Below, one piece after another: positions 1 through 64,000 of a stretch of 64,000 nucleotides of DNA. The notes below the pieces were generated by a model, which ran no database searches, was not told the origin of the DNA, and saw nothing but the letters and a program-made list of their open reading frames with translations. The stretch is from Octopus vulgaris. Lineage: Eukaryota. The stretch covers positions 94,550,001-94,614,000 of the forward strand of contig OX597817.1 in NCBI GenBank assembly GCA_951406725.2, written 5' to 3'. The position numbers were made by a program, and so were the translations under genes. Position 1 is the first letter of the stretch. Each line of letters begins with the position of its first letter.

Positions 1-17
1 ATATATATATATATATA

Positions 18-213
18 TTTATTATATAGAAGGAGCTTCTACAGGACTAGAACTGTTTCATTCAAGAGAAATCTTCAGGAAGCTCCTGAAGATTTCTCTT
101 GAATGAAACAGTTCTAGTCCTGTAGAAGCTCCTTCTATATAATAAATTAATTTTACTCTGCTATGTATTGAGTACCTTATTTACTGTGGTTAACCCCGAA
201 TCAACCCGGGACC

Positions 214-215
<2 letters not shown>
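18..215. mobile_element. Fold-back (palindromic) Penelope-like pLTR fragment in (TA)n
   Basis: About 18-84 is the reverse complement of about 81-146, with no spacer and a centre at AGCT. A unique tail follows to 215. Flanked by (TA)n and carries a hammerhead motif. A second copy lies at 54352-54563. Confidence 0.75.
34..84 (-). ncRNA. Type I hammerhead ribozyme motif
   Basis: Minus strand reads AGCTTC-CTGAAGA-tTTC tctt GAAt-GAA-ACAG ttctagtc CTGT-A-GAAGCT: 6-bp stem I, canonical core, GUA cleavage triplet. The mirror copy on + at about 84-130 has a damaged stem I. Confidence 0.75.
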
Positions 216-259
<44 letters not shown>

Positions 260-263
260 TATA

Positions 264-302
<39 letters not shown>

Positions 303-345
303 TTACCTACATACATACATTCATACATGGATACACACATACATA

Positions 346-1170
346 CCTAAATGCCAATCTTGCGAAATTAAGCTTCATAAAATCAGAAAGGAGAAATCTG
401 ATTGGAAGACTACAAATCCAATCCATCACTGGGACTGTAAAAATCTGTAAAACTTTCCAGAAGTTTATCATTTAAATATATATGAGTATATCAAGATATG
501 CAACTATATGAATGAGAACACATGCATAAAACATACAAATCTGCACATACAAACATGCATACATACATACATACATACATACATACATACATACATACAT
601 ACATACATACATACATACATACATACAAGGAATACTGGTGGAATGTCCCAGTGAAGACCCCAATAAAATATAAGCGCAACAGACCTGATACAATGACTTG
701 GTATAGAGAAGAGAAACTGTGCACAGTTGTAGAAACTAACTGCCCAGCAGATGTTAACATAAAGCTGAAGATCAGTGGAAAAGAGAACAACTATACTGAA
801 CTATTGAGAAATCTGCAGTTACACTATCCATATTATAATTCCAGGTTTATACCTGTAATTATTGGGGCCCTGGAATATGTAACACGTTGCCTAGATACCC
901 ATCTTGAGAAATTAGGCTTCTCAGAACCAGAAAGGAGAAAGCTGATTCGAAGACTGTAGATCCAATTCATTACTGGAACTGTAAAAATTTTAAAAAAACT
1001 TTCCAGAAGTTTATTTAAATATATATGAGCCTCTCTCGATATGCAACTATATACACGAGAATACATACATAAAACATACAAATCTGCATATGCATACGTA
1101 CATACATACATACATACATACATACATACATACATACATACATACATACATACATACATACATACATTCA
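346..1170 (+). mobile_element. Two tandem 3' fragments of an R4/Dong-like non-LTR retrotransposon, each ending in (TACA)n
   Basis: ORF 522-959 contains an RLE endonuclease signature (RPD..W...VVETNCPAD..KENNY..L...IPVIIGAL). The 3' tail is repeated at about 385-560 and 930-1100. Confidence 0.75.
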
Positions 1171-2225
1171 ACTAACAAAAATACCCTGTTTTTGAGGTTG
1201 AAATTCCAATAAAGGAACGTTGGGTCTAGGTTAGAAACCGGTTTTAACTCTGTTGGCAAGAAATCTTGAAATAAACTAAATAATGACGTACATATGAGGG
1301 GAAATTTCACACTAACATCTTATAATGAGAATATTTTTCGTGTAACACAGCTGTTCCATGGGGACAATTACGTTCAGGGCTTCCGGCTCCTTCGTCAAAT
1401 GAGCCCAACTTCTGACAAAGTTTGAAAGAAAGACATTTCAGAAGACAGTGCGAAGAATGAATTGGAATGTACATGTTACTCTAATTATGTAAACGCGACA
1501 TTTCCTCATTCATCTATTCACAGCTGAACGACGCAGTGTGGCTTCCAAAACAAACTTTTACTCATTCTAAGAGTAAATCAGGTCATGTACAGAAACCCAA
1601 CAACCAGCTGCTAAATTGTGGGAACGCTAAAATTATGCACACTGTTGAGACTATCGATTTTAAAATACGACTAGAATTTGCAATCAAATCAGAAACAAAT
1701 TTCAGTAAAGATCTTTATAGAGTAAATATCAGAATTCTGAAGAATTGTATAGGGTGATTATATTTTGCTAACCTCTAAATGGTTTTCTAACAAATATGTA
1801 CACACGATCGCACATGCATACAGGGACATAGACTAACAGACACATGCAAAACACACATACACACACACTTAAGTATGTATATAAGTATGTATGTATGTAT
1901 GTATGTATGTATGTATGGATGGATGGATGGATGGATGGATGGATGGATGCATGCATGCATGCATGCATGTGTGTATGTATGTATGTATGTATGTATGTAT
2001 ATATGCATTACATGCCAATAGATTAAACTGGGTGGGACGAAATATTCTATACTGAGAGCATACTTATTGGAAACTGAAATTTCATAAATCGTTACTCTGA
2101 TCTTGGAATGACTACATCATCCCAAGTGTATACACGCATAGACACAAACATATTCATGCACACACACACGCATGTACACATACGTAAAGGTGTAGATATA
2201 CACGTGATATACATATTTATGCTTT

Positions 2226-2267
<42 letters not shown>

Positions 2268-2845
2268 GTATATTTCAATATATATATATATATATATATT
2301 TGTGTGTATTTATATATATATGTGTGTGTGTGCGTGTGTGTGTGTGTGTGTGCGTGTGCGTGCGTGTGCGTGCGTGTGTGTGTATGTATATATATATATA
2401 TATAATCATTTATGCAAACATACAAGCAGTTACACACACACAGAAAACAGAAAATAAAATTCAGTCGTGAATTTAAGAGGAACGATAATGTTGCTCGTAG
2501 TTCCCACTGTAAATCGGACCAGAAATTGTTGTAACAGTAATTTCGGGTCCTAATGAGCAATAATTATTGGTTACTGAGGTTTCGGCACATGTAAGATATT
2601 ATCACCCTAGACACTGAAATAACAATATATTACGGAACATTCTAAGAAACAGTTGCTTGTCTGTACACGTATGTGAATATATACAGTAGTGTTTGTGTTT
2701 TACTATAAAAGTGCATACATATTGCATATATTTGAGCATGTAATCGCGAGTGTATGTATCTATGTCTATGTGTCATTTCCTCACAGTCACAAACACACTT
2801 AAACATACATATATACATTCATACATACATACATACATACATACA

Positions 2846-2879
<34 letters not shown>

Positions 2880-3537
2880 CATACATACATCTATGTGTGT
2901 GTGTGTGTGTGTAGAAAGAGAGAGGTAGCGAGAGAGAAACATAAACATGAAAATGTCTATCCATCTATCTATCTATCTATCTATCTATCTGTCTGTCTGT
3001 CTGTCTGTCTACCCCCCTCTCTATTATAAATATATATATATATACACACACACACATAGATATGTATATATAGGCAAGCAGAGTTAACGGTTATAGTAAC
3101 CGACTAAGAGATAAAAATATCCGCAATTACTATCGGTATCAGTTACCTGTGCTATCCCTGGGCATGGGTATGCAAGCACACTATGCTCGCAGGGTACAGG
3201 TAACATCAGAATAACCCAAAGTTTATCAGGAGTCAAATTTAAATAATCAGAAAATGGAGAAAACTTTTGATCAACAACCAAACAAATTGGACCACTCTAG
3301 ATTTTTTTTTAAACAAAACATAACATAACATTTCTATGACAAAACAACTGTTACGGCCGTTTCCGCTTCCAATGCCAGTCGGTATTTATGAAAGAATTAT
3401 GAAAATAAAATTTAAAGGAACATCTGCAGATCCGAAGTGATGTTTCCCAAGTGACTAGATTGAAACATGTGTCGGCCTTTTAATGCTTATTTTAAAATTA
3501 TATGTTTCTTTGATATTTTTTATATTCATTTATTTAC

Positions 3538-3829
3538 TATTGGGTAGGTGCATAATTACTGCGGCTTTTTTTTCAACAAATTTTATTCAGCAAAGACATC
3601 TTTAAATGATTATTCTGGAACATATTCACCATCTACTTCAATTACTGCTTCCTATTTGCTAGGCAGACGGTCAGATCGTTATTTAAAGTTGTTTAAAACA
3701 ATCCACGCAGGCAGAGAGGGAAAATAACGAAAATCAATAAAAAAAAGTTGTTTTTGTTAAATATTGTTATTGTTTTTTTGAATAGAATTTGTTGAAAAAC
3801 AGCCGCAATAACTATGCACCAACCCAATA
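3538..3829. mobile_element. Mariner-type MITE / internally deleted element
   Basis: Terminal inverted repeats tattgggtaggtgcataattactgcggct / agccgcaataactatgcaccaacccaata with TA ends. The right TIR is duplicated again at about 4207-4234. Confidence 0.6.
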
Positions 3830-5528
3830 TATATATAAGTTATAAGATGTATAAAAACATGTAAGATACAAATAAATATCTGTAAATATAAAACCATCCG
3901 AATTTCTGAGTACCCCATTTCTTCTAATATAAAATATCTGTACATCATCTCCAAAACTTCTAATATATATATATACATTATAATTAGGGTTCAGCAAAGA
4001 TTTGCTTTACCACATACCGAAGTTTAGAAATAGCAGCCAAAAAACCTTAGCTATTTCTTCTACTTTAAAAAGGGACTCCCAGAAAAACCAAAATACTTGA
4101 AAATAATCCACGCAGGCAGAGAGGGAAAATAACGAAAATCAATCAAAAAAGTTGTTTTTGTTAAATATTGTTATTGTTTTTATTGAATAGAATTTGTTGA
4201 AAAACAGCCGCAATAACAATGCACCAACCCAATATATTTTATTTTGCTTAACATGATACGAATAAAATAGGCATCCGTAACTAAGTCTCTGTTTTGTTAT
4301 ATATATATAAAGCTGAAGTTGTCTTTGTATGACTGGTTTTGTAGCCTTCATCTAGCACTATCTCCTCCGAGACCCTGAGGCGCAAGTTGACCAAAATTGA
4401 GAGCATGATACAAGAAGGCTGGCTCTTCCTTCCGTAGAAGAAAAAATTCAAATCGGACCATGTTAACACCAAAAATTATTTACATCAAAATGTGCTTTTT
4501 TTTCTCTGAAAGTCCTTGTTTTTTACGATTTTTGACTGCTGTGTCGCCATTTTTCAGTGTATTTCAAACAGAACAATGTTCACTTAAAGAGAGTAACAAA
4601 CTACATAATGCATAATTTTACTTTTCAAAAATTCCAATTCTAAAGGGTCGAAAATAAAACAAGCCCGAGCAACGCTGGGCTATACTGCTAACACTCCCTT
4701 CAGATACACACACACACGCGCGCGCGCGCACACACACACACACACATTCTCTCTCTCATTTTCTCCCCATTCATCACCCTCTTGTACTATTTTATATCCC
4801 TCCCCGCTACTACACACTCAATAGCACTATAAAATGGTCAAATTCTCTTCCCCAAGATCTTAGACCCCCCCCCCTGGGGTAAACATCCTGACCAACTACA
4901 AAAGAAACAAGCAAAACAATTTTTTCTTCTTTCCTCTCTCCCTTTTCTCTCTTCCCCTCTTTTTCTTTAACAACCCTTCCAAATACAAAAACACACACAC
5001 GCACACACACGCACACGCACACACACACACACACACACATGTTCTCTCTCTCTCTCTCACTTTCTCCCCATTCATCACCCTGTTGTACTATCTTATATCC
5101 CTCCCACCACTACACACTCAATAACACGATAAAATGGTCAAAACCTTTTCACAGGAACTTAGTTCGCTTTGAAAACCCCACTAGAATGGGAGAAAGCGCT
5201 AATATATGATATATGATATAAGTTATAGGATGTATAAAAACATGTAATATACAAATAAATATCTGTAAATATAAAACCATCCGAATTTCTGAGTACCCCA
5301 TTTCTTCTAATATAAAATATCTGTACATCATCTCCAACACTTCTAATATATATATATACTTTATAATTAGGGTTCAGCAAAGATTTGCTTTACCACATAC
5401 CGAAGTTTAGAAATAGCAGCCAAAAAACCTTAGCTATTTCTTCTACTTTAAAAAGGGACTCCCAGAAAAACCAAAATACTTGAAAACAATCCACGCAGGC
5501 AGAGAGGAAAAATAACGAAAATCAATCA
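3699..5528. repeat. Complex local duplications
   Basis: 3699-3830 recurs at 4104-4234, about 3836-4145 recurs at 5218-5528, and about 4745-4842 recurs at 5040-5142. Confidence 0.75.
4298..4691 (+). mobile_element. Non-autonomous Helitron (decayed ends)
   Basis: Paralog of 9203-9590. Has the 3' hairpin cccgagcaacgctggg followed by tatactgctaa (decayed CTAG). Confidence 0.65.
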
Positions 5529-5539
5529 ATATCTGGTCA

Positions 5540-5622
5540 CCCATGTACGCGCGTTTCGGATTTAGATCGGTATAAAGAATATAGAATTATACTTTACCAA
5601 CCATTTTCTTCATCAGCATGGG
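5540..5622 (-). ncRNA. Type I hammerhead ribozyme motif
   Basis: CCCATG-CTGATGA-(~50-nt stem II)-GAA-ACGCGCGT-A-CATGGG, with a palindromic stem III and GUA triplet. Confidence 0.8.
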
Positions 5623-6000
5623 ACTTCGGTATGTGGTAAAGCAAATCTTTTCTGAACCCTAATTATAAAGTATTATTTAAGTTTACCGTGAAATGGTCCT
5701 TTTTCATGCCGAATTCTACTTGGTGAAATTATTGATTACTTCTTAATTAATTAATTTTACCCTTTGTTATTATTGATAATAGAGTTTTCTCCCTGATAAC
5801 AAACTACAGATTTTTTCTGTAGTATTTTACTTGACGACACACGCGGATGGGCAGGGGGAGATGATGAACCTCATTCATATTTTAAATTCGGCGGTATTAA
5901 CACTGAATATAATCTGTCTGATACCGTTAGGTGGAGAGATATGTTCAATTATTCCAGTACCATCGAATTTAATATTTTTAATATTTGATATTGTTGGAGT

Positions 6001-6083
6001 CCCATGCTGATGAAGAAAATGGTTGGTAAAGTATAATTCTATATTCTTTATACCGATCTAATTTCGAAACGGGCGTACATGGG
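6001..6083 (+). ncRNA. Type I hammerhead ribozyme motif
   Basis: CCCATG-CTGATGA-(long stem II)-GAA-ACG gg CGT-A-CATGGG; predicted cleavage after 6077. Confidence 0.8.
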
Positions 6084-6361
6084 TGATCAGATATTGATTG
6101 ATTTTCGTTATTTTTCCTCTCTGCCTGCGTGGATTATTTTCAAATATTTTGGTTTTTCTGGGAGTCCCTTTTTAAAGTAGAAGAAATAGCTAAGGTTTTT
6201 TGGCTGCTATTTCTAAACTTCGGTATGTGGTAAATTAAATCTTTGCTGAACCCTAATTATAAAGTATTACTTAAGTTTACCGTGAAATGGTCCTTTTTCA
6301 TGCCGAATTCTACTTGGTGAAATTATTGATTACTTCTTAATTAATTAATTTTACCCTTTGT

Positions 6362-6407
<46 letters not shown>

Positions 6408-6420
6408 ATGTATATATATG

Positions 6421-6502
<82 letters not shown>

Positions 6503-6504
<2 letters not shown>

Positions 6505-7168
6505 ATTAAAATCTTAGGGTAGCAAGAATGTTCATCGAAAAATTCTTAGTTACCAGTGGTCTAGCGAGAAAGAAAAAATTAGTCAATAGACTATATATTA
6601 TTCAGAGAAGAATACAGTGTACGTTCAAACACAAAAGAGATACTTTCGGAATTGCAACAATTGGTGGCTTGGAGTTTTAACTGCTCTTTCTAGCGAGTCA
6701 GATATCCTATTTTTCAGGTATCTATTTTGTGTTCGAACGTACACTGTATTCTTCTCTGAATAATATATAGTCTATTGACTATTTTTTTCTTTCTCGCTAG
6801 ACCACTGGTAACTAAGAATTTTTCGATGAATATTCTTGTTACCCTAAGATTTTAATTAATGATAAGATGTTTTTTGGCTAATTCTGGAAGAAAATCGGCA
6901 ATTTATAATTAGTGCTGGTTGAGTTCTGCTTCTACGCGGTAAATTCGAAAAATTAGAACCTATAGTCACGTGGCAGGTTATTTATCGCTTCGTGCCTATA
7001 TGTTCAGTCCTGGTAAGCTACTGAAGAAGCAGCGTCAGATATAGACTGAAATTATTTTATTTCAGTCTGTATTTAAGTCTGCAGAAACCTTGCAGGATCT
7101 AGGATTAAGGTAAAAGTTTTTATTTTCCAATCACTTTCGGAATTACAACAATTGGTGGCTCGGAGTTT

Positions 7169-7173
<5 letters not shown>
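6503..7173 (+). mobile_element. Retrozyme-like non-coding element (copy A)
   Basis: actttcggaatt(g/a)caacaattggtggc recurs at about 6642 and 7133 (unit ~490 nt). 6503-6641 is an inverted copy of about 6718-6858. Flanked by (TA)n. Confidence 0.7.
7018..7102 (+). ncRNA. Degenerate hammerhead motif
   Basis: cta-CTGAAGA-(long hairpin gcag..agactgaaat/atttcagtct..ctgc)-GAAA-ccttgcagg-ATC-tag. Stem III is imperfect. Confidence 0.55.
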
Positions 7174-7230
<57 letters not shown>

Positions 7231-7704
7231 CCAAATCAAAAAATAAACCCACATACTAAGCGAACAAAGATGAATCATCCCAAATCTTTTGGACGCGCAC
7301 ACGCACACACACACATTCACATACCCCCTTTTTACATGCACACACATATTCAACGCTATTTGATTTATTTTTTCAGCATACAATTTTCATCATCCCACTA
7401 CCCAGTATGACATTATCCCTTCCTTATTCATCTATCACCCTTTCCTTTCTCATTCATAAACAGAAGAGTTTTATTATAGTAGATTATCTCGGTAACTATG
7501 GGAGCTATGAAAAGAAATACAAAGCCCAGCATCACCACCGGATCATTGTACACATCTATGTAATGTTTCGTGCAATTCCACCCAGCCATTTGACAGTGAA
7601 TCCCAAGACAAGAAAGAATCGCCCATGCCAAATTTATATGTATGTGTGTGTGTGTGTGTGTGTGAGTGTTTGTGTGTGTGTATGTATATGTATATGTATG
7701 TATG

Positions 7705-7750
<46 letters not shown>

Positions 7751-7776
7751 CATACATATATGTATGTATATATATT

Positions 7777-7879
<103 letters not shown>

Positions 7880-7880
7880 G

Positions 7881-8380
<500 letters not shown>

Positions 8381-8381
8381 A

Positions 8382-8439
<58 letters not shown>

Positions 8440-9202
8440 TAGAACAGGAAGTTAAACACAGAGACACTCACACAGATACACACACAGACACAAAAACTCA
8501 ACTTGTGTGTCTGGGTGTGTATCTGGGTGTGTGTCTGTGTGTTTAACTTCCCGGCACATCTCCTCCTAGACAACAAATCGTAGAACCACCAAAAATGGCT
8601 CACTTAAAGTTTAGGCGAATGAAAATTGAACTGCGCTATTTCTGTTCCGGAATTCATCTCGCAAGTGCAAAAATCGATAATGTGTTTGTTTAGGCCTTAT
8701 CCTATGCATTGAATAGTGAACTTTACTCAGTCAGCTGTTTGACGTGAACTGTGTTCACCACGCGTGCAAGCATGTGTAATTTGCATGAAAAATAAAAAAT
8801 CAAGATATAAAAACGAATCGCCGTAAACATTGTAGCAATTCGGCAAAGAAATGAATTTTAGGGATGTAGCCTGGAGGGTTTTTTCGTATTAATCGTTTGG
8901 ACTTTGTGAACACATACCAATTGTTTTCATAACATTTTTAACGCTTTGAATTAAATGTGACCATTTTGCGTTGAGTCTGCAGTTTGAATCACTTTATCCA
9001 AATTTTAGCAGGCCGGATTTTTGATCATCACGATACATCGCCAGCGACTCTCTGAAACTCTCCCTTGAAATCCCCGTTGAGAAATCTATATATATAAAAC
9101 ACAACTTGTGTGTCTGTGTGTGTATCTGTGTGTGTGCCTGTGTGTTTAACTTTTGGATCTACCAAGTTTCATTATCAATGATGGAAAGTAGTGTGTAGCA
9201 AA

Positions 9203-9590
9203 TCTATATATATAAAGCTGAAGTTGTCTGTGTGTGACAGGTTTGTAGCCTTCAACTAATACTATCGCCTTCGAGACCCTGCAGCGCAAGTTGACCAAAA
9301 TTGAGAGTATGATATAAGAAGGCTTGCTCTTCATTATGTAGAAGATAAAATTCAAATCGGACCACGTTAACACCAAAAATTATTTACATCAAAAAGGTGC
9401 TTTTTTTCTATGAAAATCTTTATTTTTTACGATTTTTGATTGCTGTGTCACCATTTTTCGGTGTATTTCAACTGGAAAAATGTTCACTTGAAGAGAATAA
9501 CAAGTTGCATAATGCAAAACTTTTACTTTTCAAATATTTTAATTCTAAAGGGTCGAAACAAACCCAAGCAACACCGGGTGATACTGCTAG
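9203..9590 (+). mobile_element. Non-autonomous Helitron
   Basis: A|TC 5' end, 3' hairpin-like cccaagcaacaccggg, then CTAG|T. An additional Helitron-like 5' end lies at about 9085. Confidence 0.75.
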
Positions 9591-9604
9591 TATATATATA
9601 TATT

Positions 9605-9646
<42 letters not shown>

Positions 9647-9647
9647 T

Positions 9648-10252
9648 TTCAACAATATTAAGGAATGGCCTTGATAGGCCATTCGACCCACTAGAAAGAG
9701 CAGCTAAACTCAAACCGCTAAATAGTTGTAATTCAGAAACCAAAGGAAAATAAAAACATTTACCCTTATCATCTTTGGACTATGCATAGTTTCGACATAC
9801 ATATTGTGAAACCGATTTAATTAAATTAAATTAAATTTATTTGCCACTGGCTTGTCTCATCAGCAAGGAAGCCAGGGAAATATATATCCACGAGACAACA
9901 GCATCGACGCCTCGAGAATATATATTCTAAATTTTCAAAATCTACCGTCACCGCGCCAACTTCTCGGCAGCAAATATAAACTGCTGATTTAATTTCGGAA
10001 TTAGCCAAAAAATCATTAATTAATCAATATCAGGGTAGCAAAAAATTCAAGAGAAATTATTTCGCTACCAGCGGTCCAGTGAGAAAGAAAAAGTAGTCAA
10101 CAGACTATATAATATACATTCAACAATATTAAGGAATGGCCTTGATAGGCCATTCGACCCACTAGAAAGAGCAGCTAAACTCAAACCACTAAATAGTTGT
10201 AATTCAGAAATCAAAGGAAAACAAAAACATTTACCCTTATCATCTTTGGACT
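9648..10252 (-). mobile_element. Retrozyme-like non-coding element (copy B), 471-nt unit in partial tandem
   Basis: 9648-9781 is repeated at 10119-10252. Shares sequence blocks with 6503-7173 and 32379-32848. Confidence 0.75.
9773..9868 (-). ncRNA. Type I hammerhead ribozyme motif
   Basis: ccTTG-CTGATGA-GACA...(AT-rich insert)...TGTC-GAA-ACTATGCATAGT-C-CAAag, with a 12-nt palindromic stem III and GUC triplet. Confidence 0.8.
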
Positions 10253-10755
10253 GCATGTATGTATGTATGTATACATATATATATGTACATGTTATCAACC
10301 GCACATATTCAATGTATGTGTTTTGCTTGTTTGCAGGTTCGCTGCGGTAAAGTGCCTCAAGAACGGCTCCCTCATTGCATGAGTGTTAAAACACCTGGAA
10401 GTTATCGACAGGCGAGATAACTCACCCCAGATCCCATTTAGACGTGATGGATACCGATATTTAGCTTTTTACACTAATTTATATTGTCATGGAGTTCCAA
10501 TTCATGTCATCTCTGGTTCGATTCAGGTACATGACATGATAAGCTACAAAAATGGTGAAATATCGGTATACATCTGGAACGAGTTGTCTCACATGTCTAT
10601 GGCTTTCAGGTATTTTAATATCCAGTACAATGAGGGAATCGTCCATGAGGCGCTTTACCGCAACGAACCGGTAAACAAAGCATATACATTGAGTGTGTGC
10701 CATTGACAATGGTTACTACAATAGCGCTGCTTTGAATTCGTTACTGAAAATATAC

Positions 10756-10786
<31 letters not shown>

Positions 10787-11297
10787 TGTATGTATATAGG
10801 AAACATCCAGGGGAATAATTACAACGTAGCTAAATGTTGCTTAAGTGTCTCAGGATTTAATTCCGGGTAGTAAGTCGTATTTAGTAGAAAGAAGGAAAAT
10901 TAAACAGTGTGTGTGTGTGCACGAGTAAGCACATAAATGCAAATCAAGGTGGAAAAAAATAGTACTCGAATACCAAAGGTAGAGTAATATGCTTTTTTCT
11001 TGTTAAAGCTGCAAAAACATCACAAAAACTCAGAGTTTTACGTTCACGTTCGACGGGTAGTTGTGATCAAGTTTCTTGACATAGTTTTCTTTGTACGTAG
11101 TTTTTGTTGTTAAATACTCTGAATTTCTCTCAATTATGCAAAAGGAGTTGGATTTACCCATCATGCATGGGGAATTTCCTAGGATTTGTATTCTACTTAC
11201 ATTTACTGGTATCTGATTGGTGAACATTTAGCCAAATTCTTTTAATACTCGGTGTTTGATATCTGACACGATTTTTAATCCCATTTTTTCTTCTATA

Positions 11298-11402
<105 letters not shown>

Positions 11403-12434
11403 GTGCGTGCGTGTTTGTGTAAGTGTGTGTGATAACCGCTTAGCCACTATTGTTCCCATAGCTACTCTGACCCGAAATAGTAGTAGCTGCCACAGTCCCA
11501 GTTATGGGTTAACTACTAGCACCTGAGTGCGGTGAGGCAGAAATACCCTTTTATCACATAGAGAGGAATTCTATTATGTAAAACGTAGTTTCTCGTGCCT
11601 TCTGTTCACCCTGTTCCAGCCTGTCACTAGGCACTAATCATGGAAACTCAGAAGGTGTTACTCGTGTTGCCGAAGTGTTTATCACTATACCCAAACGAAC
11701 AGATGTCTCTTTATCGTGCCATCGTCTGTCGTTTGTCATTTCATTTACTGCAACTCCTATGGCGATGCAGGAGCGGTGACGTGCGCAGATCTTAGCGTTG
11801 TTGTGTCTTCCGGTAACAAGGACCAACTCCGGTGGATATTTGTGTGATTGAGCAGCTTCTTTTTAGAGAAAGCACTGCTCATCCAAGTTCTAGAGAAAAT
11901 ACTAGAAAAGAAGATGCTAAAAATTGCCTATCACATCGACGCTAGTTAGCTTCCTGCAGTAGTTCATTCGGTTAGGTATCTCCGAGGAAGATCAGCTTAC
12001 AATCCCTCGCTCCCAATTCAACCTCTTTTTTTTCCTTAAGATCGTCACATAACACTCCAATATTGGTTTCAGGAACATATACTATCCCATATAATACTAA
12101 AAATATCAGTATTTTTGTCATTTTGGTTATTTTTGTTCTATCTGAAACATTTTCAAACATGCTGAAATGATCTTTTATTTATTCTTTCTTATAGTATTAA
12201 TTTGTAATTCAAAATATCATCTCTTCTTCTTTTTTTTGTTACATTGCTCAGCTGTTTGAGTTCTATTTCGCAACATTTTCATTTTGTTTTTTCATTCGTT
12301 CATTTTTTTTTCTCTTGTCACTATTCTAATTGAAAAGTGTAATGGCTAGACATGTAGACGTTTATGTTTAATACATGTACATAAATACATTTATACATAC
12401 ATATGGATAAAAATCTTTATCTCTCTATCTGACC

Positions 12435-12480
<46 letters not shown>

Positions 12481-12820
12481 GTGTGTAAGTGTGTGTGTCT
12501 ATGTATATGCACATACATGTTTGTGTGTATGCATGTATGTGTGTACGTATGTATTTATGTATGTGTGTATGTGTGTATGTATGTATGTGTGTACGTACTA
12601 TGTCACACAAAATTTGAGATGGAAGTTGCAAACTAAGAGAGCAGGTATGTGCTAAGAAGCATTGCTTGTATGTCGAATAGTTTTATGTGTTTGCTTTTTT
12701 TTTCTCTTGTCAAAATCTATTAAATTAATGTAAATTGATATCTAAGGAAATTCTAAAACCATTTAAAATGAATTTATATATAAAATTATATGCATATACA
12801 GTATGTGTATATATACATAC

Positions 12821-12895
<75 letters not shown>

Positions 12896-12921
12896 CAGAC
12901 AGTTAATACATATATATTGTA

Positions 12922-13138
12922 TACTCTTTTACTCTTTTAGTTGTTTCAGTCATTTGACTGCGGCCATGCTGGAGCACCACCTTTAGTCGAGCAAATCAAC
13001 CCCGGGACTTATTCTGTGTAAGCCCAGTACTTATTCTATCGGACTCTTTTGCCGAACCGCTAAGTGACGGGGACGTAAACACACCAGCATCGGTTATCAA
13101 GCAATGCTAGGGAGACAAACACAGACACACAAACATAT

Positions 13139-13197
<59 letters not shown>

Positions 13198-13348
13198 TAC
13201 GACAGGCTTCTTTCAGTTTCCGTCTACCAAATCCACTCACAAGGCATTGGTCGGCGCGGGTCTATAGCAGAAGACACTTGCCCAAGATGCCACGCAGTGG
13301 GACTGAACCCGGAACCACGTGGTTGGTAAGCAAGCTACTTACTACACA
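12922..13348 (-). mobile_element. tRNA-derived SINE
   Basis: B-box-like ggttcagtcc in the head, an internal microsatellite and an (aaaagagt)n tail. Multiple paralogs in the window. Confidence 0.8.
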
Positions 13349-13357
13349 TATATAATA

Positions 13358-13517
13358 ATGGCTGTGTGGCAAGAAGCTTGCTTCCCAACCACATGGTTCC
13401 GGGCTCAGTTCCACTGCGTGACACTTTGGGCGAGCGTCTTCTACTATAGCCTCGGGCCGACCAAAGCCTTGTGAGTGGATTTGGTAGACGGAAACTAAAA
13501 AGAGCCCGTCGTACTTA

Positions 13518-13563
<46 letters not shown>

Positions 13564-13796
13564 CGCGTGTGTGTGTGTGTGTGTGCGCGTGTGTGTGAGT
13601 TTCTGTTTGTCCACCCACCATCGCTTGACAACCACTGTTGGTATATTTACATCCCCGAAACTTAGCGGTTCGGCAAAAGTGACCGATTAAAATGTACTAC
13701 ACTTACAAAGAATAAGTCCTGGGGTCGATTCGTACGACTGAAGGGTGTGCTCCAGCATGACCGCTGTCAAGAATAAAAGTAAAAGAATAAAAGAAT
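13358..13796 (+). mobile_element. tRNA-derived SINE (head-to-head with the previous copy)
   Basis: tggctgtgtgg A-box, gggctcagttcc B-box, internal (TG)n and an aaagaat tail. Confidence 0.8.
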
Positions 13797-13886
13797 TATA
13801 TTATAATTTACCTATGAGGTTTTATTTCCGCACTGGCCACTTTGTAAAATCATTTATGATTTTGCTTTTTATTATTATTATTATTA

Positions 13887-13975
<89 letters not shown>

Positions 13976-13978
<3 letters not shown>

Positions 13979-14760
13979 TAGTTTTATTTTTATAGCGTGC
14001 TTTCACTTCACTACCGAGCACAGCTCTGTGTGCCTTGGGTATGTGCTGTGATTTGTTGTGATGCTCTGATGGTTATTGTATGGAAAGTGTTCTGTGTAGG
14101 ATGTGTGCAGTGCCTAGTAGTGCAATTTTCTGTATGTTATATGTGTTTGTAAGTCCTGGTGTTTTTGTTATGTATTTGTCTGAATATTTTTTTATCATGC
14201 CTAATGCACCTACTATGATAGGAATTGTTTCTGTTTTCAAATTCCACATTCTAGTTACCTCTGTTTCCAGGTCTTTGTATTTTGAGAGTTTCTCCATTTC
14301 TTTTAGAGACACGTTGTCATCAGCCGGTATTGATACATCAATTAGAAAGCATTTTTTTCTTCATGATCTCTGACAACTATATCTGGTCTGTTGGCCTTAA
14401 TTTCTCTATCTGTGTGTATCGGCATATCCCAGAGTATGGTTGCTTTCTCGTTTTCTGTGACCTTTTCTGGTGTGTGCCTATACCATCTTTTTTCTGTTGT
14501 TATTCCATAATGTTGGCATAGCTTCCAATGTATGTAGGTTCCAACTCTGTCATGTCTGTGAATATATTCCTTCTTGTCCATCTCCACATATTCTGCAGTT
14601 ACTTGTAATATTTCTTTTCATTACATGTTTTTGGTAATTTCTGGTGGGGAGGCTTTGGTCTTGTGCTGCAATTAAAAATCCCTCTGTTTCTGCTTTGAGT
14701 CCTGAGCTTCTCAACCATTGCTGGGATTTTTCTTTGTCTATTTCTTTTGCGTTTAGTTTA
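13976..14760 (-). mobile_element. Dong/R4-like LINE 3' fragment inserted in (TAA)n
   Basis: Peptides RHDRVGTYIHWKLC, ILWDMPIHTDREIKANRPDIVV, KLSKYKDL and IPIIVGALG (RLE domain). (TTA)n on both sides. Confidence 0.85.
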
Positions 14761-14791
14761 TTATTATTATTACTATTATTATTATTATTAC

Positions 14792-14822
<31 letters not shown>

Positions 14823-14850
14823 TTTTTTTTTTTATTATTATATATATATA

Positions 14851-14920
<70 letters not shown>

Positions 14921-15036
14921 GTAGTAGTAACAGAAAAGAGGAATTTCGATTATCCCTACGTTGTGATTTGTAATGTATATAAGAAATTAAAAAAGGAAAA
15001 TACGCTCACTTACATAGTTTTAATATAATTTTTAAT

Positions 15037-15071
15037 ATATCGACCGGTTTCGCTATCGCTATTCATGATAT
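15037..15071 (-). ncRNA. Minimal hammerhead motif with A3-U8 variant core
   Basis: ATATC-ATGAATA-GC gata GC-GAA-ACCGGT-C-GATAT, in an inverted pLTR segment (about 14920-15072) abutting PLE coding sequence. Confidence 0.65.
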
Positions 15072-15072
15072 T

Positions 15073-15664
15073 CAACACACAACCCCAGAAACAGTGAGGC
15101 ATTCAACACTATTGTGCAAACTGTCCCTTTACTAACTAGAGATCCAAAAATGAACGACATCCTGAAAACACACAAACTCATCAAATGCAAAGAACAAGAC
15201 AAATCGCTAAAGAGACTACTAACAAATGCGAAGCTTTATAAAACAACCACGAAACCAATGGTTGAAAAATGTGGACGCCCAAACTGTGGAACCTGCCCCA
15301 ACCTACTTGAAGGCTCGCATTTCCTTCTCAAACAAGGACAGAGGTTCACAAAACTAGTTTCACCTGTGCCTCTGAGAACCTAATTTATGTAATAACCTGC
15401 TCGGGTTGCGGTCATCAGTACATTGGACAAACGAGTATGACCTTGAGAAAGAGAATCACTCTACATAAGGAGCAAATCCGTTTCCCGCAATACAGACAAA
15501 TTCCTCTCAGTGAACACATAGAAAAATGTGCAGGTAACATCAAACCAAATGTCACAGTCTTCCCTTTCTACCAGTGCAAAGACGCAATCTCTCAACTAGA
15601 ACGTTTAAATAAAGAAACTTTTTTCATTGAAAAATACAAAACAAATCTTAATATGCACGCATAA
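15073..15664 (+). pseudogene. Penelope-like element C-terminus: Cys-rich linker plus GIY-YIG endonuclease (frameshifted)
   Basis: KCGRPNCGTC; TCASENLIYVITCSGCGHQYIGQTSMTLRKRITLH; SEHIEKC; RLNKETFFIEKYKTNLN. Confidence 0.85.
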
Positions 15665-16399
15665 CCAACTTTTATATTTTTACAATTTCCATTCACGATT
15701 AGATCACTGTACATAAATCCCCTACTAAACAAGGTTTTTAAAAACCTGTCTCTGTTCTGTACACATATTTAATCCCCACCCATTACCGAAAGCTGAGCAG
15801 TTATCTCCCTTACACACAACTATAACAATACTAACAACCAATTACCTCCCTTTATTTATCTACTTGTGATAAATTTCATCACACACAACATGGACCAACT
15901 TTCTTCTTAAGAAAAAGTATATACGCTCTTCCACAGAAAGGAACACAGAAAGAAACAAGGAGAGAAAATAAAGAGAGAAAATAAAGAATATCTAGTGGCT
16001 AGCGATCTACCAACATCGGTTGACAAGCGATGGAGGGAGGACAAAGACAGACACACGAACACACACACACACACACACATATGTATATAAATAAGGATAA
16101 GATCGTTATTTAAAATCCCGATCATATCAAGTGGCCAGTAATGTATATGTGTGTGTTTTTGTGTGTGTGTGTGTGTGTGTGTGTTCGTGTGTCTGTGTTT
16201 GTCCCCTTCCATCGCTTGTCAACCGGTGTTGGTGTGTTTATGTCCCTGTAACTTAGTGCTTCGGCAAAAGAGATCGATAGAATAAGTACCGGGATTACAA
16301 AGAATAAGTCCTGGGGTTGATTTCTTCGAATGAAAGGCATGGCCACAGTCTAATGACTGAAACAAATAAAAGAATAAAAGAATACAATCTACAGAGATA

Positions 16400-16690
16400 G
16401 TTTCTGTTGTTTTATTACTTGATTACGTTAGTTCTCAAGGCTTGTTGTTGAGTAGCAGAGATCAAGCCTTCTGTCTCCTTGAAAAATCTGTCTTAACCAT
16501 ATCCAGGGTTCTACATCAGCTACCGCTGATTTTCCACGTAGAACTTTCTCTTTCCAGTTATTGAACTTTTTCTCATAAGTTCCCTTTTTGTACTCCTAAG
16601 ATCCTTTTCTTCATTACAAATCACTTCACACATTGCGGCTTACCGCATCCAATTGTAGTTCTCCCTAAGACAGACATACAATGATGTGTA
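16400..16690 (-). pseudogene. R4/Dong-like LINE fragment
   Basis: Minus strand reads KETEGLISATQQQALRTN, the post-RT motif also seen in the 13976-14760 and 18740-19455 elements. Confidence 0.6.
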
Positions 16691-18464
16691 CTCCTTCCTA
16701 ACACTCTTTTCTTCGGGCTTTTGGTTTATATGTCACACTTGTTCGTTGACGTTTTTATTGATGTCTACCGCAACTCGTAGCATAACAAGAGAATTCCTAT
16801 CTTTTGTGAAGCAAAGTTGGTGGTGCAGGTTGCTGCTAAGAAAGGGCCCGAACAAAGTGAAAGGGACGCGTTCCACTGTTAGTCGGTCACTCTACTGTCA
16901 ATACCCGCTATGTGGAGGACTGGACATGCGTGTTCAGTCCTTTGTTCTAAAAGATTAACCCGTTCTTTCCAGCACTGTAAAATTTCAGCGACATGTATAT
17001 ATGTGTGTACATATATGCGCACATATATGCTTGTGTGAGTGTGGGCCTGTGTCTGTGTGTGAGCCTCTGTCTGTGAGCCTTTGTGTGTGCGTGTAAAAAT
17101 ATATGTAAGCGTATGTGTCCAAATCTGTCCATACGTGTATTTGTTTGTGTGGACGTGTTGCGTAGGTTTCTTAGAATATATGTGCATATGCGTTTATGGG
17201 GCTATACTTACCAACACACGGATATATATATAGATATATACAAATATACATACATACATGCATACGTACACACATATATAAGACCTAATGGATATACTGT
17301 TTGTAACTTCTCATTTACTTTTCTTTGTTACCTTATTGCTTTAACACACACACACAAACACACACATACATACACACACACATATATCTTTGTTTCTCCT
17401 TTATAAATACCAAAATGATATTAACCTCATACAGTATATGAAGGTATTTTCCACATACCCAAAAATGATTTTAATGAGACTCATATTTATTGTCATTATT
17501 AGTGGATAAATATAAAATCGTTACATAGTAAATACATAGTATTTGTCATCTCATGCACTATGTTCAGCTATATAATGATAGATCAGTTTCTAGTGTTTGT
17601 AACTCTGAAAACTTTTATAAGAACCAGGCTTGAAAATATACTCCGAAGCTTGAAGAAAAGAAAAATCTAAAATCAGCTTCGATGGAAATGTATTATGAAA
17701 ATGTGTAAATAATGTGAAAATAAAGTTGTAAAGATGGGATTACTTGAATGGGACTGTATTTGTTCTTGTTTGACAATATGTAAATAAATGTCCAGCACTA
17801 ATTCGCTAAAGGATATACAAATATCTTGACTTCCTTTAATACATATTTGAGTTCGTTCAATATTTCAGTAAACTGATACACCATGAAGAATTAAAAGGTC
17901 TGGCGCTTTGGATATGTGTTCATCCTCAGAGACAGAGAATATATAAAGGCATTTGTGATCTTTGTTGCAAAATTGTCATCTGACTTATGTTTTCATTTTA
18001 CTCTGACAACCACTACCATCACCCCACTTCCCTCTGATTTATTGTACAAGCATAAGTTTATCTTAAGAATTTGGTTCTGTTTACATCATTAAGATACAAT
18101 ATTCATGCTCCCTTTTGCGGGGAACATAAGCGATCATCATCAACATATTATCTCCAATATCGTCAATACTCGAATCTAACATGACACTAGGACACCACTA
18201 ACGGTCACTGGAGATTCTCTTCATTCACTCCAGTTTTCGACATCATCTGAGAGATACAGATCATAACAACTCATTCTACAATCTATCTTACTGTCAACGA
18301 ATTCTTCCAAGAGGATCACGACAACATTTTAATAGATCGTCCACCATTCACACAATCCAACACTTCTGATAACCTCACCAACGGAACACCGAACTGCATT
18401 ACTTCCGCAGATTGGAGCGAGAAAAGAGACTAAGTGACGTGAATGACTTCTTTAAAATGATTAT

Positions 18465-18720
18465 AAATTTCCAAACTTTGTCACAAGGCCAGTAATTTCG
18501 GGGGAGAGAGTAAATCGATTACATCAACCTCAAAGTTCAACTGGTATTTATTCTATCGACCCTGAAAGAATGAAAGGCAAAGTCAACCTTGGCGGAAGTT
18601 GAACTCAGAACGTAAAAACGGACGAAATGCCCGGCTTACTAAATATTCTGCCAGTTCCACGCTTTGGCTAATTCAAAATATTGGTTTCAAATTTTGGCAC
18701 AAGGCCAGCCACTTTGTGAG
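18465..18720 (-). mobile_element. Second SINE family (Nin-domain-like); another decayed copy at about 50830-50970 (+)
   Basis: atcgaccctgaaagaatgaaaggcaaagtcaaccttggcggaagttgaactc includes an inverted B-box. The Nin-domain assignment is from recall. Confidence 0.55.
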
Positions 18721-18739
18721 AGAGATATATCGACTCCAA

Positions 18740-19455
18740 TGCTCATGGCTGACGGCCGGTAACTTGAAACGAGAAATCGAAGCGCTAATTATGACCATTC
18801 AGCAACAAGCCATTGAGATAAATCACATAAAGGCAAATATTGACAAAACTCAGAGAGGGAGCCAACGCTGAATCTGTGGGAAAGGAGACGAAAGCATCAA
18901 CAATCTTGAATGAAAGCAGGAAAGCTGCACAAAAAGAATGAAAGAGCAAGCACGACTGCATAAATAAAAGAGTGCATTGAAATGTTAACCAAGTGTGTGG
19001 CTTCGAAATAACAGAAAATTGGTATGAACATGAACCAGAGGATGTGACAAAATATAAATTACAGGATTTTATGGGACTTTTCCATAAAGATGACCATATT
19101 ATTGAAGCAAGGAAACTAGATATTACTATAAAGAGGACAAAAGGAACAATATATGATCACAGACTTCACAATACCATATAATAGGATGGATGCGGAAGAA
19201 GTTGAAAAACTAAGAAATATTAGATCCTAGTCTGAGAGATGAAGAGATTGTGGAAGACTAAGCTGACAATTGTTTCTTTGGTAATTGGTGTATTCGGTAC
19301 AAGACCCAAATTGCTACCTAACAGAGTGAAAGAGAGAAAAGTGAAAAACATGTATTCTGAAAATATTCAAAGAGGGCTTCTTGAGGTTTGAGAAAACTTG
19401 TCACAAATCCTCAGTGCGACTTGCTAACTAAGGTTGCATATAATAGTTTCAATAA
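18740..19455 (+). pseudogene. Decayed R4/Dong-like LINE 3' part
   Basis: WLTAGNLKREIEALIMTIQQQAI; ENWYEHEPE; DHIIEARKLDI. Ends in taataata. Confidence 0.7.
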
Positions 19456-19586
19456 TACTTTATTTACCACAGTGGCGATATTGAATGACATCGCAATGGT
19501 AGAATGATAAAACAGTGTTTCGGTGATAAAGAAATCGAAGGAAAATATGTAATAATTAGAATGAAAGGAAAAATATACATGCATTT

Positions 19587-19686
<100 letters not shown>

Positions 19687-20220
19687 TTATATTTCGGAAT
19701 GGTCATTTTGCCAGTTTAGCCGATAAAAACACACGCACTATATATTTGGTGTTATTTTGCTTCAGTGTTATATATTTTTTACATTAATCTTAATCTTATT
19801 TCGGCCAGAGTTCTTTCGTCACACTCCTGTGACCGCATCAGTGGTCCTTTGTTTTCTTCTTTCTTATTTGTGTCTCTCCTTACTAACCGTCAGCCATTTT
19901 GTATTTCTATTGTATGTCTTCATTTGCGCATGCTTATATCTCTATGTGCGTTTATGTTTATTTAGTGTGTGTATGTGGGGGATGCCTGTAATATTTGGAT
20001 CTTCTGTTTATATATGTTCATGTAATTTGTATTTTGTTTTTGTTGTTTTTGTTTATTCTTATTTTGTTCATGTGTTCACATCCACTAATTATTATCATTA
20101 CATATGCTTGTATGTATAACAACAATACTATTAATAATAATAATAAATCGAATCGAAAAAAAAATATATATATATATAAAAATATCTACATATATATATA
20201 TATATAGATAGATATATATC

Positions 20221-20279
<59 letters not shown>

Positions 20280-20879
20280 CTATTTATTTCTATTAGTTTA
20301 TTTATCTGTGTATTTATTATGTTTTCAGGATCCTCTATTGTCATATGTTGTGGTGTGTGTTAGTGCTCCATTCTAGTTTTCTATTCAGGCTAGGTTTATT
20401 TTCTATTATGTGTGTAGCTTCTGTAATTTGTCTAATTGTTGCATCTGATCTATGTGTGGATAATATTTTAATTTCTATGTTATTGATTGATCCCCCGTGT
20501 TCTTGTTCGGCATGTTGGTACAGAATCGATGTGCTTTTATCTTCCTTGAGTTGTCTCCAATGCCCATTTACCCGCTCTCCTATGCTTCTTGCCGTTTCCC
20601 CTACGTATGTTGTTGTCTTGTTACTGCATCGTCCCTCTATACATCTTATACTATAGACTACATTTCTGGCTTTACAGTTTGTGGGCTAAATCTACATACA
20701 GTACAGTACTTATCCGTACAGGGGGTTCTACTAAAAGGATAGGTTCTACCAATTATAGATTTGATAGGGTTGCCTGGCTTTTCAACAACCTTAATTCTTA
20801 GCTTAATTTTGTCTGAATGAAGGATTTGGGTTTTATTATTCACAATTTCTAGCCAGAGTTCGGTGTCTAGTACTATGCC

Positions 20880-21790
20880 AAACCAATGGCCTCAAAATAC
20901 TTGACCACCGGAACTCAGCCATTGCGGACAATGCCAAATTCAATATCTTGATGGCAGACCTCGTCAGAATAATGAGAAACGTGTCACGCATGTGCGAGCC
21001 TACAGAGTTAAAGAGACACATACAATATTTCATTCACCGCATTCAGTTCTCAGGTTACAGCCATAAAGAAAGGATCAGAGTATACAAAGGAGCCATTAAG
21101 AAATTTGATAATATATTATGTAATGATAGGAATGGGATTTGCCCACTCTATAGGAACAAGTCATGGAACACTATAGAAAGGACAAAAAAGAAAATAGGGA
21201 AGGCCAACTCTTGGTATGATAGCCATAAATACCAGAGTGTCATGTTCGTTGACACCACCCCTGGAGGTGAACTGGCGTACCGCTTTAGAAGGACCCTAGA
21301 CAAAATTAAGCTAAGAATTGAGGTTGTTGAATAGTCAGGCAACCCTATCAAATCTATAATTGTTGGAACCTATCCTTTTAGTAGAACCCCCTGTACGGAT
21401 AAGTACTGTACTGTATGTAGATTTAGCCCACAAACTGTAAAGCCAGAAATGTAGTCTATAGTATAAGATGTATAGAGGGACGATGCAGTAACAAGACAAC
21501 GACATACGTAGGGGAAACGGCAAGAAGCATAGGAGAGCGGGTAAATGGGCATTAGAGACAACTCAAGGAAGGTAAAAGCACATCGATTCTGTACCAACAT
21601 GTCGAACAGGAACACGGGGGATCAATCAATAACATAGAAATTAAAATATTATCCACATATAGATCAGATGCAACAATGAGACAAATTACAGAAGCTACAC
21701 ACATAATAGAAAATAAACCTAGCCTGAATAGAAAACTAGAATGGAGCACCAACACACACCACAACATATGACAATAGAGGATCCTGAAAA
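20880..21790 (+). pseudogene. PLE RT C-terminus plus Zn-finger linker plus GIY-YIG endonuclease
   Basis: LVRIMRN..QFSGYS..VMFVDTTPGGELA..PCTDKYCTVC; then in a shifted frame NCKARNVVYSIRC..TYVGETARSIGER..RQITEATHI..LNRKLEW. Confidence 0.8.
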
Positions 21791-21833
21791 CATAATAAAT
21801 ACACAGAAAAATAAACTAATAGAAATAAATAGC

Positions 21834-21866
<33 letters not shown>

Positions 21867-22239
21867 AGATATATATCTATATATATATATGTAGATATTT
21901 TTTTAATTTATATATATATATATTTTGTTTTCGATTCGATTTATTATTATTATTAATAGTATTGTTGTTATACATACAAGCATATGTAATGATAATAATA
22001 AGTGGATGTAAACACATGAACAAAATAAGAATAAACAAAAACAACAAAAACAAAATACAAATTACATGAACATATATAAACAGAAGATCCAAATATTACA
22101 GGCATCCCCCACATACACACACTAAATATACATAAACGCACATAGAGATATAAGCATGCGCAAATGAAGACATACAATAGAAATACAAAATGGCTGACGG
22201 TTAGTAAGGAGAGACACAAATAAGAAAGAAGAAAACAAA

Positions 22240-22284
22240 GGACCACTGATGCGGTCACAGGAGTGTGACGAAAGAACTCTGGCC
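22240..22284 (+). ncRNA. Hammerhead-like motif with A9C variant (mirror copy at 19803-19847, minus strand)
   Basis: ggaCCA-CTGATGC-g-GTCAC aggagt GTGAC-GAA-AG aa CT-C-TGGcc, identical in both arms. Confidence 0.6.
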
Positions 22285-22459
22285 GAAATAAGATTAAGAT
22301 TAATGTAAAAAATAAATAACACTGAAGCAAAATAACACCAAATATATAGTGCGTGTGTTTTTATTGGCTAAACTGGCAAAATGACCATTCCGAAACATAA
22401 CAATATCTGTTTCAACACACGACTTCACATAAAAAATCTTGCACAACAAATATTTAAAC

Positions 22460-22503
<44 letters not shown>

Positions 22504-22949
22504 GTAAATGTAAGACCAGCAAGTTAGGCAAGTCGATATACAAAAAATATTATATACATTTAATACAAAAAATGTACCTATGTATACATATAAAAAACGT
22601 CCGACTTACATTTTACATAGAATGGAAATGATATCAGAAATTAAGGGGGCTGGGTAGGAGTTTTACGATTCCAACAGCTGTTTCTGGGGGCTTGGTGGTC
22701 CAAAATAATGCTTGTCATTGGATACCGCTAGCCTCTATCTTCAGGGAACAAGTTTACATTTGAAGTGTTGACAGAATGGAGATTAAAGATGGACTTGCCT
22801 AACTTGCTGGTCCTTACATTTACTCCGCTATCTGCTCAAGTTCAAATCTCTTGAGCACTATGAAGTGTATTCTATACAGAGAAAACCTGTCTCTAGTCTA
22901 TGAACTATATATATATGCATATATATATATATACATACGTATGTATGTG

Positions 22950-23790
22950 TGTGATTTTTCTTTGAGCTTTATTTAAGTCCTTCGCTAGAGGCTTCAAGTT
23001 GGTCGCTAACAAAGCGGCAAGACATTATAATTTAAGAGAGACCGCAAAGTTTTTTTTTTAATGTGATTGGTCTGGTGTGTTGGTGGAACTGTTCACATAA
23101 GAATCTCAGCTGGAAAATTTTGGCAATGTTTTCACTGGGTTACTAATCTGTATCAGTTGCGTTTGCTCTTTTTCCGTGAAACCGAGTATTTCTAAGATTT
23201 TGTGCAAATTTCTTGGTACATAACCTAATGCACCTATGGTGATAGGTACAAATGAGAATTCATAGTCAGGATACAGAGCTGGAAGTTCCGCATTAATTTG
23301 CCATAAATGTTCTCTTTTTCCTGGACTTTTGATTGTACATTCACATATGCTGGGCAGCTAACCTCTACAATAGTGCGTGACTTATATACATTTAATACAA
23401 AAAATGTACCTATGTATACATATAAAAAACGTCCGACTTACATTTTACATAGAATGGAAATGATATCAGAAATTAAGGGGGCTGGGTAGGAGTTTTACGA
23501 GTCCAACAGCTGTTTCTGGGGGCTTGGTGGTCCAAAAAATTTGTTCCCTGTCCCACAGATCAATATCAAATCTGGAATGCTTGCACCGAACTGATGTTTT
23601 TATCAGGGTGTTCCACCAGTATTTGTTTTTAAAGGTGTGAATACCTGCTGGTTCTGACATGCTTTTGATGCATGTGGAAGGCCTCGTTTCTGCCATTCGA
23701 CGGTGGGTGTACATTCGACAGGTAACTTCTCCAAATATCTTTTTCTTTGTATATCCATGAATTTCAATAACCTAATGTGGAAAACCCTCG
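22950..23790 (-). pseudogene. R4-like RLE LINE 3' fragment split by a ~160-bp insertion
   Basis: KYWWNTLIKTSVRCKHSRFDIDLWDREQ, then an insert at about 23377-23538 (a copy of about 22550-22705), then IVEVSCPAYVN..KENIY..VPITIGALG. Confidence 0.7.
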
Positions 23791-23799
23791 CGATTAAGT

Positions 23800-26700
23800 C
23801 GTGTCGATGATGGGGTTTTTACCCTAGCAGAAGGTTTTCAGTAACTTCAATCCACTTAGGATTGCTTGTGAATGTAAAGAAAAGGTCTGGAGAACCAAAG
23901 TTTCTAACATAGACCATAGCGTCTTGTGTTTTTTCGTGCATGTACCTTGGTCCACCGGTGAAGGAAGCCGGGAGAATAATTTTGTGGCCGACATTTTGAA
24001 TGTCATCATCATTGGCAATAGCACCCCGCAAGTGGATGTAGGATTCAGCACGAAGTTTTTGTCGGTTATTTTTTATATAAAGAAGGTGCTCTCTCTCTCC
24101 ACTTTAGCGTACATGTCTACCATGAACTGCTGAAAAAGGTCACGACATTTGAGTAAGTGACTGACCGGCTCACGAACCATGATCATGAAGTCATTGCTAC
24201 TGACAGACTTAATTTGATAATTATGTCCGGTTAGTGGATCAAATTGAGGTATGCCGAAGTGATAGTCATCTTGCCCTTCCCAGAATATGGTTGGGTACTG
24301 TATGAACGATGAGTCTCAGGAATCCTTCGTAATGTATGGTCACGTGAGTGGATAACAATATCTGTGGTCACATTGATCGCCAACTAAGATACAGGCGACC
24401 TCTTCAGTGGTGGGAGCATTGTATGCTATCCATCGGGGGTTTTTTTGTCGGCTCTTATAGCTAGGATGATGTCATTTGAAATTTGTGCCCGTTCTACAGC
24501 AACTTTGATCTGTCGAATCAGATTACTGTGGGCCAAAAATATGATCTACAGAACAGAAACGATGTCCTCATGCAAGGTTGTTATTATCTGGCAGCCTCTC
24601 CTTAACTGCTGCTGGTTGTTCCCACAAAGTAAATTTGCAGAAATTTGGCCTGCTAATCGTTGGATGGCAGAAGCGACCCTATCAAGGGGTACACCTGTCT
24701 TTAAACTCTAAGTGTCATCTGAATTCCTTCTTTGGCTAGTTGTTTAGTCGCACCAAAAGATGTAATCTGGAAAGCGAAATTGTAGCGTAGGAGAATAAGT
24801 GCTTTGATTCTGTAGTACACCCATCTAGCAAGTCAAATAATAGCTGTGGAGGAGGTTGTAAAAGAGGAATCTGAACCTTGTCTCCAGAGCAACACATTCC
24901 AGGACTTCTCACGTAAACTTCTTTGCCCCACAGAGGCTGCACAGATGCGATAGCCCGCCTGCTCTTACAGCAGGATCTTCACTGTAATCTAAATTAGGAT
25001 CATATCTAAGAGCCGATATCTCTTCACAAAATTCACCTTCCATTGGTACATGCTTGGGGGCAGCAGGCATTATATGTTGGACACTCGAACTCGTTATAGC
25101 AACACTGTCTTTACGGTGATTTGTCCTAAGAGACGCTTACTTATTGGATGCTTGTAAGAGGCGGTGGGCACGCTGTTGGTGAGACTCATCTGCTCGGCTT
25201 GTTGCAGTTCTATATCTAAGGCGTGCCAAACGGTGTTCCTGAGACTCAGCAGATCCGGCTGCTGCAATTATACGTCTGTTTCGTAGTAAATGTATCGAAC
25301 GTGCTTCTTGAAACTTTGCTGCACTGATTACTGCAGTTCTACGTCTGTTTCGCAGAAGACATTTCAACGTATATTTCGAAGAGACTCAGCTGCTCGCGTT
25401 GCTTCTGAAGTGCAACGATTATGAAAAAGATGCACCTGGTGGTCAACCCCAGACTCGGATGCCCGTGTTGGTGTTTTTCTATACCTGGTTTTTGAAAGTC
25501 GTTGCAATCGCTCACTTTGAGACTATGACGCTCGCATTGCTGCAGCTCTTTGTCTATTAAAGAGTAGGCGCTGTTCTTGAGCACGAACAGAGGTAGTATC
25601 CTTTGCGAACCTTGTTTGTGGAGATAAATTGGAATGTCTTCGTTTTGGCGGCATGGCTGAAAAGAGCGAACGATTAAGGAACATATAAGATGGAAGACAT
25701 ATCAATTTGAAGTTGTGCATTGTATAATCCGATTTTTTAGTAAGGAATGAAGAGATGTAGAAAAATTCACATGTCAATTTGTATGCCGTTTTCATGAGAA
25801 GCGGTAAACTCTCAATGATTTGGCTATGTTCTGTGTTGATAAGCGTAATGCTTTCTGTTAGCAGATATATAATGGAGTGGATTAATGGCGTAATGGAAGT
25901 TATTGTTTGTCCAGAAGTGAAGTGGGGAGGTACAATTTGCATGAAAGTGATTTATGTTCTTCGGAGATATCACAAACTATGTAGTTTCATCGAATAAAAA
26001 GGGCTTAGTATAATTTTGCACAGAAATCATGTTTTCAAAATTATAATTTCCCCTCCCCAACGGAATGTCTTAATTTTTAACTGTTTTTCGAATTTTGTTT
26101 GTTATCCACGTATAAATATAGAGATTTCGAATGTGGGAAATATAATTTGTTGTTGAAAGTTTAACGTTTCTGAAAGGAATACTGAATGACCCTTTCCCCA
26201 TCTCGGCCACTCATCAGCTACCCACTTTGGGGCGAAATGCAAATGTCCTGTATGGAAAACATAGGAATGTGAGTAAATTGAGGAAAGAAATAAAGTGGGG
26301 TGGGAACTTTAACACTGTGTGTGTGCGCGCGCGCCAAAGGAAGTTATTTTTGCATACCTTTCTTAATTCCAATTAATTAGTGGAGGTTGTGAATTGTTGA
26401 CAGTCTGAGATCTCCGTAAATTATAATCAGAAATTGATAGAGAGAGATAATGCCTAATTCTACGCTTGCATGAAACATGGGACGAAAGTGAAAATGACCT
26501 GAAAAATTGTGCGACACGACCTCGGTTCTGCGGTTCTCAGCATCCCCTTCTCTCCCGCTTTCCCCCTCTCTTTGTGCCGGCTTTCTTTCACTTTCAACTA
26601 TGGAACATACATAGGGTATGAAACATTCTCATCCGCTATCCGTCTTTCAACTTCTCCTTTAGAAACTTGTTTTCTGTCTCTGTTTATTTCTCTTGTCTCT

Positions 26701-26892
26701 CTGTCTTTTTCTTATTTTGCTTTTTTCTCGGTCATTCCGTAAAAATTTATTTGTTTATGCTTTGATGAGAGCAGAAATTGAAAGGAAAGCGAAAGCGAAA
26801 AGGGGAGAGAGAGCAGAAAGTGAAGGAGATGAGAAAGTGGAAGATGAATGTACGGGTATATGAAATGGATGTGTTTGTTTGTTTGTTTGTTT

Positions 26893-26990
<98 letters not shown>

Positions 26991-27319
26991 ATGCATGTGT
27001 ACGAGAGAGAGAGAAAGAGAGGCAGAGAGATAGAGTGAGTGAGTGAATGTATGTGTCGTGATGATGGATGTCTTTTAAAGTACACATTCATATAGAAAAT
27101 GCGACGTCGTCGTATAAAATGTTTACGATAGTTGACTTATGGAAAACATTATAATTTTAATTTTTTGTAATGCAAATATGTCAATCAAAATAAAGTATAA
27201 TTGGTAGCCGAAATAGTACTGAACCTTTTGATACCCCATATGTCAAAATCGGCACCTCTGTTTTGGAATGCTTAAGAAACATACGCACACACATACAAAC
27301 TCTCTTTTAAAGATATAGA
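23800..27319 (-). mobile_element. Autonomous-type Helitron, 5' half (3'-truncated)
   Basis: Candidate A|TC 5' end at 27319, with decayed Rep coding sequence downstream. Confidence 0.65.
23819..25654 (-). pseudogene. Helitron Rep/helicase N-terminal half
   Basis: MPPKRR start; CCSGDKVQIPLLQPPP; GHKIILPASFTGGPRYMHEKTQDAMVYVRNFGSPDLFFTFTSNPKW (Helitron Rep motif). Many stops and frameshifts. Confidence 0.9.
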
Positions 27320-28079
27320 TATATGGACTAAATAACTTTACATTAAGGAGTGGCATGTACTTGTACAAAGCAGACAAAATGGAAAGGGTGTTACCCCGGA
27401 GGATGGTAACGGAAAATACGCAAATATCTGTCGCAGATACTGTTTCTGTCCCTGGTAGATTTAATCTGTTGCCTCGTTTAACACTATCATATCTTTGAAT
27501 ACCGTTACAGACCTACCACTGATGCCTGAAACATAACTATTTCATTAATTCGGAGCAGGTCTCCCGGTTCCGAATAAGTATATGTTGGGTTACTGCAGTA
27601 AACCACATACATGTCTTGCTTTATTTTAAAACTACCACACAACTACCACCATCACCATCACCACCATCATCATCGCTACCATCACCACCACCACAGCAAC
27701 AACAATAATAACAAAAATAACCACAAACAACAAAACAACAACGACAACCATCACAACAAACACATCGGTACTACCACGATAAACTTCACCACCACCTACC
27801 TCGGAAACCAAATAAAAACATAGTTGTCCTTCCTTGTCTGATCTACGATATAAAAAAAAAATCATACGTGACCTGAAATATTAAATATTCAGCATCGTCT
27901 GATACACTTCTTGCTATTACCATCAGAGAAGAATACGTTAATTTTTACAATGTGTCCTTCGTACATCCATCCCGTATGTGCGCGTGCGCGCGTATGTAGG
28001 TAGGTAGGCAGGTAGGTAGGTAGGTAGGTAGGTAGGTAGGTAGGTAGATAGAGAGAGAGACAGACAGACAGAGACAGAC

Positions 28080-28147
<68 letters not shown>

Positions 28148-28307
28148 GTAGGTGTGTCTATGATAGAAACCTGCATACATGCGTACGCACATAGCAATAT
28201 GACCCTAACACACACATACACATACATATGTATGCATGTTCAACACACACACGCACATACATATTTGTGTATGTGTATGTATGTATGTATGTATGTAATT
28301 ATGTAAG

Positions 28308-28342
<35 letters not shown>

Positions 28343-28842
28343 ATAATATAACACGAGAATGGAAGATAAAAGGCTTTAATAGAGATCACATTAGTTTCTG
28401 CACGGCACACCAGCTTTAAGTTGCTAAGTTTATTATCATATACATACCATTATAGAAAAACAGTCTTTATAAATATTATACTGTTGAATGCTGCACCCCG
28501 GCAGCTTTGTGTGGGCGCTTCATCTACAATAGTCTGGGCTCTGTCTACCATCTGTTCCACAACGAGAAAATCACTGGGAAAAAGGCAGTGATGATGACGT
28601 CATATCTCCTATCGATGACTTTTCGCAGTAACAAGGCGAAAGCTTTTTCATCAATGAGATTCAACCATGCAACACCGGTAGAAGAAGAATGTGAACAGGA
28701 AGGGGGACTATGTTGAAAAATACACCTCATTTGGTCACATTTTCGAGAATTCCATTTTTGAATCATTTCGGAATCTTATTTTGTTTTGTTTTGTTTTTCT
28801 AGTTAATTTTAGTTAATTTTTGTTTATTTTCAGATCATTAAA

Positions 28843-29897
28843 ATGGAATGTCAAGTTAAGAAAAACGAGCATTTTCGACACCTTCTTTTTGCTTTTAATC
28901 AAGGTTCTAAGGCTGCAAAAGCTACTCGCGACATTTGTGCTGTGTATGGAGAGGGTGCCATAATTGAAAGAACCGCTGGTGATTGGTATGCCAACTTCAA
29001 AAATGGAAATTTTGACCTCAAAGATGCACTCGTTCTGGCCGTCCAGTTGAGTTCTATGAAGAGCGATTAAACCAACTTTTGCACGAAATTTCTCGTCAAA
29101 CGGCAAGGGAACTGGCAGAGAAAATGGAATGTTCCCACACTGCTATAGAGAAGCATCTTCACTCGATAAGAAAGGTTCAGAAGTATGGAGTATGGGTTCC
29201 GCATGCTTTAAGTGACAACAACAAAAATCAACGAGCCACAATCTCCGCTAGTTTGCTTGCTTGTCACCGCTCAACTCATGAACACAAGCAACGATTTCTT
29301 TCCTGGCGATGAAAAATGGTGCCTGTACATCAATATGAAGCAGCGTAAGGAGTGGCTTAGCCCTGGTAAACAAGCGACACCGCGCGTAAAACAAGATCTT
29401 CATCCGCGTAAAACGATGTTGTGCGTATAGTGAAACTGGAAAGGGATTATTCATTACGAATTGCTTGAACAGAAGCAAACGGTCAACGCGAAACTCTATG
29501 TTCAATAGATGGAACGACTCAACACGGCTCAATAGACCTAATCGGCAGCATGGAGTTCATCTGCTGCGCGACAACGCTCGCCCTCATATCGCCAATATGG
29601 CCAAGGTAGCCATTCAAACGCATGGCTAGGAAGAGCTGTCACACCCGCCGACTCTCCTGATTTGACAACAACGGATTTCCACTTCTTTCGATCTCTTTCA
29701 AATGCTATGCGCGGAGTTTCGTTCAATACTGATGCAGAATTGAGAGCTTGGTTGGATCAATTTTCCGAGTCAAAAATCTTGTTGAACGTTAGGAAGTAGT
29801 TGTAAACATCAAGAGTGAATACATTATTGATTATTTTTTAATTAAACCTTTTAAAAAATTTTAATTTGAAAAAACGGCGGGAACTTAGCTGCCAACC

Positions 29898-29901
<4 letters not shown>
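28843..29901 (+). mobile_element. Mariner transposon, decayed transposase with right TIR
   Basis: N-terminal HTH region, WVPHAL, GDEKW, DNARPH and SPDL..TDFHFFRSL motifs. Right TIR cggcgggaacttagctgccaaccgaa followed by TA. The left TIR was not found; about 28507-28790 looks like another mariner remnant. Confidence 0.9.
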
Positions 29902-29967
<66 letters not shown>

Positions 29968-29969
<2 letters not shown>

Positions 29970-30430
29970 GTCACATATTTCAACTGCTAAAGGCAAATAC
30001 ACTGCAGTTACCACAGAGAAAGAATCTCTCGTGAAAACACCCAGTTCGTTTAGTGTCGCCATTTCTCAGGAATCTCAGGTATTGATGTTTAGAGTTTATT
30101 GACTCGATCTACTAGCGCAAATCAGTCAACGTGTTGACTGAATTATATATAACGCTACAAGCTTTATTTAGTTTGTTCAGGGTTACCTCTCTTAGGTACA
30201 TCTCACTGACAAGTGTCAATAAACTCGAAACATCGATGTCTGAAATTGTCGAGAGATGGCGACACTGAACGAACTGGGTGTTTTCACACCTTTTTAGCAG
30301 AAGAGAGATTCTTTCTCCGCGGTAACTGCAGTGTATTAACCTTTAGCAGTTGAAATATGTGACAAGCATATTTCAACTAACCTAAATTGTGATTATACGT
30401 AAACACCATTTTGCGTCATTACTTCATTAT
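29968..30430 (+). mobile_element. Non-coding PLE-type element with 5' inverted arm
   Basis: 29968-30115 is a diverged inverted copy of about 30213-30365. Flanked by TA repeats. Confidence 0.65.
30200..30246 (+). ncRNA. Decayed hammerhead motif (G8A)
   Basis: ATcTCA-CTGACAA-GtGT caataa ACTC-GAA-ACATCGATGT-C-TGAaAT. The inverted arm preserves stem II as GAGT/ACTC. Confidence 0.6.
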
Positions 30431-30899
30431 ATATATACATATATACGTCTGCACAGGTGCATGCATGCAAAGTGAACACCCGCATTCACACTCATATTTA
30501 TCTTATCTTGTGTTAATTAAAAGTATTATTTAAAAGTATTATTTCGAAACATTGCTTAAACAGTTACGCAGTTCCATGACTTCGATTGTATACAGTTTAT
30601 AACGCCTATAATAATGAAAGCAAGAGCGTGAGCTTGAAGCAGTCATTTTTGCATGTGTCATTCACAAAGGTTTTTAAACGAAAGAGCATCAGGATGAGCG
30701 TTTTCTTCAAACCTTCATTTCATATTTCAAAAAATATTCAGACAGTGAATATTCAAAAGAAAGCTAGGCTTGGTTTACCAGCTGATGATCGGAAACGAAC
30801 AACTCTGAGTGTTGGTAATTGGAGCCTTTCTGTTATCACGTATCAACACTTGTACTGAGTCCAGTAATTTAATCGCTATTGGTAAATCAATAGAGATTG

Positions 30900-30975
<76 letters not shown>

Positions 30976-32378
30976 AATATAGATATCTTAAACAAATATG
31001 AGCCAAGAGAGATGACTCAGAAGGATACTTAGCTTGTATATAAACAGCATATTCAAATATATCAAATACTATACAATATAAATTCTTGTTACATTTTAAT
31101 TATCCCTGCCTCAAGTACATGTGTCATGATTATCAAATAGCAAGACCAGCTCCGTATGAGAAAGAGAGATAATCTCCAGAATCAAGGCTTATTGTCAGAG
31201 ATAAGAGAACAGTAGTTGATATGTGTTTCTGCCTCAATAGGCGTTATTAGCACGACAATTATTTTTATCTCCTGCAACCAAATGACAAAGTCATAGACCA
31301 AAAGAGTAGAACAGATTTATAACCCAGATAATTTGTTTAAATTAAGTAATTATGAGGTGAGAGAAATAATTATTTTTGCTTATACAAACACACACACATT
31401 CGCTAAAACTTCCAGAGACACGCGCATGACAAGATAAACAGAATTTGCAGATTCATCTATTGTGTAACTAAATAAGTATATGCATGAATGCTAAAGTATG
31501 TGGATGTAAATACATTTGCTTATGTATGTTTTTATAAATGTGAGGGGAGTGTATGAATATGTACATTTATATAATGTATATATAACGGCGTGTGTATACA
31601 CATATACATATGTGTGTGTGTGCGTCTATGTGTAGATGTATGTGTACGTAAATTTAGACATAATTGACTAAATGCTACTATTTCTCTACATATAAGAAAT
31701 TACATAATACTGTTATGAAATGACGCGTTTTGTTCTTTTTGAAAGCAATTTCGAAACATTCGTAAATACAATGCGTAAATATGGACGGAAACACATGCAC
31801 ATACAACCTCATGCGCACGACTTATGTACTGTCTGATTGTTAATAACTGTACAATAGACATTGATACTCGTACATAGGCATATTAATGAATACAAATCAC
31901 ACCCACATACACACACATATATATATATATATATTAATACATATATATGTACATTTGTGAACAGATACACAAATATATAGGCATACATCTATGTATTTTC
32001 ATTAAACACCATTTAACAAAAACAAGGCGATATAATGGATTACTGGACAATAAAATCACAGGCTAATGACATAACTTGTAATACAAAAGTTTTATGTGTG
32101 CACGTGTGTATGTTTGAGTACATATGTGAATACACATATATACGTGTGCGTATATATTCTTTTGTTCTTTTAATTGTTTCAGTCATTTGACTGTGGCCAT
32201 TCTGGAGCACTGCCTTTTAGTCGAAGTCTAAAGTCTTTATAAGTCTGGTGCTTACTCTATCGGTCTCTTCTGCCGAACCGCTAAGTTACGGGGACGTAAA
32301 CACACCAACATCAGTTGTCAATTGATGGGGAGTGAGGACAAACACAGACACAAGCACACACATAAATAAATATATACT

Positions 32379-32848
32379 CTCAGAATTACAACTATTAGTG
32401 GTTTGGAGTTTAGCTGCTCTTTCTAGTGAGTCGGATGTTCTATTATAGCCATCCCTTATATGTTTGAATGTATATTATATAGTCTATTGACTATTTTTTT
32501 TCTTTCTCACTTGACCGCTGGTAGCGGAGAATTTTTCTAAAATTTTTTGCTACCCTAAAATTTATTAATTAATGATTTTTTTGGCTAATTTTGAAATTAA
32601 ATCGGCAGTTCATTTACTGCTGAGTAAACCGCGTGAATGCGGTGGATTTTGAAAATTTATAGCATATAGACTCGAGGCATGCTCGTTATCGCCTTGGCTT
32701 TTCTGATGATGAGTGCAACGCCAGTGGTAAATAAATTTTATTTTATTTTATTTATTTACATAAGATTGCCGAAACTATGCATAGTCCAGAAAGGAAAGGG
32801 TAAACGTTTTTATTTCTCTTTCCATTTCAGAATTACAACTATTATTAA
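32379..32848 (+). mobile_element. Retrozyme-like non-coding element (copy C), ~448-nt unit
   Basis: tcagaattacaactatta occurs at both ends (32380 and 32828). Hammerhead motif at 32699-32793: TTTCTG-aTGATGA..GAA-ACTATGCATAGT-C-CAGAAA (C3A). Confidence 0.7.
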
Positions 32849-33008
32849 ATAAATATATACATATATTCGACGGGCTTCTTTCAGTTGCCGTCAACCAAAT
32901 CTACTCACGACGCTTTGGTCGGCCTGAGGCTATTGTAGAAGACACTTGCCCAAGGTGCCACACTGTGAGAGTGAACCCGGAATAATGTGGCTGGGAAGCA
33001 AGCTTCTT

Positions 33009-35037
33009 TTTTTCAAGATATTGCCATAAAAGCATTACACAGAGGGAGAAGCTTGCGGGCTGGACAAAGACATTGATTAGATGAGTGATGAAAAGGATGG
33101 CATTAATGGGGGAAGACAAAAGAGCCCACAAATCTTGCTTCTCTAAAACATTGCTCTTTTTTCGTTTTTTGAAAAACAAAAAACACAAATGAGGTAATGA
33201 ACTTCTAACAGTAACATTAGATTTCATAATATTAACATAAACATTAAATTGAGGCGCTAAGCCCCTTATCAATCATCCCCGATTAAATCTCTTGCTTCCT
33301 GCAGGCAATCACGCAGCAGCAACTATGGGACCCAGAAGAGATAATTGTACTCTTCCTTAGAAAAGGAACCGATTATCTTATAAAATTTAATTTCTTCTAT
33401 GACCTCGCAGCCACCTGCGGAGGCCAGTACGGATTATCCATGCAGGTCGGGACCACCAGTTCCCGACCTTCAAAACTATCCACAAAGTTCTCTACGGTCC
33501 CTTCCTTGAGATAGAAGACCACATATTCTTCATTATTTTCACTGGGAGTGACGACAGCCTCCTCCGCCAGTGGCACAATTCCCACCGACGAAGTTTCGAG
33601 ACATGCCGGCAGAGCATTGCAAACCGCCAGCACCCTCACATTCTTTTTTTTCTTCTTTTTTATCTTTGGCACGGGAGGGGTTGGCTCCTTCGCCTGCACC
33701 GAAGGAACATCGCCACCTCCCGCAACTCCCGGATCCATTGTTGCTCCCCTTCTTCCTTTTTCTCCCCTTTTTTCCGGGGGAGATCTCTCCCTCATCACCT
33801 ACTTCCTTCTCTCCTTCCAGAGGAGGATGGGAGCTCTTCTACTCTGATCCGGGGGCAGTTCTTTTTAATGTGGCCAGGCTCCAGGCACCGATGACAACTG
33901 GGTGGGTGGGGGCGACCCTCAAAAATCACCAGGGACCTGCACCCGGCCATTTTCAAAAAATCTGGAAAAACCAGATTGGTTGATTGGAGCCACAGGGTCA
34001 GAACAACCCAATCAGCCGCAGGAAAATTTTTCACATTAAGGAGCTTGGCTCTGCTACCGCCCAGAGCCCGGCGGATAGTCTTCTCTATCCACTCGGGTTT
34101 TATTCTGGGTGGCAACCCGCAGACCCAAACTCTTATCAACCTCTTCCCACAATACGTGGGAAGAAACAAAATTTCTTTGCCCTCTAAGAGCTGGCTCGCA
34201 AATTTGACCCCACTGAAAATGAATTTAATAGTTGGCAGATACTCTGCCAACTCCTTTTCTGTCACAATCTTTTCAAATAGGGCGATGGTGTCGAGCGACC
34301 CTCTCTTCAAGGTCTTTCAACCACTGTTTAGGTGGTATCATTTCCCACTCCAAAACATTGTCTTTTTTCATTGCTATGTTTTTTTGTAATAAAAGTTTGA
34401 AAATAGTTCAAAATAAAACTAAAAAAAAGAAAGAAGAAATAAATCAAAAGAAAGTCAAAATAAAATGGAAGGAAGAAAAAGAAAACAATTCACGAAAAAA
34501 GAAAGTCACAAAAAAGTTAGAAGGAAAAAAAACAGTCACCAGTTCAAAAACACAGTAAGCAAAAAAAATCCAGGAACGCCACAACTGGAACACGACTTCC
34601 ACAAAAATTGGTAAACAAGTTGTTCAATCTTCCGAGGTGAGACACTCCCCAAAACAACAATTCTCGCAATAATTTTAACAAATAACTATTCACTAAAAGT
34701 GAACAAATTTTTGGGAGGCGCGATACGCCCCCAAACAACAATTCTCACAATTAGGTGAAAAAAACTATTCACTTAACGTGAACAAATTTTGCCCTACTGC
34801 AGGCAGACTAGATTTCAGAATCCAGTGAGGACTACTTGCTTGTACAAAAATAATTACCGCAAACAACAAACCCCCACTGGACCCCAAAAAAAAACAAAAG
34901 TCCTACCTTACAATTGAGCTCCTTCTTTCATCAATTTTTCACCAGCTTCTTTCAGTGATACGCACAACACTGACAACAACGCATGCGCACACTGACAACA
35001 ACGCATGCTCACACTGACAACAACTCATGCGCAGTGT
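33009..35037 (-). mobile_element. ORF1-only (half-L1/HAL1-like) Tx1/L1-type element with TSD
   Basis: 14-bp TSD gaagcaagcttctt at 32995-33008 and 35038-35051, short A tail, and 5' tandem 22-mers (cactgacaacaacgcatg). Frameshifted ORF1 at about 33300-34371 with zinc knuckle CHRCLEPGHIKKNC. No RT or endonuclease. Confidence 0.75.
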
Positions 35038-36181
35038 GAAGCAAGCTTCTTACCACACAGCTACACCTGCTTCTATATGTGTGTGTGTGTGAGAGAGAGA
35101 GAGAGAAATGAAATGGAGAAATTCCCTTTTCCTCATATAAGAATATTTATATACACATATCCATCTATGTGAAACTAATATTTTTGGTTTTTCACTGAAG
35201 CACTGGATATAACAACCAGGGAACTTGGATGGTAACATCCCTTTAAGAGCATTTGATATTCGTGATGTAATTACACACACACACACAAACGTATATATTT
35301 CGTTTGGGGATTTGGTTTTTAAGATTCTTTATGTGAGTTTGTGTGTTGAAGCATATTCTGTTGTGTCTGGGGTGAGTCATTTTCTTTTTGTGCCTTATAA
35401 TTTAACACTCACCGGTAAAATTTCCACTTATCTCATTTCTATTTTCCTAAAATTTCCGTTGCCGCTTGTAACCTTTTCAATAGTCTTGAGTGTATCCGTT
35501 ATTTACACTGCGTTCCTTTTTGTTAGTTTGTGCGCATGTGTGTGGGTCTGTGTGTGTGTGACTATGCATGCATGTATGTATGTATGTATGTATGTATGTA
35601 TGCATGCATGTATGTATGTATATATGTATGCATGCATGTGTATGTACGTATATATGTGTGTATGCATTTGTACATATGTATGCGTGCATCTGTATGCATC
35701 TTCTAATCGTTTCGCAGAAGTGTTGTCCCTATAATGAAATCCTATATTGATAAGCATTTACAGACAACTCTTCTGCTCCTCAGAGGTATAAAATGTTAAA
35801 TGTGTATAATTTATCGAATGGTAGTTTTTAAAAAATATGAAGTAATATTGGAAAATGGTGTTTGTTTGAAATATAAATTAAAAATTACAGCTTTTGATTT
35901 TGCTAAGTACACTTTAGTATGAGAGTCTTGAAATCCATATATGCCTCCTTGGTAAGTTTTCTGCATTAATCCATTATAATTATGTATAAAATCCATTATA
36001 TTGTCCTGTATTCCAAATATAGTTCTTAGACTGAGATAATATAAAATAATGGAATCCTATATATATATAAGCATTTATAAATAACTCTTCTGCTCCTCAG
36101 ACATATAAAATGGGAAATATGAAGTAATATGGGAAACTGGTGTTTGTTTGAAATCTGTATATCTATAAAAGGCAAGGCAGG

Positions 36182-36258
<77 letters not shown>

Positions 36259-36549
36259 TGAATATAGTTTATGCACGTCCACAAATTAGCACGCGTATCT
36301 CTCCAATTTTAGGAGGACATTCGTCACGGCCCTAGCTGAGTTTTGTCAACTTATTTTTCCCGAGACATACTCGGATGGCGGTAAAAATCGATTTTCATCC
36401 ATAACTTTTACCAGTTTCCACGTCGGGGAAATCCGTTGTCTGCAATGGCGACTATTATACAGAATAACAAAGATAAACAATTTCGCTTTTGAATTTGACT
36501 TGCAAGATTCTTTATATGAATTCGTGTGGTCTGAAATAAATATATATGT

Positions 36550-36656
<107 letters not shown>

Positions 36657-37170
36657 AGAGTTTTAATTATACAGAAAAACAAAGATGAACCGCTCTGAAA
36701 GAAATGTATATACAGTATACATATAGTATATGTATATATTTAATTTTTCTAAATATTTCATTTTAAATGAAATTTTGAATGTTAGATAATTAATGTTAGT
36801 TTATTCGATGAGAAAACAAAAACGTAATGACGATGTAATCAGCAACCAGCACATTTTGTTTCTTAGTTTCTGTTTGTGTTAATATTTAAATTCTTTATTT
36901 GACTGGTATTTTCAGCCACAACATTCTTATTTATTTCTGTTTATGAAATTTTCTGTACGTACTTTTGCTGTACGTACTTTTGCAAATCGATGACTTCGTG
37001 CTGTGGCCGTTTTACTTCCTATGTGATTTAAAGCATTTTTTGATATGTGGCATTTCAACATTAGAAACGAGTTCCGCGCATGCTATTCAAGTTCGCTGAA
37101 TATTATCTCCTGCCACTGAAAACAACAACTCGAACAGGATAAAGAGTACCCGCATCAACAACAGCAAGTA

Positions 37171-37224
<54 letters not shown>

Positions 37225-37239
37225 CATTCAATATATCCT

Positions 37240-37550
37240 ATTAAGAAAATTTAAAGAGTACACACTTTATCCGCCTAAACAGTGCAACGGGATCTGCTTG
37301 GTAGTCAAGTCCCTGATGCCTCACTTTATTGTTACGGGGTACAGGAGGGGGGAAAATGTTTTCATTTCAAGGATACACCTTTATCTCTCGTGGTCAGACA
37401 TGCCGTTTAACATCCGCAGATCGCTATGTCCATCAACAAATCCCAAGGCCGGACATTATCGGTGGCGGGAATCCATTTGGGAGTGCCGTGCTTTTCACAT
37501 GGGCAACTTTATGTGGTCTTCTCCCGTGTGGGGAGTAGAAACGCTCTTTT
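37240..37550 (+). pseudogene. Helitron PIF1-like helicase C-terminal fragment
   Basis: PPKQCNGICLVVK..GENVFISRI; [36 protein letters not shown]. Confidence 0.9.
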
Positions 37551-38574
37551 GATGTCTATAGCGAAGTTTTATAGACGTAGAAAGAACAAGTCATCACTGC
37601 AGCCGATATGGTTATAAACAGGTGATCCGGAAGCATTGGCCGGACATATTCTCAGATAATGGCAGCATGACTCATGGACTCTTCCTCTTCTTTATTGGAC
37701 AATGCTGACTTCTCCGACAACAATGCTCACTCGGCCGATATCAGTGCTTGGCCAAGATGCTCACAGAGTCAGGCTAGAAGGGCCTTATTTTTTTGTTAAA
37801 GCTGTTAGTAACTTTGCCTGAGTTACTCCACTCCGTATCCCCAATGCAAAACTTCGAATCAACCTTCTCCAATGCAGATCTCTAATGTAACCTTATCCAA
37901 TACAGACCTTCGATGCAACCTTCTCCAGTGCAGATCTTTGACGTAACCTTCTCTAATACATATTTTCGATGCAGCCTTGATTGATAGTACCCCTAGGACG
38001 GGTTAGGACTAGATCGGGATTAGACGCTGCCTTTTAGAGGCACCCGGGCCCTCTTTCGTGAGGTTAGCTTAGGCTTAGGTTAAGGCTTAGTTGTGATCCG
38101 AACATAACTTTTCCTGATACAGAGGATCAGGAACCCTTTTGGGCATTCTATTTTCCTTGCCGGAAGGGCTCCCAACCCATGGTCCAAGGAGGGTCAGATG
38201 ATGGGGTGGGGTTCGAAAGGGCCGGCATGTGCAACCTAATCACCTCTGCTGGTCAAACTCCCAACCCATGCGTTACCGTCGTGACAATGATTCTGCAGAA
38301 CTGGGTTGGGTATGAAAACCAACTTTAAAGTATAAATATAGATTTTTTGAATCAGCAATGTTGCGTTCGGTTAAGACCTATTTGGGGTGAAAAATCAATA
38401 AACTGATTCCTTATGGGGTTTTCCATTCAATCAGGATGAAAAATCGATAAACCGATTCCTTATAGGATTTCCCACTAAAATTAGCTACAGTTTTGACGTA
38501 TTTTGTTCAAATTTGATGCCGGCGTTACTTAGAACGCATGGGATCTTTGAATGCTTTAAATTCTCCCCAAAAAA

Positions 38575-39390
38575 ATCTGTGTGCGAACTGCCATGCTTCA
38601 CGGCAGTGAAACACGGGCCATGTCTACGGAGGACATACGTAGGCTCGAAAGAAACGAAGCTAGCATGATCCGCTAGATGTGTAATGTCAGTGTGCACACA
38701 CGACAGAGCGTTAGCGCCCCGCCCTGAGAGAAATGTTGGACATAAGAAGCATCGGATGAGACGTGCAAGAAAGACGTTTCCGCTGGTATGGCCATGTACT
38801 ACGGATGGATGAGGAGAGCTGTGTGAAGAAGTGCTACTCCAAAACAGTTGAAGAAATCCGCGGTAGATGTAGACCCAGGAAGACATTGGATGAGGTAGTC
38901 AAGCATGACCTTCGAACACTGGGCCTCACAGATTCAATGACAAAAAACCGAGACCTCTGGAGGTATGCTGTGACTGCGAAGACCCGGCAAATAAAGTTAG
39001 TTCACGGCTGTATCCTACACCAGTTTCTCATAACCAGCCCCAACTCATTCAAAAGTACCCTGGAACGTAGGGCGACCTGCTGTGCTTGAGGAGACCTATT
39101 GAGTCAAGTACATCAACATCAAAATGAAAATCAAATGGAAATTGTAGTTGTGATACCCGTTCCGATAGCACGTAAAAAGCACCATCCGAACGTGGCCGAT
39201 GCCAGCGCCGACTTGACTAGCTTCCGTGCCGAAGGCACGTAAAAAGCACCAACCGATTGTGGCTGTTGCAAGCCTTCTCTGACCCCTGTGCTCGTGGCAT
39301 GTAAAAAGCCCCCACTACACTCACGGAATGGTTGGCGTTAGGAAGGGCATCCAGCTGTAGAAACACTACTACATCAGACTGATGTCTGGT
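38575..39390 (+). mobile_element. RTE-clade LINE 3' end nested in the Helitron
   Basis: RRFRWYGHVLRMDEE..RGRCRPRKTLDEVVKHDL..NRDLWR. The 3' UTR has three cacgtaaaaagcacc-type repeats. Confidence 0.8.
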
Positions 39391-39722
39391 GGTGGTGGTG
39401 GTGGTGGTGGTGGTGAGAGGAAAAATTGATAAAATGATTCCTTATGGATTTCTCAATCAAATTGTCTCCAGCCAATTTTCAGCCAAACGTTTATCAATTT
39501 CAACAGATTTCGCTCAAATTTGACGTCGTTGTTACTTAGTTTGGTTTGAAACAAAGTTCTTGATTAGCTTAATAATCCTAACATAATCCCGGGCAACGCC
39601 GTGCTATACTGCTAGTATAAATTAAAAATTACTGCTTTTGATTTTGGTAAGTACACTTTAGTATGAGAATCTTGAAATCCATATATGTCTCTTGGTAAGT
39701 CTTCTGTAGTAACCCATAACAA

Positions 39723-40090
39723 TCTCTATATTATAATTCTGAAATGCAAAAAGTTTGTTTGTCTGGTTTTGTGCATTAGAACGGGTTAAAGGCCACTAGA
39801 TCCCATCGGATTGACTCCAAAATTTACAGGGTCATGTAAAATGAGGTGATGATGCGAGTGGCTAGGTTAGAAATCCCTATCTTAAAAGGTGTCGTTACTA
39901 GGGCAAAAAACGCACACTTTGACAAGTCTCCTCTCATTCTCTTATCTGCATGTTTTCCTCCGTCTCTCTCTCTCTCTCTCTCTGTTTTCTCCCTTCCCAT
40001 CACTTTCTCTCTATAACGACGTTTGATAGATACTACTATCTTTCCCCCGCTGCCTTCGCCAGCGCTGTCCCTCTTTACCCCATCGCCTCC

Positions 40091-40138
<48 letters not shown>

Positions 40139-40362
40139 GTCTGTCTGCATTCATAGAGAGATTTATTATCGCCACCACCACCACCACCACACAATCATGA
40201 GAACAAATATTAGGAATCAGATATTTATTGGGTTAATCTATATATGTGTGTGTGTGTGTGTTCTATATATAAATATGTATATATAATGTATATATGCAAA
40301 GTGTATATATATATAATTTGTATACATTTGTATATATAATGCGTACACACACACACACACCT

Positions 40363-40450
<88 letters not shown>

Positions 40451-41298
40451 TTATGTTAAAAGTGCTGGCGAGTTTGCATGGCAACTATTTTTTTCCTCAA
40501 ATGAAAGGCGTGATCTCTAGGACAAAATTCCTCATCTTATAAAATGTGACCCCAGTAGACCTGAATGAAATCGGTTAACCAAAATGTGAAAAGGGGTCTA
40601 AATGGGGCTGGAAGGGGATTAAAATTTACAGGAGCGGGTGTTTAGGAATTCTCTGTTACATCAAGCTGAAAAATTTGCGCCAGGCTTTAAATCGTCAATG
40701 TGTTGCCGTTCATCATGAAGAAGTTTTGAATGCTTGCATTGGTGAGTCGACTGTCCGGAGAAAGAATCACTTCAAAACTTGGTGTTTAGGAATTTTCTTT
40801 TACATCAAGTTCAAAATTTTACGCCAGCCGTTGAACTACCACTACGTTACTGTCCGTCGTTAAGAAATGCCAGCCATGGTGACTCTACTATCCTCAGATT
40901 CTATCCCTTCAAACTTTGGTTTCCAATATTTTTCTATTTTTATTCAGCTCTTAAGTTCGTCTGTCCCTTTTAAGCGTTAGTCTTTTGCTGTCTGCCTTGA
41001 AGCAGACCTTTCCGTTGTCACTGCCTGATATGTATGATTGATCTTTGAAAATATTTTCTTTCTCAACTTACTCAAGATCTTTTGTTGTTTATAAATTGGA
41101 GAGATAGATAGATAAAGATAGAGAGTAAGAGAAAGCGAGGGAGAGTCCGAGAGAAAGGAAGCGTAAGAGAGTGGGAAAGTAGGAGAGAAAGGAAAGAGAA
41201 ACAAAGAGGGAGAAAGTGGTGATAAAAAACAGAAAGGAAGCAACAGAAAGTAACAACCACACTCTTACCCGCGCGTAGAGCGGGTCACCTTAAGCTAG
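39723..41298 (+). mobile_element. Non-autonomous Helitron, second family
   Basis: A|TC start and cccgcgcgtagagcggg hairpin, then CTAG|T. The empty site is visible in the paralogous unit at about 35980. Confidence 0.85.
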
Positions 41299-41399
41299 TT
41301 ATGTATAAAATCCATTATATTGTCCTGTATTCTAATTATAGTTCATAGACTTAGATAATATAAAATAAAAATATATGTGAAATATGTGAAATTATAATT

Positions 41400-42505
41400 T
41401 TTTTTATTTATTACCCATACGGGCTGACAAAGGGGGATACACATAACATTGGGGACATAGAACAAATTAACAAAAAATAACAGAAAAATAAAATTAAAAC
41501 GTATGATATGATGGGAAAATGAAGATGAGAAATGGAAGTGATGTTACTTGCCCAACCAACTAACATCACTTACTTGCCTTTTTTCCTGTTTTCCATTATA
41601 TCTAGTCCATATCGTTTTTTGAGTGTCTCATAGCCTATCGTTTTAGGTAACTTATCCAGGTTATAATTCACCTTCTATACCTCATAGCCGTCATTATTTC
41701 TTTTAATTTCGTTTTTATGTTTTTCCGTTATCAAAGCACATGTATGTTCACCTTGTCATTTGCGTTAACATAGACTAAATTTTTCCCATCCTACTACTGT
41801 CTCTAGCAGTTCATCTTCTACCTCCTCGTAAAGAATACACGCATAACACTCAGTGGGAAGGGAAGCTTGTAAATTATTGTGTGTATTGTCACTTCTTTTT
41901 TGTTTCCATGCTGGGGGGGAGTGGGTAGGTTTAGTGTCTGCGGGGAGAGGGTGGGACGAAGAGAGTGTGGATGGGCATTGGGTGGGTTGGGGTTCCGCAT
42001 GTGATAGGTTTAACTTCTTTCTTTTTCTTTTCCCGATGGTTTCCCACTCTTTTTCTTCTGTTGCTTTTTCTGCCTCTACCGGTATTATCAAATCATTCTT
42101 TGGTCTTTCCTGTTGTTTCTCTTGTAGAAACTCCTGCGGCCGCTGTTCTTCCGTTTCTTTGATCGGTGGAGGGCTTTTCGCTCTTATGTGGCCCTTCAGG
42201 CCACATTTAAAACAGCGAGGGATTCTGCCCTCCACCTACACTCTCAGACTTATGTCACCTACCGTTACCGTCTCTGCCAAACCCTCCAGCGCTTCCGCCT
42301 CAGCTTGAATTATCATCTCCAACGATTTACCCTTCCACGTCCCGTCTTCAGTTGCCGTGGCTTGGAGAACAGACACCTTTTCCTCACTTCCAAGGAGAAC
42401 AGCTGCCGCGACCGAAGCCGCTTCCATATCAGGCGGAATTCCTTCTACCATGATCCTGGATGTCCTCCTTCCAAGATATATGGGTAAAAGGACCATATGC
42501 ACACA
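41400..42505 (-). mobile_element. 5'-truncated ORF1-only Tx1/L1-type element
   Basis: LLPIYLGRRTSRIMVEGIPP and EGRIPRCFKCGLKGHIRAKS are homologous to the 33009-35037 ORF1. Runs directly into a 3' UTR and A-rich tail. Confidence 0.7.
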
Positions 42506-42814
42506 TCGCTTGACAACCGATGTGTGTATGTTTAAGTCCGCGTAACTTAGCAGTTCGGCAAAATATCCCGATAAAATAAGTACTAGACTTACAAAAAATA
42601 AGTCGATTTATTCGACTAAAACCCTTTAAGGTGGTGCTACAGCATGGCCACAGTCAGATGACCGAGACAAGTAATAGAATAAAAGAATAAGGCTGTGGCT
42701 AGCCCGAGGTTATATAGTATAAGACATTTGACAAAGGTGCCACGCAGTGGATTGAACCACATACTACGACGTAAGCAAGTTCTTAACTGCATTACATAGC
42801 CATGTGTTTGTATG

Positions 42815-42867
<53 letters not shown>

Positions 42868-43099
42868 ATGTGTGTGTATAGATATGCTCGTGTTTATATG
42901 TATATTCATAATCATATATGTGTATGTACACACATTTAAATGCATAAATTCACACACACACAAACACACACAGATAGGCAGATTATATATAAATACTCAA
43001 ACAGAAATGCAGAAAACCAAAGGTAATTTTTTGCACACAGACACAGACATTCAACCATATACAGTGATACACATGTGCCAGCGCGCAAGCGCACGCACG

Positions 43100-43156
<57 letters not shown>

Positions 43157-43495
43157 GCACGCACGTACGTACGCACACAAGTTAATGCCTTTAGAAATAT
43201 TTCAAAATCTCTTTCTTGATCTAATCAGCTTTAGTTTCATGTCTGGATATTTTCTATAAAAATATTAGTTTTATTATTTTTTTTGTACAAAAATTTGGTT
43301 TACTTAATTTAATGTTTTTTATGTATTTCATGTATTGTATTCTCTTAATTCCATTTACAACTGACAATCTATTCGTGTGTGTGTGCGTGTTTATATGTGT
43401 GCGCATGTTATATATGTGTGTGTGTTTGTGTGTTTGTGTGTGTGTGTGTGTGTGAGTTTGTGTGTGTGTCTATGTTTGTGTACATATATATACTT

Positions 43496-43546
<51 letters not shown>

Positions 43547-43777
43547 CATACATATATATACCTATATATATATCTATACCTATATATACATATATATAAA
43601 CACAAACACAAAATTATACATAAATACGTATATATACGACGGACTTCTTTCAGTTTCCGTCTACCAAATCCACTCACAAGGCTTTGGTCGACCCGAGGCT
43701 ATAGCAGAAGACACTTGCCCAAGGTTTCACGCAGCGGGACCGAACCCGGAACCGTGTGGTTGAGAAGTAAGCTTCTT

Positions 43778-46700
43778 TATTTCATAAAAATCTGCCATGC
43801 AGGCATTACATAGAGGGGACAAAAGGGGACAGACAAACAAAAGAGTGAAGAAGTTTTGTCGATTAAAAGTTCTGTTTTAAATGAACGGTGAAATGTGATT
43901 AAATATTGCGATTACAATAAAAATTTAAAATCTGATGATTTCACATTTCCACATGCAATGTATCTTCTGAAGGAAAGGCACCCGACCACCAAGGTAGAAC
44001 CATTGCTTTTCTTCCGGAGTTCCACTTACCTGGTGCCACTCACTCTCAGCTTTCTTGCCACAAGCTTCCATCTTTTATCGAATCTTGCTTGTGACAGGTA
44101 CTTCTTCTCCAGCCTGATGTTACTGCTGAGGTGGTAACTAAAAAAGTTGACTAACCCTTGGCCAGATACAAAGGTACCCGTCGCTATTCCTTTCACACGC
44201 GTCTTCTATAATGTTTCTTTCAGTATGGTTACTACGTAGAAAAAGCAAGCCTTCCTCTCCTTGTTAAGGGAAGGAGGCGGCACAATCTCCACGATAGACT
44301 CAGCGATAGGTGTACTTTTCCCATCGATGACAACAGTTGTTCTGCGAAAGCTATCAGTCCCGTTAATTCCGGACACTCCACAAATGCGCGCAAGACGGTT
44401 TCTCTGTCTTGTTAGCACCTCACACATGGCGAGACGGCACTTCTGTGCCTTGACAGTTTATCGCGAACAGATAACGCCGCACGAAAGCACTGCCAAGCCA
44501 GGGATTTCTGGTAATTATCCAGATACCCCGGCCCGAAAGCTCTCCTGAACAGGTTGATCAACTGATTTTTATTGTAGCCCAGGGTCTCCCCCAAGGCGTC
44601 TTCTGCTATAATCTCCACTAACCCGCTATAAAAATCCGCGGTGGAACTCCTGCTGCCGGCATTGCCCGCCCGAGAGAGCAACTGAAGTGCCTGACGGCAC
44701 TCCAATTGCCAGTCACCCGGTCTAGGTCTCTGCTTTATCCATGTACCAATGTCCGTTAAGGACGTTGACTGCGGAAGATAGAACCAGACGTGAAGTGACC
44801 ACACCTGCTCTCCATCCAGGTGAAGCCAGAGGTGCCTCAACCGTAATGCGAATTTTCGCATCTTCAGCTAAGACATCGCTAACCCACCCTTTAGCGGTTT
44901 CTGGCAGCAGACAGAGTGCTTTACAAATGGCTTTCTTCCCTTCCACAAAAAGCGGAAAAGGATTCTCTCCAACTTGCTCAACCACAAATCGGGGCGAGGT
45001 ACCACGGTCAGACAGTAGGTGATTACTGATGCTATACACATCTGCACCACCTCCACCCTCCCTAGCAAGGATAATGCCCGCCCAGACTAGGTCTGGGTTA
45101 GAGCAGTCACCTTCCTGGTCATATCACTCCAATTTTTCTCTATCTGGCGTTCTGGACTAATCCAGACTCCGAGCAGCTTAACAGGACCTTCTGTCCAACG
45201 TCCCACGATGTTATTGGACGCCATCGTCTTGTCCCTCCAGGTGCCGAGTTGCAAACCGACCGACTTGTCCTTGTTAACATTTGCTTCAGCCACCGCCTCG
45301 TAACTTTTGATGGCCTTTTCCACCACTGGAAGCTGGCCCTCATCCACCACGATGATAGAGATATCATCCGCATACGCCGTAGCTCCTCTTCCACACCATA
45401 GATCATGCGGCGCTCCCCCTAGTGCCTCCAACGTCCTCAGCAATGGCTCAAAAACCAATACATACAAAAGCGGAGAGTGTTCAATCCTGAATGGCTTCGA
45501 AAAGAGACCATTCACTTTCACGACGGACTCGATGTCGCTGTACAACGCAGCAATCTAACCGCGGAAGGTTGGACTCAAGCCAGCCTTCTCGAGGAGAAGT
45601 ACCGATGATTGACCTTATCAAATGATTTAAACTGGTTTAAATTTACCAGTGCTTCCCCCTCCCGGCACCAGAAAGTTTCCTCACCCTCTCTAACGAGTAG
45701 CGTATAATGTCGTGGATCGACCTGCCAGGGATAGCACACCTTTGCGCTTCCCCTACAAGTCTGTCCACGACCTAGGCCAACCTTTTCGCTAGCATCTTGC
45801 CCAAAATCTTTAACTCTGTGTTCAACTGAGTATGGGCCTGAAATTTCCAATTTCGACCCCCTTGCTCGGGTCCTTCCTGATCAACGTCACCACCCCTCGG
45901 CTCGCAGACTTGGGAATTCTCCCATTCTGCTGCTAATTGGCGTAGGCGATGGTCAGTAGGTGTCCGAACAAGTCTGGCATAGTTTTATAAAATTCATAGG
46001 GTAGACCATCGAAACCCGGCGACTTCTCCCCGGGGCATTCACCTAGTACCTCGATCACCTCCTCGGCTGTGATTGGCCCTTCACAGTACTCAGCCTCTCG
46101 TGCCAACAGACACGGGCCGCCACACAGGGAGTCCCTAAGGGTCTCACCATGATCCAGCGCCCCGCCCCTCCCGAACAACTCGGCGAAGTGCTTGTAAAGT
46201 GCCTCACGCATCTCGTCCTGTCCCTTGACCGAACTCCCATTGTCATCAACAAGAGACCTTATTGTGGCATCATTGTCACGCTGGGTTTCTACTGTACGGG
46301 CCCATCCGGCAACATTAATTCCCTCACAACTCAATGTGCGTACTTTAGTCCGAACTCTGCACCCCTCATGTTTGGCTTTGAGGTGACGGTCCAAGGCCGT
46401 TCTCGCTGCCAGAATGTAGGATGCAGAGCCCAACCTCAACGTCTCCTCTAATTCCTTAACTAGCTGCCCTTCTATTCTAGCCTTATCTAGTCTTATCCGG
46501 TGGCTAAACCTAACAGACTTGAAATGAATGGCTCTCTTGAGGGCGAACCACCACCGGTTATTAACCACAGCGCCGGGTAATGCCCTCCTTAATCCGGCTA
46601 CGGTATGCCTCGCCGGATCCTCTTTTAACTGTTCTATCTATGTTCAGCCTACACTTAACCAATCTATGGTCAGTGTAGGACACCTGAACAAGCTGTGGAC

Positions 46701-47040
46701 AACTAAAGCTATCCTTATCTCTAGCTCTTATCATTATCCTGTCTAAGTAAGACTTGTGCCTTCCGTCGCCATTAATCCAGGTCCACTCTAGGACGTTCGG
46801 ATGGTCAAGCCTGTAACGATCTGCTAGCTGAAAGCGCTTAAGCAGATCTACGAGGCGTGAGTTCGCTTTCCTACCAGTCGAGCCAAAGCTATCGATGCGT
46901 GCATCAACGATAGCATTAAAGTCTCCTAACACCACTAATGTCTTCGACGTCACGAGAAATTTCTCTAGGCGCCGATAAAAATCAGTTTGCAATCCTCTAA
47001 GCACAGGGTGCATAGATCCCGATCAACCAAGCAAAAGGGC
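43778..47040 (-). pseudogene. Tx1/L1-clade LINE ORF2 (APE endonuclease plus RT), decayed
   Basis: LGDFNAI, SYLDRIM, YTDHRLV (APE); KSPGFDGLPYEFYK, KSFDKVNH, SPLLYVL, AYADDI (RT). The 3' end is joined to a SINE at 43636-43777. Confidence 0.9.
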
Positions 47041-47096
47041 AAAAGCTCGCTCGATGCTTTGGGTGTTGTCCTGTAGAACCTATTGATGGCACTTTA

Positions 47097-48390
47097 CGTC
47101 TCCTTTGCTGTCCCTGCTACATTAAAGCTTATTGATGAGGACGGAAGAAATAAAAAAGAAACAGCAGAAGAAACCACTACGTAAAAGTTTTGTTAATAAT
47201 AAATTTTCAAAACCTACATGCATTTTTATAAAGACAAGTTTTTTGTTCCATTGATATTCAAATGCAAATAATCATTCTTAACCACTCAATTAAAATGCAT
47301 TTTTCATGCATATAATTTGGCAATGGCAAATTTTCCAATACCCATTTCCATTAATTTATCAGAGTTTAATATATTTTGATTTGTTTTTTAACTTTTTTTC
47401 TTTTTAGTTGGGTGTTATTTTGAATAAAAGTTATACTAGAATGAACAATTACTTTATATTGATATGAAGCAGAAATCTGGTTAAAAAAAAAAGTATTTTT
47501 CGATATTTTGAAGGAATCAGTGCATCTAATAGCCAATAAATCCTTAAAATAAATTAATTTCGTTTCGTTTTGTTTTGTTTTTACTTGACACAGTTTTATT
47601 TCTTTAGTTTCTTCTTCGTCACGGGTTCATGTTATTGACAATCACATGGACTATCTTTTTCAAAAGCAAAAGATGAAACCGATTATGACATCTAACTAAA
47701 CATTACCTCTTTGATCTCCTAGTACGTACACATAAAATTTGACATTTATGTCTTGATATAAAAATTATAACCTCGAATGATTGATATTTATATTTTATGA
47801 CATAGCCGGTAACAAAATTTTTCATACTACAATCATATAGCAAAATTTGATATGCAGTCAGCAAGGCACGACCCTGCAAATTTTGTTGCTTGTGACCAGA
47901 ACCCTTGCCCCAAACTTGGTCAACAGTTTTTTCGATATGTTAATATTTAAAAATTAAGATAATTAATATCATGATATCCGAGATTCAAAGGATTAGATAG
48001 CAAGTATCTAATGTTTATATTTCAAACAACTCCGCTAATTCATCCCCTCTAAAACCTCTTAACCTGCTGACTATGTTTCCTAGAAGGTATCTATCTTCCC
48101 GATTTCTGAGCTTTCCTCACAAATTCGCCAAAGTAAAAGTATCTTCTGAAATACAACACTAATATCTATAAATCTAGAAACCAAAAAACGTCTCCTTTGT
48201 TGTCCCTGCTACATTAAAGCTTATTGGTGAGGAGGGAAGAAATAGAAAAAAAAGAAACCGCAGAAGAAACCGCTACGTAAAATTTTTGTTAATAACAAAT
48301 TTTCAAAACGTACAAGAATTTTTATAAAGCCAAGTTTTTTTTTGTTCCATTGATATTCAAATGCAAATAATCATTTTTTAACCATTCAAA
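47097..48390. repeat. ~190-bp direct repeat pair
   Basis: acgtctcctttg(c/t)tgtccctgctacattaaagctt...aataatcatt at about 47097-47285 and 48188-48385. Confidence 0.8.
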
Positions 48391-51300
48391 CTGACTCCCA
48401 AAATAGAAGATGAGTGGTTGCAAACTATGCTCCCGTTCACATTTCTGCTCTCTGCAAAAGAGAAAACAATTAAAAATGCATCTTATAAATTATAAACTCA
48501 GGTATAAATTACATTGATTATACGTTATTTGTTTCTAATAAAATCATTTTCAACTCTGGGCAAGATTCAGATTTTTTTCAACAAGTGTAAAATCATAACT
48601 TTATATTGAATCTCAACCTATTTAAGAGTTTATATTTCATGCATAGAAGCCAAACTAAAAGCAGACAAATATTAACAGGAATTAGACTTTGATATCTAAA
48701 ATATCATTAATAACTTGTTATCGCCAACAAAAAGAGACATAAATTTATATAATTTGTTCTATTGAAAAAAATATTAATATCATAGGTTCATCAAATTTGT
48801 TTTAAATTTGGTACAAAATGATTTTGTCTGCTTCTTGATAATAAATATACATTTTATGCAACATATAAATAAAGCAAACATTGATAAATGATTAAAAATC
48901 CTTTTCACAGACAATATTAAAAAGAAAAACATTTGAATAAATGTTTACATAACTACATAGAAAAATATTAAAACAATTGCAGTTATTTATAACTGGAAAA
49001 TGTTCTCCTTAAGCCCCAACTCCTGCAGCTGTATGAGGAAAATATTTACAAAAGTTTATTTATCACAAAATTTATTTGTGATCACCCTCTTTTTATTTCA
49101 TGCTTTTTTAACTATACCAATTTTAACGCGGTTTTCAGTATGAAACTCCTCTTTTTTTTACCGATTTTAAGAAAGCTTAAGTGTATTAAGTCTTTTTCTC
49201 AAATAATCGAAATATGATACTTTAGCGGTCCAGTATAGATTCCAATAAAATAAGACAAGGCTATAAACAAAATACGTATTGGAGTCGATTTGTTCGACTA
49301 AAACCCTTCAAAGTGGTGTCCCAAGAGTCCAATAACTGAAACAAATAAAACATTAAAAATATGAAGTTTTAATGACAATCTCAAGCGTTACTCCATTTCC
49401 AATTTGATCACTTTTTAATCAGAATTTTCGACAACACCAATTTTAACTTAGCAGAATTAGATTTTACTTGTTCTGATATTTTATTCATGTGTAATTATAA
49501 CTAAAATACCAAAAAAAATCGTGCTTAGAAGTTATATTTATGCGTTATTCTCTTATTTTTAAATTCATTTTGTTACAACTTTTTTCTATAATACAATATC
49601 AAAATGTAGCATAACATTGGTCCTCTTCAGTGAGCTTGATTCCATTTAGTTTGGTCAAGAACTGAATTAGTCAGAGAGCGAAGTGGTAAAAAATGTAAAT
49701 GTTAACATTAAATATATAATTCATCCACTGTCGTGTGTCAATGATATATAAGATTAAGAGGGAAAAAATGTATCCTCGAATATCTAAATTTTCCTTTATA
49801 GAAAAGGGGTCATATAGATATCGATGGATTTTACAGACATAGATAACTCTCACTAGGATCTGTTATTTAAGTGTAATTATTTTTTAAAAATGATGAAGAA
49901 ATAAGGAAACTATATTGCTCAGAAGTTGTATCTATACATTGTTCTTTTATACTTTTGTTTGTTTCAGTCATTAGAATGCGGCCATTCTGGAGCACCACCT
50001 TGAAGAATATTAATCGGATGAGTCGACCCCAGAACTTTTTTAAGCTTGGTGCTTATTCTATCCGTCTCTTTTGCCGAACATTCTACGTTACTTCCCCGTT
50101 TTTATTTATCCAACCAATTTTCTCATATCGTATCTCAAATTGTAGCGCATCACTAGCTTTTTGCAGTGAACTTAACTGCACTTAATTTAGTTCAAATTAT
50201 ATTAACCAGAAGCATAGAAGAGGTCGCGAAAACACAAAGAAACGCGAGCGCGCACATACACACAAACAAAGCGAGTGCGCGCGCACACATACACACACAA
50301 ACAAAGAAACGCACACACACACACGATTATCAATGGGGTCGTTGTCAATTTTCTATTTTATCACTAATCATGCGACCTGATGTCCTCACGCTCGTATTTA
50401 TCTATTCTAAATGTACACAGGATGTTTGTGATCTATCTTTTATTTTAATGCTTAACTGATCTCGATATTAACGCCATTATGACACAGATTCATTCAATCT
50501 ACCACTACTGTCAAACTATCGCTACAAATACAACCACTATCACCACCCCGCCATCATTATTATCAAGGTGATCACTTCCAATATCATCATTACCCTTATT
50601 CCCACCACCATATATACATTAATATTTTTCAATCCACGTTGATGAAACAGAAACACAACTTAATATAGCTTATTTACTGTACAGTTTATCGATTTAATTC
50701 TTTAGTTTCTGAGATCAAACTTTTTCTGGATGAAATTATTATTTTATCTCGCTACATTTTGTAAGCTAAAATTATTTATTCGGTATATGATCCAGTAATC
50801 TATTATTTCTCCTAAATATTTCACTCCTTGTGGGTGAGAGTTAACAGAATCGTTAGAACGGCAGACTATTATTTTGTGCTAACTCCTTGCGTCTTGATAT
50901 CAAACCCTGTCGAGATTACCTTTGCTTTTCATCTGTACGGGACAATAAAATAAAATACTAGTTAAGTACTTGAAATAATTTACTTGTTTGAAACTTATAT
51001 CAGTGCACTTGTATCAGAATATATATGACATGCAATGGACACTCAACTTGATGGAGTCATGGTATGTGTGAAACTTAAACAAATCTTAAACAAATATTTT
51101 AGAGTTGTTTAGAAAAGTAAACCCAATGGAAATGTTAAACCTAGCAGTCATAAAAAGCTAACGGTGATAAGCAACGACTCCATTTGTTGGATGTGAAAAA
51201 TATGACAGTGGATCAATACCCAACGCCACAATACAATATGATGTCTCTATAATGAGTAAAATTACCGCTGAGTCCAAATTGTGTATGAGCAGAAGATATT

Positions 51301-52066
51301 TGCTGCCACTGCTTCTGTTGATTTGCATGTAGATGTTTGGAAGTTGGTAGCAGTGAAATCCTCGAGATGGTTTGTTTTGCCACGTTTTGGCTTTTCCCTT
51401 ACATTTTCACCAGCATTTGCTCGTACTCTTCAAAGTAGTTGTCCGGAATGTCAGCTAAGTCTGCCAACACCTAAAACTCCAATTATATTTGTGTTATTCT
51501 ACAGGAGAAAGAACTTGAGTGTTATATCGTCTCTGTGTTTCTCCACCATTGTCACCACCGTATCTTGATCCCTGTGGGGTTGCTCATATATGAACCGTAT
51601 TCTCATCACCCGTCTTCCTGGATACAGTGGGATCAAGACTAACTGTTAAGACGAGCATGTAATAATAGCCATAGACCTGGCCTCCACCTTCCTTCTTAAA
51701 CAGCAACAGCTGTCCGATGTCGTTTACCACTTGTACATCCTACAGTGGACCACACTTTCTGCATTTTTCTGCTTGTGCAGGACTGGGATACAGTAGCTTT
51801 CTTTTCTGTTTATGACTTACAAACAACGTTTCATTTCTCTACTTGCTTTACATTTCGGTGATTAGAGATTTCACGGAACCCAGGCGTGCGATGTCACATT
51901 TATATATTTTTTTTATATTCTTTCTTACTAGTTATAGTAACAAAACGAAATTTCGCTCTGGTCTTGTAGCTGTTATTGTTGCTAAATACTTGGAAACTAG
52001 AGACACATACCATGACTCCATCAAGTTGAGTGTCCATTGCATGTTATATATATTTACACACATACG

Positions 52067-52113
<47 letters not shown>

Positions 52114-52139
52114 TCGCATGCACACACACATGTATGTTC

Positions 52140-53960
52140 TCTCCTATTTTTAATAATTGAAATTCTAGGAAAGAGTTGGTTTCTAACAAAGATACAAAAC
52201 TCATCTTTGGAGTGTTGATAAAAACAATGCCCTATTTTAAACTTCAGAAAAGTCTTGCATATTTTTACTATTCCGTTAACAGATTATATATGTAATGTCC
52301 GAGTTAGTTGGTTGATTTCTTTTTCTGAAAATCTAAGTTTATCCAGACTATCTTTTAGGTACTTACAAAATAAAGTGCCAATTATTATTGGTATAAATGT
52401 AAATTTGTAATCCCGATATAGAAACTGGAGGCTTTGAAGTAGTTGCCCTAACTACTGTTTCTCTTTCATTTTCAAAGAGATATTCATATTAGCAAGACAG
52501 CTGACTTCTATGACGGTATATACATTTTCTTGTCTGTGCCAAACAACAATATTTGGACTGTTTTGTTTACACTTGACAAATATTTTGATCGGAATGTTCC
52601 ACCAGTATTCTTTGTGTTCATGTTTGTGTATTTATTCAATAACAGAGAGATTCTCTATATTTATTCCAGGACAATTTTTTCGAATGGCATTGTATATTGT
52701 TCTTGCGACAATTCTGTTGCATATAGAAGTAGTACCTTGAGGACAATTTTGGGCAGCCGCTAATGACATACGTTAAGTCTTTCACAGAAATATGATATAA
52801 TCTATATTTTCGGTTGCATCTTTGAACTCCAAGGACTTCACAGTGTCTTTTGTTTATTAGGCATTTCGTAGCAATTTCCTGTTCTTGGATTGCAAATGCA
52901 ACAACCTTCGAAATGCGATGTGATGTAGTGGTCACGAGTCCAAATGAGTTTTCGTTTCATGTCAATGTTACTGTCTGCTTCAAGTCTTAGGGAAACATAC
53001 CCGTGAATGTTTTTTCTTTTTTTCTTCTTCTTTTTTTCAGTATGCTGAGCGTTTCACATCCAAGTCTTGAGATATGTTAGTGTAGCTGCTTTGAGATTGT
53101 ATGGGAAGTCATGAGAAATGAAGTTCTTCCCGAGGAGCTCACTGCCGATACGTGGAATATTCTTCTCTTCACTTTACAGCACTAAGTTAATGTATTTATT
53201 TTCGCTGCTGTTGTTTGACAAATGCTGTCTGAAAGAGACTATATGACAATCGAAGGCTGTTTGTACTGATCTCAAGCCTCTAGCTTCTTTATCTCTTTTT
53301 AGTTTGAGCCTATCGATATCACTGTTTCTGTGCAGATTTTCAGTTGCGGGTTTTAACGTCTATAGAATGAATACCTTCTACAGACCAGTGAACAATCCCA
53401 TATGCTGGAACCAGTACAAGTACTGCAAATGCACTGTGAGATATTGTCTTGTTGTAGGAGGAGAGTTCTAACAGACATATTTTTCTAAGTCTGGCATAAT
53501 ATTCCCGAATCACTCTAACTTTTTTCACATTAACTTCGTATGATATATTTTCGCCAATGCCTAGGTACTTGAGGTGATACAGTGAGAGCATTGGCGCACA
53601 GGTTTGGGGTCTGGTGTTTCATTTTCCACATGCAACAATCAAATATGAACAATTCTTTTGGTCAAATTCCATCCCTATGTCAGCTGAAAATATCATTAAT
53701 TTCAGCAGGTTTTTTCTAGCTTTATTAACATTTTTAGTATAAATCTTGAGGACATTCACAAAGAAATTTTGGATTACATTTATACCTGTAACAGATGTAT
53801 ACACTAGCAAGTAGACATTTGGTTTTTGTACCCGGAAAAATAATAGGTTTAATGCCAAAAGGAAGAGTATTACAGAAAGATTATCGCCTTAGCGTTTTCT
53901 TTTTGAAATATCACATTGAAGGTGATATTTCCACTCTTAGCTCGAAGTGTAAGAATTGTT
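52140..53960 (-). pseudogene. Decayed R4-like LINE (RT end, CCHC-like region, RLE)
   Basis: FSADIGMEFDQKNC, LKYLGIGEN, WSVEGIHSIDVKTR, FAIQEQEIATK, VISGCPKL. TACA-like repeats at both ends. Confidence 0.8.
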
Positions 53961-54005
53961 GTTCATGTATATATGTATGCATGTATGCACGTATGTATAC
54001 ATATG

Positions 54006-54052
<47 letters not shown>

Positions 54053-54193
54053 GACCTCCGACATTTTAGAACATTTCTTTAATTTCTAGAACCCTTTCTT
54101 TATCTAGACGCATTACTAATTTCAGTCAATTAGGGAAATTCTAAGATTCTGAATTCATCTGAAAAGAAAACAATAATATATATATATATATAT

Positions 54194-54565
54194 AGGCGCA
54201 GGAGTGGCTGTGTGGTAAGTAGCTTGTTTACCAACTTCATGGTTCCGGGTTCAGTCCTACTGCGTGGCACCTCGGGCCGACCAAAGCCTTGTGAGTGGAT
54301 TTGGTAGACTGAAACTGAAAGAAGCCTGTCGTATATATGTATATATATATATGTAGGTCCCGGGTTGATTCGGGGTTAACCACAGTAAATAAGGTACTCA
54401 ATACATAGCAGAGTAAAATTAATTTATTATATAGAAGGAGCTTCTACAGGACTAGAACTGTTTCATTCAAGAGAAATCTTCAGGAAGCTAGTTAACTAGC
54501 TTCCTGAAGATTTCTCTTGAATGAAACAGTTCTAGTCCTGTAAAGCTCCTTCTATATAATAAATG

Positions 54566-54600
<35 letters not shown>

Positions 54601-54786
54601 TTGTGTGTCTGTGTTTGTCCCCCTAGCATTGCTTGACAACCGATGCTGGTGTGTTTATGTCCCCGTTACTTAGCGGCTCGGAAAAAGAGACCGATAGAAT
54701 AAGTACTGGGGTCGAGTTGCTCGATTAAAGGCGGTGCTCCAGCATGGCCGCAGTCAAATGACTGAAACAAGTAAAAGAGTAAAAGA

Positions 54787-54787
<1 letters not shown>
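54194..54787 (+). mobile_element. tRNA-derived SINE with a fold-back PLE fragment (54352-54563) in its internal (TA)n
   Basis: Head ggcgcaggagtggctgtgtgg..ggttcagtcc. The nested palindrome is centred on gttaac (54491-54496) and has an intact hammerhead at 54439-54489 on the minus strand. Confidence 0.8.
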
Positions 54788-54877
<90 letters not shown>

Positions 54878-55128
54878 TATAACTGTATTTCATCAAAAAA
54901 TTTAGACCAAGTTTAAACACCCTGGGCCAGGAATATTAAAACAAAAGATTGGTCCTCCGAAAAGGAGAAGCAAAATTCCACCACGGCCGCTACCTTAAAC
55001 AGTCACTCACACTGACGGAAAGATGCCTTAGGGAAAAAGGGAAAAAATTTATAAAAAGATCTCTTCGAACAGATCTAACCCTGATGGACTGGCCACATAC
55101 GATACAGCTAAGGGTCAGACCAGATTCT

Positions 55129-55428
55129 GATTGGTCAACACGGTGACGACGTCTCGTTCTGCTAGACTGGACAGGATACAGACAAGGGGCAGATCTAATA
55201 CAGATATAGGCCGCGATTGGTTAGAATATTGATGACGTCCCGTTATGCTTGACTAGTCACCCAACAGGATACAGACAAGGGGCAGATCTAATACAGCTAT
55301 AGGTCGGGATTGGTCAGAATATTGATGACGTTCCGTTCTGCTTGACTAAGCCACCTAACGAAACGATTGGTCAAAACGTTGATGACGTCATGTTACGCTG
55401 GACTGACCACCTAACAGGTGATATAAAA
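55129..55428 (+). promoter_or_regulatory. Candidate Pol II promoter: 4 x (inverted CCAAT-N9-CRE-like) plus TATA
   Basis: GATTGG at 55129, 55215, 55308 and 55365, each followed after exactly 9 nt by TGA(T/C)GACGT. ATATAAAA at 55421. Confidence 0.55.
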
Positions 55429-55751
55429 CCCAAGCAATTCACAAGGTTCGCCAGAACTAACCAGCGAACACCGACCAAAAGTCATCACAGTTACTCAAGG
55501 TAAAATCTAAAATGAATCGCTCGCTGTTTCAGAAACATCAATTTTTTATATTGACTGCATATCACCACTTTGATCTATTCTTTATATTGAATGCATATCA
55601 CCACTATGAACCACTGCATCATACTCTTTGAACATATAGCATGAACGAACTCACTTCACTATATATGAACTTTTGATGGCTGACTCTATTGTATGTTATA
55701 AATGAATTTTTTATATTTGATAGCATGAACTATCTTTTTTTAAATATAACT

Positions 55752-55797
55752 TTTTTTGATAAGGTTCATCATTTCAAGAACCGAAACATGTTATAAT
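55752..55797 (+). ncRNA. Hammerhead motif with U3-A8 variant core
   Basis: TTGATAA-GGTTC atcatttcaa GAACC-GAA-ACATGT-T. Stem I is weak (tttt/ataa). Confidence 0.55.
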
Positions 55798-56143
55798 GTA
55801 TATATAAAAATTAAAAATTAGTCTAATATAGCAGCATTTTCGAACTTCATTTTTTACAAATATATACCAACTCGTATACGAGCTAATCTTATTATAAATA
55901 TATATATATATATATATTTCGTTTTTGGATTTGGTTTGCAAGATTCTTTATACGAGTTCGTGTGTTGAAGCATAGTGTGTTGTGTCTGGGGAGAGTCATT
56001 TTCTTTTTGTGCCTTATAATGTAACACACTCACCGGTAAGACTATTGAGAAGGTTGCAAGACGCAACGATAATTTTAGGAAAATAAAAATAAGAAATAAG
56101 TGGAAATTTCACCGGTGAGTGTGTTACGTCTCCAGACACAACA

Positions 56144-56185
<42 letters not shown>

Positions 56186-56443
56186 ATCCACAAATATATA
56201 TTTGTACATATACATATATATATTTGTACATATACATATATTTATTATATATATATATATATATATATATAATAAATATTAGGGAATGAATCCAAAATTA
56301 CAGGGAAAAATCAGATTTAGGGTTAAATCCAATTTTATAGTAAAATATTATATAATATAATTCGAGATAAAACCACTATTTTAAAACCAAACAAGGAAAG
56401 ACTTAATCAATACATAAAATTTTAATATAAATTAAATAAACCG

Positions 56444-56487
56444 CCACTACAAATGTTTCATGTCTGCTACCGACAATCTTCAGGTGG
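56444..56487 (-). ncRNA. Hammerhead motif in downstream pLTR
   Basis: CCAC-CTGAAGA-tTGTC ggtagca GACAt-GAA-ACA tt TGT-A-GTGG, on the same strand as the RT ORF. Confidence 0.75.
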
Positions 56488-57471
56488 ATTTTCGATCTAA
56501 AAATAGCAATATTTTAAAATATAATTTAAAATAATTTAAAATAATAAAACAATAAAATTATCAATGAAAGAATGTAAAAAAATAAAAATATAATCTATAT
56601 ATAATCTATATATAATCAATATATAATCTAAAATAATCTAAAATAAACCCTATAAACAATTGAATATAAAAACCTATTATAAAAGTTCTCATATTTAAAA
56701 ATGTACAAAAACCAAAAAACAACAAGCAAAAAACAAAAACCAAAACCTAAAAACAAAAAACAAAAAACAAAAATAAACTATATATACACACACATGCTCA
56801 TACACTCAACACATTACTTATTCATACTTCCTCACACACACATACAACACTCAATTCATAAACAATATACATATACCCGCTCACACATACATATACATAC
56901 ACATACATACAGAACACGATATATACCAATATATAAACACCCACACCTATACAGATAAATAAATTACGCAAACAATCACACACACACACACACATTTTCA
57001 CACATACATAAACACTCAAAAGAAAACCGAACAATTCTTAGCACGTGGATATCAAACATTTAAAAAAAATTATGAATGGAAATGAAATCCATACATACAA
57101 GTATAAATATAACTATACAAACCCTAACACAATACACACAAATACACACACATATATACACACACCCACAAACATAACCATATACACACTCACACATACA
57201 TATACATACGTACAAGTCCCGATACAAACAAACTTTAATAAAACGACCATGAAAAACGAAAACTCATATATATTAATATATATATAAAAGAGTGTGTACA
57301 CGCAGACGGGTGCAATCACACGCACATTCAAAACTTACATATATATAAGTGCATAAATAATCACACCCAAATACATAGCACTCATACACTCCCACATCTA
57401 CACTTACACTTGTACACTCTCACACATACATACACACCCATACCTACATACAAAAATTCTTATTAAAATAA

Positions 57472-58153
57472 TCATGATAAATAAAATCCATACATACAAG
57501 TATAAATATAAAGATACAACCCATTCATATGTTGTGCGATTCTTAATTTTATTTTAGAGGAAGTAGACCCTATATAAACCGCTTTTGGGTAATTATTCTT
57601 CTTAAAGTTATTATCATGTAATGTAACTATACATTTATACACTACATCTTTAATATCACATTTATTATTTAATTTACATTTAGATTTATCTCTACAAGTA
57701 CAATTAATATATGTCTTATCCTTATTATTATTAACAAATAATTTATTTTTATAAAAATTATTCAGTTTAAATTTATTAAATGAAGAAATAATGTTACCTA
57801 CATTATTAGTGGTGGAATAACCTACTCCAAAATTATCACTAGAGAAAATATTTTTATATTTACGATTATCTCTAATAAATAGTTCTATAATATCTAAAAT
57901 CTCTTTGATAATATTCGTTTTTACCTGATCACCATAAGGAACTATTAACCAAATTTTATTCTTATTCACCTTATTATAATTGTCAGTATTATAATTATTA
58001 AATTTAGAATTCTTCATATTATTAAAATTATTATCAGAATTATATCTATATACAGCATTTAAGGAATTATTAATGTTATTAATTTTATCCATATTATTAT
58101 TATTATTATTATTCAATTTATTTTTATTTTTATTTTTATTATTCTTATTATTC

Positions 58154-58203
<50 letters not shown>

Positions 58204-59807
58204 TTTATTTTCATTTTTATTTTTATTTTTATTATTTTTATTATTATTTTTATTTTTAATTTTATAATTTCTAATATTTATACCACTAATACCAACAAAA
58301 TTATAATTATTATTATAATTATCTCGAAAATTATTTAAATCTATATCATCAATATTATAAAATTTAATATTCCTATTATAACCTGCCCCTCTAAGGGCCT
58401 CATTATAATAAGTGGCATGTCTATTAAAAATCTCTATATCATAAGAGAGTAATGAAATACGTTTACTTATATTATTAATCAACGAATTTTTAATAGAATT
58501 TGGGTGATTACTATTAACATTTATATACCTAAGGTTCTCATTAATTTTATGATATGGTTGTGTTTTACCTGTAATTAGATTAAAATTAACATCTAGATAA
58601 TTAACATTATAATTCTCCTTATATATAGTAATACTTAAACCATATCTTTTAAAGAAACTATATAGTTTTTTCTTATATACTTCTAGATTCCTTTTAGTAC
58701 AATTCTTTGTAATTAGTAGAAGATCATCTCTATATAAACCACCCTCTATCTTAAGATTTTCTAATTGGAGTTCAGATAAAAGATAAATACCTACTAAATC
58801 AGTAGCTTGTGCAGAATCGGGTGCTCCCATAGGTATATCAAAACAATCTCTAGTATCATTCCTAGCCCATAATTTATTTTTATATTTAATGAGCGATTTC
58901 CTAGCCATTTTAATTACATTAACTTCTTCACGTGACATTCCCACTTTATTCATTGCGAAAATAAGTGCTTTATTAAACACAATTTCATTAATAGAAGAAT
59001 AATAATTATCTATATCTATTTGAATAAATTTAAAACGATTTTTATCTTTAATATTATTAAACCATCTCAATGTATTGTTATTACTAAACCATAATTTTAA
59101 ATAATTAAGTTTATTTAATTTATTGATATATTTATCTAAAATAAATTTACTTAATTTACCTAAGTCAGATTTACATGGGCAAATTAATCTAACTTTAGGG
59201 TCTGAATAAAAATTATCTTTATGGTCTTTAAGAGTAATTCTGGGGTTCAAAGGTACATATGGTTCAGTTTTATTATCCAATTCATATTTTAACATTACTA
59301 ATTTAGAGGCCTTATTAATATTATAAAGTATATCATCTGGAACAATTTTATATTTTTTAATTATTTCTTTCCCTAAAAGTTTATCATATAAATTAACATC
59401 TAATTTATATAAATTCCTAGTTTTATCAGATTGTACTATAATACCATCCATATTTCTCATATCTTTAATTTTAATTGCTAGGTTTCTTAAATATTCATTA
59501 TTTCTATTTGGGTATTTATAGAATTCAATATTTTTACTATCTTCCATATATTATCTTCTAGTAATTGTAATTCTTTATTAAATGGAGGTTCCTTTCTAGA
59601 TTTAAATTTAGAGGTAAAATTATCATTCCTACTATCATTATCATTAAATAAATAAAAATTATAGTAATAAGCTTTCCATTTAATTCTAGAAATAAAATCT
59701 TTAACATTATTAATAAGTTTCAAAATAAATTCCTTTCTAGAAGGTATAGGAATATCTTTCAAAGATGAATCCCAAAACAGTGGTTCTATCTTACCTGTAA
59801 ATTCCAT
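57472..59807 (-). CDS. PLE polyprotein: reverse transcriptase plus partial GIY-YIG (one frameshift near 59531-59535)
   Basis: SLKDIPIPS..RIKWKA; SDKTRNLY; KVRLICPCKSDLG; IDIDNYYSSI; FDIPMGAPDS; LYRDDLL; NYLDVNF; SNHP; CTCRDKSKC; VVYKC..VYIGST. Confidence 0.85.
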
Positions 59808-60037
59808 AATTACGAAATTGAGGTATTACACTCAATATACAAAATTATCAATATATTAAATAATAATAAATATTAGGGAATGAATCCAAAATTACAGGGA
59901 AAAATCAGATTTAGGGTTAAATCCAATTTTATAGTAAAATATTATATAATATAATTCGAGACAAAACCACTATTTTAAAACCAAACAAGGAAAGACTTAA
60001 TCAATACATAAAATTTTAATATAAATTAAATAAACCG

Positions 60038-60081
60038 CCACTACAAATGTTTCATGTCTGCTACCGACAATCTTCAGGTGG
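60038..60081 (-). ncRNA. Hammerhead motif in upstream pLTR
   Basis: Identical to 56444-56487. Confidence 0.75.
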
Positions 60082-60577
60082 ATTTTCGATCTAAAAATAG
60101 CAATATTTTAAAATATAATTTAAAATAATTTAAAATAATAAAACAATAAAATTATCAATGAAAGAGTGTAAAAAAATAAAAATATAATCTATATATAATC
60201 TATATATAATCAATATATAATCTAAAATAATCTAAAATAAACCCTATAAACAATTGAATATAAAAACCTATTATAAAAGTTCTCATATTTAAAAATGTAC
60301 AAAAACCAAAAAACAACAAGCAAAAAACAAAAACCAAAACCTAAAAACAAAAATCAAAGAACAAAAAACAAAAAATAAACTATATATACACACACATGCT
60401 CATACACTCAACACATTACTTATTCATACTTCCTCACACACACATACAACACTCAATTCATAAACAATATACATATACCCGCTCACACATACATATACAT
60501 ACACATACATACAGAACACGATATATACCAATATATAAACACCCACACCCATACAGATAAATAAATTACGCAAACAA

Positions 60578-60609
<32 letters not shown>

Positions 60610-60698
60610 TTTCACACATACATAACCACTCAAAAGAAAACCGAACAATTCTTAGCACGTGGATATCAAACGTGTTGACCGCACGTGGAGAAATGATA

Positions 60699-61434
60699 AG
60701 TAAGGAAAATTTTTTTTAAAAATGCAGAATGCTCAAATGAAAGAAAATTTTAATAAAATGAGAAATTGATAAAATATATAAATATATATTTATTCAACCG
60801 GTTTTCGTCATTGTATGACTTGTCAAGAATATTTATGTTTTAAAAAGTTTTTTTTTAATTAGAAAGGGGAAAAAAAGAAAATTGCATTGTTTTTTGCAAA
60901 AGAATAATGATAAAAATGCACAAAAATAAAAAAATAAAAAAATAAGTACTCCGATACATTGTGAGTTCGTTGTGTATCTTGAGTTTTATGATTGTTCACG
61001 AAAAAATTACCTTGAGGTATTAAGATCCAAAGGGATTAAGAGCATGTGTTGTGTGGTTTAATTCAGCTGAATTAAACCACACAACACATGCTCTTAATCC
61101 CTTTGGATCTTAATACCTCAAGGTAATTTTTCGTGAACAATCATAAAACTCAAGATACACAACGAACTCACAATGTATCGGAGTACTTATTTTTTTATTT
61201 TTTTATTTTTGTGCATTTTTATCATTATTCTTTTGCAAAAAACAATGCAATTTTCTTTTTTTCCCCTTTCTAATTTTTAAAAAAACTTTTTAAAACATAA
61301 ATATTCTTGACAAGTCATACAATGACGAAAACCGGTTGAATAAATATATATTTATATATTTTATCAATTTCTCATTTTATTAAAATTTTCTTTCATTTGA
61401 GCATTCTGCATTTTTAAAAAAAATTTTCCTTACT
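60699..61434. repeat. ~735-bp spacerless palindrome (fold-back pLTR-like element)
   Basis: Centre attcag|ctgaat at 61046/61047, with near-identical arms. Carries a hammerhead-like motif in each arm. Confidence 0.85.
61302..61342 (+). ncRNA. Hammerhead-like motif with U3-A8 core and one extra A (mirror copy at 60791-60831, minus strand)
   Basis: TATTC-TTGACAA-GTCAT aca ATGAC-GAAa-ACCGGT-T-GAATA. Confidence 0.55.
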
Positions 61435-61821
61435 ATATATATATATACTTAGTATTAATAAAATAGATGGAAGGAGAAAAGATTTTATTGGGTACGACAC
61501 ATCTTTCGACTCGTTCTGGCTTTCTTCGGGTACATCAATAAAAAGTTTTACGAGAGATTTTCTGATTCGGTTTTACGTACCGCTATATGTCCATCAACTT
61601 CAAGAATAAGTATTAAAAAAAAAAATGAGAAAAACTGAAACGGAAAAACTTTAAATATGAACGTGAAAATTATACATTCTAGTTTAGAGAAAATGACGTA
61701 AAGACCCTTCACTACTGTAACTGTAAAGAGAAAGAAAAGAATGTAGAAGTTGAAAGAAAGATAATACTTAGACGAAAATCTTTTTGTGTTCGTGTTTAGA
61801 CGCACGTATACATACACAGAT

Positions 61822-61887
<66 letters not shown>

Positions 61888-62929
61888 TCGCGCTGACACA
61901 CGCACATCCAAGTATATGGATATATACATACAACTAGATACACGCTCATACGCTCATGTATGGAGAAATAAATACATATATATGCATAGGAACTCATATA
62001 TGTAGGTAGACACACGTATATATACATCAATATACGTACATAGCATAGATTAAGATGTGCACATATTCATGCGTAAAGCAAAATTACAGACGTCTATGCA
62101 AATTATGACACACACACACACGTGTTAGTACATACGCGTATACATATAAGTTAATATATACACGCATATACATACACATACACATGCACACATATATATA
62201 TATATAAAATATGTATGCATTTACACATATAAGCCTTCGTCCGCGTACATGTATACACAAATTCACACTAATATATACATACACCTACAAAAAATGCAAA
62301 TGCGCACAGATGAATATGTAGACATATATATATAAATCTATATATATGTACATATACACGCGCGCACACACACACACACACATACACGTACACATATATG
62401 CATATATTCACACATACACACACATACATATACATATATATATGTGCATACATATACAGATATATATATAATAATATGAATAATATATAAATATAAGCAT
62501 ATGTACATACATATATGTACATACCTACATATATATGTATATATACATGCATATATGGGTACAGGACATAAAAAAACGTAGACACAATGAGAAACGATAA
62601 CATAAAAAACAAAAATATAGAAAACGAAATTTTTTTCGAACAACGAAGAAACAGAGAACTGAGACTTGCAACATAAAGAAAATTCCCTTTATCAATTGTC
62701 CCTTTTTCATCTACTCCGCTTTACGAAGGTAAGGACAATACGCGACTTAGTTGAAACAATCTTTCCCGCAAAGCAAATTACATAAAATTTGGGATTTTTT
62801 TGCGGAGGATCAAAGTGGTAACAAAAACAGGACAGTGAGAACAAGACAGTAAAAACAAACGGTGAGGGCTATTAAGTCAAGACGATGTGAAAAATTATGA
62901 ACGCTAGAAAGACGAGTTATGAGAAGAGA

Positions 62930-63093
62930 GAGGTAAAAACACGTCTTGTCTTTACGAAGGAAATGGAAGAAAGAAAGATACATATATGGATCTAGATTGC
63001 AAGATAATATGTCAAATACAAGTTATTCAAATATGGTTCCTCAAGTTCATGTGTATTAAGAGTTGTGGGCGCCATGTATATATCAAGTTATGT

Positions 63094-63157
<64 letters not shown>

Positions 63158-64000
63158 CCCGCAAGTGAGAGATTCTCCGTATATAAGACACTTATTAGTG
63201 CTAAAAAGATTCAAACTTTCACTCCGAAGTCTTTACAGGGGATCGATTCCACAGGGTAAAGAGTCGCTACAAGAGGGATGAAGTTGAGCGGATGTAGAGG
63301 CAATTATGCGGATAAGCAAATTAGCTATATTAAATTGAATATAATAGTTTGGGCATGAAACACAAAATATGTATATATGTATATATGAAAAACAAGAGGA
63401 AGCAAGACAGAGACTTTCGGACGATGAGTATTTAAGTACAACTATTACTCTTTTATCTTTTACATGTTTCAGTCATTTGACTGTGGCCATGCTGGAGTAC
63501 CGCCTTTAGTTGAGCAAATCGACCCCAAGACTTATTCTTTGTAAGCCTAGTACTTATTCTATCGGTCTCTTTACCGAATCGCTAAGTTGCGGGGACCTAA
63601 ACACACCAACATCGGTTGTCAAGCGAATTTAGAGGACAAACACAGACACAAAAACATATACAGATATACATGCATATATATACATATATACGACGGGCTT
63701 CTTTCAGTTTCCGTCTACAAAATCCACTCACAAGGCTTTGGTCAGCCCGAGGCTATATTAGAAGACACTCGCCCAAAGTGCCACGCAGTGGGTTGAATCC
63801 GGAACCATGTCGTTTGTAAGCAAGCTACTTACCACACAGCCTCTTCTACGCCTTCATGGCGTCCACAACTCTTAATACACATGAACTAGAGGAACCATAT
63901 TTGAATAACTTGTATTTGACATATTATCTTGCAATCTAGATCCATAATTATCTTTCTTTCTTCCACTTCCTTCGTAAAAGGAAGACGTGCTTTTACCTCT
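62930..64000. repeat. Inverted repeat pair flanking a SINE
   Basis: About 62930-63076 is inverted at 63855-64000. A full tRNA-derived SINE lies on the minus strand at about 63446-63853. Confidence 0.75.

Follow-up and report, generated by a model that had tools for sequence, protein, structure and literature searches.

How does a non-coding element bearing a hammerhead ribozyme motif come to be copied through an octopus genome? The question is raised by positions 9,646–10,252 of the window, the 64,000-nucleotide stretch of Octopus vulgaris DNA analyzed here. The original prediction viewed this locus as one of three head-to-tail copies of a candidate retrozyme, which is a non-autonomous hammerhead element, moved by the reverse transcriptase (RT) of a Penelope-like element (PLE). 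The best explanation, to which we assign a probability of about 0.8, is that the focal locus is a 5′-truncated copy of a dispersed non-coding hammerhead family, inserted in trans by a PLE RT-endonuclease that starts at two fixed sites on the RNA.

The focal copy and its hammerhead

The window contains three related non-coding copies, as had been claimed, and they are ~71–81% identical across their aligned parts. Their features, with the strand following the coordinates, are:

9,646..10,252, minus: focal copy, a single 5′-truncated arm (locus L001)
9,772..9,874, minus: focal type I hammerhead, with core, stems I–III, and predicted pseudoknot strand
10,244..10,252, minus: half-site AGTC↓CAAAG at the focal 5′ end, an incomplete ribozyme without a core
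9,646..9,660, minus: focal 3′ end, located at fixed site A and abutting (TA)n
10,106..10,120, minus: internal copy of site A (monomer ~129–143), putative first RT start site
10,015..10,025, minus: internal copy of site B (monomer ~224–234), putative second RT start site
10,035..10,166, minus: conserved multibranch and hairpin structure around A and B, putative RT-binding domain
9,591..9,645, no strand: (TA)n target at the focal 3′ end
6,503..6,643, minus: copy 1 (locus L061), inverted arm that terminates at site B in (TA)n
6,642..7,173, plus: copy 1, direct arm, one unit and ~40 nt; core CTGAAGA at 7,021–7,027, predicted cut after 7,099
32,377..32,844, plus: copy 3, one unit and ~22 nt; core ATGATGA at 32,706–32,712, cut site after 32,786

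The focal copy is 607 nt long and consists of 4 nt, one 471-nt unit, and a further 132 nt. The proposed layout of a unit plus a partial second unit holds for this copy (471 + 136 nt) and for copy 3. Copy 1, however, is a 141-nt inverted arm joined to a 532-nt direct arm and not a simple tandem. Due to this head-to-head junction, the region 6,503–6,858 self-aligns as a 356-bp imperfect palindrome. The lack of a credible open reading frame (ORF) is borne out: three monomers read as trimers contain no ATG ORF longer than 31 aa, with the longest spanning 22–31 aa. The proposed location in or next to TA repeats is likewise found, with TA or TATG repeats flanking the focal copy.

The focal hammerhead is a complete type I motif. 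Stem I pairs TCCTTG (9,869–9,864) with CAAAGA (9,777–9,772), the core CTGATGA occupies 9,863–9,857, and GAAA with the palindromic stem III, GAAACTATGCATAGTC, lies at 9,793–9,778. The predicted cut falls at 9,778/9,777. Stem II is 63 nt long with a GCCA bulge at 9,851–9,848, and TGGC at 9,874–9,871 is the predicted pseudoknot strand. A C·A mismatch in stem I is private to the focal copy, where TCCTTG replaces the TCTTTG of the family. One hammerhead per copy was expected, and the other two copies fit this less well. Stem III of copy 1 has a C·A mismatch, and the core of copy 3 in register is ATGATGA (C3A) once its stem I (TTTCTG/CAGAAA) is respected; the copy 3 ribozyme is likely inactive.

The motif GTC↓CAAAG is present at both 9,778 and 10,249 of the focal copy, and the spacing is exactly 471, in agreement with the reported distance of one unit between cleavage sites. 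However, the site at 10,249 consists of AGTC↓CAAAG only and follows (ATAC)n; the core, stem II, and the 5′ strand of stem III are all missing, and it is not a predicted cleavage site. The focal copy is therefore unable to release a unit-length RNA, and the idea that it is cut twice to form a 471-nt circle has to be abandoned. As it holds one ribozyme only, it is likely a dead end.

Across the family, stem II measures 52–74 nt and comprises a short helix at its base, then a bulge, and then an AU-rich helix of considerable length. Among 24 diverse copies, 90.4% of cells are paired and 16 of 29 pairs show two-sided change, counts that kinship among copies inflates by the method's own warning. None of 500 shuffles scored as high, and slid controls are 34–44% paired. 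Two-sided change is found in 5 of 6 pairs of stem I and 3 of 4 pairs of basal stem II, and the two strands of stem I switch together (TCTTTG/CAAAGA, TCTCTG/CAGAGA, TTCCTG/CAGGAA, CCTA/TAGG). The covariation indicates that the ribozyme is under structural selection, and the hammerhead of the family is likely self-cutting. A conserved TGGC 5′ of stem I is complementary to the conserved GCCA of the stem II bulge, and 87% of their cells pair. The predicted stem I/II pseudoknot that they would form is unproven because it has zero two-sided changes. Minimum-energy folds of the focal copy, which are pseudoknot-free, favor the TGGC/GCCA pairing and lack the active hammerhead fold. No hammerhead family is among the matches listed by an Rfam scan (150 of 162, E ≤ 1), which is consistent with the oversize stem II.

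A dispersed family with two 3′ end sites

The search covered a genome of 2.8 Gb in 227 contigs and gave 2,484 candidate places for the focal unit (40 scored) and 1,903 for copy 1. Exact matches number 744 for a 16-mer covering GAAA, stem III, and GTC (1 for its reversed control) and 1,548 for a second, 19-mer motif (0 for its reversed control), both being lower bounds given that only ~36–59% of arms match the 19-mer exactly (15/42, 17/30, and 20/34 arms in three samples). This excess over the reversed controls means that the family is not a product of chance. The predicted family is thus dispersed genome-wide, and its stems covary across subfamilies. Ten other complete monomers are 470–493 nt long and 64–96% identical to the focal unit. 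The GC content is 34–36% in the five monomers tested, and there is no LTR.

Insertions were compared in two motif-picked samples and one pooled set. Sample 1 takes in 90 loci around the first 100 listed matches of a motif at monomer positions 76–94, chosen to avoid length bias, and yields 90 insertions. Sample 2 takes in all 28 matches of a motif near B (26 distinct), tallied by hand. The pooled set, L001–180, includes loci picked by similarity. Arms were mapped by BLAST and by profile HMM with concordant results.

The 3′ ends cluster at two sites of the monomer, A (~115–147) and B (~218–247), which are ~97 nt apart. In sample 1, (TA)4 lies within 25 nt of 98 of 131 3′ ends. The permuted ends of the original prediction are therefore a property of 5′ ends only, as the 3′ ends are fixed family-wide. 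The two sites are surrounded by a second conserved structure, in which 7 of 35 pairs show two-sided change. Single arms (n = 49 in sample 1) end at A in 35 cases, at B in 9, and elsewhere in 5. Two much older, diverged members, at L242 1–176 and L244 3,041–3,266, both end at B in TA repeats, and the family is therefore deeper than the subfamilies sampled.

The 5′ ends bear on the nature of the RNA template. Of 79 arms at risk, 25 stop in positions 1–30, compared with 4 of 54 over the 30 nt just upstream of the cut (p = 0.001), and 54 of 96 arms read through past the cut site. The pile-up is broad, covering positions 1–45, and not sharp at +1, so a stall at RNA structure could also explain it. 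When folded as circles, the monomers are predicted to exceed their shuffled versions in stability (z −2.5 to −8.0, with 25 shuffles each). An RNA circle made by the family is slightly more likely than not. Contigs assembled from four runs (three presumed RNA, one unlabelled), which are blind to level, ends, and circles, show similar uneven coverage of the element. Two intact cores on one arm are found at only two distinct loci, L003 and L065, among L001–180 and L314–341.

A PLE could also work without a circle, which would be neither made nor needed if the templates were linear read-through transcripts of multimeric genomic copies. This is the most serious of the alternatives, though we consider it doubtful. 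Multimers do exist, at 1,204 nt (L164) and 1,477 nt (L065), and unprocessed RNA serves as the main substrate of a PLE protein in vitro (Frangieh et al. 2024, PMC11167929). Yet several subfamilies, 64–96% identical to the focal unit, persist, whereas linear masters would erode each round given how short most arms are (median 205 nt; 9 of 134 longer than one unit). Structural selection on the ribozyme also argues against a purely linear life cycle, as do the circles that are the main form of coral, mussel, and axolotl retrozymes (Cervera and de la Peña 2020, PMC7229834). A ceiling on arm length near 772 nt was considered and dropped once the two longest arms, those at L164 and L065, appeared.

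The arms of head-to-head insertions are joined according to a simple rule. Of 41 such insertions in sample 1, 29 are A/B, 9 are B/other, 2 are A/other, 1 is other/other, and none is A/A or B/B; removal of two apparent duplicates leaves A/B at 28 of 39. Sample 2 contains 14 A/B pairs, 2 B/other, and 2 complex insertions, the rest being single, and again has no A/A or B/B. All 42 classifiable pairs in the two motif-picked samples hence combine one A with one B. The pooled set, by BLAST, has 48 A/B, 1 A/A, and 1 B/B among 72 pairs, and exceptions to the rule therefore exist. Inner arm junctions mostly show an overlap or gap of a few bases. Target duplications are unreadable at most sites, which lie within (TA)n, and only abutting repeats of 12–15 nt were counted. 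Direct repeats of 12–15 bp abut both arms at four loci, three of them distinct (L086, L157/L166, L161, and L167), and a duplication scan detects a repeat of at least 7 nt at 19 of 159 insertions, against a control rate of 4.7%.

Paired arms also tend to stop or read through together. In the 26 pairs of sample 1 with both arms reaching position 90, both stop in 14 and both read through in 7, while in 5 only the A arm reads through and in 0 only the B arm (2 × 2 table, 14, 0 / 5, 7; p = 0.0012). The pairs of sample 2 are divided into 6 that both stop, 2 that both read through, 1 with only A, and 1 with only B reading through (p = 0.18 alone), and the samples combined give 20, 1 / 6, 9 (p = 0.0004). 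The arms agree by position and not by length, given that B arms must travel ~97 nt further. This agreement is compatible with both arms being copied from one RNA molecule and sharing its 5′ end, and a single template is probably primed twice.

The pairs might instead stem from two RNAs, successive insertions, or DNA fold-back repair. Such separate events are unlikely, although the arms overlap in sequence, which on one RNA would need strand displacement, and some complex insertions have three arms. Separate events predict A/A and B/B pairs, of which there are 0 among the 42 classifiable pairs of the motif-picked samples. They are also at odds with the single target duplication that brackets both arms and with paired 5′ ends that agree by position. 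Double priming on one RNA resembles the twin priming of L1, in which a single RNA is primed by two target 3′-OH ends and the resulting inversion is enclosed by one target duplication. L1 has a variable second site and arms with hardly any overlap, whereas both sites of the octopus family are fixed and its arms overlap.

Penelope-like elements and the proposed mechanism

Several PLE families with long open frames reside in the same genome. One is represented in the window:

56,280..60,660, minus: Hydra-like PLE with two pLTRs and an RT frame of 692 aa that is cut short within the endonuclease; (TA)n at the 3′ end

Its pLTR carries a short-stem type I hammerhead, with the core at about 60,068 and 56,484. 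Pfam does not recognize the 692-aa ORF, and its Hydra-like assignment rests on DKT, RWK-like, and CxCX5C motifs, as given for the Hydra clade by Craig et al. 2021 (PMC8557442). Many intact relatives of 820–860 aa are found in the genome. A different family, termed E, has an intact 778-aa ORF, copies that are ~99% alike, and no CxCX5C linker (L271–L313, for example L301 4,170–6,503, plus strand). A query with its endonuclease gives 17,509 candidate places in the genome, and the family is young and abundant. The 3′ ends of family E are fixed at two sites, which lie 150 nt from each other and in (TA)n, and its head-to-head insertions are A/B in 7 of 7 called (13 loci fetched, the rest uncalled). 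In its hammerhead, stem II is also long, at 56 nt, stem III is palindromic, and the core is a CCGA variant.

Given the two fixed 3′ ends, the head-to-head arms, the (TA)n targets, the 12–15-bp duplications, and the same rule in family E, the octopus retrozyme is probably mobilized by a PLE. The anatomy of the insertions supports the proposed source of RT well, whereas similarity to pLTRs is not significant in the families sampled. Compared with the pLTRs of four sampled PLE families, the retrozyme has a best nhmmer E of 0.12–0.31, with shuffle p of at least 0.13. Short words common to the retrozyme and either family E or the 3′ end of the Hydra-like element in the window (E 0.15) are lost on shuffling. 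With no significant pLTR similarity in the four sampled families, family E is a candidate partner by architecture only.

An autonomous PLE could in principle shed such copies as 3′-end remnants, or solo pLTRs. Cut site, A, B, spacer, and ribozyme are collinear with family E minus its ORF, and frog retrozymes are tied to pLTRs (Li, Clavereau and Pollet 2026, bioRxiv 10.64898/2026.07.22.740005). However, ~150 non-coding nt 3′ of B lead back to the ribozyme, and arms continue into an RT/GIY-YIG ORF in 0 of 180 loci by tblastn coordinates. PLE protein matches occur in 13 of the 180 loci, each at least 470 bp from the nearest arm. The four closest cases, read in sequence, are separate insertions, and in two of them TA runs and other repeats lie between arm and PLE. 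The other two are the retrozyme matches among 90 PLE loci, separate insertions that end at B in (TA)n. Remnants attached to an autonomous ORF, the refuting case posed with the original prediction, were thus looked for and not encountered in 180 loci. This origin appears largely refuted within the sample and is very improbable. A SINE-like passenger of a LINE is more improbable still: LINE remnants lie in the window and target duplications of 12–15 bp fit LINEs too, but there is no poly(A) or terminal tail, the 3′ ends fall at two internal sites, of which the inverted arm always takes the other one, and intact PLEs here behave alike.

Other repeats populate the window. Two copies of another short head-to-head insertion, at ~15–215 and ~54,330–54,565, have a CTGAAGA...GAAA hammerhead-like core and belong to an unrelated family; one end is short and the other has a ~70-nt tail in TA repeats, the one-A-one-B pattern, and their perfect hairpins underlie spurious Rfam mir-3199 matches. 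Two further PLE families, both GIY-YIG and with Zn-finger-like linkers, have left remnants at 15,069–15,664 (plus), 20,341–20,685 (minus), and 20,807–21,334 (plus); in the first, the two 3′ ends lie ~55 nt from each other in TA repeats. A near-perfect ~750-bp palindrome (~60,700–61,450, centered at about 61,068) is situated directly upstream of the Hydra-like PLE. Broken LINE-like frames at 44,400–47,020, 33,795–34,316, and 41,765–42,607, all on the minus strand, contain endonuclease/RT-like and zinc-knuckle-like motifs by eye.

Mobilization by a PLE would proceed as follows. Rare loci with two intact ribozymes would be transcribed, and their transcripts would self-cleave into RNA of unit length. 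A host ligase would likely close some of this RNA into a circle, as has been demonstrated for other animal retrozymes. The PLE RT-endonuclease would bind the structured domain around A and B and make a staggered cut in AT-rich DNA. One target 3′-OH would then prime at A and the second at B, with a single RNA molecule as the likely template of both, and the two cDNAs would be joined via short microhomology. Where only one priming succeeds, a single arm would result, as at the focal locus. With a cleaved linear template, both arms would stop just 3′ of the cut site; with a circular or uncut template, arms would read through to give unit-plus-partial copies.

Relation to known elements

By most testable features of its sequence, the family is likely a non-LTR retrozyme. 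Like the metazoan non-LTR retrozymes described by Cervera and de la Peña 2020 (PMC7229834), it has a head-to-tail unit that is non-coding and low in GC, each junction carries one type I hammerhead, target duplications are large, the predicted circle is structured, and PLEs occur in the same genome. The unit is 470–490 nt here and ~170–400 nt for the RNAs of that study, and the octopus family also differs in its stem II of 52–74 nt with a predicted pseudoknot. Their copies form tandem arrays, whereas the octopus copies are mostly sub-unit in length, 5′-truncated, dispersed, and often inverted. Cleavage and circles are shown for those retrozymes and are putative in the octopus family. The same study reports non-LTR retrozymes in a mollusc, the mussel, and its main text mentions neither octopus nor cephalopods.

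Li et al. 2026 regard non-LTR retrozymes as non-autonomous PLE derivatives, and the same mobilizer is concluded here. Their units span 51–972 bp, and some of their families are monomer-rich. Their case is built on co-occurrence and on homology to pLTRs in frogs, whereas the octopus offers insertion anatomy with no detectable pLTR homology. The survey, as presented in the preprint, includes 35 species and no mollusc. Most octopus copies fail its rule for an "active" element, namely two consecutive complete ribozymes. Of 9 predicted dimers of frog retrozymes, only 1 was seen to cleave, which counts against the best explanation.

The biochemistry and genomics of PLEs are compatible with this picture. 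In vitro, a PLE protein cuts and extends both strands, starting at two internal RNA sites that bound the tail, and a dimer is predicted (Frangieh et al. 2024). The same study counts against the best explanation on one point, as self-cleavage was dispensable for insertion in vitro. A tail at one end and an inverted copy are PLE traits, and Hydra-clade PLEs with hammerheads and (TA)n targets are present in Octopus bimaculoides (Craig et al. 2021). The tail is ~97 nt here and 150 nt in family E, against 30–40 bp in the PLEs described in these two papers, and the octopus element is non-coding, unlike those PLEs. It also recalls non-autonomous Chlamys elements such as MRC1, which are non-coding PLE passengers with head-to-tail insertions (Craig et al. 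2021). At the 3′ end, in contrast, MRC1-type elements are generally similar to their autonomous partner, and a canonical hammerhead is lacking in most Chlamys elements.

In the sources covered, a literature search found no described cephalopod retrozyme, no count of the A/B rule, and, for PLE anatomy, no argument for a single template; the first two might be recorded in subscription papers, supplements, Dfam, or Repbase. Elements of this kind have been described in many animals, and the animal group is likely new. Because retrozymes have so many hosts, one more host is minor. The family adds evidence at the level of insertions that retrozymes and PLEs are linked, a connection argued from co-occurrence and homology in the papers covered. 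Its countable rule, in which one end is A, the other is B, and the arms stop or read through together, bears on how PLEs make inverted and tailed insertions, a process termed "still undefined" by Craig et al. 2021. More tentatively, the family may be a circular-RNA parasite of Hydra-clade PLEs, and its insertions may record a general PLE mechanism of a dimer, one staggered cut, a single RNA, and two fixed sites. If so, dimer priming on one RNA would yield the tail and the inverted copy, and also the partial tandems where the template is circular. The 470-nt RNA with its long-stem, pseudoknotted hammerhead would then be a minimal substrate for reconstitution, and its presence in the same genome as an intact 778-aa candidate protein makes the mechanism directly testable.
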